Source: Bacillota bacterium
Lineage (GTDB): Bacteria; Bacillota; Sulfobacillia; JAJYWN01; JAJZPE01
Direction of reading: 5' to 3'
DNA length: 64,000 nucleotides
Assembly (NCBI GenBank): GCA_036504675.1
Contig: DASXUT010000147.1
Span: 10,545-74,544 of the forward strand
Part shown: positions 1-64,000 of the stretch, in pieces
How the letters are laid out: every line of letters starts with the position of its first letter
Position numbering within the stretch: the stretch's first letter is position 1
Notes under the pieces: generated by a model
What the model was told of the DNA's origin: nothing
Database searches by the model: none
What the model saw: only the letters and a program-made list of their open reading frames with translations
Made by a program: the position numbers and the translations under genes

Positions 1-101
1 CCGCGCCGAGCCTCGACGGACCTGACGGCCCCGAACCAGGCCGCCCCGGTCAGGGCCAGGAGCCCACCGGCCGAAAGGACGATGTCCTTTAGCTTCAGCA
101 T
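1..101 (-). CDS. partial CDS (N-terminal 33 codons; gene runs off window start): membrane-anchored protein of unknown function (MLKLKDIVLSAGGLLALTGAAWFGAV...)
   Basis: ATG at 101 read on minus strand, G-rich SD-like stretch upstream, hydrophobic helix, GC3-rich, open to window edge. Confidence 0.3.
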   Translation of the reverse strand, partial: MLKLKDIVLSAGGLLALTGAAWFGAVRSVEARR

Positions 102-126
102 GGTAGGGTCCCCCGCATCCGGCTCA

Positions 127-483
127 TCAGATGGTGATGTCGAGCTTTTTCCCCCGCCCCGGTCCCGGCCCGGGGCGCTTCCCGCCTCCGGCGCCGGCTT
201 TGGCCTCGGCCTCGCCCGGCCCGGCTTCGCCCTCGCGGCCGTCCCGGGCCTCGCCCTCCCGACCCTTCCGGCCGCGGGCGTCCGGGTCGACCCGCGAGTC
301 GCGGGCCTGGGGGCTGGCCGTGACCTGCTGCTGCCGGCGTTCCACGCGGTGCTGGAACTGGGTGGCGAACTGGACCTGGCGGCTCTGGGGATCGTTGTCC
401 TGGACCTGTTTGACCTTGGCCACTTCGGTTGATTTCGGAAGGACCGTCTGGATGTCCACCGGTCTCAGCGACAATGCCATCAC
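127..483 (-). CDS. small Q-rich hypothetical protein (118 aa) with R/G/E-rich low-complexity C-terminus, encoded directly downstream of the FapA/DUF342 gene
   Basis: ORF track; strong GC3 bias typical of real genes here; no family recognised (checked mentally against FlgM/FlaG/YjfB, no convincing match). Confidence 0.4.
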   Translation of the reverse strand: MMALSLRPVDIQTVLPKSTEVAKVKQVQDNDPQSRQVQFATQFQHRVERRQQQVTASPQARDSRVDPDARGRKGREGEARDGREGEAGPGEAEAKAGAGGGKRPGPGPGRGKKLDITI

Positions 484-599
484 CTTCCCCGCGGCCGGTC
501 TCGGTCATCCCATCGGCGGCCGGCCCCGCCCCGGTTAGTCCGCCGCCCCGGAGGGCCGGGACCGCCCGACCGACCATGGGGCTGGTTTAAACCCTCGGA

Positions 600-2441
600 T
601 CAGTTGTAGACGCCGATCGCTATCTCGCCGTGTTCGGCGAGGTAAAGACTGCAGCGGACGACCGGATCGGTGACCAGCATGGTCGCATGGCCGATGGTCA
701 CCCGGACGCCCGGGTAGATGACCTCCAGGGCCCGGACCCGACCGCGTTGCCGCTGCTCGAGGGACTTCTCGATCTCGTACTTCCGGTTCTGCAGTTCCTC
801 CCGCCGGCCGGTCAGCTGGAACTGGTTGCGGGTCAGCTTCAACAGGAGGGCTCGCTTGTCGGTGGGTAGCTCGGCCTTCTCCTGCATGTCCTTGAGCATC
901 TTGATGGCCTGCTGGGTGCGGACGAGGTCGGTCTCGGTGTCCTTCAGGACGTTGTGGGTGGCCACCAGCTCCTGGTAGAGGATGGGGTCGACGCCGACTT
1001 CGAGGTCGGTCGAGGTGGCGAAGGTCGAACCAATGACCTTGGCGGCCACCTCCTCGAGGGCCTTGATCGACCCTCCGACGATGAGCCCTTTCTTGCCGCC
1101 GACGACGACCCGGCGGCGGGCGCTGATCGACGAGTGCATGATCGCCTCGCCGGCCTGGACGTCGCCGCCCGCGGTGACCTCGGCGCTCTCGATGAACTTG
1201 ACGCTGACCGTCCCGCCGGCGGTGATCCGCCCCTTGCCGCGGCCCTGGATCCCGCCTTTGACGACGACGTTCCGGCCGGCCTCGATGACCGCGCTGTCGA
1301 CGTGACCCTCGATGGTCACGTCGTTCCCGGACTTGACCGAGAATCCGGCGGCGACGCTCCCTCTGATGACGACACTCCCGACGAAATCGATGTTGCCGGT
1401 GGAGAAGTCGACGTCGCCCTTGACCTCGTAGATCGGGAAGACCGACAACCGCCCGTTCTGGGCCAGGACGACCTGGCCGTTCTGGGTGGCGACCACCTTG
1501 TTGCCGTTCTCGACGAGTTCGGTGTTGGTCCCGGCCAGGATGCTCACGGGTCGCCCCGGCTTGGCCTTGATCGGCTCTCCGGTGATCGTCTGGCCGGCTT
1601 CCCCCTCGGTCGGCGGGAAGCGGGTCGCCAGGACCTGCCCGGTGACCACGTTCTCGACCATGGACAGGTTGTAGAAGTCGACCCGCCCGTCTTCCATCTC
1701 CGCCGGCCGCCCGGCCTGCCTGTCGGCCATGAGGCCGTACTCGATCCGCCCGTTCTCGCCGTTCTTCGGCGGCCGACCCTCGGCGACGATGATCGGCCTC
1801 CGCGGCGAATCGAGGTTGATCGCCTGCTTGACGGCGTCCTCCTTGACCCCGGCCCGGACGCCGGCCTCCGCCAGCAGCCGCATGGCGTCGTCGAAGCTCA
1901 CCTTGCGGCCCCCGCTGGGCGGGTGGATGATCAGCTCGGCCCGCATCTTGTCCCTGGACACGGCGACCTCGGCCTTGCCGTCGACGACCACGTCGGGCTG
2001 TGGCGCGGCGACCCTGACCGACTGCGAGGTCTGGGCCTGGACGGCCTCCTCGACCGCCTTGACGTCGACTCCCCGAATCCTGGCGTCGGCCAGGCCCCGG
2101 GTCACCCCCTCGAGGGTGCACTGGCGGCCGCTCCCGGTGGGCGGGTTGACCACCAGGTGGACCCCGTCCTCACGACTGAGAATGAGCCAGGTGCCGTCCT
2201 TGGAGGAGGGCGCGTCGGCCCCTTCACCGGATTCGTCGACCGGCTTCTTCTTCGCCGTCCGCGGGGTGATCCTCAGGCGGTAGCGACGTTCGGCGTCTTC
2301 GGCGGCCGGGCGTTTCTCGATGACCTCGACCTCGATGTCCTTGGGCCCGATCCCCAGGGCGGCGCAGGCCTTGCTGACGCCGTCCTGAAGAGAGCGGGCA
2401 TCGATCTCCATCGAATCGGGCTTGTCCATGGTGGCAGCCAA
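600..2441 (-). CDS. FapA/DUF342-family protein (flagellar-assembly-associated; repetitive beta-helix segment VKGGIQGRGKGRITAGGTVSVKF... plus coiled-coil C-terminus)
   Basis: 613 aa, architecture and position right after sigma-28 gene as in many Firmicutes flagellar loci. Confidence 0.65.
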   Translation of the reverse strand: MAATMDKPDSMEIDARSLQDGVSKACAALGIGPKDIEVEVIEKRPAAEDAERRYRLRITPRTAKKKPVDESGEGADAPSSKDGTWLILSREDGVHLVVNPPTGSGRQCTLEGVTRGLADARIRGVDVKAVEEAVQAQTSQSVRVAAPQPDVVVDGKAEVAVSRDKMRAELIIHPPSGGRKVSFDDAMRLLAEAGVRAGVKEDAVKQAINLDSPRRPIIVAEGRPPKNGENGRIEYGLMADRQAGRPAEMEDGRVDFYNLSMVENVVTGQVLATRFPPTEGEAGQTITGEPIKAKPGRPVSILAGTNTELVENGNKVVATQNGQVVLAQNGRLSVFPIYEVKGDVDFSTGNIDFVGSVVIRGSVAAGFSVKSGNDVTIEGHVDSAVIEAGRNVVVKGGIQGRGKGRITAGGTVSVKFIESAEVTAGGDVQAGEAIMHSSISARRRVVVGGKKGLIVGGSIKALEEVAAKVIGSTFATSTDLEVGVDPILYQELVATHNVLKDTETDLVRTQQAIKMLKDMQEKAELPTDKRALLLKLTRNQFQLTGRREELQNRKYEIEKSLEQRQRGRVRALEVIYPGVRVTIGHATMLVTDPVVRCSLYLAEHGEIAIGVYN

Positions 2442-2477
2442 CCTTCCCGTCGAGACATGATGGGGCCCGCGCGGCCG

Positions 2478-3263
2478 TCAGGGAACCAAGCGTTGTTTCA
2501 GCCGGCTCAGGCGGCCCCTGAGCCGGAGGATGGCCTTCGAGTGGAGCTGGGAGATGCGGGATTGGGAGAGGTTCATGATCTGGCTGATCTCCTTGGCCGT
2601 CAATCCTTCGTAGTAGTAGAGGGCGGCGACCAGGCGTTCTTTTTCCGGCAGGCGGTCGATGGCCTCGGCCAGGAGGGCCTTCTTCTCCTCGAAGATGACG
2701 AAAGCCACCGGGTCGGGGGAGTTCTCATCGACGATGGTGTCCATCGGCCGGACCAGGCCGTCGCCGGAACCCTCGTTGGGCCATAGGTCGTCCAGGGAGA
2801 GGAGGGAGAGGCTCGAGACCTCGCTCAGGCGGTCTTGGAGGCCACCCAGGCTGATCCCGAGGTGCCCGGCCACTTCCTCGTCGCTGACCGACCGCCCCAG
2901 CCTGGCCTCCAAGTCTCCATAGGCCCGTTCGAGCTCCCTGGCCTTCTGCCGGAGAGAGTGGGGCGCCCAGTCGAAGGCCCGCAGGCCGTCGAGGATGGCC
3001 CCCTTGATTCGGGCGATGGCGTAGGTCTCGAACTTGACCCCGCGCTCGTGGTCGAACTTCTCGATCGCGTCGATCAGCCCGAAGATACCGTAGCTGATGA
3101 GGTCGTCCAGTTCGACGTTGGGCGGCATGCCCATGGCCAACCGGCCGGCGATGTACTTGACCAGCGAGGCATAGTTGAGGATCAGTTCCTCCCTGGCCTT
3201 CAGGTCCTTGCCCTTCTTATAGAGGGTCCAGAGCTTCTCCCGGTCGTCGGCGACGGCTGCCAT
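2478..3263 (-). CDS. fliA: flagellar sigma factor sigma-28 (FliA/SigD/WhiG family)
   Basis: 261 aa; sigma-70 regions 2 and 4 (ETYAIARIKGAILD ... LTAKEISQIMNLSQSRISQLHSKAILRLR); last gene block of fla operon. Confidence 0.9.
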   Translation of the reverse strand: MAAVADDREKLWTLYKKGKDLKAREELILNYASLVKYIAGRLAMGMPPNVELDDLISYGIFGLIDAIEKFDHERGVKFETYAIARIKGAILDGLRAFDWAPHSLRQKARELERAYGDLEARLGRSVSDEEVAGHLGISLGGLQDRLSEVSSLSLLSLDDLWPNEGSGDGLVRPMDTIVDENSPDPVAFVIFEEKKALLAEAIDRLPEKERLVAALYYYEGLTAKEISQIMNLSQSRISQLHSKAILRLRGRLSRLKQRLVP

Positions 3264-3661
3264 CAGCCGGCCACCTCCTTACCCGTTCCAGCGTTGAGCA
3301 TCTCTGCGGCGGAAGTCCCGGGGAGGACGACGTCCAGTCGCCCGCCCTTCTTGCCCTCGGTCCCCCCGTCGGTCCGGCCCGATTGGGCTCCTCCCGGCGG
3401 GGCCTGACCCGAGGGGATCTGACCGGCCTCGCCCTCACCGGCGGCCGCGGCCGCCTTCCGCGGCCGGCCCGGTTCGAGGAGTTCCGGCACCAGGTAGGTG
3501 ACGGCCGAGGCGACGGCCTTGGTGAACAGGGCGAAGAGGACGAAGGCCAGACCGGCCCGGAGGAGCATCTCGTCCTCGGTCGTCCCGGCGCCTCGGGCCA
3601 GGGCGGCCGACAGGAGCGCCGCGACCAACCCACCCAGCAGGGCGATACGGCCGGTGGCCAC
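3263..3661 (-). CDS. hypothetical small membrane protein (132 aa, two predicted TM helices, G/A-rich tail), stop overlaps fliA start by 1 nt
   Basis: ORF track; GC3-rich; TGATG stop/start overlap pattern used repeatedly in this locus. Confidence 0.45.
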   Translation of the reverse strand: MATGRIALLGGLVAALLSAALARGAGTTEDEMLLRAGLAFVLFALFTKAVASAVTYLVPELLEPGRPRKAAAAAGEGEAGQIPSGQAPPGGAQSGRTDGGTEGKKGGRLDVVLPGTSAAEMLNAGTGKEVAG

Positions 3662-4348
3662 TCAGATGAGCCCCCTTCGTCTGAGCCTCCGCTGTTCTTC
3701 GAAGATGAAGCTGATGATGGTGTCCATCTCTCGTTCGTTGACATCGAGGAACTTGACCCCCGTCCAGTGCTCGACGATCCGGCCCTTCTCCTCAGACTTG
3801 ATGATCCGGACGATCTCCCCCATCAGGTTGATCGTCTCCCTCGGCCGGAGCTGGATCTCCATGTCGACCAGGGTGCCCGATTCGAGCTTCTGGTCGATGA
3901 CCAGCATCGACCCACCGCCGGAGAGGTCCCGCGTCCGCCCCCTGAAAACGGTCATGTTCTGCTGGGCCGATAGCTCCGGGTTGGGATCGTTGGGGTGGGC
4001 CAGGATCGTGTAGAGGATCGGGAGACTGGCATCCAACCGCACGTGGGTGCGGCGCTGCATCCGCTGGGTGACCTCGGGCTTGGTGATCACCCAGAGGGCG
4101 ATGACCCCCGATTCGAGCTTCAGAAGCTCAGACTCGAACGAGTAGACCGCCGACTCGCCCGTCCAGTCCACCTTGAGCAGGGTCCCGGCGGGCGCCGCCA
4201 GGGCTACCCCCTGGGTGATCGGGGCGGCGATGACGAAGCCCTCGGCCCGCTCGTCGACGAATTGAGAGCTGTACCTGCCGGCCAGCGTGCCGGCGAGGAC
4301 CTCGACACTCAGTCGCTGATTGACGCTTGGTGCTCGGTCGAAAGCCAC
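3662..4348 (-). CDS. PilZ-domain c-di-GMP receptor, flagellar brake YcgR/MotI(DgrA)-like
   Basis: 228 aa; RxxxR motif (QRRTHVR) and D/NxSxGG motif (DLSGGGS) of PilZ; YcgR-N-like N-terminus; located in fla operon. Confidence 0.8.
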   Translation of the reverse strand: MAFDRAPSVNQRLSVEVLAGTLAGRYSSQFVDERAEGFVIAAPITQGVALAAPAGTLLKVDWTGESAVYSFESELLKLESGVIALWVITKPEVTQRMQRRTHVRLDASLPILYTILAHPNDPNPELSAQQNMTVFRGRTRDLSGGGSMLVIDQKLESGTLVDMEIQLRPRETINLMGEIVRIIKSEEKGRIVEHWTGVKFLDVNEREMDTIISFIFEEQRRLRRRGLI

Positions 4349-4434
4349 CCTCCTGAACCCTCCTTACAGGACGCTTTCTGGTCTGCGGTGTTTCTTGATG
4401 TCTTCGACGCCCTACCGGTCTCGGGGGCCGCTCG

Positions 4435-5334
4435 TCACGACGCCGGGCCGCTCGAGAAGCTGCGGACGAGGCGGCTGAAGAAGCCCTTGATGCCCTTTAC
4501 TTCAGCCGTCGTGGCGACCGGCGCCCCGACGAGCTTGTCGGCCAGTTTCTTAAGGCAGCGGGAGGCCGCCGTCCCCGGGTAGGCGAGGATGAACGGCTGC
4601 TGGCTCTTGACCGCCCGGGTGACGTTGGGGTCCTCCAGGATGTAGCCGAAGACGTCCAGGTTGATCCCGAGGAAACGCTGGCAGACCTTGACCAGCCGGC
4701 TCTTGGCCCCGTGGAACTCCTCCTCGTCGCCGACCCGGTTGACGAGGAGCTTGGGGCGGGCCGCCGGGCTCTTCTTGATGATGGCCTTGATCGTCACGTA
4801 GGCGTCGGTGAGGGCCGTCGGTTCGGGGTTGGTGACCACGATGACCTCGTCGGCGGCGAGGACGAAGGACAGCACGTTCTTGGACAGGCCGGCCCCGGTG
4901 TCGAGGAGGATCACGTCGGCCATCTCCTCCATCGCCTCCAGGCTGGTCAGGAAGCGCGATAGGCGGGGGTTGTTGAGGCTGATGAGCTCCTGGAAGCCGG
5001 ACCCGCCGGCGATCAGCCGGACCCCGGCCGGCCCCTCGACGGCCACTTCGGCGATGGACTTCTCGCCCTTCAGCACCTGGGACAGGGTGAACTGGGGGGT
5101 GACCCCGAGGACCACGTCGGCGTTGGCCAGACCGAGGTCGGTGTCGATGATCAGGACCCGTTTCCCCGCCTGGGAGAGGGCGATGCCGAGGTTGGTGGTG
5201 ACGTTGGTCTTCCCCACCCCACCCTTGCCGCTGGTGACGGCAATGACCCGGGCCCGTTGCAGGCTCCCCCGTTCCTTGGCTTCCTGCTTGATCTTGTCGG
5301 CCAGCAGGCGCAGGCGTTCGGCTTGATCAACCAT
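4435..5334 (-). CDS. flhG: flagellar number regulator FlhG (MinD/ParA-like ATPase, YlxH)
   Basis: deviant Walker A SGKGGVGKT; follows flhF. Confidence 0.85.
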   Translation of the reverse strand: MVDQAERLRLLADKIKQEAKERGSLQRARVIAVTSGKGGVGKTNVTTNLGIALSQAGKRVLIIDTDLGLANADVVLGVTPQFTLSQVLKGEKSIAEVAVEGPAGVRLIAGGSGFQELISLNNPRLSRFLTSLEAMEEMADVILLDTGAGLSKNVLSFVLAADEVIVVTNPEPTALTDAYVTIKAIIKKSPAARPKLLVNRVGDEEEFHGAKSRLVKVCQRFLGINLDVFGYILEDPNVTRAVKSQQPFILAYPGTAASRCLKKLADKLVGAPVATTAEVKGIKGFFSRLVRSFSSGPAS

Positions 5335-6580
5335 TGTCGGACCCCCTCGTCAGGAGCCGGGTCAGCTTGGTCAGGCTGGCGAGTTCGATGTCCTCGGGGA
5401 CGCTCTGTCCGGTGGTGAAGTAGGAGATCCCCTTCTGGGTGGCCGCGGCCAGGTTGAGGACGATCCCGTAGGTCGACGTCTCGTCGAGCTTGGTGAAGAG
5501 GAGCCGGTCGAACCCGGCGTAGCCGTAGTTCTTGACGATGTCCATGGCGTCGCGGTACTTGGTGGTGGCCGAGATGACCAGGTAGGTCTCGTCCGGCCGG
5601 GCGGCCGCCAGGAAGCCCTTGATCTCGGACATCTGCATCACGTTGCGGTGGCTGCGGCCGGCCGTGTCGATCAGGATGAGGTCCCGCTTGGCCTGGCGCA
5701 GGATGGCTTCCTTCAGTTCCTGCGGGGAGAAGACCACTTCCACCGGCACGCCGATGATCTGCCCGTAGGTCTTCAACTGCTCGACGGCGGCGATCCGGTA
5801 GGTGTCGCAAGTGATCAGGGCGACATCCTTCTTCTCCAGGAGGGAGTAGTTGGCGGCCAGCTTGGCGATGGTCGTCGTCTTGCCGACCCCGGTCGGTCCC
5901 AGGAAGGCGCAGATCCGGCGCCCGCCGCGAAGGTCGATGGGACGCGGTTCGCCGACCATCTCCCGGATCAGTTCGGCCAGGCGGGCGTCGAGGTCCCCGG
6001 TGCCGATCTCGCTCGGCGGCGACAGGCGCAGGGCGATCTCGTGGGCCAGTCGCGGGTTGACCTCCTGGGCACAAAGGGTGTCGTGGAGGCCCTTGACCCG
6101 CTCGGGGTAGTCGGGCGCGGCCGCCGGCTGCTCCATCTGGCGGAGCATCGTGGCCAGGATGTCCTTCATCTTGGCCAGTTCGTGCTCGAGGGTCGAGGCA
6201 TCCTCGGCCGGGTCATGCTCGGCCACGGCCAGGCTGCCCACGACGGCGTGAGTCTCGGCCGGAGCGGCGACGGACACGGTCTCCGCCCCGGGAGCTTTCT
6301 TCTTGCGCGGGGCCCGCGGCGTCGAGGACTTCGGCTTGGCCTTCTCGCCGGCCGCCCGGGCCGGCCGGGCCGGCTTCGGTCCCGGCGGGGTCGCCGGTCG
6401 TAGCTCAGGCTCGTCGTCGATGGCCGCGGTGACCTCGACGAAGCCGGGCGAGAAGAGACCCATCAGACCGCCGGGTTTGACCCGCTTGGTCTGGAGGATG
6501 ATCGCCTCCGGGCCCATCTCCCGCTTGACCAGGGCCATCGCTTCGGCAAGGGTGTTGGCCTGATACTTACGGACCTTCAC
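5327..6580 (-). CDS. flhF: flagellar biosynthesis GTPase FlhF (SRP-like)
   Basis: LGPTGVGKTTTIAKLA G1 motif, DTAGR; 417 aa. Confidence 0.85.
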   Translation of the reverse strand: MKVRKYQANTLAEAMALVKREMGPEAIILQTKRVKPGGLMGLFSPGFVEVTAAIDDEPELRPATPPGPKPARPARAAGEKAKPKSSTPRAPRKKKAPGAETVSVAAPAETHAVVGSLAVAEHDPAEDASTLEHELAKMKDILATMLRQMEQPAAAPDYPERVKGLHDTLCAQEVNPRLAHEIALRLSPPSEIGTGDLDARLAELIREMVGEPRPIDLRGGRRICAFLGPTGVGKTTTIAKLAANYSLLEKKDVALITCDTYRIAAVEQLKTYGQIIGVPVEVVFSPQELKEAILRQAKRDLILIDTAGRSHRNVMQMSEIKGFLAAARPDETYLVISATTKYRDAMDIVKNYGYAGFDRLLFTKLDETSTYGIVLNLAAATQKGISYFTTGQSVPEDIELASLTKLTRLLTRGSDNG

Positions 6581-8650
6581 TTAGACGTTCACCGTCCCCA
6601 CGGACTCCACTTCCACCCCGGAGTCCAGTTCGTTGTACGACAGCACGGTCAGCTTCGGGAGGGTCTTCTCGATCAGGCGGCGGAAGTAGAGCCTGACGAT
6701 GGGGGAACAGAGGACTATCGTTTGCCGCCCGAGGGCGGTCAGTTTTTCCAGTTGGGTCCGCAGGGAGGCGTGGATCCGCTGGATCGTCTCGGGGTCGAGG
6801 GCCAGGTAGGTCCCCTGCTCGGTGCGCTGGACCGAGCGGAGGATGGCCTGCTCGAGCTCGGGATCGAGGGTGACGACCTCGGCCCGCCCCTTGTCCAGCC
6901 CGTGCTGGCGGGTGATCGTCCGGTATAGGGCCTGCCGGGCATACTCGGTCAGGAGGTCGGGGTCCTTGGTCGACCTGGCGTGGTCGGCCAGGGCTTCGGC
7001 GATGGACACCAGGTCGCGCACGGAGACTCCCTCGCGGAGCAGGTTTTGGAGGATCTTCTGGACCTCGCCCAGGGTCATCAGGCTCGGGATGAGCTCGTCG
7101 ATGACCGCCGGATGGTGCTGCTTGACCGCCTCGACCAGGGTCTGGACCTCCTGCCGGCCGAGTAGATCGGGGGCGTGGCCGCGGACCACCTCGGTCAGGT
7201 GGGTGGCCAGGACGGAGGCCGGGTCGACGACGGTGTAGCCGAGGACCTCGGCTCGCTCCCGCTGCTCCTCGCTGATCCACAGGGCCGGTAGCCCGAAGGC
7301 CGGCTCTTGGGTATGGAGGCCGTCGATCTCCTCTTCGACGATCCCCGGGTTCATCGCCAGGTACCGCCCGAGGAGCAGTTCTCCCTGGGCCACCTGGACC
7401 CCGCGCAGCTTGATGACGTAGTTGTTGGGGCGGAGCTGCATGTTGTCCATGATCCGGATGGGCGGGACGACCAGCCCCAGTTCCATCGCCATCTGGCGGC
7501 GGATCGCCCCGACCCGCTCGGCCAGGTCACCGTTCTGGGTCGGGTCGGCCAGGGTGATCAGGCCGTAACCGAGCTCAAGCTCGAGCGGATCGATCTGGAG
7601 GAGGCTGAGGACGTTCTCCGGGCGCCGCTCGGTCTCGGCCGCCTCGACCTTGGCCTTGTCCTCGGCCTCCTCGGCGTCGACCTTGATCGCCCGCTGCATG
7701 TAAGCGCCAAGGCCGCCGGTCAGGCCGGCCAGGACGAAGAAGGGGATCTTCGGCAACCCGGGCACCAGGCCCAGGAGGGCCAGGAACCCGCCGGCGATCT
7801 GGAGGACCCGCGGCTGGCTGAGGAGTTGGGCCACCAGGTCCTGGCCCATGGCCCCTTCGGAGGCGGCCCGGGTGACGATCATGCCGGTGGCGGTCGAGAT
7901 GAGGAGGGCCGGGATCTGGGTGATCAGCCCCTCGCCGACGGTCAGCAAGGTGTACTGGCTGAGCGCCTCGTTGATGGTCATCCCCCGCTGGACCATGCCG
8001 ATGATGAAGCCGCCGAGGATGTCGATGACGATGATCAGGATCCCGGCGATGGCGTCGCCGCGGACGAACTTGGACGCGCCGTCCATCGCCCCGTAGAAGT
8101 CGGCCTCCCGCTCGATGGCCTGGCGGCGGGCCCGGGCTTCCTTGTCGTTGATGATTCCGGCGTTGAGGTCGGCGTCGATGCTCATCTGCTTGCCGGGCAT
8201 GGCGTCCAAGGTGAACCTGGCGGCCACCTCGGCGACGCGCTCGGCGCCCTTGGTGATGACGATGAACTGGATGATGACGATGATCATGAAGACGATGAAC
8301 CCGACGACGGGGTTGCCCCCGACGACGAAGTTGCCGAAGGTCCGGATGACCTCCCCGGCATAGCCGTCGAGGAGGACCAGCCGGGCCGAGGTGACGTTGA
8401 GGGACAGCCGGAAGAGGGTCGTCACCAGGAGCAGCGAGGGGAAGATCGAGAACTGCAAGGGCTCGGCCGTGTACATGGTGACCAGGACGATGACCAGGGA
8501 GAAGGTCAGGTTGAACGAGAGGAGCAGGTCCAGGAGGGCCGTCGGCAGGGGAACGACCATCATGACGATCATGGCGATGACCGCCACGGCCACGAAGACG
8601 TCGCTGTACTTGAAGATCCTGGCGGTCAGGGTTCCGCTGCGAACCGGCAT
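6581..8650 (-). CDS. flhA: flagellar export apparatus protein FlhA
   Basis: 689 aa, 8 TM N-domain plus cytoplasmic domain, conserved FHIPEP-like segments. Confidence 0.95.
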   Translation of the reverse strand: MPVRSGTLTARIFKYSDVFVAVAVIAMIVMMVVPLPTALLDLLLSFNLTFSLVIVLVTMYTAEPLQFSIFPSLLLVTTLFRLSLNVTSARLVLLDGYAGEVIRTFGNFVVGGNPVVGFIVFMIIVIIQFIVITKGAERVAEVAARFTLDAMPGKQMSIDADLNAGIINDKEARARRQAIEREADFYGAMDGASKFVRGDAIAGILIIVIDILGGFIIGMVQRGMTINEALSQYTLLTVGEGLITQIPALLISTATGMIVTRAASEGAMGQDLVAQLLSQPRVLQIAGGFLALLGLVPGLPKIPFFVLAGLTGGLGAYMQRAIKVDAEEAEDKAKVEAAETERRPENVLSLLQIDPLELELGYGLITLADPTQNGDLAERVGAIRRQMAMELGLVVPPIRIMDNMQLRPNNYVIKLRGVQVAQGELLLGRYLAMNPGIVEEEIDGLHTQEPAFGLPALWISEEQRERAEVLGYTVVDPASVLATHLTEVVRGHAPDLLGRQEVQTLVEAVKQHHPAVIDELIPSLMTLGEVQKILQNLLREGVSVRDLVSIAEALADHARSTKDPDLLTEYARQALYRTITRQHGLDKGRAEVVTLDPELEQAILRSVQRTEQGTYLALDPETIQRIHASLRTQLEKLTALGRQTIVLCSPIVRLYFRRLIEKTLPKLTVLSYNELDSGVEVESVGTVNV

Positions 8651-8712
8651 CGGGGTTCTCCTTCCGTGGATGACCAGATATCCCTTCCGTGGGCGGGGCG
8701 CGGGGCCGGCGG

Positions 8713-9780
8713 CTAGATCTTTCCCTTGAGCTTATAGACGAAGGCCAGCACCTCGGCGACGGCTTGGTAGAGTTTCTCGGGAATGGACTCGCCGATCTCG
8801 ACCGTCTTGTAGAGGGCCTGGGCCAGTGGCCGATTCTCGACGATGGTGACCTTGGCCGTCTGGGCGATCTCCTTGATCCGGAGGGCGATGTAGCCCTGCC
8901 CTTTGGCCAGCACCACCGGGGCTTTCATCTTCATCGCGTCGTACTTGAGGGCGATGGCGTAGTGAGTCGGGTTGGTCACGACCACGTCGGCCTTGGGCAC
9001 CTGGGCCATCATCCGGCGGCGCATGATCGCCCGCATCCGCTCCTTGATCCGGGCCTTGACCTCCGGCCGTCCCTCGGTCTCCTTGGTCTCCTCGATAATC
9101 TCCTGGCGGGTCATCCGCAGGCCCTGCTCGTATTCCCAGAATTGGTAGAACCAGTCGAGCCCGGCCATCACCAGGAGCATCACCCCGGCCCGGATGGCCG
9201 CCGTGTAGGTGACCGAACCGACCCACTTGATCGACTCGAGCAGTCCCTGGTCAAGCAACCGGGGCAGTTCCCTGGTCTCGCGGAGGACCGTCGAGTAGGT
9301 CACCCAGCCGATGATCCCCATCTTCAGGAGGGTCTTCCCCAACTCGACCCAGGAGCGCCGGGAGAACATCCGGGTGAAACCCTGGATCGGGTTCAGGTGG
9401 GAGAAGTCGGGGGTCAGGCCCCGCCCGTTGAGGAGCAGCCCCACCTGGGCCACGTTGATCCCGACCCCGGTGACGAAGGCCACCGCCAGGACCGGGATGA
9501 CGACGCGGACGGCGGTCAGCCCGGCCGCGGTCAAGAGGTTGCGGATGTCAAGGGGCGTCAGGTCTCCGGCGGGCAACCTGGACAGGCTCTCCCCGAGGTA
9601 GCTCCCGACCGAGCGGCCCATCGCCGGGGCGGCCAGGCGGAGGGCGGCGAAAGTGGCCAGCAGGATGACCGCCGAGCCCAGTTCGACGCTGCGGAAGACC
9701 TGCCCCCGCTCGCGGGCCTGTTGCCGTCGTCTCGGAGTGGCCGGGAAGTTGCGTTCCTGGGCGAACAGCTGGAGGTTCAG
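8713..9780 (-). CDS. flhB: flagellar export switch protein FlhB (N-terminus extended beyond track ORF; probable non-ATG start)
   Basis: track ORF 8713..9621 lacks the conserved FlhB N-terminus; in-frame upstream translation gives LNLQLFAQERNFPATPRRRQQARERGQV (matches B. subtilis FlhB ...LQFFAGEKTEKATPKKR...); no ATG/GTG/TTG before in-frame stop at 9808; CTG at 9778-9780 preceded by AAGGTGGTGA SD. Confidence 0.8.
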   Translation of the reverse strand: MNLQLFAQERNFPATPRRRQQARERGQVFRSVELGSAVILLATFAALRLAAPAMGRSVGSYLGESLSRLPAGDLTPLDIRNLLTAAGLTAVRVVIPVLAVAFVTGVGINVAQVGLLLNGRGLTPDFSHLNPIQGFTRMFSRRSWVELGKTLLKMGIIGWVTYSTVLRETRELPRLLDQGLLESIKWVGSVTYTAAIRAGVMLLVMAGLDWFYQFWEYEQGLRMTRQEIIEETKETEGRPEVKARIKERMRAIMRRRMMAQVPKADVVVTNPTHYAIALKYDAMKMKAPVVLAKGQGYIALRIKEIAQTAKVTIVENRPLAQALYKTVEIGESIPEKLYQAVAEVLAFVYKLKGKI

Positions 9781-9816
9781 GCCTGTCTCACCACCTTCGG
9801 GCCGGCTTCACCCCGG

Positions 9817-10608
9817 TCACCGCAGAGCCCCGATGATCCTGAAGAAGCTCGAGTACATCTGACCCAGGGCCGAGTCGAGGGCGAAGACGTAGACCGGGAG
9901 GATCACCGCCAGGAGGGCGGTCCCGATGACCGCCTTGAGGGGCAGCCCGACGACGAAGACGTTGATCTGGGGCACCGTCCGGGCGATGAGACCGAGAGCG
10001 ACGGTGGTCAGGAAGAGCCCGGACAGGACCGGCACGGCCAGCTTCACGGCGATGGCGAACATCTGGGCGAAGAGGTCGACGAGGCCGGAGACGAGGCCCT
10101 GCCCGAGGGCCCCGGCGAAAGGCCCGGCGGCGGCCAGCGGAAGGGCGCGATAGCTCTGGGCGAGGCCCATGAACACCCAGTAGTGACCGTTGACCGTTAG
10201 GAAGAAGAGCAGTCCGAGAAGGTACTGGAAGTTGCCGATGAGCGGCGACTCGATGTTGAGGTGCGGGTCGACCACGTTGACGATGGAGAAGCCCATGTCG
10301 AGGTCGAGGATCTGTCCGGCCACTTGGACCCCCACCAGGACCAGCAGGGAGGCGTACCCGATGGCCAGCCCAATGACCAGTTCGCCGAGGAGGACCACGG
10401 TGTAGCCGGCCAGGTTGTCCGAGCCGACCGCGGTCAGGGGGATCGTCGGCAGGAGGAGCAGGGAGGTCAAGAGGGAGAGGGCGACCCGGACCGACATCGG
10501 GATGAACTTACTGCCCAAGAACGGGGTGACGGCGAAGATGCCGCTCACCCGGGCCAGGATCAGCAGGTAGAGGTCGATCCGGTCGACCAACAGCTGGCCG
10601 AGGTCCAC
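9817..10608 (-). CDS. fliR: flagellar export apparatus protein FliR
   Basis: 263 aa polytopic membrane protein, family match. Confidence 0.9.
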   Translation of the reverse strand: MDLGQLLVDRIDLYLLILARVSGIFAVTPFLGSKFIPMSVRVALSLLTSLLLLPTIPLTAVGSDNLAGYTVVLLGELVIGLAIGYASLLVLVGVQVAGQILDLDMGFSIVNVVDPHLNIESPLIGNFQYLLGLLFFLTVNGHYWVFMGLAQSYRALPLAAAGPFAGALGQGLVSGLVDLFAQMFAIAVKLAVPVLSGLFLTTVALGLIARTVPQINVFVVGLPLKAVIGTALLAVILPVYVFALDSALGQMYSSFFRIIGALR

Positions 10609-10611
10609 GGC

Positions 10612-10881
10612 CTAGCGGATGACCGCCGGGAGGCCCTCGAGCAGCTTGACGGTGAAGTCGGTGAGGACCCTGAGCATCCACGGGCCGAAGACGACCAGGG
10701 ACACGGCCACCGCCGCGATCTTCGGGGCGAAGCTCAGGGTCTGCTCGTTGATCTGGGTGGTCGCCTGAAAGATGCTGACCACCAGGCCGACCAGGAGACC
10801 GATCCCGATGAGTGGGGCGCCGACGAGGAGGGTCGTGGTCATCGCCTGCCGGCCGAGGTCCATGATGAACTGTTCAGTCAT
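10612..10881 (-). CDS. fliQ: flagellar export apparatus protein FliQ
   Basis: 89 aa, 2 TM. Confidence 0.9.
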   Translation of the reverse strand: MTEQFIMDLGRQAMTTTLLVGAPLIGIGLLVGLVVSIFQATTQINEQTLSFAPKIAAVAVSLVVFGPWMLRVLTDFTVKLLEGLPAVIR

Positions 10882-10899
10882 GGGGGCGGTTCACCTCTA

Positions 10900-11721
10900 T
10901 CAGTGGAAACTCAGAATCAGCGATCGGACCACCAGGTGCCACCCGTCGACGAGGACGAAGAGGATGATCTTGAAGGGCAGCGAGATCATCATCGGCGGGA
11001 GCATCAGCATGCCCATGGACATCAGGGTGGAGGCGACGATCATGTCGATGACGATGAACGGGATGAAGATGACGAAGCCCATCTGAAAGGCCGTCTTCAG
11101 CTCGCTGATGGCGAAGGCCGGGATGAGGGCGATGGTCGAGGCATCCTCGGGCCGGTCGGGGGGCTTCTCCCCGGAGAACTCGATGAACATCGCCAGGTCC
11201 TTGGTCCGGGTGTGGTCCAGCATGAACTGGCGGAGCGGGACGAGGGCCTTGTCGAGGGCCTCCTGCTGGCTGATCTGCCCGGCCAGGTAGGGCTGAAGGG
11301 CGGTCTGGTTGATCTGGCCGAAGATGGGGGCCATGATGAAGAAGGTCAGGAAGAGGGCCAGACCCACGAGGACTTGATTAGGCGGCATCTGCTGGGTGGC
11401 CAGGGCGCTGCGGACGAAGGATAGAACGATGACGATCCGGGTGAAGCTGGTCATCAGGATGAGGATCCCGGGGGCCAGTGACAGGATCGTCAGGAGGAGC
11501 AGGATCTGCAGGCTGGTGGCCACCTGGCCGGGGTTCTGGGCCGTCCCCAGGCTGACGTTCAGGCTGGGCAGGCCGGCGCTGCCGGCGGCCGGCGCGGCCA
11601 GGGCCGCTTCGGTCCCGCCGACCAGGTAGACCCCGAGGATGACGAGGGTCGCCAGGCCGAACCAGAAGGGGCGGCTTCTGGCGAAGATGGACTTCCGGCG
11701 GGCGGTCGAGTGCTCGCTCAT
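10900..11721 (-). CDS. fliP: flagellar export apparatus protein FliP
   Basis: 273 aa, signal/TM then conserved FTRIVIVLSFVRSALATQQ(M)PPNQVL block. Confidence 0.9.
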   Translation of the reverse strand: MSEHSTARRKSIFARSRPFWFGLATLVILGVYLVGGTEAALAAPAAGSAGLPSLNVSLGTAQNPGQVATSLQILLLLTILSLAPGILILMTSFTRIVIVLSFVRSALATQQMPPNQVLVGLALFLTFFIMAPIFGQINQTALQPYLAGQISQQEALDKALVPLRQFMLDHTRTKDLAMFIEFSGEKPPDRPEDASTIALIPAFAISELKTAFQMGFVIFIPFIVIDMIVASTLMSMGMLMLPPMMISLPFKIILFVLVDGWHLVVRSLILSFH

Positions 11722-12170
11722 CGGTCTTCGTCGCTCTCCCCACCGGCCTTGCGCGTCCCAAGGGTCCTCAGCCGTTCGATCCGCCGCTGCATCTCCTCGG
11801 CGAAGGTGGCCGCGGCGCCCTGGGGCTTGCGGAAGGCCGTCACGGTCGACTCTTCGACCGGGACCTCCTCGCCCCCCTCGGCCAGGAGGCGGGTCGCCTC
11901 CGGTCCGGTGAAGGTGGTCAGCACGTTCATCTGACCCTCGGACAGCCCCACCAGGAGCACTCGGCCGGCCAGCTCGACCAGGTAGAGCCCGGCCTTCTGG
12001 CCGAGCGGGACGCCCTCGACGACGTGGAGGAACTTCCCGCCGCGGGTCGCCCCCAGCCGCTTGCCGACCAACCGGGAGGTCGCGTAGACCAGCCCGATGA
12101 CCAGGGCGAAGAAAAAGAGGAACTGGATGACCTGCCAGACCAGATTGAGCGAACCAGTTTCGCCGTTCAC
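11718..12170 (-). CDS. fliO: FliO/FliZ-type flagellar biosynthesis protein (single TM)
   Basis: 150 aa, position between fliY and fliP, N-terminal TM helix. Confidence 0.6.
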   Translation of the reverse strand: MNGETGSLNLVWQVIQFLFFFALVIGLVYATSRLVGKRLGATRGGKFLHVVEGVPLGQKAGLYLVELAGRVLLVGLSEGQMNVLTTFTGPEATRLLAEGGEEVPVEESTVTAFRKPQGAAATFAEEMQRRIERLRTLGTRKAGGESDEDR

Positions 12171-13285
12171 CTGAGGTTTTGCACCCTTTCGACCTGGCTG
12201 ATGACGTCGGTGATCCGGATGCCGAAGTTCTCGTTGATGATAACGACCTCGCCCTTGGCGATCAGCCGTCCGTTGACCAGCACGTCGAGGGGCTCTCCGG
12301 CCAACTTCTCGAGCTCGATGACGGCCCCGGTCCCGAGGGCCAGGACCTGCCGGACCTGCATCTTCGTCCGCCCGAGTTCGACCGTGAGGTGGAGGGGGAC
12401 GTCCAGGATCAGGTCCAGGTTCTGCGACTCGGCGTTACGCGCCGAGGGCTTGAGGGCTTCGAACGTCGCCGGCTGGACCTGGACCCGGCTTGCGCCCCCG
12501 ACGACGCGGGTCGTGGCCTTCTGGGCGGAAGCCGGCCGCTGGGCCGGGCCGCCCGGCGCCTTGGCCTTGACCGGCTGGGCCTCGGGAGCCGGCGCGTCGG
12601 CCTCGGCGTCTTCCGAGGTCTCCGCTCCCTGGCGGGCGGTCAGCGACTTGAGCAGGGCCTGGGAGAGCTCGGCCGGGTATAAGTAGCGGACGTCGCCCTC
12701 GACCATGTCCGGCAGGTTGAGCTTGCCGGCGAGGTCGACAAAGACGTGGTCCGGATCGAAGTCGCCGAAATAGGTCACCTCTTCCTGGACCGTGGCCGCC
12801 TTGATGGCTCCGACGGTGAGCTTGAGCTTCTCCCCGAGGGCCTGGCCGAGGGCGTCGGCCGTGGCGTCCAGGCCGTGCTGGCAGGCCTCCTTGAGGGTGC
12901 CCAGCTGGGTTTCGTTGAGGTCGGCCGGAGGGTTGGAGCCGTCGCCGCCGAGGAGGATGTCGCAAAAGACCGTGGCCAGGCCACCGTCCATGGCCATCAG
13001 GGCCTGCCCGGTCACCGCGCCCTCGTAGAGGACGGTCAGGCAGACGGCCCCGGGGGCGATCTTCTTCTCGACGATGCTCCGCCGACTGACGGCGATCTCC
13101 GGCCGCTCGGACTCGATTTCCCGGTTGGTCAGGGCCGCGAAGGCCCCGACGGACGACTCGATGCCGAGGTTGCTCAGCTCGATGAGGGCCTCCTTCTCGG
13201 TGTCCGAGAAGTGCTCGCCGCCGGTGTCCTCAACCGTCTTCAGCAGCGCGTCGATCTCGCCCTGCGACAGGATATCCTTACTCAT
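12167..13285 (-). CDS. fliY: flagellar switch protein FliY (CheC-like domain + FliN C-terminal SpoA domain)
   Basis: 372 aa; C-terminal FliN motif LDVPLHLTVELGRTKMQVRQVLALGTGAVIELEKLAGEPLDVLVNGRLIAKGEVV. Confidence 0.8.
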   Translation of the reverse strand: MSKDILSQGEIDALLKTVEDTGGEHFSDTEKEALIELSNLGIESSVGAFAALTNREIESERPEIAVSRRSIVEKKIAPGAVCLTVLYEGAVTGQALMAMDGGLATVFCDILLGGDGSNPPADLNETQLGTLKEACQHGLDATADALGQALGEKLKLTVGAIKAATVQEEVTYFGDFDPDHVFVDLAGKLNLPDMVEGDVRYLYPAELSQALLKSLTARQGAETSEDAEADAPAPEAQPVKAKAPGGPAQRPASAQKATTRVVGGASRVQVQPATFEALKPSARNAESQNLDLILDVPLHLTVELGRTKMQVRQVLALGTGAVIELEKLAGEPLDVLVNGRLIAKGEVVIINENFGIRITDVISQVERVQNLR

Positions 13286-14267
13286 AGTCGTCCTCCTCGC
13301 CGCCGATCAGGGCGGTCACGCTGAGAGCCATCCGGCGGCCGATCTGCCCGGGCCGTCCCTTGAACTTCATCCGGCTGCCGACATAACCCCGGAGATCGCC
13401 GGTCATCGGGTTGTCGAGCTGGATGACGTCCCCGGGCTGGAGGCCCAGGAGGTCCCGGACGCTGATCATCGTCGAGCCGAGTTCCACACTGACCGGAATC
13501 ATCGCGTCCTCGAGCCGCTTCTTGAGGACCTCCGGGCTGGCCTGGGCCACCTTGCGCTGGCTGGTCGAAAACCAGTGCTGGGCCGACAGCTTCGGGAGGA
13601 CCGGCTCGATGACCAGGAAGGGCAGGCAGAAGTTGATGCTTCCGACGGCCTCGCCCAGCTTGACCGAGAAGGTGATCAGCACGGCCATCTCGGCCGACCC
13701 GACGACCTGGGCGAAGAGTGGGTTCGATTCGATCGTCTCGAGCTTCGGCTTTAACTCGATGATGTTCTTCCAGGCTTCCTTGAGGGTGTCGAGGAACTGG
13801 ACGAAAATCCTCTCCATGACAATGACCTCGATCTCCGTCAGGGCCCGCGGGCTTTCGCTGGTCTGCCCCGCCCCTCCGAAGAGCCGGTCGATCATGGGGA
13901 AGGCGATCGAGTGGCTGATGTCGAGGACCGCGTTGCCCGGCAGGGGGGCCAGGCTGACGATGGCCACGATGGCCGGGTTCTTCAGTGCCCGGACATACTC
14001 GCCGTAGGTCAACTGGTCGACCGAGGCGATGTTGACCTGGACCATCGTCCGGAAGTGGGCCGAGAACGTGGTCGTCAGGAGCCGGGCAAAGTTGTCGTGG
14101 AGCATCTGGAGGGTGCGGATCTGGTCCTTCGAGAACTTGTCCGGCCGCCGGAAGTCGTAAATCCGGACCGGGCGGTCCTCCTTCTTCTTCTCGTCGGGCT
14201 CGACGCCTCCGGTCGATAGGGAGGCGATGAGCGAGTCGATTTCTTTTTGAGTGAGGATTTCCGACAC
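13278..14267 (-). CDS. fliM: flagellar switch protein FliM
   Basis: N-terminal CheY-P binding motif LTQKEIDSL; 329 aa. Confidence 0.9.
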   Translation of the reverse strand: MSEILTQKEIDSLIASLSTGGVEPDEKKKEDRPVRIYDFRRPDKFSKDQIRTLQMLHDNFARLLTTTFSAHFRTMVQVNIASVDQLTYGEYVRALKNPAIVAIVSLAPLPGNAVLDISHSIAFPMIDRLFGGAGQTSESPRALTEIEVIVMERIFVQFLDTLKEAWKNIIELKPKLETIESNPLFAQVVGSAEMAVLITFSVKLGEAVGSINFCLPFLVIEPVLPKLSAQHWFSTSQRKVAQASPEVLKKRLEDAMIPVSVELGSTMISVRDLLGLQPGDVIQLDNPMTGDLRGYVGSRMKFKGRPGQIGRRMALSVTALIGGEEDDYE

Positions 14268-14289
14268 GTTCGTCCCTCCGTCGCCCGGT

Positions 14290-14748
14290 TTACTGGATCA
14301 TGAACTGGAGGAAGTAGACCTTCATCACCTTGCCCTGGGTCAGCAGGGCCTCGACGGCCTTACCGAGGTCGGTGGCCAGGGCGGCCATCCCGGTCTGGCC
14401 CTGCAGGTCGGCGGACGTCTTCGAGCGGAGGACGCCGAGGATGGCGTCGTGCACCGGGACGGCCTTCTTGGTCAGTTCCTGGACCGCCTTGTCCCCGGTG
14501 ACTTCGATCTCCAGGGTCACCTGGACGAGGCGCTTGCCGCTGGGGTCGGCCAGGTTGGTCAGGAACTCGCCGGCGTTGTAGTTCTTGCCTTCCACGGGCT
14601 TTTCGGTGGCCGGCTTATTCCGCCCGAGGAGGATGAAGACCCCTCCCCCGACCACTCCGGCGACGATGACCACCGCCAGGACCAGGGTCACCAGGCTGAT
14701 GGCCCCCTTGTCCAGGCTGATCCAGGGTTTGGTTGGTTGACGACGCAT
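14290..14748 (-). CDS. fliL: flagellar basal-body-associated protein FliL
   Basis: 152 aa, single TM, position after flbD. Confidence 0.8.
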   Translation of the reverse strand: MRRQPTKPWISLDKGAISLVTLVLAVVIVAGVVGGGVFILLGRNKPATEKPVEGKNYNAGEFLTNLADPSGKRLVQVTLEIEVTGDKAVQELTKKAVPVHDAILGVLRSKTSADLQGQTGMAALATDLGKAVEALLTQGKVMKVYFLQFMIQ

Positions 14749-14749
14749 G

Positions 14750-14962
14750 TCACTGGCTCCTCCTCGAGCGAACCGGGCGGGCGGCGTAAGCCTGTCGCCG
14801 GTAGGCGATGATCCGCTTGATCACTTCATCCACGGGCTCGCGGACAACAACCTTCTTCCCGTCGGAGAGGGTGACGATCGTGTCCGGAGTGGCTTCGACG
14901 AACTGGATCAACTCGGCGTTGACGACCAGCTCGCTCCGGTTGAGGCGGGTGACCTTGATCAC
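14750..14962 (-). CDS. flbD: flagellar protein FlbD (about 70 aa; track ORF N-terminal extension judged spurious, GTG start)
   Basis: VIKVTRLNRSELVVNAELIQFVEATPDTIVTLSDGKKVVVREPVDEVIKRIIAYRR is canonical FlbD; GTG at 14962 with AGAGAGGA SD; upstream residues are Pro-rich low complexity. Confidence 0.7.
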   Translation of the reverse strand: MIKVTRLNRSELVVNAELIQFVEATPDTIVTLSDGKKVVVREPVDEVIKRIIAYRRQAYAARPVRSRRSQ

Positions 14963-15181
14963 GGGCTGTTCATCCTCTCTTTCGCCCGTGCCAGGCGGGC
15001 TTGCTAAAGAAGGGGGGTGGGCGGGGGCCGGTGGGCATTTGGTTGGAGGGTTGCCTTTTGGAGGGCTGACCGTCCCCCGCCCCTGATCTCCCAACGGGGC
15101 CCGTAGGGGTTTCCCGGGGAGCAAAGTCTTTCATCCAGGTGGTCACCGTTCACGGATCGGAGCCGGTCTCACCGGCTACCC

Positions 15182-16420
15182 TTACCGCTTCAGGTTGACC
15201 AGTTCCTGGAGCATCTCGTCGGAGGTGGTGATGATCCTCGAGTTGGCCTGGAAGCCGCGTTGGGTCGAGATCATGTTGGTGAACTCCAGGGAGAGGTCGA
15301 CGTTGGCCATCTCGAGGGTGCCGGGGGCGATGGTCCCGCGGCCGCCGGTGCCGGTCTCGCCAATGTCCCGGAGGCCGGAGTTGTTGGACTCCTGGAAGAG
15401 GTTCTCGCCCATCTTCAGGAGGCCACCGGGGTTGGCGAAGGTGGCCACGGCCACCTGGGCGATCTTCTGGGTGACGCCGTTGGAGTAGACGCCGGTGACC
15501 GTGCCGGTCGAGTCGATGGTGAAGGTCATCAGCGAGCCCATCGGGTAGCCGTCGCGGCCGCTGGCGGCGACCGACGACCCGGCGGCGTACTGGGTCAGGC
15601 CATTGAAGTTGAGGTTGACGGTGAAGGGGCTGGTCGCGCCGGCGCTGCCGGTGACCTGCATGGTCGCCGCCCCACCGGCGGTCAGGGCGCCGGTGGCGTT
15701 GAAGGTCAGGTTGCCGGTCTGGACCGGGGCGGCGACGGCGTCGCCGGTGGCCGTCCAGGACCAGGTGTTGGCCGCGGTGTGGGTGAAGGTCATCGTCACC
15801 GAACGCCGGGCGCCGAGGGAGTCGAAGACGTCGATGGAAGTCACGTAGGTGTTATTGGGAGCCGTGGTCGTCAGGCCGGCATCGAGGTTCTTGGCGAAGG
15901 CCACCGCGGTGGTGGTGGAGGCGGCGACGCTCTGACCGACGGGGACCTGGAGGTCCTTGATCGTGTTCGGGTTCTTGGCCGGGAAGACGCCGGCCGAGTT
16001 GGCCAGCCAGCCCTGGACCTTCATGCCGTTGGACGGGTTGATCAGGTAGCCGTTGGCGTCGAGGTCGAAGGCCCCATCTCTGGTGTAGACCAGGTTGCCG
16101 TCGGCGTTGAGGACGAAGAACCCGTTGCCCTGGATGGCGAGGTCGGTCATCTTCCCGGTGGTCTGCAGGTTGCCCTGGATCTGGAGGGTATCGATGCTCG
16201 ACAGGCCCATGCCCAAGCCGACCTGCTGCGGGTTGGTGCCGCCGCGCTGTCCCAGCGGGGACGAGGCGCCGCGGATGGTCTGGTTGAAGATCTCCTGGAA
16301 GTTGACCCGGCCGGCCTTGAAGCCGACGGTGTTGACGTTGGCGATGTTGTTGCCGATGACGTCCATCCTGATCTGGTGGTTACGCAGGCCGGAAACGCCC
16401 GCGTACATCGAACGCATCAT
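15182..16420 (-). CDS. flgE: flagellar hook protein FlgE
   Basis: 412 aa; rod/hook N-terminal ANNIANVNTVGFK and C-terminal QANSRIITTSDEMLQELVNLKR. Confidence 0.9.
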   Translation of the reverse strand: MMRSMYAGVSGLRNHQIRMDVIGNNIANVNTVGFKAGRVNFQEIFNQTIRGASSPLGQRGGTNPQQVGLGMGLSSIDTLQIQGNLQTTGKMTDLAIQGNGFFVLNADGNLVYTRDGAFDLDANGYLINPSNGMKVQGWLANSAGVFPAKNPNTIKDLQVPVGQSVAASTTTAVAFAKNLDAGLTTTAPNNTYVTSIDVFDSLGARRSVTMTFTHTAANTWSWTATGDAVAAPVQTGNLTFNATGALTAGGAATMQVTGSAGATSPFTVNLNFNGLTQYAAGSSVAASGRDGYPMGSLMTFTIDSTGTVTGVYSNGVTQKIAQVAVATFANPGGLLKMGENLFQESNNSGLRDIGETGTGGRGTIAPGTLEMANVDLSLEFTNMISTQRGFQANSRIITTSDEMLQELVNLKR

Positions 16421-16514
16421 GGTCTAGGTGACCTCCTTGTCATGTCCGCCCTCAGTCATTCGGGCGGCTTCGGGCCCCCTCAAAGAGGTCCGGCCCGGCT
16501 TGCTCGTCCTTCCT

Positions 16515-16940
16515 CTAGATGATCACGGCGCTGTCGATGTTGGTGAAGACGTTCTCCTTCATCCGCTCGCCGTCGACGGCGGTGATCACCGTCCGGTTCT
16601 TCACGCTGACCACCAGGGCCAGGTCCTTCATGAGGATCAGCGATTCCCTCGAACCCTTGGCGGCTGCCTTGTCCACCGCCTGGTCCAGCTTGGCCAGGTC
16701 GGCCTCGGTCAGTCGGGTCGTCCGGCCGGCCAACCTCTCCTGGGCGTGGGCCGAGAACTTCAGGCGCTCCTGGTCGAGTTGCTTCTGGAAGATGGTCCGG
16801 AAGTCCGTGGCCGGCCCCGCCGTCCCGGTGCTCCCCGGCGTCCCCCGCGGCCCGTTCCCGGCGCCGCTCGGACGGTTGACCTGTCCCGGTCCCCCGGTCG
16901 GGCCCGGCAGCGGTCCGTAGATCCTGGGGTCCATCGTCAC
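16515..16940 (-). CDS. flagellar operon protein (TIGR02530-like, between flgD and flgE)
   Basis: 141 aa, position and C-terminal conserved block; low-complexity G/P-rich N-terminus. Confidence 0.5.
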   Translation of the reverse strand: MTMDPRIYGPLPGPTGGPGQVNRPSGAGNGPRGTPGSTGTAGPATDFRTIFQKQLDQERLKFSAHAQERLAGRTTRLTEADLAKLDQAVDKAAAKGSRESLILMKDLALVVSVKNRTVITAVDGERMKENVFTNIDSAVII

Positions 16941-17422
16941 TTCCCCCCGCCGGCCGCCGCGGCGCTCTGCCCGCCGTTGACCTTGGTCACGTCGGCGAGG
17001 GCCACTACCTTTGGTTCGGCCTTGTCGTCCGAACCGTCTTCCTTGATGCTCAGGGCGATCTTGCCGCCGTCGCCGAAGCTGATCCCGGTCACCGCGCCGA
17101 TGACGGGCTTTTGTTCGCCGTCCTTACCGGTGACTGACTTGCCGAGGAGGGATAGGGTCAGGAGCTTGCCCATGTCCCCGTTCATGTTCTGCATCTGCTC
17201 GAGGGCCGAGAACTGGGCCATCTGGGCGACGAAGTCGCGGTTTTCCATCGGCTTCATCGGGTCCTGGTACTGTAACTCGGTCACCAGCAGCTTGAGGAAG
17301 CTGTCATTGCCGAGGGTCTTCTGCCCGTCGAAGATCTTGGCCGTGCCCATCGCCGGCGGGGTCTTCTGCCAATCGGTCGCGGTCGACCCGGTCACCCCGG
17401 CCGATCCCTGGGTCGTGCTCAT
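16937..17422 (-). CDS. flgD: flagellar hook capping/assembly protein FlgD
   Basis: 161 aa; DSFLKLLVTELQYQDPMKPMENRDFVAQMAQFSALEQMQNM motif. Confidence 0.85.
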   Translation of the reverse strand: MSTTQGSAGVTGSTATDWQKTPPAMGTAKIFDGQKTLGNDSFLKLLVTELQYQDPMKPMENRDFVAQMAQFSALEQMQNMNGDMGKLLTLSLLGKSVTGKDGEQKPVIGAVTGISFGDGGKIALSIKEDGSDDKAEPKVVALADVTKVNGGQSAAAAGGGK

Positions 17423-17463
17423 TCGCGGTCACCTCCATGAGCTATGGGTCTTCGCCTCTTCGT

Positions 17464-19353
17464 TCAGGCCACGTAGTTCAGAGCGTGGCCGTCGGATCGA
17501 TACTGGCCGGCGGCACCGGCCGGCTGTCCCGCGGCGTAGGCGCCTTCGGCCGTCTTGCTCGGGGTCGCCGCCGGGTACCGGCTCCACTCCGCGTCGCCCC
17601 AGGCCCGCTGGCCCCAGGCGCCCCGCCCCTGCCCGTTCAACTGGGCCGAGAAGGAGTCGTTGCCAAGGCTCACGGCGATCTGGTCGGTCCGCAGTCCCTG
17701 GTCTTCCAGGGCCTGCTTCAGCTGGGGGAGTCCGGCCTCGATGGCCTCCTTGACCCTCTGGCTCTGGGTCACCAGGTGGGCGGTCAGGGCGCCGCGTTCG
17801 AGGGTCACCCGCAGGTTCAATGGTCCGAGGTAATCCGGCTTCAGCTGGATCCGGATCTCGCCGCCCTCCCGGGTCCCTTGCCGGTTGGTCCGGGCGACGA
17901 TCTGTTTGATGATCTCAGCCGGGTCGGGGCGAGCCGTCTCCGCCGTGACCTTGGACGTCCCGCCCTGGACCGTTCGACCGTCGGCGGCGCCGGCCCCCTG
18001 GACCGTCGTTCCGTCCGGCCGTCCCGCCGTAGACTGGCCCTGGGCCAGCCCGCTCGGGGCGTCGGTCCGGTCGGTTTGGACCGTCTGGGCCGTTCCGGCC
18101 TGCCCCTCCTTGGCCCCCTTGCTCGACCCCGCCGGCTGGTCGCCGGCCGCGGTCTGGGCCTTCGAAGGGTCATGGAGGGGGTTCCCCCCCGGGCCGTCCG
18201 CGGCGGCCTTCACTCGCCCGTCGGTCCCTCCGGTTTGGGGTTGGGTCAGGCCCTCCTGGGCGGCGTCGGCCGTCTCGGTCTCCCGGTTCTGGGCCCGGCC
18301 GGCCTTGATCGCCCGTCCGTTCCCTTCCCCGCCGATCATCCCAGCCCCGGCCCCCACCGGTGGTTCCCGCCCCGGTCCACTCGAACCGGTTCGATCCGTT
18401 TGGGCCCCGGCTCCGGCCGCTGGGGTCGATTGGCTCTCGTCGCCCGCCGGTCCGTCGGCCGCTTGACCTATCGGACCTTGGGCTCCTTGCGTCCCACCGG
18501 CGGCGGCGGCCGACCCCTGTATCGGGGCCTCGGTCGTGGCCACCCCACTCGCTCCGGCCGGTTCACCGGCCTTCGCTTCACCTTTCTGCTGGACCACTGC
18601 TCGGACTCCGACTGCTTTCGAGTCGTCTCCCGGCCCGTCGGCGGCGGCCTCCCCGGCCGCTCCGTCGGTACCGGCCTTGGCGCTCCCGCGGGCCCCCTGG
18701 GCCGCGTCCGCGGTCACCTCACCTTGGGCCGAGCGGCCTTCGACGGCCTGGGCCGCTTGGCCCTTCAGGCTCGCCACCAAGGTTTCGAGGTCGGCGGCCG
18801 TGGCGTTCCCGGTCGGCCCGGCCCCCGCCGTTTCGGCGAGGCCCTCGGCCACCTGGGCGGCTTCGGCCGTGAGCCGGTTCGTCTCCGGCCCCTGACCCGC
18901 GTCGCTTGACTCCCGGGGCGTCGCCGGGCTTGGGTCGGACCCCCGCGGGGCGTCGGTAGCTTTCGCCTGGATCGCCGTCGCCGGCTCGTCGCCGGCCGCG
19001 GCCTCCTTCTCTCCGGTCCGTCCCGGTCCCTTTTGGGACTCGGTCGGCCCGCTCTGTCCCGCCAGCCCGGCCGCGGCGTCCCGGAACCCGTCTCGGGTTT
19101 CGCGGGCACCCCCGGTCTCATCGCTGGCGGCGGCCTTCTGACGCCGGCGATCGGGGCCTTCGCTGTCCCTCACCTGCCTCTCACCAGAGCGCCGGCCGGC
19201 GGCCGGCGGCCTCGTCCCGGTGGTCCCGGCCCGCCGCAAGTGCTCGGCGAAGGCCTCTCCCCCGGTGGCTCGGCTGGGGCCGCCGGCTCCGGGAATCCCG
19301 GGCGCCGTCGCCGCTTCACCGGCCCAGAGGGCGGGTATGTTGATCGTCGTCAT
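17464..19353 (-). CDS. fliK: flagellar hook-length control protein FliK (unusually long, 629 aa, A/G/P/T-rich central region)
   Basis: C-terminal FliK domain (EIRIQLKPDYLGPLNLRVTLERGALTAHLVTQSQRVKEAIEAGLPQLKQAL). Confidence 0.7.
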   Translation of the reverse strand: MTTINIPALWAGEAATAPGIPGAGGPSRATGGEAFAEHLRRAGTTGTRPPAAGRRSGERQVRDSEGPDRRRQKAAASDETGGARETRDGFRDAAAGLAGQSGPTESQKGPGRTGEKEAAAGDEPATAIQAKATDAPRGSDPSPATPRESSDAGQGPETNRLTAEAAQVAEGLAETAGAGPTGNATAADLETLVASLKGQAAQAVEGRSAQGEVTADAAQGARGSAKAGTDGAAGEAAADGPGDDSKAVGVRAVVQQKGEAKAGEPAGASGVATTEAPIQGSAAAAGGTQGAQGPIGQAADGPAGDESQSTPAAGAGAQTDRTGSSGPGREPPVGAGAGMIGGEGNGRAIKAGRAQNRETETADAAQEGLTQPQTGGTDGRVKAAADGPGGNPLHDPSKAQTAAGDQPAGSSKGAKEGQAGTAQTVQTDRTDAPSGLAQGQSTAGRPDGTTVQGAGAADGRTVQGGTSKVTAETARPDPAEIIKQIVARTNRQGTREGGEIRIQLKPDYLGPLNLRVTLERGALTAHLVTQSQRVKEAIEAGLPQLKQALEDQGLRTDQIAVSLGNDSFSAQLNGQGRGAWGQRAWGDAEWSRYPAATPSKTAEGAYAAGQPAGAAGQYRSDGHALNYVA

Positions 19354-19484
19354 CCTTCGTGGTCACCTCCTTTCATGGTGCACATAGGTTTCTTCTTTCG
19401 GGGCTTCAGTTGTCAAGGTCCGTCAGGGCTGGGATGTCGGGGCGGGACCTGAGATTCGGGGCGGGGCTATGAGGCCGGCCGGGA

Positions 19485-20225
19485 CTACTGGTGCGAGACC
19501 ATGATCCGGGTCAACCGGGCCGACGTTACCGGGGGCAGCGCGGCCATGATCCTGGCCGCCTGCTTCTCGTCCATCTTGGTGAGGATGGACACCAGAAGCT
19601 CGTCGTCGAGCCGCTCGGCCACCGCCGCCGCCTCGGTCGGCTTCATCGCCGCCCAGAGCCTGGCCAGCTTGTCAACGGTGTTCTTGGTCCCCTGGAGCTG
19701 GGTCTCGAGTTGGGTCAGGGCAGCTTCCCTTTGGGCCAGGAGCTTCTCCTTGTCGGCCAGCTCCTTGGCCTTGGCCTCGGCGGCGGCCTGGGCTTCCTGG
19801 AGAGCCGCCTCCCTGGCCGCCAGGTCCGCCTGGTCCTGGCTCAGCTTCTGGCGGTCGGCTGCGGTCGGGTCGACCTTGGCGGTCTTCGGTGCGAAGACCC
19901 TGCCCACCACCGGGAGCTTGGCCATGGCCGCCTTGGCCTTGGGGTTGGCGGAGACGATGAAGAATGAACCGACGGCGGCGGCGAGCCCGAGGACGAAGAT
20001 GACGAGGAGGATGGCCATCGGGGAGGTCCGGCCCTTGCCCTTGCCGCCCTTGCCCGCGGCGTCCTGGGCGCCCTTCTTCGTGTCCTTCCCTTTGCCCTTC
20101 CCTTTGCCCTTGCCTCTGTCCTCTTCCTCCAGGTCCACCGGACCTTGGGGGTCGAGGTCATCGAGCAGCGACTTCCTGGGCATCCGCGTCATCACCTCCG
20201 CTCCGACCGGGTTCTCGCGGCCCAC
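19485..20225 (-). CDS. MgtE-N-domain flagellar protein (B. subtilis YlxF-like), KG-repeat N-terminus, coiled coil
   Basis: LLVSILTKMDEKQAARIMAALPPVTSARLTRIM MgtE_N-like C-terminus; position between fliJ and fliK. Confidence 0.55.
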   Translation of the reverse strand: MGRENPVGAEVMTRMPRKSLLDDLDPQGPVDLEEEDRGKGKGKGKGKDTKKGAQDAAGKGGKGKGRTSPMAILLVIFVLGLAAAVGSFFIVSANPKAKAAMAKLPVVGRVFAPKTAKVDPTAADRQKLSQDQADLAAREAALQEAQAAAEAKAKELADKEKLLAQREAALTQLETQLQGTKNTVDKLARLWAAMKPTEAAAVAERLDDELLVSILTKMDEKQAARIMAALPPVTSARLTRIMVSHQ

Positions 20226-20276
20226 TTCCGGGGCCGGCTACGGGCCCGCTTTCGCCGCCTCGAGTTCCTCCGGCGC

Positions 20277-20729
20277 TCAGGCCGAGGTCCGTCTCCGGCC
20301 GGCGGCCTGCCCGCCGACCTCGTCCAGGACCTTCTGCTCCTCGGCCAGGGACTGACGGCGGTAGTCCGCCTCGCGCCGATCCCTCAGGTTCTCGAGGGTC
20401 TTCCGCTTCTTCCTCACTTCCAGCAGGGCCGCCAGCTTGCGGGCGGTCACTTCGGCCGCCCGTTCGACCGCTTGGCGCTGGAGTTCGCGGTCGCCGTTCA
20501 GCTTCTTGAGGAAGTCGCGGTATTTCTTGATTTCGGTCACGCTCGCCGGCCGGCGTTCCAGCTCCCGGGCGCCGGCCAGGACCTTGATGATGTTCTTCTC
20601 GATCTCCAGGAGCCGCCTCTTCTCGTCCTCCTCCCGCCGCCTGGCCTCGGCCAGTTCGGCTTCGGCCTGCTTCTCGCGGGAGAGGGTGAGGTTCAGGACC
20701 TTCTCCAGACGGAACTTGAAGCGGTTCAC
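20277..20729 (-). CDS. fliJ: flagellar export chaperone FliJ
   Basis: 150 aa coiled-coil, position after fliI. Confidence 0.75.
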   Translation of the reverse strand: MNRFKFRLEKVLNLTLSREKQAEAELAEARRREEDEKRRLLEIEKNIIKVLAGARELERRPASVTEIKKYRDFLKKLNGDRELQRQAVERAAEVTARKLAALLEVRKKRKTLENLRDRREADYRRQSLAEEQKVLDEVGGQAAGRRRTSA

Positions 20730-20741
20730 GGGTCAGCCTCC

Positions 20742-22112
20742 TTATCCGGCCGCCCCTCCGGCCGCCTGGCGCCCCAGTTCCAAAAGGCGTCCGCGGATGG
20801 AGGCGAAGCCCTCCAGTTCGTTCACGTCCTGTCTGAGGAAGGCCCGGACCGGTTCGATCAGCCGCTTGGCCCGGTCGATATTGGGGTTCGAGCCGTCGAC
20901 GTAGGCGCCGATGTTGATCAGGTCGGACGCGTCCTGGTAGGTCGAGAGGATTTTCCTGACCTCCGAGGCCGCGTCGCGGTGCTCCTTCGGGACGACCTCG
21001 GTCATCAACCGGCTGACGCTCCCGAGGATGTCGATGGCCGGGTAGAGGTTCTGGGCGGCGATAGCCCGGGAGAGGAGGATGTGTCCGTCGAGGATGCCGC
21101 GGACCGTGTCGGTCACCGGTTCGGTGATGTCGTCGCCGTCCACCAGGACGCTGTAGAACCCGGTGATACTGCCCCGCTTGGCCGTCCCCGAGCGTTCCAG
21201 GAGCTTCGGGAGGAGGGAGAAGACCGACGGGGTGTAGCCTCTGGTGGCCGGCGGTTCCCCGATGGCCAGACCGACCTCCCGTTGGGCCATGGCGAAGCGG
21301 GTGACCGAATCCATCATCAGGAGGACATCCAGCCCGCCGTCGCGGAAGAACTCGGCGACGGCCGTGGCCACGAAGGCCGCCTTGATCCGGACCAGGGCCG
21401 GTTGATCCGAGGTGGCGACGATGACCACCGAGCGTTTGAGGCCCTCCGGGCCGAGGTCCTTCTCCAGGAAATCGCGGACCTCTCGGCCGCGCTCCCCGAC
21501 CAGGGCCACCACGCTGACGTCGGCCTCGGTGTTGCGGGCGATCATCCCGAGGAGGGTGCTCTTGCCCACCCCGCTGCCGGCGAAGATCCCCAGGCGCTGG
21601 CCCTTGCCGCAGGTCAGGAGACCGTCGATGGCCCGCACGCCGACCGCCAGGTGATCCTTAATCCGCGGCCGGTCGAGCGGCTTGGGCGGGGCGTTGTGGA
21701 CCGCGTAGTGGGCCTCCACTTCGACCGGCCCCTGGCCGTCGATGGGCCGCCCAAGCCCGTCCACCACCCGTCCGAGGAGGGACCGCCCGACCTCGACCCT
21801 CAGGGGCTCACCGGTGGCCACCACCTCGCACCCGGGGCCGATGCCGCCCATCTCGCCAAGGGGCATCAGGAGGACCCGTTCGTTGCGGAAGCCGACCACC
21901 TCGGCCGGGATCGGCTCGACGCTTCCTCTTGGGAAGAGGTGGCAGAGCTCTCCGACGTTGACCCCGGGGCCGTCCGATTCGATGGTCAACCCGATGACCT
22001 GGGTCACCCGCCCGTTGAGGGCCAGGACGTCGGTGTTGTCAAGGACCTTCAGGTACCGCTCGGCCTGGAACAGCTTGGCTTCGCCGGCCGGCCGCGTCGA
22101 GCTACTTCTCAC
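20742..22112 (-). CDS. fliI: flagellum-specific ATP synthase FliI
   Basis: Walker A GSGVGKST, F1-ATPase beta-like fold, 456 aa. Confidence 0.95.
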   Translation of the reverse strand: MRSSSTRPAGEAKLFQAERYLKVLDNTDVLALNGRVTQVIGLTIESDGPGVNVGELCHLFPRGSVEPIPAEVVGFRNERVLLMPLGEMGGIGPGCEVVATGEPLRVEVGRSLLGRVVDGLGRPIDGQGPVEVEAHYAVHNAPPKPLDRPRIKDHLAVGVRAIDGLLTCGKGQRLGIFAGSGVGKSTLLGMIARNTEADVSVVALVGERGREVRDFLEKDLGPEGLKRSVVIVATSDQPALVRIKAAFVATAVAEFFRDGGLDVLLMMDSVTRFAMAQREVGLAIGEPPATRGYTPSVFSLLPKLLERSGTAKRGSITGFYSVLVDGDDITEPVTDTVRGILDGHILLSRAIAAQNLYPAIDILGSVSRLMTEVVPKEHRDAASEVRKILSTYQDASDLINIGAYVDGSNPNIDRAKRLIEPVRAFLRQDVNELEGFASIRGRLLELGRQAAGGAAG

Positions 22113-22842
22113 CGTTCATCACGTCCCGGAGGGTTTTCTCAGCCCGGGCCAGTTGCCGGTCCAACCGGGCGTCCACGCTGCCCCTGGGGCAATCGATGAC
22201 ACAGCCTCCAGGTTCGATGGTCGGGTCCTCGGTGATGGTCAGCTTCTTCGCCCCCCGGGCGATGGCCCGCAGCTCCTGGCTCCTCTCGTCGAGGGCGACA
22301 GCGTCGCGCGGGTGGGTCCGGATGGTCAGCTCTTCCTCGTCGCGGACCTTTTTCATCCCGTCGAGGGCGGCTCGGAAGGCCATCTCCGGGTCGGACTCGG
22401 CGGTCTCCCTGACGATCCGCCGGGCCACCGCCAGGGCCAGGCGGATGATCTCCGGACCGGCCTGGGCGACAACCTCGTCTCGCTCGGCCCTGGCCCCGTC
22501 GAGGACCTTCTGGGCCTCGTCGATGAGCTTCTGGCTGTCCGCCTTGGCGGCCTGGAAGGCCTCTTCGCGGCCCCGGGTCAGCCCCTCTTGGTAGGCCGCT
22601 TCGCTGATAGCGGCGGCCCCCTCGCGGGCCTCGGCGACTATCTTCCCGGCCTTCTCCTGGGCTTGGTCGACCAGGTGGGCGGCCGCTGCCTCGCCGGCGA
22701 CCGCCCCGCCCTCTACGGTGACGGCGCTCGCCGGCAGGTGGACGGCGGCCATGTCCGACGTGATGGCGATCTCGCGGCCATCGGTGCCGTCGCGGACGAG
22801 GACCTTGACCGACGACCCGGCAATCGAGACCAACCTGGGCAT
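22102..22842 (-). CDS. fliH: flagellar assembly protein FliH (start placed at internal Met to avoid 59-nt overlap with fliG; track ORF extends to 22932)
   Basis: FliH-like C-terminal region; AGAAGG SD before internal ATG located just after fliG stop. Confidence 0.7.
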   Translation of the reverse strand: MPRLVSIAGSSVKVLVRDGTDGREIAITSDMAAVHLPASAVTVEGGAVAGEAAAAHLVDQAQEKAGKIVAEAREGAAAISEAAYQEGLTRGREEAFQAAKADSQKLIDEAQKVLDGARAERDEVVAQAGPEIIRLALAVARRIVRETAESDPEMAFRAALDGMKKVRDEEELTIRTHPRDAVALDERSQELRAIARGAKKLTITEDPTIEPGGCVIDCPRGSVDARLDRQLARAEKTLRDVMNGEK

Positions 22843-22873
22843 TCCGCTGTATAACCTTCTGGCCTTGATAATC

Positions 22874-23890
22874 CTAGACGACAAGCTCGTCACCTCCGCC
22901 GCGAGCGACCACGAGTTCGCCTTCCTCTTCAAGCTTGCGGATGATGTTGACGATCTTCTGTTGCGCCTCCTCGACCGACCTCAGGCGGACCGGTCCGAGG
23001 TATTCCATGCTCTCGGAGAGGTTGTCCACAGCCCGCTTGGAAATGTTCTTGAAGATCTTGTTCTTGACGTCCTCGGAAGCCACCTTAAGGGCCAGGGGCA
23101 AGTCTTTGGAGATGTCCACCTCGCGGAGGACCCGCTGGATGGAGCGGTCGTCGAGGAGGATGATGTCCTCGAAGACAAACATCTTCTTCTTGATCTCCTC
23201 GGCCAGTTCAGGGTCCTGGACCTCGAGGGTCTCGATGATCGACTTTTCGGTGCTGCGGTCGACGAAGTTGAGGACGCCGACCACCGTATCCACCCCGCCG
23301 GCGGCCGCGAAATCCTGGGTCATCAGCGAGGAGAGCTTGCGTTCGAGGACCTTCTCGACCTCGCGGAGGATCTCCGGGGAGGTCCGGTCCATGGTCGCGA
23401 TCCGCCGGGCCACGTCGGCCTGGCGCTCCGGCGACAACGACTGGAGGATGACCGAAGCCTGCTGGGGGCTGAGGTAGGCCATGATCAAGGCGACCGTCTG
23501 CGAGCTCTCCCCCTGGATGAAGTTGAGCAGCTGGCTCGGGTCGGTCTTGCGGATCAGGTCGAACGGCCGGACCTGGAGGGTCGTCGTCAGGCGATGGAGG
23601 ATGTCGACAGCCTTCTGGGTCCCGAGGGCCTTGTCGAGGATCTCACGAGCGTAGTCGATGCCCCCCTGGTCGATGTACTCCTGGGCCGTGCAGAGGGCGT
23701 GGAATTCGTCGATGACCTTCTCGCGGGCCTCATAAGGGATTTTCTTGAGGCTGGCGATCTCCAGGGTGAGCTGCTCGATGTCCTCCTCGCCGAGGTACTT
23801 GAGGACCTTGGCCGAGTTCTCGGTGCCCAGGGCGATCAGGAGGATGGCCGCTTTTTGTTTTCCGCTCAGTCCGCCTGCCGCTCTGGCCAC
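22874..23890 (-). CDS. fliG: flagellar motor switch protein FliG
   Basis: 338 aa; armadillo repeats, C-terminal torque helix region. Confidence 0.95.
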   Translation of the reverse strand: MARAAGGLSGKQKAAILLIALGTENSAKVLKYLGEEDIEQLTLEIASLKKIPYEAREKVIDEFHALCTAQEYIDQGGIDYAREILDKALGTQKAVDILHRLTTTLQVRPFDLIRKTDPSQLLNFIQGESSQTVALIMAYLSPQQASVILQSLSPERQADVARRIATMDRTSPEILREVEKVLERKLSSLMTQDFAAAGGVDTVVGVLNFVDRSTEKSIIETLEVQDPELAEEIKKKMFVFEDIILLDDRSIQRVLREVDISKDLPLALKVASEDVKNKIFKNISKRAVDNLSESMEYLGPVRLRSVEEAQQKIVNIIRKLEEEGELVVARGGGDELVV

Positions 23891-23912
23891 GTGGTCTCTC
23901 CCTTTCTCCTCG

Positions 23913-25463
23913 TCAGTCCTCGGTCAACCAGGTCTTCAGGACCTTGGCGAACTCGTCGGGCTTCTTCTTGGCCAGCTGGTCGACTTGCTCCCGCAGCCGG
24001 CGTCGCTCGACCTCCTCGGGAGGCAACTCCTCCTGGCCGATCTCGGCGATGACCTGGGCCCGCCGTTCCTCACTGGTGAAGACGTCGCTGAGGATCTCCT
24101 CGCGCTTCTTGCCGCCGCCGAAGAGGATCCGCCAGAGGATGAAGCCCACCACCGCCGCCAGGAGGATCCGGATCGCCAGGGAGACCCACTGGTTCTGCTT
24201 CTTCGCCTTGGACATGTCGGCGGCGACGGCCTCGGCCATGCTCGTGTCGAACTTGATCCCGCTGACCATGATCTGGTCGTTGCGGGTGGAATCCAGACCG
24301 ATCGCCGCCCGGACCGTGTCCTCGATGGCCTTCTGGTCCTTCGCCTGAAGGTCGCGGTTGATCACCACGGCCACCGACAGGCGCTTGACGGTCCCGGGGG
24401 CGACGACGATGTGTTCCTTGATGTTGTTGATCTCATATGTCCGGGTGCTGGTCGTCTTATCCGAGGAGGACTGGTCCGTACCGCTGCCGGCGGCATAGCC
24501 AGGCACGTTCGAGCTGGTCCCGGCCGCGCCGCTGGCCCCCTGGGTCGAGCCGGTCATGTTCTCCTCGAGTTCCTGGATGGACCGGATGATCCCGGTCTCG
24601 TTGACCACCGGCTCGAAGAGGTCCTTGTCCACGACCTTCTGGTCGAAGTTCATCTCGGCGGTCACCCTGGCAACCACCTGGCCGGGCCCGATGACCTGCT
24701 CCAAGAGACCCTGAACGCTCTTCTCCAGGTCCTTCTGGAACTTTTTCTGGACCTCCAGGAGGCCGGTGGAGACTCTGTCCGGGGTCTCCGCGCCGCCCAG
24801 GTCGGCTGAGAGCAGGTAGCCGTGGACGTCGATGACCGAGACGTCCTCCGCCTTGAGCCCCTCGACGCTGCGCGAGATAAGGTTGACGATCCCCTGGATC
24901 TGACTCTTGTCGAGGGTCACGCCCGGCTTGACCTTGAGGAAGACGGCCGCCGTGGCCGGCTTGGCCATGGTCACGAAGTAGCTCTGCTCCGGCAGGACGA
25001 TGTGGACCCTGGCCTCCTCGACCTCGGCGACCTGGGTGATGGTCCGGGTCAACTCGCCCTGGAGGGCCCGGATGTAGTTCACCCGCCGCTCGAAGTCGGT
25101 CGCCCCGAGTTGGGTCTTGTCGATGATCTCGAAGCCGACCACGCCGCCGCTGGGCAACCCGGCGCTGGCCAGGGCCAGGCGGGTCGAGTAGACGTCCTTG
25201 GCCGGGACCTGGATGGTGGTCCCGCCGTCGGTCAGCTTGTGCGGGGTCTTGTCGGAATCGAGCTGCTTGACGATGGCCGCCGCGTCCTGGGCCGTGAGGC
25301 TCGAGAAGACCGTGGCGTACTGCGGTCCGCGGGCGTAGACAGCGCTCCAGATAGCGAGGGTCAGGACGGCGACCAAAGCCGCGGCGATCACCAAAGACCG
25401 CTGGCGGCCGGTGAGCCGGGCCCACGTACTGGCTATCTGGCGTCGGATCGCGTTGAAGTCCAA
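23913..25463 (-). CDS. fliF: flagellar MS-ring protein FliF (TTG start)
   Basis: 516 aa; rc of 25461-25463 is TTG preceded by GGAGGTG SD; two TM + periplasmic ring domains. Confidence 0.9.
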   Translation of the reverse strand: MDFNAIRRQIASTWARLTGRQRSLVIAAALVAVLTLAIWSAVYARGPQYATVFSSLTAQDAAAIVKQLDSDKTPHKLTDGGTTIQVPAKDVYSTRLALASAGLPSGGVVGFEIIDKTQLGATDFERRVNYIRALQGELTRTITQVAEVEEARVHIVLPEQSYFVTMAKPATAAVFLKVKPGVTLDKSQIQGIVNLISRSVEGLKAEDVSVIDVHGYLLSADLGGAETPDRVSTGLLEVQKKFQKDLEKSVQGLLEQVIGPGQVVARVTAEMNFDQKVVDKDLFEPVVNETGIIRSIQELEENMTGSTQGASGAAGTSSNVPGYAAGSGTDQSSSDKTTSTRTYEINNIKEHIVVAPGTVKRLSVAVVINRDLQAKDQKAIEDTVRAAIGLDSTRNDQIMVSGIKFDTSMAEAVAADMSKAKKQNQWVSLAIRILLAAVVGFILWRILFGGGKKREEILSDVFTSEERRAQVIAEIGQEELPPEEVERRRLREQVDQLAKKKPDEFAKVLKTWLTED

Positions 25464-25727
25464 GGACTACACCTCCGGACCTGGGGCGGGGCTGGTCGGG
25501 GCGGGGCCAGGGACAGGTCCATGGGGACACAAAAAGGGGGACGATAGCGCCGGGTTTCCCGCTGCCTCCGAGCCCCTTTCACAGGGCGCCGAAGGCACGG
25601 GAATAACCTCCATGTCTCGAGGAGCCGTCATGGCCCCAGCCGCCATCCTTGGCGTCGCTTGACCCGGGGTTAATCCCCCTGGTGGACTGGATATGGGAGC
25701 TTACTGCGGTCGGCGGAGCGAGGGCCT

Positions 25728-26051
25728 TTACACCGGCATCCTCATTACTTCCTGGTAGGCCTCGATGACCTTGTTGCGGACCTGGATGGCGAGCTGCAGG
25801 GCCAGGTCGGCCTTCTCGGTCAAGATCATCACCTGGTGCAAGTCGGTGACGTTCCCGGCGGCCAGGTCCAGCCCGGCCTGCTCCGATTGCAGCTGGAGCT
25901 GATTCACGTCACCGACGGCCTGCTTGAGGAGGTCGGCGAAGGAGTTTCCCTCCGGCGTCGTCCCGCCGAGCGAGGCCCCGGCGTTGGCCGCCCCGGTCGC
26001 CCCGGTTCCGACCAGGCCGGCCGGCCTGGGCAGGGTCAGATCGATCTTCAC
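25728..26051 (-). CDS. fliE: flagellar hook-basal body protein FliE
   Basis: 107 aa; C-terminal LHQVMILTEKADLALQLAIQVRNKVIEAYQEVMRM. Confidence 0.85.
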   Translation of the reverse strand: MKIDLTLPRPAGLVGTGATGAANAGASLGGTTPEGNSFADLLKQAVGDVNQLQLQSEQAGLDLAAGNVTDLHQVMILTEKADLALQLAIQVRNKVIEAYQEVMRMPV

Positions 26052-26069
26052 CGTCGGCCCCCCCTTCTA

Positions 26070-26543
26070 CTAACCTCGACCGATTTCGAGGGCCCGGAGG
26101 GCCATCGACTTGGCCGAGTTGATCGCCGTCACGTTGGCTTCGTACGCCCTGGTCGCCTCGATCATGTCGACCATCTCGGTGACCACGTTGACATTGGGGA
26201 GGCTCACGTAGCCGTTCTCGTCGGCGTCGGGGTGGCCGGGTTCATACTTGAGCTTCGATGGGGTGGGGTCTTCGACGATGGAGGCCACCCGGACCCCCCC
26301 GCCGACTGTCCCCGCGGCCTCCGTCCCGGTGCCGGCCGCGCGTCTCTGGGCGGCCGACCCGAGATACCTGGAGAAGAGGCTCGGCCCGCGCTGTTCCATC
26401 ACGGCCACCTGCCGCCGGTATGGCCCGCCCTGCTCGGTGCGGGTGGTGTTGGCGTTGGCCAGGTTCGAGGCGATCAGGTCGAGCCGCAGGCGCTGGGCGG
26501 TCAAGCCCGAGGCGCTGATGTCCATCGCTCCGAAGAGTCGCAT
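26070..26543 (-). CDS. flgC: flagellar basal-body rod protein FlgC
   Basis: SASGLTAQRLRLDLIASNLANANT rod N-terminus; 157 aa. Confidence 0.9.
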   Translation of the reverse strand: MRLFGAMDISASGLTAQRLRLDLIASNLANANTTRTEQGGPYRRQVAVMEQRGPSLFSRYLGSAAQRRAAGTGTEAAGTVGGGVRVASIVEDPTPSKLKYEPGHPDADENGYVSLPNVNVVTEMVDMIEATRAYEANVTAINSAKSMALRALEIGRG

Positions 26544-26546
26544 CGC

Positions 26547-26930
26547 TTAGCGCCTCCCCTCGGTGATGGCCGACCTGAGCAGAGCGAACTGGCTGGAGAT
26601 CTGCTTGACCAGGGCGTCGTAGTAAATGGTGTTCTCGGCCAGCTTGGTCATTTCCGCGTCGACATCGACGTTGTTGCCGTCCTGGCGCGTCGAGGTGGTG
26701 CTGTCGGTGACGACTTTGGGTTGCCAACCATCCCCGGCCGAGCCGTTCGATGACCGCCTGCTCTCCTCAGCGAGGAGGCCTTCGAAGGAGACGTCGGAGC
26801 GCTTGAACCCCGGCGTGTCGACGTTGGCCAGGTTGTCGGCGAGGACCGTGTTCCGCAGGGAGGAGGCATTCAGCCCCCGCTCCAGGAACTTGACCACTTC
26901 TGGGAAGATCGCCTTGGATATCACCGTCAT
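26547..26930 (-). CDS. flgB: flagellar basal-body rod protein FlgB (start at second ATG with AAGGAGGG SD)
   Basis: LADNLANVDTPGFKRSDVSFEGLL; first gene of the operon. Confidence 0.85.
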   Translation of the reverse strand: MTVISKAIFPEVVKFLERGLNASSLRNTVLADNLANVDTPGFKRSDVSFEGLLAEESRRSSNGSAGDGWQPKVVTDSTTSTRQDGNNVDVDAEMTKLAENTIYYDALVKQISSQFALLRSAITEGRR

Positions 26931-27077
26931 CCCTCCTTGGGCCACCGGCCGGGCGTCCTTGCCCGACCCAACCTGGGGGCCGAGAAAACTCTTCGTCTCC
27001 AGCTAAACTCTTTCGACCTCGGGTCCGATACTGAGAGCAGGAGACCAGCGCTCTCGGTCCTGGTGAAAAGACCCGAC

Positions 27078-27117
27078 AAAAAAACCTGTCCTTTGGCGCC
27101 AGGCGCCGAAGGACAGG
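27078..27117 (-). terminator. intrinsic terminator = expression platform of the riboswitch: 16-bp stem (CCUGUCCUUCGGCGCC/GGCGCCAAAGGACAGG) + U7
   Basis: read directly: plus 27085-27117 perfect inverted repeat (one G.U), A7 on plus = U7 on minus transcript, about 150 nt upstream of flgB. Confidence 0.7.
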
Positions 27118-27149
27118 TAAAGGCGACTAAAAACAGCCTTCCCCCGTGT

Positions 27150-27250
27150 TTACCTCCGGCAACCCGGCCATCGACTACGGTTCCACCGTGCCGACCCGTG
27201 GCTTTGCGTCCCCACCTTGCGATGGGTTTGCCTTGAAAACGGAGCTTTCG
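27150..27250 (-). promoter_or_regulatory. c-di-GMP-I (GEMM) riboswitch aptamer in flgB leader
   Basis: minus transcript ...AAGGCAAACC CAUC-GCAA-GGUG GGGACGCAAAGCCACGGGUCGGCACGGUGGAACCGUAGUCGAUGG...: the two hallmark conserved blocks (GGCAAACC; GGGACGCAAAGCC-ACGGG) flanking a GNRA (GCAA)-capped hairpin, then a second hairpin, as in Vc2/Cd1. Confidence 0.7.
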
Positions 27251-27383
27251 GGTTTCGACATTTCTGTCGGTACTTTGTCAGATACGCCACCCTGCTGGAA
27301 ACTCCTTCTTCCAAAGGAAAATTTTTTTGGATTTCTCCCCCCTTTTCACTTTTCCCCCCAGCTAGGGACGGTTCCAGTGGCCC

Positions 27384-27441
27384 CTCGCGGGGCCTTCCCG
27401 CGGCCCCTGCTAGCCCATGCTAGCAGGGGTTTTGTTCTTTC
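27384..27441 (+). terminator. plus-orientation terminator-like element: GGCCCCTCGCGGGGCC hairpin, then CCCCTGCTAGC-CCAT-GCTAGCAGGGG hairpin followed by TTTTGTTCTTTC
   Basis: read directly; in minus orientation it is A-run + hairpin (not a terminator). Sits between endonuclease III-like gene stop and the riboswitch promoter region. Confidence 0.4.
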
Positions 27442-27457
27442 TAAAGGGGTCCTTCGC

Positions 27458-28174
27458 TTATGCCCGCGGCGGCGCCACCTTGTCAGGGGTCCCATCTTGT
27501 CGGCAAAGGCCGGCCAGCGGGCACTCGCCGCACCCGGGCCTGGACTTGAGACAGATACGGTGACCGAGTCGGTCGATGAGGGCGTGGAACTCGTTGAACA
27601 GGCCGAGGTCGGCCGGCAGATGACCGTGGAAGAAGGCCTGCACTTCATGGTAACGCGGAGACCGAAAGGTCTCCGGCCAATGGCCGAGCCGCCCGAAGAC
27701 CCGGTAGGTGTAGGCATCGACGACGAAGGAGGGCAGGCCGACGGCATAGACCAGGATCGAGTCGGCCGTCTCCGGCCCGATCCCATACACGCCGAGCAGC
27801 TCGGGGCGGAGCTCGGCGAGCGGCCGGTCGGCCATGGCCTCGACCCGCCCGCCGTAGCCCTCGACCAGGTGCCGGGACAAGGCTTGGAGCTTACGGGCCT
27901 TGACCCGGTAGTAGCCGGCCGGCCGGATCAGTTCAGCCAGGGCATCGCCGTCGGCGGCGGCCAGGGCCGCCGGGTTCAGCAGACCGGCCGCGTCCAGGCT
28001 GGCGATGGCCTTTTCGACGTTGCGCCAGGCCACAGCCTGGGTCAGGATGGCGCCGACGGCCACCTCGAAGGGGGTCCTGGCCGGCCACCAGTGACGCGGA
28101 CCGAAGCGGGCCAAGAGGTGGTCGTAGACCTCGGTCAGGGCGGGGGGCCGGACGGGGCGGCCGCGCCCGCTCAC
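27458..28174 (-). CDS. endonuclease III-like HhH-GPD DNA glycosylase with C-terminal 4Fe-4S cluster loop (GTG start)
   Basis: HhH motif LLGVYGIGPETADSIL, Cys ligands CLKSRPGCGECPLAGLC (C-X7-C-X2-C-X5-C). Confidence 0.8.
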   Translation of the reverse strand: MSGRGRPVRPPALTEVYDHLLARFGPRHWWPARTPFEVAVGAILTQAVAWRNVEKAIASLDAAGLLNPAALAAADGDALAELIRPAGYYRVKARKLQALSRHLVEGYGGRVEAMADRPLAELRPELLGVYGIGPETADSILVYAVGLPSFVVDAYTYRVFGRLGHWPETFRSPRYHEVQAFFHGHLPADLGLFNEFHALIDRLGHRICLKSRPGCGECPLAGLCRQDGTPDKVAPPRA

Positions 28175-29289
28175 TCCTCCGCCCCCGGGGTCAGGTCCGC
28201 CGTGCGAAGCTGGGAGACGAACTCACGGCCGGCCTCCCTCATCCGAAAGGCGAAGCGCAGCCGGGCGTAGTCGGGACCGGTCAGGTAGGTCCGATAGCGT
28301 TGGTAGCCCAGGGCCCGCGCCCATCGCACCAGTTCGCCGAAGGCGGCCCGCTCCACGCCGCCGAAGGACGGGTCCGCTCCCTCGCTCCGCGGCGCGGCCA
28401 GGCAGTAAAAGATGACCTCACCGTCATCGATCTGGTTCTGCCGGAAGGAGACCACGGACGGCCGCGGGAGGCGGCCACCGGGCTCCGGCAGGTCGACCAT
28501 GCTTAGGTCCAGGCGGTGGGCCAGGAACTCGGGATCCGGGTAAGGCTGGCCCGAATAAAGGAACCAGGCTTGCCCGGGGCCGGGGTGGATGCCGGCGATG
28601 ATCGGCCACGTGGCCTCAGCGAAGATGGCCGGCGGGGGCGGGATCAGGGTCGGTCGGCCCTGGCCGTTAAGGCCGTTGACACCGTCGCCGCCCTTGGCGG
28701 CCTTGGGACTGAGCCGTCCCTCGACCGTGACCACCGGGGTCAGTTGGCTGAAGCCGCAGTGCCGGTAGAAGGGAAGGTTGTCCCGGCTGGAGACGACGGT
28801 GACCCGGTAGGCCCCCCGGCGAAGGGCCTCGAGGCAGGCCCGCCGGACCAAGGCCCCGCCGAAGCCCCGGCGGAAGAAGCCTCGTTCGACCTGAAGGACG
28901 CCGATGTGGGCGACGAGGCTGCCGGCTTCGGGCCGCCCGCCCGACGGGGCGCCCGCGGGCCGGGCTTCCCGGTAGAAATAGACCTCGATCTCGCCGCGCA
29001 CGATCCAGCCGCTCCCGCCGGCGGGCCGGCTCCCCCGTTCTTCAATCACCAGGGCCAGGTGTCCCAGGTCGGCCGCGCGCTTGAGGTGCACCCTCAAGTA
29101 GTCCTCGTTCATCCAGGCCCCGCCGTTGAGCCATTGCTCGAAGGGGCTCAGTTCCTCGATGGAGGCCGGGCGGCGCCGGCGCCCCCCGAAACTCCACCAT
29201 TTGCCTTGGGGCAGATCGCTGCGGTAGATCCCGGTGATGACGGCGACGTCATCGTCGGTCGCCGGTCTTATCCGTCGCTCTGCGTTCAT
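28171..29289 (-). CDS. GNAT-family N-acetyltransferase (start uncertain; track ORF runs to GTG at 29475, conserved domain begins near Met63)
   Basis: acetyl-CoA binding motif region HIGVLQVERGFFRRGFGGALVRRACLEALRRGAYRVTV; stop overlaps upstream gene start (GTGA). Confidence 0.6.
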   Translation of the reverse strand: MNAERRIRPATDDDVAVITGIYRSDLPQGKWWSFGGRRRRPASIEELSPFEQWLNGGAWMNEDYLRVHLKRAADLGHLALVIEERGSRPAGGSGWIVRGEIEVYFYREARPAGAPSGGRPEAGSLVAHIGVLQVERGFFRRGFGGALVRRACLEALRRGAYRVTVVSSRDNLPFYRHCGFSQLTPVVTVEGRLSPKAAKGGDGVNGLNGQGRPTLIPPPPAIFAEATWPIIAGIHPGPGQAWFLYSGQPYPDPEFLAHRLDLSMVDLPEPGGRLPRPSVVSFRQNQIDDGEVIFYCLAAPRSEGADPSFGGVERAAFGELVRWARALGYQRYRTYLTGPDYARLRFAFRMREAGREFVSQLRTADLTPGAEE

Positions 29290-29654
29290 ACCGCGGTATT
29301 CAGCCTCTCGACGGGTTTGTCCTGCCATCGGTTCACCTGGGGAAAGGGAAAGCGGGCCGCCATGATGGCGCGCCCGCCAATATCTTCCGGGCTTTTTTAC
29401 GAGCCCGGAGCCAAAAGGACTGGCCACGGTTGAGGCTGGCAAACATCCCCTCGGTGCAGGGTGCCCAACCCTCACGGAGAAGGCCTGTTCAAACCTCGGG
29501 TCGTCCGCGGCCCGCTGTTACCGTCGTGACTATTCTACTTCCCAAGCCTTCAGTCCTTCAAGTCGGAATCCGGCCGTCCGGGTCTTTTTTTCCCTCGCCA
29601 GCCAACGCGTCCCATACCGGCGCCACGACGGCGTTTTCCGGCTCAGGTAAAGGT

Positions 29655-29689
29655 TCCCAAGAAAGTCTCGGGGCCCCTCTCGGAGCCCC
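29655..29689 (-). terminator. probable intrinsic terminator after regulator gene (GGGGCUCC-GAGA-GGGGCCCC hairpin then UUUCUU)
   Basis: read directly from rc of 29659-29689. Confidence 0.45.
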
Positions 29690-29695
29690 GCTCAA

Positions 29696-30322
29696 TCACC
29701 CGGCCTTGACCACGTAGGCGCAACGTTGGCCCCCGTGGGCGATGCACTCTTCGACCTGGACCGCGCCGCCGAGGACCTTCTCGACCAGTTTGCGCTCATA
29801 GTCACAAATGATCGGATGAGCCTGCGCGATCTGGTAGATCCCGCAGTTGAACTCACGGACGATGTAGGAGCCGTCCTCGAGCTTCTGCAACTCGGGCATG
29901 GAGCCCTGGGCCTCGAGGGTCTTGGCGAACTCCTGGACCTTCTGATCGAAAGTCATCCCGGCCAAACGGTCGCCCATCTCCTTGACCATCCGCTGGATCC
30001 GCATCTCCAGGAGCTCTTTCAACCGGTCGGGTCCGAAGAGGTCGACGATGTCGTTGATGAGATTGATCGCGAAGGCCTCATAATGCTTGGGGAAGAGCTC
30101 TTGAGCCGCTTCGGTCAGCGAATAGAGATGGCTGGGACGACCGATGCCCCGCCGGACCTGGCTGGGGGTGACCAGGTCATCGCGCTCGAGGATGGCCAGG
30201 TGCTGCCTGATCCCCATCGGCGTGATCCCCAGGTGCTGGCTCAATTCATCCACGCTTAGGCTGCCCTTTTTCTTTAGTGTGTTGAGAATCTCTCGCCTGG
30301 TGGAGTGTTTCTCGCGTGTCAC
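29696..30322 (-). CDS. winged-helix transcriptional regulator with Cys-rich C-terminal domain (GTG start at 30322 with GAGGGG SD; track ORF begins at TTG 30373)
   Basis: HTH ILNTLKKKGSLSVDELSQHLGITPMGIRQHLAILERDDLV; C-terminal cysteines CGIYQ...CDYE...ECIAHGGQRC. Confidence 0.6.
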   Translation of the reverse strand: MTREKHSTRREILNTLKKKGSLSVDELSQHLGITPMGIRQHLAILERDDLVTPSQVRRGIGRPSHLYSLTEAAQELFPKHYEAFAINLINDIVDLFGPDRLKELLEMRIQRMVKEMGDRLAGMTFDQKVQEFAKTLEAQGSMPELQKLEDGSYIVREFNCGIYQIAQAHPIICDYERKLVEKVLGGAVQVEECIAHGGQRCAYVVKAG

Positions 30323-30377
30323 GGCCGGTCGCCCCTCGCCATTATAAATTGTGTATTCTATCACAAACCCCAAGGTG

Positions 30378-30406
30378 ATTCTACCACACCCTTGAGTTTT
30401 TGTAAA
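30378..30406 (-). promoter_or_regulatory. sigma-A-type promoter of the regulator gene: TTTACA -17- TGgTAGAAT (extended -10), followed by repeated GTGATAGAATACAC / TATAAT boxes
   Basis: rc of 30378-30406 read directly; only AT-rich island in this stretch. Confidence 0.55.
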
Positions 30407-30440
30407 CTTAATACCCTAAAAAGGACGGATTGTTCCAGGG

Positions 30441-30478
30441 AAAAAAGCGACCGGCCCCCGATCGGGCCGATCATTTTT
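30441..30478 (-). terminator. bidirectional intrinsic terminator after nuoN (GAUCGGCCC-loop-GGGCCGGUC hairpin + U6; plus strand also hairpin + T5)
   Basis: read directly. Confidence 0.6.
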
Positions 30479-30523
30479 GCGCTCGGGAAAGGCCGAAACA
30501 CCGGGTCCGGGACGGTCGTGGCC

Positions 30524-31990
30524 TCAGGGGGCCAACCGAATCAGACCGATGAGCCGCAGGAAGGGTTCGGAAAAAACCCCCATGGCCAGCGTGGCCACGG
30601 CCCCGGTGACCAGCACCGCGGCCAGCGGGCCGGGGACCTTGATGGCCTGATCTTCCCTGGGCGGTTCAAGGTACATTTGGCGGACGACCCCGTAATAGTA
30701 ACCGACCGAGATGGCGCTGTTGACGGCCAGCAGGATGGCCAGCCAGAGGAAGCCGCCCTCGACGGCCGAGCTGAAGATAAAGAACTTGGCGAAGAAGCCC
30801 GAGGTGAACGGGATGCCGATGAGGGCGACAAAGAAGACGACCATCGCCGCCGCCGTCGCCGGAGCCCGCTGGCTGAGGCCGGCGTAGTCCTTGACCTTCT
30901 GGCCCACCCCGGCCTGATCGAGGAGGATGATCACCGAGAAGAGGCCGGCGTTGATGAAGACATAGGCCATGACGTAGTAGATGATCGCCGCGATGGACAG
31001 GGGCGAGGCCACAGCCAGGCCGACGGTGATGTACCCGACCTGGGCGATGGACGAGTAGGCCATCATCCGCTTGATGTTCGTCTGGTTCAAAGCCGAGAGG
31101 TTGCCGACGGTCATCGTCGCCGCCGCCAGGATGGCGAACAGGACCGACCAGCGGGGTTGCAGGGCGGCCAAGCCCAGGGGGAAGATCCGGACCAGGGCGG
31201 CCAGGCCGGCACCCTTGGGGCCAATGGAGAAGAAGGCGGTGACCGGCGTCGGGGCGCCTTCGTAAGTGTCGGGGGCCCACATGTGGAAGGGGACCAAGGC
31301 CACCTTGAAGCCGAAGCCGGCGACCAGCATGAAGATGGCGATGACGATCAGCCGGGGGTCGACCGCCGGCCGTACGGCCACCACCTGGCCGCCCTGGTAG
31401 AAGCCGGCCACCTGCTCCAGAGCCTGGCTGATGCCGGACAGGTTGGTCGTCCCGGCCAGGCCGTAGATGAGTGACAGGCCGAACAAGAGGACGGCCGTGG
31501 CCAGCGAGCCGGTGAGGAAGTACTTGATCGCCGCCTCGTTCGACTTGGGGTCGTGACGCAGGTAGCCGGCGAGGACGTAAGAGGTGATCGAGACGAGCTC
31601 GAGGCCGAGCCAGATGACCAAGAGGTCGGTGGACGAGGCCATCAGGATCATCCCGACGATGGCGAACATCAGGAGGACGTAGTACTCACCGGCGGCCACG
31701 TCCTGGCGCTTCATGTAGCCCGAGGAGGCCACCGCGATCAGGGCCCCGACGGCCAGGAAGACGACCTTGAAGAACTGGGTGTAACCGTCGACCGCGAGCA
31801 TTTGGCCGAAGACCAGGGTCACCTGGCCAAGGGCCGGGTAAACGGCGGCGATGGCGGCGGCGAAGCCGATGAAGGCGACCACCGGGCCGAAGCGCGCCGC
31901 CCGCTCCCGGCCGGCCCAGGCCACCGCGAGGAGGAGCCCCAAAGCGACGGCGCTGAGGATCAGCTCGGGCAGGAGGTAGACGTAAGGCAA
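30524..31990 (-). CDS. nuoN: NADH-quinone oxidoreductase subunit N
   Basis: 488 aa antiporter-like subunit. Confidence 0.9.
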   Translation of the reverse strand: MPYVYLLPELILSAVALGLLLAVAWAGRERAARFGPVVAFIGFAAAIAAVYPALGQVTLVFGQMLAVDGYTQFFKVVFLAVGALIAVASSGYMKRQDVAAGEYYVLLMFAIVGMILMASSTDLLVIWLGLELVSITSYVLAGYLRHDPKSNEAAIKYFLTGSLATAVLLFGLSLIYGLAGTTNLSGISQALEQVAGFYQGGQVVAVRPAVDPRLIVIAIFMLVAGFGFKVALVPFHMWAPDTYEGAPTPVTAFFSIGPKGAGLAALVRIFPLGLAALQPRWSVLFAILAAATMTVGNLSALNQTNIKRMMAYSSIAQVGYITVGLAVASPLSIAAIIYYVMAYVFINAGLFSVIILLDQAGVGQKVKDYAGLSQRAPATAAAMVVFFVALIGIPFTSGFFAKFFIFSSAVEGGFLWLAILLAVNSAISVGYYYGVVRQMYLEPPREDQAIKVPGPLAAVLVTGAVATLAMGVFSEPFLRLIGLIRLAP

Positions 31991-31991
31991 G

Positions 31992-33488
31992 TTACATCCC
32001 TCCCAGCCTGGCCACCAACTGGACGAGCGCCGGGTTGATCAGATTGATGAGGATCGCCGGAGCCACGCCGAAGACGACGATGAGGATGGTCAGCGGGACA
32101 AGGGTGATCAGCTCGCGCGGGTTGGCGTCCGGCATCTTGTCGTACTCCGGGCGCTTCTGTCCCATCAGGACCTTGCGCATCATCAGCAGATAGAAGGCGG
32201 CCGTGAAGACCATGCCCAAGGTGGCCAGGACGACCAAGACCTTGAAGATCGGGAAGGCCCCGAGGAGGACGAAGAACTCGGCGACGAAGCCCGACAGGCC
32301 CGGCAGGCCCAGGGAGGCGAAGGCGCCGAAGGCCATGAAGGTGGCCCACACCGGGAAGGTCAGGTAGAGGCCGGAGAGCTTGCCCATGTCGCGAGTATGG
32401 GTCCGGTCGTAGACCACGCCGACCATGAGGAAGAGCATTCCCGACGACAGGCCGTGGGCGAACATCTGGTAGGCCGCGCCGGTGATGGCCATCTGGGCGG
32501 CCGCCGCGTTGCCCGGGCCGGCCGCCATCGCCGCGGCCAGACCGAGCATGACGTAACCCATGTGGTTAATGGACGAGTAGGCGACCATCTTCTTCAGGTC
32601 GGTCTGGGCCATCGCCACGAGGGCTCCGTAAACGATGTTGATCACGCCGAGGACGGCGAAGATCGGCGCCCAGGCCCGGGCGGCGTCCGGCAGGGTCGGC
32701 AGGGCGATCCGGAAGAAGCCGTAGGTGCCCATCTTCAGAAGAACGCCGGCCAGCAGGACGGAGATGGCCGTCGGGGCCTCGACGTGGGCGTCAGGCAGCC
32801 ACGTGTGGAACGGGAAGACCGGGACCTTGACCGCGAAGCCCGCATAGAGAAGCAGGAAGATCCACCACTGCCAGGTCACCGGGTACTTGTGCTGGGCCAG
32901 GGTGACCATGTCGAAGGTCCCCAGCCCGGCCTGGAAGTAGATGGCCAGGATCCCGACCAGCATCAGGACGCTGCCGGCAAGGGTGTAGATGAAGAACTTC
33001 ATCGCCGCGTACTCGCGCCGCGGGCCGCCCCAGATGCCGATGAGGAAGAACATCGGCACCAGGACCAGTTCCCAGAAGACGTAGAAGAGGACGTAGTCGA
33101 GAGCGACGAAGACCCCGAACATGCCGGTGACCAGGAGGAGGAAGAGGACGAAGTACTCCTTGGCCCGATGGGTGATGTTCCACGAGGCCAGGCAGGCCAG
33201 GACGCTCAGGAGGCCGGTCAGGATGAGCAGCGACAGGCTGATCCCATCGACCCCCATCAGGTACTGGATGCCAAGGCTGGGTATCCAGGTGGCCCGCTCG
33301 CCGAACTGCATCCCCGGCTGGCCGTACTTGAACTGGGTCCACAAGTAGGCCACCAGGGCCGCCGAGATGATCGTGGCCACCAGGGCGATCTGCTTGATCG
33401 TCTTCTCCTGGTTCCTCGGGACGAGGGTGATCAGGAGGCTCCCGGCGAGGGGAACGAAAACGATCAGCGTCAGGATGGGCAGGCTCAT
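31992..33488 (-). CDS. nuoM: NADH-quinone oxidoreductase subunit M
   Basis: 498 aa antiporter-like subunit. Confidence 0.9.
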   Translation of the reverse strand: MSLPILTLIVFVPLAGSLLITLVPRNQEKTIKQIALVATIISAALVAYLWTQFKYGQPGMQFGERATWIPSLGIQYLMGVDGISLSLLILTGLLSVLACLASWNITHRAKEYFVLFLLLVTGMFGVFVALDYVLFYVFWELVLVPMFFLIGIWGGPRREYAAMKFFIYTLAGSVLMLVGILAIYFQAGLGTFDMVTLAQHKYPVTWQWWIFLLLYAGFAVKVPVFPFHTWLPDAHVEAPTAISVLLAGVLLKMGTYGFFRIALPTLPDAARAWAPIFAVLGVINIVYGALVAMAQTDLKKMVAYSSINHMGYVMLGLAAAMAAGPGNAAAAQMAITGAAYQMFAHGLSSGMLFLMVGVVYDRTHTRDMGKLSGLYLTFPVWATFMAFGAFASLGLPGLSGFVAEFFVLLGAFPIFKVLVVLATLGMVFTAAFYLLMMRKVLMGQKRPEYDKMPDANPRELITLVPLTILIVVFGVAPAILINLINPALVQLVARLGGM

Positions 33489-33494
33489 ACGACC

Positions 33495-35429
33495 TTATCC
33501 TCCTATCAACTCGTAAATAATGACGCCGATGATGACGGTGACAAAGAAGGTCAGGATGTAGGACTGGACGTACCCGGTCTGCCAGCGGCGGAGGCGCTGC
33601 CCGATCCCGGTGGCCAGGGCGGCCACCCCGTTGACCAATCCGTCCACGGCGACCCGGTCGAACCACCCGGAGACCTGACCGAGGAGGGCGCCGATCCAAC
33701 CGATCAGGTTGACCAGCCCGTCGACGACGTTCTTATCGAACCAGCCGGCGGCGGCCGAGATGGCCTCGGTCAGGCCGACGACGGCGTAGGCGTAGACCTC
33801 GTCGAAGTACATCTTGTTCTTGAGGAAGACGTAGACGGGATGGAGCGCCTTGATCACCTTGCGGCGGTCGATCACCTTGGTCCCGTAGACGACCCAGCCG
33901 ACCAGGATCCCGAAGACGGCGGCCCCAATGGCCATGGCCATCACCCCGGGCACGGCCGCCTCGGCCTCGTGCTCGCCGAAGTGGATGAAGCGGCCGAACC
34001 AGTTGCCGAAGAGCGGCGAGCCGGGGAGGCCGGCGACCAGAGCCAGGACGGCCAGGACGACGAGGGGCCCGGTCATGTTGGCCGGCGACTCGTGGGCGTG
34101 CTCGTACTTGTGGTGGTCGCGCGGCCGGCCGAAGAAGGTCAGGGCGACCGCCCGGGTCATGTAGTAGGCGGTCAGGAAGGCCACCCCGAGGGCCAGCCAG
34201 AAGATGAGCGGGTTAGAGTGCCAGGCAGTCAGGAGGATCTCGTCCTTCGACCAGAAGCCGGCGAAGGGCGGAATCCCGGCCAGGGCCAGGGTACCGAAGA
34301 TGAAGGTCCACGTGGTCGTGGGCATCTTCTTGGCCAGCCCGCCCATCTCGTGCATCTCCTGGGTGTGCATGGCGTGGATGACCGAGCCCGAGCCGAGGAA
34401 GAGCAAAGCCTTGAAGAAGGCGTGGGTGGTCAGGTGGAAGACGCCGGCGGTGTACCCGCCGACCCCCAGCCCCAGCATCATGTAGCCGAGCTGACTGATG
34501 GTCGAGTAGGCGAGGACCTTCTTGAGGTCCGAGGCCAGGGTGGCGATGAGAGCGGCGATGACCGCCGTGATCGTCCCGATCCAGGCCACCACCAGCAGGG
34601 CCTGGGCCGAGGCGGCGAAGATGCCGTAGGCTCTGGCCACCAGGTAGACCCCGGCGGCGACCATCGTCGCCGCGTGGATCAGGGCCGACACCGGGGTCGG
34701 GCCCTCCATCGCGTCGGGCAACCAGACGTGGAGTGGGAACTGGGCCGACTTGCCGACGGCGCCGGAGAAGACGAGGACGGCGGCGATGGTCAGGAGGGTG
34801 CCGGAGATCTTGCCGGCCCCGACGGCCGCGGCCACCTCGGGGAAGCCCATGACCCCGGTGGTCAGGAAGAGGAGAAGGATCCCGAGGAACAGCCCGACGT
34901 CGCCGATGCGGGTGGTGATGAAGGCCTTCATCGAGGCGTAGCGCGGGCCGGGGTTTTCGAACCAGTGGCCGATGAGGAGGTAGGAGGACAGGCCGACGAG
35001 TTCCCAACCGACGTAGAGGAGGAGGAAGTTGTCGGCCAGGACCAGGGTCAGCATGGAGAACGTGAAGAAGGACAGGGTCGCGTAGTACCGCGTGTAGCGG
35101 ACGTCGCCGTGCATGTAGCCGCGGGAGTAGATCTGGACCAGCAGGCTGACGAGGGTCACGACCACCAGCATCAGGGCGGTCAGGTTGTCGACGGCGATAC
35201 CGGTCGGAATCTGGACCCCGCCGATGTCGAGCCAGGTGAAGGTGTACCGGTAGGGGGCCGCTCCGGCGGCCATCTGGGCCAGGATCAGCAGGGACATGAC
35301 GAAGCTGATGGCGATGGCGGCGATGCCGATGAAGTCCCCGCCGTTCTTGAAGCGCCGGCCGAAGAAGATGATGGCCAGGCAGGCCAGGAGGGGTAAGGCC
35401 GCGATCACCCAGGCATAAGGAAGCATCAT
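33495..35429 (-). CDS. nuoL: NADH-quinone oxidoreductase subunit L
   Basis: 644 aa, long C-terminal extension typical of NuoL. Confidence 0.9.
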   Translation of the reverse strand: MMLPYAWVIAALPLLACLAIIFFGRRFKNGGDFIGIAAIAISFVMSLLILAQMAAGAAPYRYTFTWLDIGGVQIPTGIAVDNLTALMLVVVTLVSLLVQIYSRGYMHGDVRYTRYYATLSFFTFSMLTLVLADNFLLLYVGWELVGLSSYLLIGHWFENPGPRYASMKAFITTRIGDVGLFLGILLLFLTTGVMGFPEVAAAVGAGKISGTLLTIAAVLVFSGAVGKSAQFPLHVWLPDAMEGPTPVSALIHAATMVAAGVYLVARAYGIFAASAQALLVVAWIGTITAVIAALIATLASDLKKVLAYSTISQLGYMMLGLGVGGYTAGVFHLTTHAFFKALLFLGSGSVIHAMHTQEMHEMGGLAKKMPTTTWTFIFGTLALAGIPPFAGFWSKDEILLTAWHSNPLIFWLALGVAFLTAYYMTRAVALTFFGRPRDHHKYEHAHESPANMTGPLVVLAVLALVAGLPGSPLFGNWFGRFIHFGEHEAEAAVPGVMAMAIGAAVFGILVGWVVYGTKVIDRRKVIKALHPVYVFLKNKMYFDEVYAYAVVGLTEAISAAAGWFDKNVVDGLVNLIGWIGALLGQVSGWFDRVAVDGLVNGVAALATGIGQRLRRWQTGYVQSYILTFFVTVIIGVIIYELIGG

Positions 35430-35450
35430 CTCACCCTTCTCCCCTTCTCC

Positions 35451-35783
35451 CTACCATTTCAGGAGGTTGATCTTATCGAGGTCGATGACGTTGCGGCGAC
35501 GGACGACTTCGAGGACAATGGCCAGGCCGACGGCGGTCTCAGCGGCGGCGACGGTCATGATGAAAATGGCGAAGATCTGACCCCCGACGTAGCCGCGGTT
35601 GAGGTACTGGTTGAAGGCCACCAGGTTGATGTTGACCGCGTTGAGCATGAGCTCGATGCACATCAGGACCCGCACGGCGTTGGTCCGCAGGAGAGCCCCA
35701 TAGAGCCCGAGCCCGAAGAGGAGGGCGCCGAGGATGAGGAAATAGGACAGCGGGATCATGCCGACGGCGGCGACCGCGTTCAT
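35451..35783 (-). CDS. nuoK: NADH-quinone oxidoreductase subunit K (start at internal Met81 of track ORF, CCAAGGAGG SD)
   Basis: [29 protein letters not shown]...; upstream part of track ORF overlaps nuoJ in another frame. Confidence 0.85.
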
Positions 35784-36364
35784 GACTTGTCCTCCTTGGC
35801 CGTCAGGACGATGGCCCCGATTAGCGCGACGAGCAAGATGATGGACGCGACTTCGAACGGCACGGCGTAGGTCGAGAACAACTCGGCCCCAATGGCCGTA
35901 AGGTTTGGTACCGTCCCGACCCGGTCGGTCTGGAGCAGGCGCACCGTCCAGGTGGCCCGGGCGTAGACGACGAACATGGCCAGGGCGAAGACCAGGGCGG
36001 ACGCCAGCGGCAGCAGCCCCCACTGGCTGGAGACCAGCTTAAGCCACAGACGCCGGACGAAGGGCGGACGCCCTTCCTCGCCGAACCTGATCTCCCCGAC
36101 CTGCGACATCATGATGGCAAAGATGATCATCACGGTGATCGCCCCGGCGTAGACCAGCACCTGAACGACGGCCAGGAACTCGGCCCCGAGGAGGAGGAAG
36201 AGGCCGGCGATGGCCACGAAGGCCAGGGCCAGGAAGAAGGCGGCGTGGGTGATCAACCGGCTGGTGACCACCTCGTAGGCGGCGACCAGGGTGATCAGGG
36301 CCAGCAGGCCGAAGGTCGCGGTGTAGAGGTTGAAGACGATCGGGATGTCAAACCCGAGGTTCAA
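35780..36364 (-). CDS. nuoJ: NADH-quinone oxidoreductase subunit J
   Basis: 194 aa, 5 TM. Confidence 0.85.
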
Positions 36365-36882
36365 GCGGGCTCACCCCCTGTGGTCGGCGTCCCGGCCTTG
36401 GCCGCCGGCTTCGGGTCCGGCTCCTTGTAGAACGGGTTGCCGTGCTTGTATGGCCGCCCGAACTCAAGCAGCCGGTCTTTGTGATAGACCAGCCGGTCGG
36501 GGTCATAGTCGGCCAGCTCGAAGTCCTTGGCCATGACCAGTGAGTCGAAGGGGCAGGCCTCGACGCACAGGTTGCAGACCATGCAGCGGCTGGCCTCCAG
36601 GGAGTAGTCCTTGAGGATCCGCTTCTTGTCCGGCCCGAGCTCGGAGTCGATCTTGATCACCCCGAGGGGGCAGGTCCGGGCGCAGATGCCGCAGGCCGTG
36701 CAGCGCGCCTTGCCGCCCTCATCGCTGAGGAGGGCCGGGATGCCCCGATAGCCCGTCGGCAGGACCGGCCGCTCATCGGGGTACTGCAGGGTGACCGGGC
36801 GCCTGGCGGCGTTGATGGCCGTCACCTTCATCCCCTTGAGCAAGCTGACCGCCGACCTGTAGATGTCCTTCAGTGAATCCAT
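36361..36882 (-). CDS. nuoI: NADH-quinone oxidoreductase subunit I (2x[4Fe-4S])
   Basis: CTACGICARTCP and CMVCNLCVEACP ferredoxin motifs. Confidence 0.9.
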   Translation of the reverse strand: MDSLKDIYRSAVSLLKGMKVTAINAARRPVTLQYPDERPVLPTGYRGIPALLSDEGGKARCTACGICARTCPLGVIKIDSELGPDKKRILKDYSLEASRCMVCNLCVEACPFDSLVMAKDFELADYDPDRLVYHKDRLLEFGRPYKHGNPFYKEPDPKPAAKAGTPTTGGEPA

Positions 36883-36916
36883 TTAGGCCTCACCTTTGAT
36901 TGGGGTTGACTGCGGG

Positions 36917-37933
36917 TCAGACGACCAGGAGCACCAGCCCGGTCAGGGCGATGTTGGCCAGGGACAGCGGGATGAGAAACTTCCAGCCGACGTCCATCAG
37001 CTGGTCGATGCGGATCCGCGGCATGGTCCATTTGATCCACATGATCAGGATGACGAAGAAATAGGTCTTCAGGATGAACCAGACGATCCCGGGCAGGAAC
37101 GGCCCGCTCCAGCCGCCGAGGAAGACGGTGGCGGCGATGGCCGAAGCGGCCAGCAGGTTGGCGTACTCCCCCAGGAAGAAGAAGGCCCAACGCAGGCCGG
37201 AGTACTCGGTGTTGAAGCCGGCGACCAGTTCCGACTCGGCCTCGGTCAGGTCGAAGGGGGTCCGGTTCAGCTCGGCCATGGTCGAGATGAGAAAGATGAT
37301 GAAGCCGAGCGGCTGGAGGAAGATGAACCACACCCGGTGCTGAGCGGCGACGATTCCCTGAAGGGACAGGCTGCCGGCGATCATAGCCACCCCGACCAGC
37401 GACAGGACGGCCGGGACCTCGTAGCTGATAAGTTGGGCGGCGGCGCGCATCGCCCCATAGAGAGACCACTTGTTGTTCGAGCCCCAGCCGCTCATGAAGA
37501 TCCCCAGGATGGCCAGGGAGCTGACGGCGGCCACGTAGATCAGGGCGACGTTGATATCCGAGACGATCCAGTTCTGGCTGAAAGGGATGACCACCCAGAC
37601 CATCAGGGCCGGGGTGAAGACCACGGCGGGAGCCAGGACCCACAGCCAGCGGTCGACCCCCCGCGGGATGATGTCCTCCTTGACCAGAAGCTTGATCGTG
37701 TCGGCGATGGTCTGAGCCCAGCCGTGCGGCCGCCCGACCCGCATCGGCCCGAGTCGCGACTGGATCTTGCCGGAGAGCTTACGCTCGAGCCAGATCAGGA
37801 TCAGGACGTTGAGGACGATGAACCCGAAGACCGCCAGGACCTTGAGGAGACCGGCGACGGGAACGAGGATGATCGGCGGCAGCGCGTAGTACCAATCGAC
37901 GAAGGCGCTCCAGGCGCCGCTGACGGCGGCCAT
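36917..37933 (-). CDS. nuoH: NADH-quinone oxidoreductase subunit H (start at Met94 of track ORF; 1-nt overlap with nuoD stop)
   Basis: MAAVSGAWSAFVDWYYALPPIIL... NuoH N-terminus; upstream track extension overlaps nuoD. Confidence 0.85.
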   Translation of the reverse strand: MAAVSGAWSAFVDWYYALPPIILVPVAGLLKVLAVFGFIVLNVLILIWLERKLSGKIQSRLGPMRVGRPHGWAQTIADTIKLLVKEDIIPRGVDRWLWVLAPAVVFTPALMVWVVIPFSQNWIVSDINVALIYVAAVSSLAILGIFMSGWGSNNKWSLYGAMRAAAQLISYEVPAVLSLVGVAMIAGSLSLQGIVAAQHRVWFIFLQPLGFIIFLISTMAELNRTPFDLTEAESELVAGFNTEYSGLRWAFFFLGEYANLLAASAIAATVFLGGWSGPFLPGIVWFILKTYFFVILIMWIKWTMPRIRIDQLMDVGWKFLIPLSLANIALTGLVLLVV

Positions 37934-39111
37934 CACCGGTCCACCTCCCCGAGAACGATGTCCACGCTGGCGATGGTGGCCACCGCGTCGGCCAGTTTGT
38001 ACCCCGTCGCGGTGGTCGGGATGACCTGCAGGTTGGCAAAGGTCGGCGCCCGCCAGTGTAGCCGGTACGGGTTGGCCGAGCCGTCGGAGACGATGTACAC
38101 GGCGTTGGCCCCCCGCGGGGCCTCGGTCAGCGAGTAAACCTCGCCGGCCGGCGGCTTGATCACCTTGGGCACCTTGGCCATCACCTCTCCGCCCGGGAGG
38201 CCGTCCAGGCACTGCTCGATGATCCCCAGGCTCTGGCGGATCTCCAGCATCCGACAGATGTACCGGTCGTAGATATCGCCTGTCTTCCCGACCGGGACCT
38301 CGAAGGCAAGTCTGTCATAGATGAGATAGGGCTGGGCCCGCCGGACATCATAGGCCACCCCCGACCCGCGCAGGTTCGGCCCGGTGGCCGAGAGGGCGAT
38401 GGCCTGATCGGCCGTGAGCACGCCGACCCTCTTGGTCCGGGCCTCGAAGATCGGGTTGCCGGTGAGAATATCGTCGTACTCCTTGATCCGTTCCCGCATG
38501 ACCTTCAAGAACTCGCGGCACTTCGGGGTGAACTCCGGCGGCAGGTCGTTCCTGACCCCGCCGATCCGCATGTAGCTGTAGGTCAGCCGGGCCCCGGTGA
38601 CCATCTCGAAGAGGCGCAGGATCGACTCCCGCTCGCGCAGGCCATAGACAAACATGGTCACCGCGCCCAGGTCGGTGCCGAAGGCCCCCAGCCAGATCAG
38701 GTGACTGGCGATCCGCTGCAACTCGGCGAACATGACCCGGATGGAGGCGGCCCGCTCCGGCACCTCCAGGCCGAGGAGCCTCTCCACACCAAGCACGTAG
38801 GTCAGTTCGTTGGCCATCGCCGCGGTGTAGTCGAGGCGGTCGGCCATCGGGACGAACTGGGGATAAGTCCAGCCCTCGGCGATTTTCTCGACCCCCCGGT
38901 GGAGGTAGCCGATATCGGGATAGGCACCGGTGACGGTCTCCCCGGACAGCCTCAGGACTACCCGGAGGACCCCGTGGGTGGCCGGGTGCTGAGGGCCCAT
39001 GTTGATGACGACCTCTTCACCATGGAGGTCGCCCGTGACCACGTCTCTAAGCTCCGGCTTCTCGCCGCCGGTGGCCAACCTGAAGTCTTCGAGTTCGGGC
39101 ATCTCATCCAC
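37933..39111 (-). CDS. nuoD: NADH-quinone oxidoreductase subunit D (49 kDa)
   Basis: 392 aa, family match. Confidence 0.9.
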   Translation of the reverse strand: MDEMPELEDFRLATGGEKPELRDVVTGDLHGEEVVINMGPQHPATHGVLRVVLRLSGETVTGAYPDIGYLHRGVEKIAEGWTYPQFVPMADRLDYTAAMANELTYVLGVERLLGLEVPERAASIRVMFAELQRIASHLIWLGAFGTDLGAVTMFVYGLRERESILRLFEMVTGARLTYSYMRIGGVRNDLPPEFTPKCREFLKVMRERIKEYDDILTGNPIFEARTKRVGVLTADQAIALSATGPNLRGSGVAYDVRRAQPYLIYDRLAFEVPVGKTGDIYDRYICRMLEIRQSLGIIEQCLDGLPGGEVMAKVPKVIKPPAGEVYSLTEAPRGANAVYIVSDGSANPYRLHWRAPTFANLQVIPTTATGYKLADAVATIASVDIVLGEVDR

Positions 39112-39122
39112 CTCGGTTCCGG

Positions 39123-39560
39123 CTAGTGCCGGCGAGCTACGCGCTCGCGCTTGGGTCGTTCATCGACGAAGTCCTTCCGCAGCGGATGCCCGACGAAGCC
39201 CTCGCGAGTCATGATCCGGCGCAGGTCGGGATGGCCCTCGAAGTCGACCCCGAAAAGGTCCCAGACCTCACGCTCGAACCAGTTGGCCCCCGGCCAGATC
39301 GGGGTGACGCTGGCGACGACCGGCCGGTCCCGGTCGACCTCGGTCTTGACCCGGACGGCCCGCGGTCCCTGGGCGGCCCGGGGGTCGCTCCCCGGACTCA
39401 GGGGCAACAGGTGCACGACGACCTCGATGACCCCGCGGTCTTTCCAATCCACGGCAGTCAGGTCGGACAGGTGGTTCAAACCGTCCTGGCGCAAGGCCCG
39501 CATGGTCTCGAGGTATTTGGCCGGTTCGACTTTGATCTCTTCCCAGGTGGGCGTGATCAT
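39123..39560 (-). CDS. nuoC: NADH-quinone oxidoreductase subunit C (30 kDa; start at Met139 of track ORF, ATGA overlap with nuoB stop)
   Basis: [39 protein letters not shown]... Confidence 0.8.
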
Positions 39561-40132
39561 GGACGAGCCTCCTTGCCCTTGCTCTCCGGGATACCCTGCT
39601 TGCGGATCTTCTCCTGAAGCTTGAGGATGCCGTAATAGAGCGCTTCGGGGCGCGGCGGGCAGCCCGGGACGTAGACGTCGACCGGGATGACCTTGTCCAC
39701 CCCGAGCACGGTGTTGTAACCCCCGGCGAACGGCCCCCCCGAGATGGCGCAGGAGCCGAGGGCGATGACGTAGCGAGGCTCGGCCATCTGCTCCCAGAGC
39801 TGCCGGATGCGGGGGGCCATCTTCTCGGTCACCGTCCCGGCCACGAACATCACGTCGGCTTGCCTTGGCGAAGCCCGGAAGAACAAACCGAGACGGTCGA
39901 GATCGAAATGGGCCGCGCCGGCGGCCATGATGTCCTCGACCGCGCAACAGGCCAGACCAAAGGTCAGATACCAAAGCGAGTTCCGACGGCCCCAGTTGAT
40001 GACCTTCTGCAACTGGGTGGTGACGACCCCCGGGAGGTGATGGCCGAGGACGAAGTCACTGCCCTTGGGGGTGGGTTCGGCCGCAGGCTTGCCCGTGGGG
40101 TTGGCCGCGGGTTCGGCCGTCTTCAGATCCAT
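39557..40132 (-). CDS. nuoB: NADH-quinone oxidoreductase subunit B (20 kDa, N2 cluster)
   Basis: GLACCAVE ... GSCAISGG ... [10 protein letters not shown] cysteine motifs. Confidence 0.9.
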
Positions 40133-40476
40133 TCGAGCACCCTCTTCTTCCAGGCGTAGACCAGGCCGACGACGAGGATGCCCAGGAAGATGAGCATCTC
40201 GCCGAGGCCGAACAGCCCCAGCTGTCGGAACATGACGGCCCAGGGGTATAGGAAGATACTCTCGACATCGAAGACCACGAAGACCAGGGCGAACACGTAG
40301 TACCTGATGTTAAAGCGGATCCGCGCGTCGCCGAAGGGGACCTCACCGCATTCGTAGGGGTCGCGCTTACGCGGGTCCGGGTAGGTCGGCCGCAAGAGCC
40401 AGGCCATGCCCATACCAGCAGCCACGACGATGACCCCGGCGATGAGGAAGATGGCGACGTTCACCCAATTGACCAT
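40123..40476 (-). CDS. nuoA: NADH-quinone oxidoreductase subunit A
   Basis: 117 aa, 3 TM, first gene of operon; AT-rich probable promoter region 40580-40700 upstream. Confidence 0.9.
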
Positions 40477-40744
40477 GACTGTGCCTCCCGTGCCGAATGG
40501 GCTCCGGCGGGCGTGATATCTCGACTAGCCGATCTGGCGCCGGCGAGGTGCGGGACCCCCCGCTCAGCGGACTGTCGATTCCAAAAGATAGTCCACTTGT
40601 GAAAATATTCGCTAGCAAAACCCTACATTGGTTCTTCATCCAGAAATTCATTTCCTGCCGAAATCCGAATGTCCCAATTGTGGAATTAATCGGGCGGATT
40701 CGGACGGCCGGGGGTCATTTTTGGAGACCAGGCTTGCCGCCCTG

Positions 40745-41200
40745 CTATTCCGCGGTCTGGTCGGGGGAAGGGGGCTCGCCGGGGGAAGGGGGCCCATCGG
40801 CGTCCCGGCTCTTCTCGGTCCCCGGCCCTGCCGCTTCCATCGCCCGCGCGGTCACCTTGTTGGCGAACTCCAACCAGTCGGTCACCGCCTCGCTTTGAAT
40901 CCGCTGGATGTCGGCCATCAACTGGTCGAAGCGGTACTCGGCGGCGGTGAAGGCGACGATATCCGGGTGCATGCTTATTATCTCCGCCAACCTGCGCAGT
41001 TGACTGAGCTTTTCCTCGGCCGGCTGCTGCCCCATCATCTGGGCCGCCTGAAGCTCCAGCTCGCGTCGGCGGAAGTCGAAAAACATGTCGGCCGCGGTCT
41101 GGTTGGCCTCGAGCTTCTTCATCTCGGCCAGGAACGCACGGTACTCATCGGATTCGGCGACGGCCTTGGCCAACTGGTGGGCGACGTCGTAGACGTTCAT
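40745..41200 (-). CDS. YlbF/YmcA (Com_YlbF) family regulatory protein (start at internal Met; track ORF extension overlaps MFS gene)
   Basis: MNVYDVAHQLAKAVAESDEYRAFLAEMKKLEANQ... ; AAGGGAGG SD 7 nt upstream of ATG 41200. Confidence 0.6.
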   Translation of the reverse strand: MNVYDVAHQLAKAVAESDEYRAFLAEMKKLEANQTAADMFFDFRRRELELQAAQMMGQQPAEEKLSQLRRLAEIISMHPDIVAFTAAEYRFDQLMADIQRIQSEAVTDWLEFANKVTARAMEAAGPGTEKSRDADGPPSPGEPPSPDQTAE

Positions 41201-41217
41201 CGATTGACCTCCCTTGA

Positions 41218-42432
41218 CTAGATCAGAACGGCCAGGGCGACGGCGGCAAGGAGACCCATGACCCCTCCGAAGTAGAACGGGGCCACCGGGCCGAAGGCGG
41301 ACCACATCAGGCCGGCCAGGAGCGAGGCCGGCAAGAGGGCGATCCCGACGAGGGTGGCGTGGAGGCCGATCATCGTCGCCCGCAGGTTGCCCGGGGCGAT
41401 ATCGGTGACGAAGGCTTTCTCGACGCCCTCGCTGAGGCCGATGTAGACCCCGTAGAGGATGAACAGGCCCCAGTAAAACGGCAGGTGCTTGACCACGGCG
41501 AAACCGATGTAGACCAGGCCGTAGAAGGTGTAGCCGGCGACCAGGAGGGCCTTGCGGCCGATCCGGTCGGAGAGCCGGCCGGCCGGATAGGAGACAAGGG
41601 CGTAGGTCAGGTTGTAGGCCACGTAGAGAAGGATGACCGTCTCGGCCGAGAAGCCGACGTTGCCCGCCCGCAACAGCAGGAATTGATTGGACGAGTTGCC
41701 CAGGGTGAAGACGGAGGCGATGATCAGGAAGGCCTTCAGCCGCCGGTCCAGGGCGGACCACTTGAACGAGAGGTCCTTGGCCAGACTGCGCTGGACCCCC
41801 GGCTCCCGGGCCAGGGACAGGGCGATGACGCCGATGAAGGCGGGCACCAGCGACCACAGGAAGACCGGGCGGAAGTCACCCTTGTAGCGGGTCAGGAACC
41901 AAAACCCGAGGAGCGAGCCGATGGTCGCCCCGGTGGTGTCGAGGAGGCGGTGGAGGCCGAAGGCTCGGCCGCGCTGCTCGGGCCGGATGGTGTCGGCGAT
42001 CATCGCGTCCCGCGGGGCCGTCCGAACGCCCTTGCCGAAGCGGTCGATGACCCGAGAGACCAAGACCAACGGCCACGACCCGGCGGCATAAAGGAAGACC
42101 TTGCCGATGGTCGAGCCGACGTAGCCGCCGATGGCCAGGGGCTTGCGCCGCCCGGTCCGGTCGGAGAGGTGGCCCGAGAAGACCTTCAGCAGGCTGGCCA
42201 GACTCTCGGCGATGCCTTCGATGACTCCGACGATGGCCGGCCCGGCCCCCAGCTTGGCCACGAGGAACAAGGGGATGAGCGGATAGACCATCTCCGAGCT
42301 GATGTCGGTCAGCAGGCTGGTCAGGCCGAGGACGTAGACGTTGTAGAAGCTGCCCGGCCGGAGCCGACCCTTGGGCTGATCGCCGGGCCGGTCATTTGGC
42401 CGTTCATCGGGTTTACCGTGATTGGTCTCCAT
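41218..42432 (-). CDS. MFS transporter
   Basis: 404 aa, 12 TM, MFS signature GRLSDRIGRK. Confidence 0.8.
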   Translation of the reverse strand: METNHGKPDERPNDRPGDQPKGRLRPGSFYNVYVLGLTSLLTDISSEMVYPLIPLFLVAKLGAGPAIVGVIEGIAESLASLLKVFSGHLSDRTGRRKPLAIGGYVGSTIGKVFLYAAGSWPLVLVSRVIDRFGKGVRTAPRDAMIADTIRPEQRGRAFGLHRLLDTTGATIGSLLGFWFLTRYKGDFRPVFLWSLVPAFIGVIALSLAREPGVQRSLAKDLSFKWSALDRRLKAFLIIASVFTLGNSSNQFLLLRAGNVGFSAETVILLYVAYNLTYALVSYPAGRLSDRIGRKALLVAGYTFYGLVYIGFAVVKHLPFYWGLFILYGVYIGLSEGVEKAFVTDIAPGNLRATMIGLHATLVGIALLPASLLAGLMWSAFGPVAPFYFGGVMGLLAAVALAVLI

Positions 42433-42441
42433 ACGGGCTTG

Positions 42442-43365
42442 TTATTCCCCCTTGGTCGGCCCTATCCTCCCGGTCGGGTCGGCCCGGACCGGATTCCTCA
42501 GGACCCCCAACCCCTCGATCTCGACCTCAACCGTATCACCGGGGAGAATCGGGGCGATCCCCTCCGGCGTCCCGGTGGCGATGAGGTCGCCGGGCTCGAG
42601 GGTCATCAGGTTCGAGACGGCTTCGATGATCTGCGGAATCCTGTGGACCATGGCTCCGGTGGTCGCGCCCTGGCGGACCTCTCCGTTGACGATCAACCTG
42701 AGCCGCAGGGCATGCGGGTTGGCCACCTCGTCCTTGGTCACCAGGTACGGCCCGAGCGGCCCGAAGGTGTCCAGCCCCTTGCCCCTGAACCAGGGCCACG
42801 AGCGGCCCGAATCGGCCCACTGGATTTCCCGGGCGCTGACGTCGTTCATGATGGTGTACCCGACAACGTGGTCCATGGCCCGGTGGGCCGGTACTCGGCG
42901 GGCCGTCCGGCCGATCACCGCCACCAGCTCACCCTCGGGGTCAACCCGCCCGATGCCATCCGGCAGGAGGATGGCTTCACCGTCGGCAATCAGCGACGAA
43001 GTCGCTTTGGCGAAGTAGATCGGCTCCTCGGGCACCGCCCGGCCGCGCTCGGCGGCGTGGGCCGCGTAGTTGCGGACCATGGCGACGACCTTCCCCGGCC
43101 GTCTGACCGGGATCCGCTTCGCGTACCCCACCGGAACAGCCAGTTCCCGGAACCCCGCATCGTCGAGCTCGGCGAGCAGGCGGCCGGCGGCCAGGACGAA
43201 CTCCTCATCGGCGGCGATCGCCACGGGGTCGGGTGCGGGCGGGGAAAAACCCGCCGGGAGGGGGATCCCCCCGCGGCGGGCCAGTCCGGCCAGATCGACC
43301 AGTCCTTTGCGCGATGAGGCGACGACGAATGTCCCCGTCCCGCGATTGATGGTAGCCAGCTTCAT
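42442..43365 (-). CDS. fumarylacetoacetate hydrolase (FAH) family protein (start at Met20; ATGA overlap with AOR stop)
   Basis: FAH fold motifs ...NYAAHAAE... GTPEGI... Confidence 0.8.
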   Translation of the reverse strand: MKLATINRGTGTFVVASSRKGLVDLAGLARRGGIPLPAGFSPPAPDPVAIAADEEFVLAAGRLLAELDDAGFRELAVPVGYAKRIPVRRPGKVVAMVRNYAAHAAERGRAVPEEPIYFAKATSSLIADGEAILLPDGIGRVDPEGELVAVIGRTARRVPAHRAMDHVVGYTIMNDVSAREIQWADSGRSWPWFRGKGLDTFGPLGPYLVTKDEVANPHALRLRLIVNGEVRQGATTGAMVHRIPQIIEAVSNLMTLEPGDLIATGTPEGIAPILPGDTVEVEIEGLGVLRNPVRADPTGRIGPTKGE

Positions 43366-45269
43366 CCTTTGACCCTTCGTCGGCCGGTCGGGGCCTTGGT
43401 CGACAGGTACCCCGCGACCCATTCCAGGCCCAGTTCCTCCAGCTTACCGGGGGTCGGCACGCCCGAAGAACGGTCCCAGCCCATCATGGCGTAGTATTCG
43501 CGCTTGGCCCCCCTGGCAAGCTCGGGGGAGAGCCGGCGCTCGGCCAGCGGACCGTTGCCCAGGTTCTGATGGAACCGCCGGGGCAGCTTCTCGTCGGCCG
43601 GCTTGAGGCCTTCCCTGAGGTTGAAGAGGCGGGTGAGGTTGGCCGCCCGCTCGCCGATCAAGGACAGTTCGAGAAGGGAGGTCTGCCAACCGGTGGCCGC
43701 CCGGACCAACTCCACCTGATCGGCGAAGGTCCAGTTGACGAACTCGCATAGGCCGAGGGAATTGATCGTGTGGCGGAGGTCGACGAACCGCTTGAGGAGC
43801 CTGATCTTGCGGGGCGAGAGCTCGTCCGTCGGCATCGGCTCGAGGACACCCAGGCAGGCCACGGAGTCGACCCGCTTGGCGTAGATCGTGTCGTGGATGT
43901 TGTGACAATGGTCGGCGCCCGTGGGCGAGACCATGTAGCCCACGCCCAAGCCGTATTTGAGCCGAGGCTCGTGCATCGGGATCTCCTGCCCGCGGACGTG
44001 CATGGCCAGGGCCCTGGCCCGCGGGCCGAGCTTCTCGGCGGCCCGGGCGACGCCCTCGGCGAGGAGGTCTCCGAGGCCGAGCCGATGGGCGATCCGCTCA
44101 ACCATCTCGACCAGGGCCGCCCCGTTGCCGAAGCGGAGGTCCAGGCCGCCGGTGTCCTTGGCGGTCAGGATGCCCCGCTCATAGCACTCCATGGCGAAGG
44201 CGATGACCACCCCGGTGGAGATGGTGTCGAGGACATAGGCGTTGCAGAGCTCGGCGGCCTTGCAGACGGCGACGAGGTCGTCGACGCCGCAAAGCGAGCC
44301 CAGGGCGGCCAGGGTCTCATACTCTGGGCCGCCGTAGTGCGGGTCGACCGCGAAGGGCCCCTGGCCCTCCTTGACTTCGACCACCCGCTTGCAGTTCGTG
44401 GCGCAGGCGTAGCAGGAATCCCGGCCGATCAGGAGGGTGTCGCGGAGGGTCTTGCCGTCGATCTTGGCCGCCCCTTCAAAGGAGCCGTCCTTGAAGTTGC
44501 GGGTCGGGAGGCCGCCGGCGGCGTTCAGGGCGCCGACGATGTAGGTCGTCCCGAGGTCCGTGAAGCCCCGCTCCTTGGCGTGGATCTGCTCGCTCATGGC
44601 CTTGGCCATCTGCTTCAACTGCTCGGGGTCGGCCGACTCATACTTCGCCCGCCCGCGAACGGCCACCGCCCGCAGCCGCTTGGAACCCATCACCGCGCCC
44701 ATCCCGCTGCGGCCGTAGAAGTGGGTGACGTCGTTGGAGACGGCGGCGAACCTGACCTTGTTCTCCCCGGCCAGGCCGCACTGGGCCACGCGGACCAGGG
44801 GGTCGCCCAGCTCGGCCCGGATGGTCTCCTGAACGTCGAAGGCCTTCATCCTGGCGAGCTTCCGGGCGTCTCTCAGCTCGGCCGCGCCGTCGTGGACCCA
44901 CAGGTAGACGGGGGCCTTCGCCCGCCCTTCGACGATGATGGCATCGAAGCCGGCCTTCTTGAGCTCCGGGCCGAAGTACCCGCCGGCCTCCGCGTCGCCG
45001 AACCCGCCGGTGAGGGGCGACTTGGCCCCCACCGAGTTGCGGCCGCTCCCGGCGACCGGAGCCCCGGTCAGCAAGCCGGCCGCGAAGATGAGCTTGTTGG
45101 CCGGTCCGAGGGGATCGACTCCGGCCTTCAATTCGCGAAAGAGACAGTCGGCGATGAAACCACGGCCGCCCAGGTTGGTGCGGTAGAAGTTGGGCCCGGG
45201 GGTCTCGATGTTGGTGGCCCCGGTGCTGAGGTTGACCCGAAGGATCTTACCGGCATAGCCGTTCGGCAC
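43362..45269 (-). CDS. tungsten-containing aldehyde:ferredoxin oxidoreductase (AOR family)
   Basis: 635 aa; AOR N-domain and pterin-binding C-domains, Cys ligands for [4Fe-4S]. Confidence 0.9.
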   Translation of the reverse strand: MPNGYAGKILRVNLSTGATNIETPGPNFYRTNLGGRGFIADCLFRELKAGVDPLGPANKLIFAAGLLTGAPVAGSGRNSVGAKSPLTGGFGDAEAGGYFGPELKKAGFDAIIVEGRAKAPVYLWVHDGAAELRDARKLARMKAFDVQETIRAELGDPLVRVAQCGLAGENKVRFAAVSNDVTHFYGRSGMGAVMGSKRLRAVAVRGRAKYESADPEQLKQMAKAMSEQIHAKERGFTDLGTTYIVGALNAAGGLPTRNFKDGSFEGAAKIDGKTLRDTLLIGRDSCYACATNCKRVVEVKEGQGPFAVDPHYGGPEYETLAALGSLCGVDDLVAVCKAAELCNAYVLDTISTGVVIAFAMECYERGILTAKDTGGLDLRFGNGAALVEMVERIAHRLGLGDLLAEGVARAAEKLGPRARALAMHVRGQEIPMHEPRLKYGLGVGYMVSPTGADHCHNIHDTIYAKRVDSVACLGVLEPMPTDELSPRKIRLLKRFVDLRHTINSLGLCEFVNWTFADQVELVRAATGWQTSLLELSLIGERAANLTRLFNLREGLKPADEKLPRRFHQNLGNGPLAERRLSPELARGAKREYYAMMGWDRSSGVPTPGKLEELGLEWVAGYLSTKAPTGRRRVKG

Positions 45270-45295
45270 GTCAGTGACCTCCTCGTTCGATGGTT

Positions 45296-45538
45296 TCAGC
45301 CGCCGGCCACGGGGGCGAATACGTTGACCAGATCGCCGTCGGCGAGGGTCTGGTCCGGCTCGGCCAGGGCCTCGTTGACGCTGACCATCCAGACCTCGTT
45401 GTCCGGCAGGCCGACCAGCTTCAAGAGGTCGGTCACCCGGCTCCCCTCAGGCAGGTGGAAATCGACCGCCTGGCGACCTTGCGGGAAGAATCGCCGCAGG
45501 TTGCCGAAGGCCTGGGCGTGGACGGTGATCAAGGTCAT
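45296..45538 (-). CDS. MoaD/ThiS-family small sulfur-carrier-like protein (C-terminal GG), AOR partner
   Basis: 80 aa ending ...VNVFAPVAGG; track ORF N-extension is low-complexity; ATGA overlap with upstream GNAT stop. Confidence 0.7.
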   Translation of the reverse strand: MTLITVHAQAFGNLRRFFPQGRQAVDFHLPEGSRVTDLLKLVGLPDNEVWMVSVNEALAEPDQTLADGDLVNVFAPVAGG

Positions 45539-45984
45539 TCCTCCCGCGGGTCCCGGGCCATCCAGGCGGTCTGGTAGGCCTTGAAACCAAGCCGTTCGAA
45601 GAATGGGACGACGTCTCCCCCCGCGCTGACCATGAAGAGCACCTCGGGGTAGGACGTCGTGAGCATCTCGACCAGCCGGCGTCCGAGGCCGCGCCGCCAG
45701 TACTGCGGCCGGACCGCCACGTTGTTGACGTAGCCGATGAAGGCCCCGTCGGTCAGGCAGCGGGCAAAGCCAACCAAGAGCAGGCCGTCCCAAACCGAAG
45801 CGACCAGGCTCGAGCCGGCGATCAGCCGGCCCAGCCGGGCCAGGTCTTCCGGGCCGGCCTCCTCGGGGCCGCGGCGCCAACCGACGGCTCGATAGAGATC
45901 GGCCAGTTGGGCCGGGGTCACGGCTTCGGCGCCCCGGACGAACCTGATCGGTCGATTGAGGGGAACCACCGCTCGCACGGACAT
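45535..45984 (-). CDS. GNAT-family acetyltransferase (start at Met40 of track ORF)
   Basis: NNVAVRPQYWRRGLGRRLVE acetyl-CoA motif. Confidence 0.65.
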   Translation of the reverse strand: MSVRAVVPLNRPIRFVRGAEAVTPAQLADLYRAVGWRRGPEEAGPEDLARLGRLIAGSSLVASVWDGLLLVGFARCLTDGAFIGYVNNVAVRPQYWRRGLGRRLVEMLTTSYPEVLFMVSAGGDVVPFFERLGFKAYQTAWMARDPREE

Positions 45985-46052
45985 CACCCAGTCAAACCCG
46001 GCGTAGGAACAAGGATTCGCGGCCGGACCCGGGGTTCCTCGTCCGCGGGCCG

Positions 46053-47282
46053 CTACTTCCGGGTGAAGACGACCTCGCCGTCGATGATGGTGTAAAGGCA
46101 ACTCGTGAAGTTGGAGAAGGGATGGCCGTCGAAGATGGCCAGGTCCGCGTCCTTGCCGGGTTCCAGGGAGCCGAGCCGGTCGCCGAGGCCGATGATCTCG
46201 GCGGCGTTGATGGTCACCGCCTTGAAGGCCTCCTCCTCGGGCATCCCCTCGCGGATCATGGTGCCGACATGGATGGGCAGGAAGCGCGTCCCCGAGAAGG
46301 CGTCGGCCTGGAGGGCCACCTTGACCCCGGCCTTGGCGCAGACGCCCGGGTTCTTCAGCGAGATGTCGTTCAACTCCATCTTGAAGCGTTCCAGGAAGAG
46401 CGGGCCGATGGTCGCCCTGACCTTCTTCCGGCCCAGGTAGTCGGCGATCTTGTAGCCCTCGGTGCAGTGCTCGATGACGTAATCGAGGTTGAACTCCTCG
46501 GCCACCCGGATGGCGGTCATGATGTCATCCGCCCGGTGGCAGTGGATGCGGGCCTTCATCTCCCGCTTCAGGACCTTGCCGAGAGCCTCGAACTTCAGGT
46601 CGCGGTCGGGGAGCTTCGGGGTGAACGGCCCCTTCGGCGCATCCTCGCCCTTCTTGGCCTTCTCCTCCGCCTCACGCTGCTTCTCGGCCGCGTCGGCCTT
46701 GGCCCGGTTGATGCTCTCCAGGTAGTTCTGGGCCTTGACCAACGATTCGCGCATCACCGCGGCGTTGCCCATCCGGGTTGAGGGGTAGCGCTTCTGCATC
46801 TGGCCGTAGACATTCTTGGGGTTCTCACCGAGGGCCATCTTCATCGCCTCGGTGCCGGGGATGACCATCTCCTCAGCCGTCCGGCCGCGGAGCTTGACGG
46901 CCATGCCGGTCCCGCCGATCACGTTGCCCGAGCCGGGGCCGGTGAAGACCGTGGTGAAGCCGGCGCTGCGGGCGTCGGGGACGGCCGGATCCTCGGGGTT
47001 GAGGGCGTCCAGCGCGCGGACCTGAGCCGTGTTCGGGTCGGTCATCTCATTCCCGTCGTCGTTCGCCCAGACGATCGGCTCGCCGAAGATGGCCAGGTGG
47101 CTGTGGGCGTCGATGAGCCCGGGCATGACCCACTTGCCGTCGGCGTCGATGACCTTCGCTCCGGTCGGGACCTCGATATCGGTCCCGACCGCGGCGATCT
47201 TGCCGTTGTCGATCAGGACGGTGCCCTTCTCGATGGTCCCCTGGGTGATCGTCAGGACCTTGCCGTTGGTGATGGCCAACAT
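46053..47282 (-). CDS. metal-dependent amidohydrolase family protein
   Basis: N-terminal beta-sandwich + HxH (IDAHSHL) metal motif; 409 aa. Confidence 0.8.
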   Translation of the reverse strand: MLAITNGKVLTITQGTIEKGTVLIDNGKIAAVGTDIEVPTGAKVIDADGKWVMPGLIDAHSHLAIFGEPIVWANDDGNEMTDPNTAQVRALDALNPEDPAVPDARSAGFTTVFTGPGSGNVIGGTGMAVKLRGRTAEEMVIPGTEAMKMALGENPKNVYGQMQKRYPSTRMGNAAVMRESLVKAQNYLESINRAKADAAEKQREAEEKAKKGEDAPKGPFTPKLPDRDLKFEALGKVLKREMKARIHCHRADDIMTAIRVAEEFNLDYVIEHCTEGYKIADYLGRKKVRATIGPLFLERFKMELNDISLKNPGVCAKAGVKVALQADAFSGTRFLPIHVGTMIREGMPEEEAFKAVTINAAEIIGLGDRLGSLEPGKDADLAIFDGHPFSNFTSCLYTIIDGEVVFTRK

Positions 47283-47306
47283 GCTAGAGCAATCCCTCCC
47301 CGCGAA

Positions 47307-47328
47307 GATTCGCTGGGCGAATGATTCG
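47307..47328. promoter_or_regulatory. palindromic candidate operator GATTCGC-TGG-GCGAATGATTCG in the 5' region of the amidohydrolase operon; second related site GGGCGAATGTATTCGCTGC at 47494-47512
   Basis: read directly; ATTCGC/GCGAAT inverted repeats. Confidence 0.35.
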
Positions 47329-47563
47329 ACCGTAAAGGGGCCAATTCCTGTCTTGCCGGACAGTCACTGGCCATGAAAACGGCAAGCCCGCCGGGCGGGT
47401 GAGGCGCGGCGGGCGAGGCATGGCGGCGGGGGGGGGGTGGGCGGGCGGGCGACGGGGCGGACGCCGCCCTGGGAGCCCGTGTTGGTAACTGAAGGGCGAA
47501 TGTATTCGCTGCATACCCGCGGAAGCGCCGACCATGCTACCGGGCACTGACCATGACTCAACG

Positions 47564-48658
47564 TCAGCGACCTGGCGGGCCCCACGTGACACCGCCATCA
47601 GTCGTCTCAAGCAGGGTGGTTCCGCCTTGGTCCAAGACCGCCCAACCAGTCTGATCGGTCACGAAATCGAGTTGCTTGACCGTGGCCAGGCTGGCCGCAG
47701 GGGTGAGAGTCTGCCAAGTCTGTCCCCCATCGGCGGTGGCGAAGAGCATGCCGCCGTCGGTGGCCCATCCGTGGGTTGGGTCCACAAAATCCCAAATCAA
47801 CTGACCTTCCGCGGAGATCTTGCTCTTGACCGGGGTGGTTGCCACCCAGGTGTGGCCGCCGTCGCGGGTCTGGTAGAAGATCGTATCGTAACCCGGGGTG
47901 AAGGTAACGGGCAGCACGCCATTCTGGGGGTCGAAGAACCGAGGCGCCCAGGTGCGCATTTGGTGATCCTGGAACACCGCAGGCGCCTGTATGGTTTGGG
48001 TTCGGAAGGTGTGCCCACCGTCATCGGTCCGGTAAAGCCAGATTCGGTTGCCTGTCCGCAGGTCGGCGGTCGCCCAGCCCGTGGATGCATCCCTGAAGGC
48101 GATGCCGCTCTTGACGCCCGGGAAAGGCAATGAGCCGACGGGCTCCTGCGGGGAGGGGTCGGTCTTGTTGACCAGGGTCCAGTCCTTGCCCCCGTCGGCC
48201 GTAGCGTAGACTTCAACGGCCTCCGACCCCATGGCCACGCCTTCCTGGTCGGTGAGCATCCAGCCGTGGGCGGCGTCGGCGAAGTTGAGATAGACCCGGC
48301 CTGCTTGGGGGCCGGGGAAGGTGTCCCACGACCTACCACCATCAGCCGTACGCAGGACAAGCAAAGCATTGACCCCATGGCCGATGACGACCCACCCGGC
48401 CTGCGCATTGAGGAAATAGGCAGCGTTGACATCTGACCCCGAGTTGCCCGGGATGGTGACCTTCAATGGGGTAACAGCCTGCCAGTTCTTCCCGCCGTCG
48501 GTGGTCCGTAAGATGGCACCACTGCCCAGCGCCCAGCCCGTATTGGAGTCGATCATCTGCAGCCAGGTGATGGCGGTCTCGAGAATCTTGGGTTGGACCG
48601 CGCAGCCTGAGGCCAACAACAGTACCAGCAGCACAGTTGACCACTTCGCCCACTTCAT
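47564..48658 (-). CDS. lipoprotein, 7-bladed DGGxxW (BNR/Ycf48-like) beta-propeller
   Basis: lipobox LLLASGC; seven repeats TDGGKNW/ADGGRSW/ADGGKDW/DDGGHTF/RDGGHTW/ADGGQTW/TDGGVTW. Confidence 0.7.
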   Translation of the reverse strand: MKWAKWSTVLLVLLLASGCAVQPKILETAITWLQMIDSNTGWALGSGAILRTTDGGKNWQAVTPLKVTIPGNSGSDVNAAYFLNAQAGWVVIGHGVNALLVLRTADGGRSWDTFPGPQAGRVYLNFADAAHGWMLTDQEGVAMGSEAVEVYATADGGKDWTLVNKTDPSPQEPVGSLPFPGVKSGIAFRDASTGWATADLRTGNRIWLYRTDDGGHTFRTQTIQAPAVFQDHQMRTWAPRFFDPQNGVLPVTFTPGYDTIFYQTRDGGHTWVATTPVKSKISAEGQLIWDFVDPTHGWATDGGMLFATADGGQTWQTLTPAASLATVKQLDFVTDQTGWAVLDQGGTTLLETTDGGVTWGPPGR

Positions 48659-48870
48659 GAGGCCAACACCTTTCATCTATGGGGGACGGTGACACAGCAG
48701 ACGTCGTCACGATGACCCGGAGGCCGGCGACCGATGACCAGCAAGTACACGCCGTTGGCCTTGAGGAAAGCCCCGGCGTCTGCCGGGGCTCAGGCAAGGG
48801 GTTCAAAGCTTGCAGCCACTTCAGAAGGCTTCATTGTGAAAATTGCGTGGGGACAAGGACCGCGTCCGAA

Positions 48871-48904
48871 TGAGAGCAGCGTCCTCATGAGAGCAGCGTC
48901 CTCA
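48871..48904. repeat. perfect tandem duplication of a 17-bp unit TGAGAGCAGCGTCCTCA (x2, degenerate third copy follows)
   Basis: read directly, just 3' of the GNAT-Trx gene. Confidence 0.6.
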
Positions 48905-48934
48905 CCAGAGCGGCATCCCCAGAGAACCGTGCGT

Positions 48935-49768
48935 TCACTTCCCTCCGAGCGCCTGGGCCACCTCGTCGCGAAAACGTCCACCCTCGGTCACGTGGACGTA
49001 GATGGGACAGCCGTCGATGACGGCCTCGGCCGCCGGCCAGTCCTCCGCGGCCGGGTCGCGCCAGGAGTCGACGAAGAGGATCTCGTGCTTGGGCGAGGCT
49101 TCTCTGATCTGCTTGGCCATCTGGTCGGCGAAGACGTAGGACCACTGGCAGTGCGGGGTGTAGAAGACGAGGGCCCGGCCCGACGGGAGAAGGTTGCCGC
49201 GCCGCCCCGTGACCGAGCGGGCCTTGGCCCGCTCGTACTTGCCGTGCACTTCAAGGTACATCTCCCGGGTCCCGTCCGGTCCCGGCGCGAAGCCGAACCT
49301 CCGGTACAGGTCGGACATGGATTGGCCCTCGCCGGAGTCGAAGAGGGGGGCGCGGATGAACCTGACCTGCCGTCCGGCCATGGCCTTGAGCTTGCGGGTG
49401 CGGACCTCCTCGAGGAAGTTCTCGAGCAGGGCCGAGCCGAGACCTTGCCGGCGGTGTTCGGGGGCGCCGGTGTAGACGCAGTAAAGGACGATCACGTCGC
49501 GCCGGGCCGGGGTCCGTGGTCCGGCGTCCTCCGGGTAGAACATCAGTTGAGCCGCGGGTTTCCGGTCGAGGTAAGCGATTTTCGCGATGGGGCCGTTTGC
49601 TCGGATCACTTCAGTGAGCCATTCGCGTTTGATTCGTGCCCCTTCTGTGTGGATTGGTTGAACGGCGTGCTCTTTCGAGCATACAGCGATGAGATCATCG
49701 ATGAGGGTTGGGGCCACGTCGCGAATGGCTATCCGCCGGTTGTCCGGCGGAAGCCGCGATGCGGACAT
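48935..49768 (-). CDS. GNAT acetyltransferase fused to C-terminal thioredoxin/glutaredoxin-like domain (CxxS)
   Basis: GNAT motif RRQGLGSALLENFLEEV; C-terminal LVFYTPHCQWSYVFADQMAKQI...VIDGCPIY. Confidence 0.55.
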   Translation of the reverse strand: MSASRLPPDNRRIAIRDVAPTLIDDLIAVCSKEHAVQPIHTEGARIKREWLTEVIRANGPIAKIAYLDRKPAAQLMFYPEDAGPRTPARRDVIVLYCVYTGAPEHRRQGLGSALLENFLEEVRTRKLKAMAGRQVRFIRAPLFDSGEGQSMSDLYRRFGFAPGPDGTREMYLEVHGKYERAKARSVTGRRGNLLPSGRALVFYTPHCQWSYVFADQMAKQIREASPKHEILFVDSWRDPAAEDWPAAEAVIDGCPIYVHVTEGGRFRDEVAQALGGK

Positions 49769-49958
49769 CCTATCACCCCCATCAATGCGTGTTCACCGGC
49801 GAGCGCCACTTTCCTGCCGACTCCAAGGCGGCAACCGGCGTAGAAAAGAGACCCCCGCGGAAGGTCAGAAGGCCGACCGGACGGGGCTGACCCGTCGGAG
49901 CGGCCTTTCATGAACCCTGCTCTGCCCCTCTGATTGGTGGGGGGGCCCCCTGGCGGTT

Positions 49959-50771
49959 TTAGAACGGGATGTTCGGGAACGGAACCGGTGCCGGGTTCAG
50001 ATTGTGCCGGCCGATGTGGAAGAAGGTGACCGGGCCGACCACGCCGTCGCTGCTGATATGCTCCGAATCCTGGAAGTTGGCCACGGCGGTCTCGGTCTTC
50101 GGGCCATAGAACCCATCGAGGGCCCCGGCGTAGAACCCGAGGTTCTTCAGGATGGTCTGGACAAAGGTCACGTCAAGGCCGTTGCGACCCTGGAACAGCC
50201 CCCGCCCGCCGGCAAAGGTGTAGATCCAGAAAGCATCGAAGGTGCTGCCGTCGACGTTGCCATCGGTCGGCATGTCGGTGTCGCCGTTGGCGATGGCGTC
50301 GGCCTGGAAGGCCTGCACGGCGGCCTTGTTCTTGGGCCCGAAGAGGCCATCGGCCGGGCTGCCCACGATCAGCGAGTAGCGGAAGGTGTTCAGCCGGTTC
50401 TGCATGATCTTGACGTCGCCGCCGGTCATCCCCGGCGAGAGGTTGCGGCTGCCGAACACCGGGCCACCGTAGGTGGTGTTGGGACCCACTCCCTGGCCGA
50501 AAGCGAAGAAGGTCTGAGGCCCGACGATGCCGTCAACCGACAGGCGGAAGTAGGACTGGACCCGCCGGACGGCCGCGTCGGTGGCGGCGCCGAAGACCCC
50601 GTCGATGGAAATCGTCGGCCCCAGCGGCTCCGCAGGCATGACGTCGACCATCACATCGAAAAGGTACTGGAGGACGGCCACGTCGGTTCCCCGTTGGAGG
50701 ACCGGGGTCAGCTTGAGGTTCCGGCTGCCGAACGGGATAAAGGGCGGGAAGAGAGCGCCAAAACGAGCCAT
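49959..50771 (-). CDS. protein with three peptidoglycan-binding (PG_binding_1-like) repeats
   Basis: repeats G.DV..LQ..L..(x)..DG.FG..T..AV..FQ three times. Confidence 0.7.
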   Translation of the reverse strand: MARFGALFPPFIPFGSRNLKLTPVLQRGTDVAVLQYLFDVMVDVMPAEPLGPTISIDGVFGAATDAAVRRVQSYFRLSVDGIVGPQTFFAFGQGVGPNTTYGGPVFGSRNLSPGMTGGDVKIMQNRLNTFRYSLIVGSPADGLFGPKNKAAVQAFQADAIANGDTDMPTDGNVDGSTFDAFWIYTFAGGRGLFQGRNGLDVTFVQTILKNLGFYAGALDGFYGPKTETAVANFQDSEHISSDGVVGPVTFFHIGRHNLNPAPVPFPNIPF

Positions 50772-50892
50772 TGTTCCTTGTACCCCTCCTTTCCGTCTAT
50801 ACCCAGGTTATGCGGGTTCACGGGAACGGTGCCGGGGTCGACCGGGTGGGAGGGTTTCCCTGCCCTGGGCCGGGCCAAATGGGCGAAAGGCC

Positions 50893-50925
50893 CTTCCGCG
50901 AAATGGCGGAAGGGCCTGCTGTTCT
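50893..50925 (-). terminator. probable terminator: 11-bp perfect hairpin GGCCCTTCCGC-(6 nt)-GCGGAAGGGCC followed by UUUCGCCCAUUU on minus transcript
   Basis: read directly. Confidence 0.4.
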
Positions 50926-50968
50926 CGATGGGGACTGATTGGCAATGGCGGGATGGGCGGCGGGTCGC

Positions 50969-51022
50969 CCGGGACGCACGTCCCGGTGGGCCGGCGTGTC
51001 CCGGTGGGCCGGCGTGTCCCGG
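50969..51022. repeat. palindrome CCGGGACGCACGTCCCGG followed by tandem 18-bp repeat GTCCCGGTGGGCCGGCGT x2 (+ partial third GTCCCGG)
   Basis: read directly, immediately 3' of UPF0316 gene stop. Confidence 0.6.
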
Positions 51023-51030
51023 CCTGCGCC

Positions 51031-51561
51031 CTACTTGTCCTTCCGGTAGTTGAAGATGCCCCCGCGCGACGACCGGGTGTCCAGGGCCGTGATGAACGAC
51101 CCGGGGGCGAGCCGGTCGACCAGGGCCAGGAGGGCCCTCTGGGTCCGGCGGGCGAGGGTGACCATGAGGACGTGCCTGATCCCCTCTCGGCCCTCTCCGA
51201 TCAGGGAGGTGACCCCGAACCCGCACTCCCGGGCCGCCTCGATCAGCGCGTGGGCCTGGCTCTCGTCGGCCGGGATGATCTGCATCGTCAGGGTCCCGAT
51301 GGCCAGCTTCTCCTCAACCAGCATGCCGACAAAGGTACCGCTGGCAAAACCCAGGGCGTAGGCAACGATCTTGAATGGGTCGTTGAAGCCGCCGGCCATC
51401 ACCCAGCTGAGGGCGGTGATGTAGATCGAGACCTCGAAGAAGCCGCAGACGGCGGCCCATCCGCGCCGGCCGCGGACGACCAGGATGGTCCGGACGGTCG
51501 ACAGGGAGACATCCATGATCCGGGCGATGAAGATGAGAAAGTAGGAGAGGAAGAGTTCCAT
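51031..51561 (-). CDS. UPF0316/DUF2179-family membrane-associated protein
   Basis: 176 aa; family-typical N-terminal TM hairpin and C-terminal LTMQIIPADE...GFGVTSLIGEGREG. Confidence 0.7.
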   Translation of the reverse strand: MELFLSYFLIFIARIMDVSLSTVRTILVVRGRRGWAAVCGFFEVSIYITALSWVMAGGFNDPFKIVAYALGFASGTFVGMLVEEKLAIGTLTMQIIPADESQAHALIEAARECGFGVTSLIGEGREGIRHVLMVTLARRTQRALLALVDRLAPGSFITALDTRSSRGGIFNYRKDK

Positions 51562-51610
51562 GGGGGCAACCTCCTATGGGCGCGGGACTGAGCTGTACGC
51601 AAACGCGGCA

Positions 51611-52003
51611 TCAAAGATGCGGAAGGATGCTCTTGACGAGAAGGCCCAACCCAACCGCCGTGAGCGTGCTCGCCAGAGTGCCAACGAGATAGTACTCCGC
51701 AAGACCTTTCTTGTCCAGTTCTTTGAACCTGGCCAGAGACTTCGCGGCGATTACCAGTCCGACGCCCGAGAGTGCGTCGGCGAAGACCAGCGTCAGCAAC
51801 AGTCCGCGTTCGAGGATCCCGATGTGGCGGCCGACCCGCCTTTCCACCTCCGGCGGTTCAAGGTCGAAATCGCCGGGATCGACCTGGACTACATCCAGGA
51901 GCTTTCGAACCAGGACTTCCCCCCCGAACATCACCACAACATAGGTCCACGCAACTAAGAGAACCCGATGGATTGGGCCGATCGCCGATGCGGCGACCTG
52001 CAC
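51611..52003 (-). CDS. small integral membrane protein (possibly DUF3307-like, SatD partner)
   Basis: 130 aa, 3-4 TM; RHIGILERGLLLTLVF motif; family call is recollection only. Confidence 0.35.
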   Translation of the reverse strand: MQVAASAIGPIHRVLLVAWTYVVVMFGGEVLVRKLLDVVQVDPGDFDLEPPEVERRVGRHIGILERGLLLTLVFADALSGVGLVIAAKSLARFKELDKKGLAEYYLVGTLASTLTAVGLGLLVKSILPHL

Positions 52004-52125
52004 TTGTTGACCGAGGCCAGCAGCAATAGGCGAGCGAACCGGTCCACCACGGCCAACCCAAGCTGCCGGGACGCCGAACCGTCACCTGGTCTCACCCTTT
52101 CGAAGGTGAATCGGCGCAAATCACC

Positions 52126-52746
52126 CTATGCTGGGTGAGCAGCCACCAACTGTCCGATGTCACGCAGGGCCGCCTCGCCTCGCCGAACTGCCGCCCAGCG
52201 GGCGGCCCGACAGCGCTTCTCGACGTTCTGCAGGGCAATTCCGAGCTTCCTTCCGGCCGCCTCGTAGGTGCCTTCCAGTTCATAGGATTGAACAGCTTCC
52301 CATTGCTCGTCCGTCCACCGCGAGAAGACGGCGTCCATCAGTTCAAGTAGGCCCCCGGCAATGACATCTGCCCGGGCGTTCCCGGAGACGACCGCCGTGC
52401 CGGGGTGTCTGCCGCCCTTGAGGCTATCCAGCGCATCCCGTGAACGAAAGAAGGCTTCGCCGGTCAAGTTCCACGATGTTTGGGCTCGTTGCTCCGGGGC
52501 CGGCCCAAGGCCGATGCCAACTCGCAGAGCGAATGGCCGGCAACGGTAGCGCAGGTGACGGACGAGCTCGGGAGCGGTCAAGTAGCCGGAACAGACGCCT
52601 TGAACCTCATCCCCGCGAGAGACGGTGAAGGGCAGTACGAGATTTGGATGGCTGAGCTCCCGAAGGCGATTCTCAAGGCTGACCTGGACGCCTTCGTATC
52701 CCCTGGAGCCAATGACGTCGGCGGTAATCACGGTCACCAGCCGCAT
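52126..52746 (-). CDS. SatD-like protein: N-terminal ITADVIGSR domain + C-terminal sigma-70 region-4-like HTH
   Basis: 206 aa; N-term MRLVTVITADVIGSRGYEG; C-term helix-turn-helix resembling ECF sigma region 4. Confidence 0.45.
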   Translation of the reverse strand: MRLVTVITADVIGSRGYEGVQVSLENRLRELSHPNLVLPFTVSRGDEVQGVCSGYLTAPELVRHLRYRCRPFALRVGIGLGPAPEQRAQTSWNLTGEAFFRSRDALDSLKGGRHPGTAVVSGNARADVIAGGLLELMDAVFSRWTDEQWEAVQSYELEGTYEAAGRKLGIALQNVEKRCRAARWAAVRRGEAALRDIGQLVAAHPA

Positions 52747-52879
52747 CTCCTATTAACCCTCCCAGCGGTGAAGACGGCCACTTCACCCGCGACGCGGTGA
52801 AGCATTCGCCGGCGGGCCGCCGAATCCTCCGGCGACCGGCCCCGGTTCCCCAAAAAGGAGGCCGCCCGGGCCTGTCCGT

Positions 52880-54725
52880 CCAGTTTGACACCTCATTTAC
52901 GTAAATCGTTGCAGCCGAAGGGCTGCAACGATCAAGGGTAGGACGTACCACAACATTGCTCTCGGGGGTCAGATTAGGCCCGTGGCAGCTCCTTCACATG
53001 CACCGGCGGCCTCATCCCCAGGGCCCGGAAGGCCAGGTCGGCATGGCCGACAAGCTCCGTCCGGGCCAGGTACCGCTGACCATCGAGGTGGATCTCCACC
53101 GCCTTCAGTTGCGACAGGTGTAAGAGTAGGTCATCGTAGCGGACGTCCTCGGCCAACTCCCTCAGCCTCCGCCGCAGGGCCACTTCCAGGACAAGGGCCA
53201 GGAAGCAGACCATCACGTGCCCCCGAATCCTCTTCTCCGTCCAGTGATAGACCGGCCTCAGGTCAAGGCCGGACTTCAGTTCTCGGAATGCTCGCTCCAC
53301 CTGCCAGAGGCTCTTGTAGGAGAGGGCCGCCTCTTCCGGGCTCAGATCGCTGTTGGTCCTGATCACGTACTTGCCATCATACCGGGCTTCTTCCTGAAGG
53401 GCCTTGTCATTGATCCTCAGCTCGGCCCCGTCGATCTTCAGATACCTCCGGTAGGCGCTGTTGCCAATGAGCTGCTTGGCCTTGCCCGATCGGAGCTTGT
53501 CTCTAAGGCTCGCCACCGCTGCTTCCCGGACCTTGGCGTCGTGTTCAACTTCATCCGGGTTCAGGCAGACGACGTAGCGAATCCCGTCATGGACGACTTC
53601 TTTCACCTCGAGGTTCTTGGCCACCTTGTGGTAGCGCCCCGCCCGCGAGAGGACCTCGTCGGCCGCCTTGAGCTTTCTCATCCTCACCCCGACGAGGTAT
53701 TCCAGGTGGGCGTTCTCGATCTCCTCAAGGACCTTCTTGGCAACCATTCCCCGGTCGGCCACCAGGATCACCCTTGAGAGGTTGAACCGCTCCTTCACGC
53801 TCTTCAGCACCTGGCGGAAGGTGTCCACCTCGGCCGTGTTCCCGGGGAAGACCTCGTGGGCGATGGGGAAGCCGTCCCGGGACATCAGCACCCCCACCAT
53901 GATCTGCACCTGGTCGGGCCGCTTGTCCTCGGAGAAGCCGTACTCGGCCAGCCCCTCCGCGGCCCGGCCCTCGAAGTAGGTGGTCGTGGTGTCCCACAGG
54001 ACGAGGTCCAGGTTGAGGTTGAAGAGATCACTCGATCGCGCGTAGACCGCCTTCTCGATCCCTTCCTTGTGCTCGTCGAGAAAGTCCAGGGCCCGGTAGA
54101 AGTGGTGCAGCTCAAGCTGCTCCCACTCGGGGCGGTGGACGGTCTTCATCCACTCGCTCACCCCGAGCTTGGACATCGGGTCCACAAGGCGGTTCAGGGC
54201 CATGGCGAAGGCGGCCTCGGCCAGGTCCGAGACGATGGCCGTGTCCGAGAGGAGCCGCTCGAACACATCCTGGAGGCCGAGGTCCTCCCAGAGCCGGCGG
54301 AAGATCAGGGCGGGGCCCCACGTCCTGGCCCACTTGGCTTCGGGGGCCAGGAGCCGGGCCTGTTTCCTGATGAGCTCATGCCGGCTGAACTTGGCCAGGC
54401 CCTCGACGAGACGGTCCAATTGGCCGTCCTCAAGCTCGTCGAGGCGCCCGAGGTTGGCGACGACCTTCTGGCGGACCCTGTCACCGACACGCACGCCGGC
54501 GACAATCTGGAGGTATGTGCGGCTGGAGCCGTCCTTGTTCTTAAAGGTCTTTGTGCGTACGAACATAGCATAATCATAGTACCATGATTACCCGGTAAAT
54601 GCAATACCTTAGGGCTGCACACGTGGCACAACATTTCGAGACCTTGGAGAATCCCGCTCTTCGCGTACCAGGCCTTTGTCCGTTCCGCAGCATCCAAAAA
54701 GCCCGTCAGCTGTCAAACTAGAGTT
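52880..54725 (-). mobile_element. IS1634-family insertion sequence (boundaries approximate)
   Basis: single DDE transposase ORF; flanking imperfect direct repeats AGGGCTGCA...CACAACATT (52919-52960 and 54609-54636), palindromes ATTTACGTAAAT and GTTGCAGCC-GAAG-GGCTGCAAC at left end; AT-rich right flank. Confidence 0.35.
52974..54566 (-). CDS. IS1634-family (IS4 superfamily) DDE transposase
   Basis: 530 aa; N-terminal MFVRTKTFKNKDGSSRTYLQIV hallmark, DDE region ...VADRGMV...; family-typical length. Confidence 0.9.
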   Translation of the reverse strand: MFVRTKTFKNKDGSSRTYLQIVAGVRVGDRVRQKVVANLGRLDELEDGQLDRLVEGLAKFSRHELIRKQARLLAPEAKWARTWGPALIFRRLWEDLGLQDVFERLLSDTAIVSDLAEAAFAMALNRLVDPMSKLGVSEWMKTVHRPEWEQLELHHFYRALDFLDEHKEGIEKAVYARSSDLFNLNLDLVLWDTTTTYFEGRAAEGLAEYGFSEDKRPDQVQIMVGVLMSRDGFPIAHEVFPGNTAEVDTFRQVLKSVKERFNLSRVILVADRGMVAKKVLEEIENAHLEYLVGVRMRKLKAADEVLSRAGRYHKVAKNLEVKEVVHDGIRYVVCLNPDEVEHDAKVREAAVASLRDKLRSGKAKQLIGNSAYRRYLKIDGAELRINDKALQEEARYDGKYVIRTNSDLSPEEAALSYKSLWQVERAFRELKSGLDLRPVYHWTEKRIRGHVMVCFLALVLEVALRRRLRELAEDVRYDDLLLHLSQLKAVEIHLDGQRYLARTELVGHADLAFRALGMRPPVHVKELPRA

Positions 54726-54842
54726 CGAGGCTTCCGCCCCCGCCCGTGCCAAGGATGGCGCAACCGAGCAATAGGTCTTCCTGTTCCTGAAGGGTGAGGA
54801 CACGCATGGGGTGAGGCTCCTTTCAGATCACCGAGGGGGACG

Positions 54843-55160
54843 TCAGGCGCCGGCCAGATGGTCCGCCATTAACCCGAGAACCCGATCCAGATAGACCCGG
54901 ATCTCCCCCTCGCTATTGAGGCCGTAATACTTCTCCCGCTCGATTTCCCGAGCGACAGCCTTGATCGCCTCGTCGGCGAACCCGCACCGCTCCAGGGCAG
55001 CGGCCAAACGGCCGGCCGCATCGATGAGCCGGAACGGCCCGTAGTCCTTGGGTTCGTCGGCGAGGAGCTTGGCCGCCGAGAGCATGAAGGTCATCACCTT
55101 GAAGACCTCCCTGGCCAACCTGGCCCGGTCGGCCTCCGGGCCGTTGTCGACCGCGCTCAT
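54843..55160 (-). CDS. hypothetical protein (105 aa), last gene of catabolic cluster
   Basis: ORF track; ATGA overlap with nitroreductase stop; GC3-rich. Confidence 0.4.
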   Translation of the reverse strand: MSAVDNGPEADRARLAREVFKVMTFMLSAAKLLADEPKDYGPFRLIDAAGRLAAALERCGFADEAIKAVAREIEREKYYGLNSEGEIRVYLDRVLGLMADHLAGA

Positions 55161-55702
55161 CCGGCCTCACCTCCAATGAAGGGTTGTCCGAAGCGGTTGC
55201 GATGGGCGACTTCGGCCAGGGGGCGCCGCCGCCCCTGGCGGTCCGGGCCGTCCAGGTACCCCAGGGTCACCAGAAGCTCCAGGTGGACCTCGCTCGGCAG
55301 GCCGAGGAGGCGGGAGACGGTCGGCGGATCGTACGACAGCACAGGGCAGGACCCTAGCCCCGCCGCCTGGGCCTCGAGCAGGATGTTCTGCCCGGCCATC
55401 GCCGCATCCATGGCTGGGAGGTTCTCGCTCCGGTCACCCGGGGCCCGGCGGGATTCATCGATACAGATGGCGATGACCGCCGTCGGCCGGCCGATGATCC
55501 CGGGGGCGAAGGCCATGAGCCGTTCCACCAGCCCCGGGTCGTCAACGGCGATGAAGACGCAGGGTTGGCGCCCCGACCCGCTGGGCGCCCACTGGCCGGC
55601 CTCGATTAGGCGGCTGAGGTCGGCTTCGGGGACTGGCCGATCAGTGAAGCGGCGAGTCGCCCGTCGCGCCTTGATCAGGTCCATGATGCTGCCGGTGCCC
55701 AT
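55157..55702 (-). CDS. nitroreductase-family NAD(P)H-flavin oxidoreductase
   Basis: IKARRATRRF N-terminal motif, 181 aa. Confidence 0.8.
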   Translation of the reverse strand: MGTGSIMDLIKARRATRRFTDRPVPEADLSRLIEAGQWAPSGSGRQPCVFIAVDDPGLVERLMAFAPGIIGRPTAVIAICIDESRRAPGDRSENLPAMDAAMAGQNILLEAQAAGLGSCPVLSYDPPTVSRLLGLPSEVHLELLVTLGYLDGPDRQGRRRPLAEVAHRNRFGQPFIGGEAG

Positions 55703-55705
55703 CTG

Positions 55706-56752
55706 CTATTGTGCCTCCAGCTTCCGGGAGAGGTCGAGCAGTCCGGGGTGAACCACCTTGCCCTCCCGGAGCAGCGCCACGCCTTCCAGCCAGACCGAGG
55801 CGTTCAGGCAAATTCCGTCGGTATGGGACTTGGCCGGGATCCCGTTCGGCGGGGCATCGCTGGGGGCGACATAGCCGAGCCCCCACTCGGTCACTCCCCA
55901 GACCCGCTCATCTTCCAGGACGTTGCCGGTGAGACGGGCACCGGGGTTGAACCCGTAGGCGATGTGGGCCATCCGAAGCATGTTCGGATCGCCGAAGGAC
56001 TCGAGCCAGGCTCGGTAGCGGAGGGCGTCCCGACCGCCGTCGATGGCCTCCACCCGGCCCTCCTTGACCGTCAACCGCACCGGAGCGTCGACGATCCGGT
56101 TCAACGGCGGGCTGATCGTCCCGTCGAAGACGATGACCCCCTCGATCGAGGGGTAAGCCGGACACCAGCTGATCTGGCCGGACAGGAAGTAGACCCCGGG
56201 AACGTCGGCCCGACCGGCGTCGCAAGAGACCGGCCGGGTCGGGTCGTTGAAGAAGTGTACGTCCGTGCCGGCCGGGGTGGTCACCCGCATCTCCTTAGCC
56301 GCCCGAGTCATCTCGGCAACCTTGGTCATGAAGGCCCGCAGCGGCTCGTGGTCGACCCTGCCGATCGTCCTGACCATCATGTCGACGTTCATCCCGACCA
56401 GGCAGATGTAGCGCAGCCGCGGGTTATCCCGGGTGGCCAGCTCAAAGGGGGTCGAATAGAGGAGCCACTGGTTATTGAACTCGATCCAGGCGTCGACCTT
56501 GGTCAGCGCGGCCCCCAGGGCCTCCACCGGCAGGGCCGGGTCGGCCGCCTTGCCGACCCCGGTCGGGCTGGCGACGGTGATGACCATTGGCTTGGCCCCG
56601 GCGGCGTGGGCCGCGGCGGCGGTGGCTTCGACCACCCGCTCGTCGGACTCGGTGTCGGCCGTGATGGCCAGGACCTCTCCGGGCTTCAGCCCCAGGATCT
56701 CACGGGCCAGGATGTTCGCCGCCCGGTGCAGTTCGTATTCGTGGATTGGCAC
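55706..56752 (-). CDS. M29-like (aminopeptidase T/AmpS-like) metallopeptidase family protein, copy 1
   Basis: 348 aa; N-terminal pattern ...LGLKPGEVLAITAD...AGAKPMVITV and C-terminal HTDGI block; paralog of next gene. Confidence 0.5.
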   Translation of the reverse strand: MPIHEYELHRAANILAREILGLKPGEVLAITADTESDERVVEATAAAAHAAGAKPMVITVASPTGVGKAADPALPVEALGAALTKVDAWIEFNNQWLLYSTPFELATRDNPRLRYICLVGMNVDMMVRTIGRVDHEPLRAFMTKVAEMTRAAKEMRVTTPAGTDVHFFNDPTRPVSCDAGRADVPGVYFLSGQISWCPAYPSIEGVIVFDGTISPPLNRIVDAPVRLTVKEGRVEAIDGGRDALRYRAWLESFGDPNMLRMAHIAYGFNPGARLTGNVLEDERVWGVTEWGLGYVAPSDAPPNGIPAKSHTDGICLNASVWLEGVALLREGKVVHPGLLDLSRKLEAQ

Positions 56753-56767
56753 GGGTTGACTCCCTCC

Positions 56768-57841
56768 CTATTCCAAAAGGCGTCCTCGCTGGATGACCAT
56801 CCGGCCGTCGAAGTAGACGTCGGGTCCCGGGATGATGAAGTCTTCGTGCAGATCGGCCGGGGTGACCCCGCCGAGGTGGCTCGAGTCGCCGATGGCGATG
56901 TGGATGGTCCCCCGAATCTTCTCCGCCTCGAGGACGTTGTCCGGCGTCCGGGCGTTCGGGTTGGTCCCGATGCCGAGCTCGGCGCAGTTCCGCCGGGCCC
57001 GCACGGCCGGGCTGGGGATCCCGACCTCCCCGCCGGCCGTCAGCTCCAGCACCTTGGCCAGGGAGGCCCCGACTTCCCCGCCCCCGGAGAGCCGCTCGAC
57101 CTGGCCGCCGGAGAACTCCAGGACGAGGTCTTCAGTGAGGCCGGGGTACCAGCCTCGGCCGACAACCAGACGGCCGGCCGCCGTCCCCTCGACCGGGGCG
57201 GCGAAGGCCTCTCCGGCCGGCAGGTTCCCCCAGGCCCCAGGCAGGCCGAGGAAGCCGTCGTCGGAGCCGCCTTGACGGCCCTCCAGCGAGAAGCTCAGGT
57301 CGGTTCCGGCCGGGCTGGTCACCCGAACCTGGTTAGCCTTCGTCATTAACTCGGCCAGATGCCTGGTCTCCGCCCGGACGGCGGCGTGGTCGACGGCCAT
57401 CGGGCCGCCTGGCTTGAACATCGCCGCCGTGATCCCAGGCATGCTGGCTATCCGCGCCCCGGCCCGGGCTGCCTTGGCCGTCGCCTCGGTGTGGGTCAGG
57501 GAGTAGGTCGTCATCGCCAAGACCACCTGGACCTCCCTCATCCGCTCGGCAATTTCGTTCGGCACCTCGGTCCCGTGCTGTCCGACCGACGGGTAGGGGA
57601 GGAAGTCCACGTTCGCCTTGGGGAAGGCGGCACGGGAAAGATCTGCCACCGCCCGGGCTAGGACCACGCGGTCGAAGAAGTCGCGGGTCCGCCCGGCGTC
57701 CAGGTGGGCCACCTCGGCAGCCGAGGGGATGTCGACCAGGACGACGACCTTCTCGCCGTCCTTCAGACCCGTGTTGTCGCGGAGCATCGCCGCCACGGCG
57801 GGAGCCAGCACGGTGCGGTCATCTTCAGGTTCATGTGGCAA
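56768..57841 (-). CDS. M29-like metallopeptidase family protein, copy 2
   Basis: 357 aa, paralogous to 55706..56752 (IHIAIGDS / HTDG-like blocks). Confidence 0.5.
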   Translation of the reverse strand: MPHEPEDDRTVLAPAVAAMLRDNTGLKDGEKVVVLVDIPSAAEVAHLDAGRTRDFFDRVVLARAVADLSRAAFPKANVDFLPYPSVGQHGTEVPNEIAERMREVQVVLAMTTYSLTHTEATAKAARAGARIASMPGITAAMFKPGGPMAVDHAAVRAETRHLAELMTKANQVRVTSPAGTDLSFSLEGRQGGSDDGFLGLPGAWGNLPAGEAFAAPVEGTAAGRLVVGRGWYPGLTEDLVLEFSGGQVERLSGGGEVGASLAKVLELTAGGEVGIPSPAVRARRNCAELGIGTNPNARTPDNVLEAEKIRGTIHIAIGDSSHLGGVTPADLHEDFIIPGPDVYFDGRMVIQRGRLLE

Positions 57842-57890
57842 GACGGTTCACCTCCGAAGTTTTCCGACGGTCGGCCGGAGATCGCCGGAC

Positions 57891-58592
57891 TCAGCACTCC
57901 TCGACGCGGGCGTAGACCCCCACTTTGCTGTGTCGGAGGCCAAGGTCGAAGAGCATCTGCAGGGTCTTCAGGGCGGCCGCGGCCGGCTCGACCACCGGCA
58001 CCCCGAGTTCCTTGCGGATGCTTTCGGCCAACAGGGCCATGCCCGTGCAGCCGAGGACGATCACTTCGGCCCCGTCCCGTTCGATGGCCATCCGGGCGGC
58101 GGCGATGATCTCCCGAGAGGTGCCCTCAGGGTCGCTGTTCAACTGCAGCACGGGGATCTCGACGCCTATCGCCGAGGCCATCCGGCTCTCCAGCCCCAGG
58201 GCGCGGGCCTGCCGTTCCACCCAGGGACCGGTGTTCTTGAAGGTGGAGATGACCGAGAACTTGTGCCCCAGGGTCGTGGCCAGGAGCATGGAGGCTTCAG
58301 CCGGTCCGACGACCGGAATCTCGACCAGTTCCCTGGCCGCCTCGACGGCGGGATCGGCGAAGCAGTTGACCACGATCCCGTCGTAGCGGTCCCGGTTGGC
58401 AATTACCAGTTCGATGACCCCGGGGCCGCTGAAGGCCTCATCGAAGAGGGTTTCCACCGAGGCCGGGCCGGTCGTCAGGACGGCGTTATCGATCTGCATC
58501 CCGGAATCGGCGGCAAGCTCCTTAAAGTACCGGCCGGAGGTCTCGCCGAGACTGGCACCGGTGACGGGATTGATGACGAGGACCTTCTTCAC
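57891..58592 (-). CDS. Asp/Glu/hydantoin racemase family protein, copy 1 (GTG start; GTGA overlap with upstream stop)
   Basis: VLGCTGMALLAESI motif; GGAAGGTGGGAAG SD before GTG 58592; track ORF upstream extension overlaps next gene. Confidence 0.75.
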   Translation of the reverse strand: MKKVLVINPVTGASLGETSGRYFKELAADSGMQIDNAVLTTGPASVETLFDEAFSGPGVIELVIANRDRYDGIVVNCFADPAVEAARELVEIPVVGPAEASMLLATTLGHKFSVISTFKNTGPWVERQARALGLESRMASAIGVEIPVLQLNSDPEGTSREIIAAARMAIERDGAEVIVLGCTGMALLAESIRKELGVPVVEPAAAALKTLQMLFDLGLRHSKVGVYARVEEC

Positions 58593-59353
58593 TCCGCTTC
58601 CCACCTTCCGGACAAGGCGTAGCCCGAAATCTTGGCCGTTTCGGGACGCCGGTAGAGGGCCGCCCGACTGTGGCTCAGGCCGAGGTCGATGGCCGTCTCG
58701 ACGAACTTCAGGGCGGCCGCGGCCGGCTCGACCACCGGGACGTCCAGCTCTTTTTGGATGCTCTCGGCCAGGGTGGCCATCCCCGTGCAGCCGAGGACGA
58801 TGACCTCCGCCCCGTCCCGGTCCCTGGCCAAGCGGGCCTGGCGGACGGCCACTTCGACCGTCCGTTCGGGCTTCGAGAGCAGGTCCAGAACTGGGATCCC
58901 CAGCTCGATCACTGAAGCCAGGCGATCCTGCAAGCCAAGGACCCGGGCCTGGGTGTAGTGGCGTCCAGCCAGACTCCGCTTCACCGTAAGGACCGCGAAG
59001 GAGTGCCCAAGCAGACAGGCGAGGAGCATCGCGCTCTCGCCGGGGCCGCCGATGGGCAGGTCGACGGCTTCGCGGGCGGCGATGACCCCCGGATCGAGGA
59101 AGCAATTGACCAACATGCCGTCGCAATCCGGGGCGCCCTCGAGGACCCGCCGCAGGACCCGGGGGATAGCCAGCGTCTCGTAATACGCCCCCTCCAGCGA
59201 GCTCGGCCCGCCCTCCAAGCTGACTACGTCAATGACCGTCCCGGCTCGCGCCTGACGGCGAAAATAGGCCCCGTCCGAGTCGTCCCAGAAGTCCGTACCG
59301 ACCGGGTTGATGACCATGATCCGGCGGCGGCGCGGCCCGCTCTCAGCGATCAT
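58589..59353 (-). CDS. Asp/Glu/hydantoin racemase family protein, copy 2
   Basis: VLGCTGMATLAESI; paralog of copy 1. Confidence 0.75.
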   Translation of the reverse strand: MIAESGPRRRRIMVINPVGTDFWDDSDGAYFRRQARAGTVIDVVSLEGGPSSLEGAYYETLAIPRVLRRVLEGAPDCDGMLVNCFLDPGVIAAREAVDLPIGGPGESAMLLACLLGHSFAVLTVKRSLAGRHYTQARVLGLQDRLASVIELGIPVLDLLSKPERTVEVAVRQARLARDRDGAEVIVLGCTGMATLAESIQKELDVPVVEPAAAALKFVETAIDLGLSHSRAALYRRPETAKISGYALSGRWEAE

Positions 59354-60486
59354 CAAGGCTTACCTCCTTGCCGCCCGTACTTCTCCTGCACCGGGCGCCA
59401 GTCGTAGTCGAAGCCGAAGAACCGTGGCACCAGAATGTCCAGGCCGCGGGGGGTTAGCCACTCGGCGGGGGCCGGGAAGGCCAGCACGGAGACGGCCATC
59501 CCCCGCTCCGCCCGGGGATTGTTGATCGGCCGTGCCGTCTCCGTCTCGAGGACGCAGATGAGGTCCGGCGCGGTGACGTCGACCTCCTCGTCCCGCCAAC
59601 CGATGATGTTCTCGTTCTTATACCAGATGCGATAGGCACTGCCGGCGCAGTCACCGGTGCCGTCGAGGCGCATCTCGCCGTAGAGGAATCCCTCGCGGTC
59701 CTCCCATTGCGGGTCGGCGGCCAGGGTTCCGGTGAAGACCCGGTAGCCGCGACCGGCGGCGAGGATGGCCGGAAACGGGTCCTGTCCAGCTTCCTGGGCC
59801 AGGCGCTTGGCCCGACCGACGCTCTCGGCGTAGGTCAGGGCGCCCTTGATAACCGCTCCCCGCTTGAGGTCCCTGGCCCGGGTCGGGTGGTCGACCGTGG
59901 CGACCATCCCGCCGCTCACCACGGCGACCGACCGGACCAGGTCCTCGGCCCGGAAGTCGTCGACCACTTTCCCGAGGACCATCGTCTCTCCGAAGCGGGT
60001 GGCCAGGGCCAGCGGGTCGATGGGCAGGCCGCCGACGTAGTAGGTGGAGAACTGCAGATCGGGCACGGCCCGTCCGGCCGCGTCGGCGTCGACGGCGGGG
60101 ATCCCGGCCCGGGCGGCGACGGCCAGGGCCACCGCCGTGTTCAGCCCGCCGTACTCGATGGAGACAGTGGCCGCCACCTTCTCTCCGAGATGCCGCTCCA
60201 AGGCCCGCAAGGCGAGATAGGCCTCGGGCTCGGGGGTCCGCGGAAGTCTGGCGAAGCGGGCTTCCCGCTCCGGCGGCACCGGGGCGGTCGAACCTGTGAA
60301 ATAGGGTGAGCAGGTCAAGACGCCGTCGTCCAGTTCGTCGAGGCCGATGAGGCGGAACTTGTGGCCTGCGTCGAATTCGGCCTTCACCAAGGCCAAACCC
60401 CAGGCCGGGTCACCACCGCCGCCGGTGCCCAGGATGGTACACCCCTGGAGGATGTCCTGGATCGCCTGATAACTCAGTTCCCTCAC
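59353..60486 (-). CDS. DUF917-like protein (GTGGGG glycine-rich motif), copy 1
   Basis: 377 aa; ILGTGGGGDPAWG; paralog of next gene; family typically neighbours hydantoin-type racemases. Confidence 0.5.
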   Translation of the reverse strand: MRELSYQAIQDILQGCTILGTGGGGDPAWGLALVKAEFDAGHKFRLIGLDELDDGVLTCSPYFTGSTAPVPPEREARFARLPRTPEPEAYLALRALERHLGEKVAATVSIEYGGLNTAVALAVAARAGIPAVDADAAGRAVPDLQFSTYYVGGLPIDPLALATRFGETMVLGKVVDDFRAEDLVRSVAVVSGGMVATVDHPTRARDLKRGAVIKGALTYAESVGRAKRLAQEAGQDPFPAILAAGRGYRVFTGTLAADPQWEDREGFLYGEMRLDGTGDCAGSAYRIWYKNENIIGWRDEEVDVTAPDLICVLETETARPINNPRAERGMAVSVLAFPAPAEWLTPRGLDILVPRFFGFDYDWRPVQEKYGRQGGKP

Positions 60487-61620
60487 GCCGACCGGCCCCT
60501 CCTTTCGATCGGCACATAGGGACTGCTCACTCCGGCGTAGGCCGGGCCGAACAGTTCCAGTCCCCGCGGCGTTCTCCAGGCCGCCGGGGCCGGGAAGCCA
60601 ATCACCGTAACGGCCTGGCCTTCGCGCGCCCCGGGGTTGATCACCGGGTCACCGGTCTGGCCGTCTAGGACGACGATGAGGTCCGGCACGGTGACGTCCA
60701 CCGCCCCGTCCCGCCAGGCTGCCATGTGCTCGTTCTTATAGCTGATCCGGTAGGCCGAACCGGAGTCCGGACCGGAGCCTCTGATCTCGATCTCACCGAG
60801 GGTGAACCCGGCCTCGTCTTTCCACCAGGCCCGGGTGATCGTCCCGCAGAAGAGGTGGAAACCCTCACCCGCCTGCCGGACGGCCTCGGCCGCTTCTGTC
60901 CCGCCGGTCCCGGCGCTCTTCGCCCGGCGAAGGGCGGCGCCGATCTTCTCGGCCCGGCTTATCGCTCCCTCGATGACCTTGCCCGGCAGTTCTCTGGCCG
61001 GGAGCGGATGGTCGGCCACCCCGATCTTGTTCTGGCTGGCTACGGCCATCGCCCGGACCAACGCTTCGGCCCGGAAGTCGTTGACCACCCGGGTCAGGAC
61101 GGCGGCATCGCCGAACTGGTTAGCCAGGCCCATCGGGGCGATGGAGACTCCGTTGATGAAGAAGGTCGAATGGATGAGTTCCGGCACTGAGCGCCCGGCG
61201 GGGTCGCCATCGACCACCGGGACGCCGAGATTGGCCGCGCTGGTCAGGGCGCTGGCCGTGTTACCTCCGCCAAGCTCGGTTGAGATCACCGCCCCAATCT
61301 CTTTTCCCAGGTACGCGGCAAGGGCCCGGGCGGCGATGATCGACTCCAGCTCATTAACCCGGGGCAAACCCTCATAGGCAGCAACCTGTTCCGGCGTCAG
61401 GGGCGAGATCGAACCGGCGAAGTAGGGGGATACGACTAGGACGTCGCCGGGGAGTTCGTCCGCCGAGGCTAGCCGGACCACCTTCCCCGCAACCGCGTCG
61501 GCTCGGATCATCTTCAGCCCCGTTTCCAGGCTTCCGCCGCCGCCGGTCCCCAAGATGGCACAACCTACCAGGATGTCCTCGATCTCTTCCAGAATCAGTT
61601 CACGCACGACTCTTCCTCCT

Positions 61621-61634
<14 letters not shown>
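60483..61634 (-). CDS. DUF917-like protein, copy 2
   Basis: 383 aa; ILGTGGGGSLETG. Confidence 0.5.
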
Positions 61635-62633
<999 letters not shown>

Positions 62634-62658
<25 letters not shown>

Positions 62659-63644
62659 GCCGCGAAGTGATCGGGCCCAACCGCGGTCAGGGCCGGACGC
62701 TCGGTCCGGCAGGAATCCGCGGCCTGCGGGCAGCGCGGCTGGAAATGGCAGCCCGGTTCGGGGCGGGTGATCGCCGGTACCGTCCCCTCGATCACCGGGA
62801 GGGTATCCCGCCTCTCCCCCAGGCGTGGGATGGCTTTCAGGAGCAGGTCAGTGTACGGGTGGGCCGGCCGCCTGAAGATCTGCAGGGTCGGCCCGAGTTC
62901 GACGACATTCCCGGCATACATCACCGCCACCCGGTCGGAGACCTTGGCCACCACCCCGAGGTTATGGGTGATGAAGACGATCGAGGCGTTGATCTGCGCC
63001 CTCAATTCGCCGATCAGCCGAAGGATCTGGGCCTGGATGGTCACGTCGAGGGCCGTTGTCGGCTCGTCGGCCAGGAGGAGGTCCGGGTTCGAGGAGAGGG
63101 CCATGGCGATCATCACCCGTTGCCGCATCCCGCCGCTCAACTCGTGCGGGTAGTTCCCGAGGATCTTCTCCGGGTCGGGCAGCCGGACCAGGTTGAGCAT
63201 ATCCAGCGCGCGCTGCCGGGCGGCCCGCCAGGGGACCTTCGCGTGCTGGGCAATCACCCGGGTCAGGGGTTCGCCCACCGCGAAGACCGGGTTCAGCGAG
63301 GACATTGGGTCCTGGAAGATCATCGTGATCTGGTGACCACGGATCTCTCGCATCTCGGCCTCGGTACGCCGCAGGAGGTCCTGCCCCTTAAAAATGATCT
63401 CGCCCGACTCGATCTGCACCTTCTTCTCCGGCAGGAGACGGAGGATTGATAGGGCGGTGACGCTCTTCCCTGAACCGGTCTCGCCGACCAAGCCGAAGAT
63501 CTCCCCGCGGCGGATGTCCAGGCGGCCGATGTCCACCGCCCGGACGTTCCCGCCGAAGGTGCGGAAGGTCACGACCAGGTTTCGGATCTCCAGGATGGGC
63601 TCCCGGTGGGGGATCGGTCCAGCGCTTAAGTCGATCGCCCCCAT
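62634..63644 (-). CDS. oppD: oligopeptide/dipeptide ABC transporter ATP-binding protein (OppD/DppD type)
   Basis: GETGSGKS, LSGGMRQR, C-terminal CHFQPRCPQAADSC. Confidence 0.85.
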
Positions 63645-63645
63645 G

Positions 63646-64000
63646 TTACACTTCCCTCGTCTTCGGGTCGAGGATTTCGCGCAGTCCGTCGCCGACGAAG
63701 TTGAAGCCCAGCACGGTGAGGAAGATTGCCAACCCAGGGAAGGTGACGTACCACCAATTGGTCATGAAGAAGTTGCGCCCGATGCTGACCGTGAGCCCCC
63801 ACTCCGGCTGCGGTGGTTGCGCCCCCAGGCCGAGGAAGCTCAACGAGGCCGCCTCGAGGATGATCGAACCAAAATCCATCGAGGCCTGGACAATGATCGG
63901 GGCGATGGCGTTGGGTAGAACATGACGAAAAATAATCTTGATGGGTGAGACCCCCGTGGCCCGGGCCGCCTCGACGAACCCCCGCTCCCGGAGGGCGATC
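63646..64000 (-). CDS. oppC: partial CDS: C-terminal part of OppC/DppC-type ABC permease (continues beyond window end)
   Basis: ...NAIAPIIVQASMDFGSIILEAASLSFLGLGAQPP...; in-frame upstream of track ORF to window edge. Confidence 0.75.
   Translation of the reverse strand, partial: IALRERGFVEAARATGVSPIKIIFRHVLPNAIAPIIVQASMDFGSIILEAASLSFLGLGAQPPQPEWGLTVSIGRNFFMTNWWYVTFPGLAIFLTVLGFNFVGDGLREILDPKTREV

Follow-up and report, generated by a model that had tools for sequence, protein, structure and literature searches.

The locus described here lies in a 64,000-nucleotide stretch of DNA (the window), taken from the metagenome-assembled genome of an uncultured Bacillota bacterium, and includes the leader and the genes of a long flagellar string. 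The G+C content of the window ranges from 0.63 to 0.73 per 2 kb and is about 0.66 overall, lower than the roughly 70% quoted in a first-pass annotation of the same DNA. All genes around the element under study are on the minus strand. Upstream of the string, a gene for a GNAT protein (29475-28171) is followed by one for a HhH-GPD DNA glycosylase (28174-27458), after which a separate hairpin is found at 27431-27402. The intergenic region between the glycosylase gene and flgB measures 512-533 nt, according to the flgB start chosen: the longest open reading frame begins at 26945, and homology with relatives places the start at the GTG codon at 26924. The identity of flgB (26547-26924), as originally proposed, is supported by TIGR01396 (107.2 bits, with a cut-off of 59.05).

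The string proceeds, always on the minus strand, in the order flgB, flgC, fliE, fliF, fliG, fliI, fliK, flgE, fliL, fliM, fliY/N, fliO, flhB, flhA, flhF and flhG, followed by a gene for a protein with PilZNR and PilZ domains, one for a 132-aa protein, one for a FliA/WhiG sigma factor and one for FapA. The YcgR-like PilZ protein (4348-3662, between flhG and fliA), whose presence inside the same string had been anticipated, matches Pfam families PF12945 (1.6e-10, 41.4 bits) and PF07238 (6.1e-15, 55.9 bits); both its RxxxR motif (RTHVR) and its DxSxxG motif (DLSGGG) are intact when read in the translation, and no NCBIfam equivalog matched it. The 132-aa protein encoded between the PilZ and sigma-factor genes has no family match. 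The sigma factor, of the SigD type, is encoded at the distal end (3263-2478; TIGR02479, 269.6 bits, cut-off 189.6). No convincing minus-strand intrinsic terminator was found within the string, which spans about 24.5 kb from flgB to fliA, and the whole of it, PilZ and fliA genes included, is probably co-transcribed. No GGDEF or EAL genes are present among the window ORFs scanned.

All 64 kb were searched with Rfam 15 at the gathering threshold, the best model being reported for each clan. A single match was obtained, at 27241-27154 on the minus strand, with a score of 65.6 bits (gathering score 59) and an E value of 2.9e-13, which is far beyond chance. The first-pass annotation had placed a class-I c-di-GMP aptamer upstream of flgB and had indicated RF01051 as the model expected to recognize it: the aptamer is borne out, by the clan match above threshold as well as by the contact residues and the covariation described below, but the top model is RF03167, "c-di-GMP-I-GGC". 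A second, lower-scoring model of the same clan (CL00126) also exceeds its own threshold, and is presumably RF01051 (gathering score 35). A self-built covariance model scores the aptamer at 88.5 bits.

The GEMM sequence blocks, reported earlier as AAGGCAAACC-CAUC-GCAA-GGUG-GGGACGCAAAGCCACGGGUC and GUCGAUGGCCGGGUUGCCGGAG, are directly readable on the minus strand exactly as described. Within 27246-27150, the hallmark block AAGGCAAACC is followed by a CCCAUC-GCAA-GGUGGG hairpin and then by GGGACGCAAAGCC; GAUGGCCGGGUUGCCGGAG closes the second helix. The aptamer, delimited at 27244-27154 by Rfam match, covariance model, covariation and fold, is composed of P1, where CUCCG (27244-27240) pairs with CGGAG (27158-27154), of the P1a/b hairpin (27231-27206), capped by a GCAA tetraloop at 27220-27217, and of P2 (27203-27161).

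Vc2 from Vibrio cholerae, the structural reference of RF01051, features the same succession of GGCAAACC, a GNRA-capped hairpin and GGGACGCAAAGCC. In Vc2, G20 contacts one guanine of c-di-GMP, and C92 forms a Watson-Crick pair with the second one (PMC5888326); the ligand-contact roles of G20, A47 and C92 are documented in PMC5888326 and PMC11218506. The window carries the equivalents of all three: in the Rfam alignment, G20 corresponds to G27232 (G in 19 of the 20 homologues) and A47 to A27205 (A in 20 of 20), while C92 corresponds, in the Rfam structure line, to C27159, unpaired in the P2/P1 junction. The G20 and A47 equivalents are 27 nt apart, a spacing found both in Vc2 (20 to 47) and in Bc1 (11 to 38; PMC11218506). 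Unlike Vc2, the window element has a GCAA rather than a GAAA tetraloop, and its P2 is a continuous G-C-rich helix, lacking the CUAAAG-type receptor, which is present in more distant relatives. Judged by fold, score and the three G/A/C contact residues, the element is read as a canonical class-I c-di-GMP aptamer, and c-di-GMP would be its ligand.

The closest relatives of the window were found by exact-protein look-ups of its nearest FlgC relatives (72-75% identical by BLASTP). Four of them, L083, L085, L086 and L087, form with the window a set of five close lineages. Their gene order is GNAT, in some cases nitroreductase, glycosylase and, after some 400-470 nt of spacer, flgB-flgC-fliE; in L088, whose FlgC is 70% identical, the glycosylase is missing, and about 670 nt separate the nitroreductase gene from flgB. 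A FlgC-anchored scan, limited to one genome per species, contributed at least 80 more distant loci, with FlgC identities of 48-62% among the matches listed.

GEMM aptamers lie upstream of flgB in all close relatives. They also precede flgB in L014 (Carboxydocellales), L015, L016, L029 (Halanaerobiales), L032 (Neomoorella), L034, L046, L048 (Symbiobacterium), L053 and L056, and tandem copies are present in several of these distant loci. This adds at least ten genomes with the aptamer before flgB, about 10 out of 80 among the sampled genomes listed. In the window the aptamer is on the sense strand, past the end of the upstream gene, with 230 nt between it and the flgB start; its position and strand relative to flgB are kept in the relatives. 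When 20 aptamers upstream of flgB, from the window and its relatives, were aligned to one structure of 18 pairs, 98.3% of the cells turned out to be paired, as compared to 20-44% with the partners slid. Two-sided compensatory changes occur in 12 of the 18 pairs, and none of 500 shuffles reaches the observed covariation. P1 of L087 is shifted in register (UCCUC/GAGGA), with pairing preserved. When metagenomes were scanned for a pattern covering both aptamer and terminator, one true relative was retrieved, L092, with the same leader sequence as L085; the other four matches to the pattern are due to chance, as no aptamer blocks surround them.

The aptamer is followed by an intrinsic terminator (27118-27078, minus strand), with a stem at 27118-27084, a CUG loop and a run of seven U at 27084-27078, the first of which can pair with A27118. 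The U7 run had been correctly located by the first-pass annotation, where the hairpin was described as a perfect 16-bp one, about 45 nt downstream of the aptamer. The stem actually consists of 15 bp: ten in the lower part (27118-27109 with 27093-27084) and five in the upper part (27107-27103 with 27099-27095), separated by one C27108.A27094 mismatch; the spacer between P1 and the terminator is 35 nt. The two 17-nt arms (27118-27102 and 27100-27084) are 94% complementary, and the predicted energy of -26.5 kcal/mol corresponds to a z of -4.3 relative to shuffles. A consensus terminator scan overlooked this hairpin because of the mismatch. L083, L085, L086 and L087 all have the terminator, and the G>A / C>U substitution seen in L086 is compensatory. 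None of the close lineages has lost the mismatched C, probably because the alternative structure described below makes use of it. Aptamer and terminator share no nucleotides.

A strong alternative pairing is predicted to compete with both. Its 5' strand, GCCGGGUUGCCGGAGG (27168-27153), corresponds to the 3' strands of P2 and P1, while its 3' strand, CCUUCGGCGCCUGGC (27112-27098), comprises the upper 5' arm of the terminator and its loop. The segment CCUUCGGC occupies 27112-27105, and CCTTCGGCGCC, within the 3' strand, is invariant in the five lineages. In minimum free energy folds of transcripts cut at the terminator loop, GCCGGGUUGCCGGAGG pairs with CCUUCGGCGCC(N)GGC in five lineages out of five. 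For the window, such a fold has an energy of -70.0 kcal/mol, to be compared with -55.1 when P1 is forced; the spacer adds two helices, ACGGG/CCUGU and AAGGC/GCCUU, to the anti-terminated fold. For the full-length sequence, the anti-terminated state (-74.6) and the state with P1 and terminator (-74.2) are nearly isoenergetic in these models, which leave out ligand energy and folding kinetics. The anti-terminator duplex scores -26.8 kcal/mol, while its shuffled versions give -13.9 +/- 3.1, none of 2000 being as low; in the close relatives, at most 2% of the shuffles reach the energy of the duplex.

A different pairing, AGGUAAA (27155-27149) with UUUACCU (27121-27115), had been put forward earlier as the switch helix. 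The two strands are present and complementary, but the pairing is weak, -7.3 kcal/mol in the window and -5.8 to -11 across the five close lineages, and represents a minor register when compared with 27168-27153/27112-27098, which is kept by the four relatives and ranges from -20 to -27 kcal/mol across the five. In relatives farther from the window, the aptamer 3' end and the terminator arm are mostly not directly complementary, and the expression platform is built differently; this specific anti-terminator is therefore a lineage-specific one.

Conserved sequence is present on both sides of the riboswitch. Upstream, the block CTGACAAAGTACCGACAGAAATGTCGAAA (27290-27255) is shared with L083 and L086 and occurs twice in L085. 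It is a candidate promoter region, and transcription would start upstream of the aptamer. A sigma-70 consensus scan of 26500-28500 gave no promoter; a weak resemblance of the block to sigma-A-like (CTGACA-17-TCGAAA) or sigma-28-like elements may be seen by eye, and neither was assigned. Downstream of the terminator, with the flgB start set at GTG 26924, 153 nt of leader remain (27077-26925), in good agreement with the approximately 150 nt first estimated. This segment includes several lineage-conserved blocks: CUCCUGCUCUC (27043-27033), the hairpin GGGC-AAGGAC-GCCC (26964-26951) and the flgB Shine-Dalgarno (SD) sequence CCAAGGAGGG (26940-26931). A low-threshold Rfam search of 26900-27500 detected no known family over the post-terminator leader.

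Taken as a whole, the minus-strand segment 27244-27078 is best interpreted as a class-I c-di-GMP riboswitch of the canonical type, regulating by transcription termination and located in the leader of the flagellar string; a probability of about 0.85 is assigned to this reading. As to the direction of switching, an OFF switch, where high c-di-GMP stops transcription, is the most likely outcome on thermodynamic and comparative grounds, in line with the logic suggested from the start: the terminator lies entirely outside the aptamer, and its one strong competitor ties up the terminator 5' arm and uses up both P1 and P2. The direction of a c-di-GMP riboswitch cannot be extrapolated across species, and several of the C. 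difficile copies are non-functional (PMC6366702).

According to the proposed mechanism, at low c-di-GMP the nascent 27168-27153 strand would pair with 27112-27098 and, with the two short spacer helices joining in, the whole 5' arm of the terminator would be sequestered, allowing read-through into flgB. At high c-di-GMP, the ligand would lock P1 and P2 through the G20, A47 and C92 equivalents, leaving the terminator (27118-27084 and U7) free to form, and transcription would stop at about 27078. Expression of the late flagellar genes would be expected to drop too, since the fliA/sigD-type sigma factor is encoded in the same string. Motors already built would be the separate target of the PilZ protein.

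The RF03167 label could be taken to mean that the aptamer is a true c-di-GMP-I-GGC member, sensing some ligand other than c-di-GMP; to our knowledge, no ligand has been established for RF03167. RF03167 is the best-scoring model for the window, above its gathering score, and is also the top one for 9 of the 15 related aptamer matches listed, and the window shares with the variant the short ACGGGUC...GAU(G/A)GCCGGGUUGCC form of P2. The letters "GGC" in the family name reportedly denote the nucleotides at the three ligand-contact positions; the RF03167 consensus, GACGCGAAg, fits this meaning, with a G at the position equivalent to A47. When this consensus is aligned with GACGCAAAG of the window, an A is found where the variant has its defining G, and the same A is present in all 20 related aptamers: the label consequently misfits the window, which falls outside the GGC variant. 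Moreover, sister aptamers with identical binding-site residues are divided by Rfam between RF01051 and RF03167, and for this reason the assignment appears to track the short ACGGGUC...GAUGGCCGGGUUGCC form of P2, and not the binding pocket. The context, a flagellar operon including a PilZ gene, is also a classic c-di-GMP setting. A true GGC aptamer is, on these grounds, very improbable. The cGAMP type (c-AMP-GMP, 3',3'-cGAMP, GEMM-Ib) needs an A at the G20 equivalent, where the window has G27232; among the 20 aptamers, L046 is the sole relative with an A there. Since many canonical aptamers are captured by RF03167, a ligand class read off the best-scoring model may be wrong if the binding-site column has not been inspected.

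Two further readings accept the aptamer as such, or as what is left of one, and differ from the termination OFF switch in what becomes of it. A real c-di-GMP aptamer might regulate otherwise: as an ON switch, through Rho or RNA stability, or at the level of translation via the conserved 3' leader. A class-I ON switch, Bc2, is known, and neither Vc1 nor Vc2 controls termination (PMC6366702). The post-terminator leader is long and conserved, and pairing of its conserved CUCUCC block with the SD sequence GGAGGG is conceivable. Against such readings, the strong, conserved terminator, complete with U7, comes directly after the aptamer without overlapping it, and its sole strong alternative pairing removes it by taking strands away from P1 and P2, an OFF-switch geometry; regulation of another kind is accordingly considered unlikely. 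Even less credit is given to the possibility that the element is outside the flgB mRNA, or is a decayed copy, the operon being transcribed from a promoter within 27077-26925. The failure of the sigma-70 scan to find a promoter upstream would fit with it, the conserved blocks of the post-terminator segment could hold a second start site or a regulator, and the existence of non-functional c-di-GMP riboswitches in C. difficile (PMC6366702) provides a precedent for decay. Aptamer, terminator and anti-terminator are nonetheless kept as a unit, in the same orientation, before flgB in all five close lineages. The further genomes listed above likewise have GEMM aptamers at this location, and binding-site and structural positions are all intact. 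Furthermore, the upstream glycosylase gene has its own separate hairpin.

The riboswitch reading finds a close counterpart in a documented system. In Clostridioides difficile, the flgB leader contains Cd1, the precedent invoked by the first-pass annotation. This class-I aptamer, with sigD in its operon, is an OFF switch acting by termination; it raises termination in vitro and lowers flgB-operon expression, flagella and motility (PMC6366702). The window shares with Cd1 (Cdi-1-3) the class-I aptamer, its placement in the leader of an early flagellar operon starting with flgB, the intrinsic terminator downstream, the long leader after the riboswitch and the SigD/FliA sigma factor in the operon. 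The arrangement is thus already known, and the window element is an ordinary class-I riboswitch. It differs from Cd1 in its host, which belongs to an uncultured Bacillota lineage with about 66% G+C, in its GCAA tetraloop and in a P2 devoid of the receptor, in its anti-terminator, predicted from sequence to form by direct pairing of the aptamer 3' half with the terminator arm, and in the presence of a PilZ gene in the string. Another difference concerns the inverted repeats which flank the C. difficile flagellar switch: no repeats of this type were found around the 3' leader of the window, where only weak, distant ones are present. As far as we know, a c-di-GMP OFF switch in a flgB leader has been characterized only in C. 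difficile; the present element would extend it to a high-G+C, uncultured lineage of Bacillota. The presence of GEMM aptamers before flgB in several groups, including Symbiobacterium, Halanaerobiales, Neomoorella and Carboxydocellales, indicates that this solution recurs and is not peculiar to clostridia.

Bc1 from Bacillus thuringiensis is also comparable, being a class-I OFF switch of a Bacillota species, terminator-based and with a long stretch from aptamer to start (PMC11218506); it differs from the window element in having two terminators and a GAAA tetraloop with a receptor, and in the genes it controls. Vc2, discussed above for its structure, does not work via a terminator (PMC6366702).

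On the protein side, YcgR from E. coli and MotI/DgrA from B. subtilis are PilZ proteins acting as flagellar brake or clutch. The window protein shares with them the PilZNR plus PilZ architecture and the RxxxR and DxSxxG motifs; unlike theirs, its gene is inside the flagellar string, between flhG and fliA, and its role at the motor is putative. The combination of a riboswitch, at the transcriptional level, with a PilZ protein, at the post-translational one, is what the field would predict, and is unsurprising. A literature search retrieved no paper on the control of flagella by riboswitch and PilZ protein in one operon.

Finally, some features of the string may be related to additional regulation. 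The spacer between fliE and fliF (25727-25464, minus strand, 264 nt) is lineage-conserved and contains a hairpin with a GGA loop; its fold is no more stable than shuffles (z = -0.85), and no Rfam family matches it. Both this spacer and the post-terminator leader carry a hairpin with AAGGA(C/U) in the loop; the leader also has a second GGA motif, overlapping the flgB SD (26940-26931). As the two segments are conserved and their GGA-loop hairpins resemble CsrA-type sites, they might tentatively be seen as a sign of further, undescribed post-transcriptional control of the flgB operon, although this is rather doubtful. A pairing of the CUCUCC block, as an anti-SD, with the flgB SD could be proposed in its place. 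Should either be true, at least three layers of control would be stacked on one organelle: the riboswitch, the PilZ protein and a CsrA-like or anti-SD mechanism.

The c-di-GMP-I-GGC model (RF03167) is Rfam's top model for 10 of the 16 aptamer matches upstream of flgB: the one from the window and nine from relatives. In all ten, the nucleotide at the position that defines the variant, equivalent to A47 of Vc2, is the canonical A, and annotation by best match would wrongly assign them to the variant class. At another ligand-contact position, equivalent to G20, G is replaced by A in just one of the 20 aligned aptamers, found before flgB in a Symbiobacterium sp. MAG (locus L046, 2447-2537; AAAAGCAAACC). 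An A for G substitution at this position is the hallmark of GEMM-Ib RNAs, responsive to c-AMP-GMP; in L046, the GEMM-Ib-type substitution stands upstream of a flagellar operon.

In the aptamer alignment, the type of tetraloop (27217-27220 in the window) covaries with the form of P2 (27161-27203). Members of the window's clade feature a GCAA or GUAA tetraloop along with a continuous, G-C-rich P2 (GUCGGCNCGG...), while in several relatives with a GAAA tetraloop, such as the further relative L088, L046 and the first copy of L048, P2 contains a receptor-like motif, CUAAAG or CCUAAG. The window has a single aptamer copy; in several relatives, two tandem GEMM aptamers are present in the flgB leader: L087 (644-729 and 820-907), L048 from Symbiobacterium (2177-2270 and 2373-2469), L029 from Halanaerobiales (598-673 and 768-843) and L034 (2172-2264 and 2308-2400). 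Each copy is provided with a separate terminator-like hairpin in L087, L048 and L029. Carriers of tandem aptamers include S. thermophilum as well as the close relative L087, whose FlgC is 75% identical.

The 153 nt located 3' of the riboswitch terminator (26925-27077, minus strand) are strongly conserved across five lineages, the window and its four close relatives, and absent elsewhere. This flgB leader contains, on the minus strand, the blocks CUCUCC(C/U)(A/G)CUCUCAGUAUCG (27043-27033 region) and AGUUUAG, a GGGC-AAGGAC-GCCC hairpin (26964-26951) and the SD CCAAGGAGGG (26940-26931). No Rfam family matches it. CsrA-like GGA sites could be present, or CUCUCC could act as an anti-SD by pairing with GGAGGG.

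The spacer between fliE and fliF (25464-25727, minus strand) is also non-coding and conserved in the window, L083, L085, L086 and L087. Its length is 264 nt in the window and 209-306 nt in the four relatives (3308-3613 in L083), against just 32 nt in L088. The spacer features two hairpins, ACGCC-AAGGAU-GGCGG and a G+C-rich one with CCCCCUUUUUGUGUCC after it, as well as a CAUGGAGGUUAC block. The predicted fold of the spacer is no more stable than those of shuffled sequences (z = -0.85); the spacer may be an internal attenuator or a site of protein binding.

Upstream of the aptamer, a perfect 11-bp hairpin (27402-27431; CCCCTGCTAGC/GCTAGCAGGGG) directly follows the glycosylase gene. Its T-run is found on the plus strand only, where no gene approaches; on the minus strand, a second G+C-rich hairpin follows, lacking a U-run. 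An 18-nt inverted repeat, 83% complementary (27079-27096 and 27311-27328), joins the 3' arm and U-run of the terminator to an A7T4-rich block (CCAAAAAAATTTTCCTTTGG) that is located upstream of the aptamer and conserved in both L083 and L086. Base composition probably accounts for the repeat; alternatively, the A7T4-rich block may be a promoter-upstream element. Distant from the flagellar cluster, a DDE transposase ORF (PF01609) is located at 52974-54566 on the minus strand.
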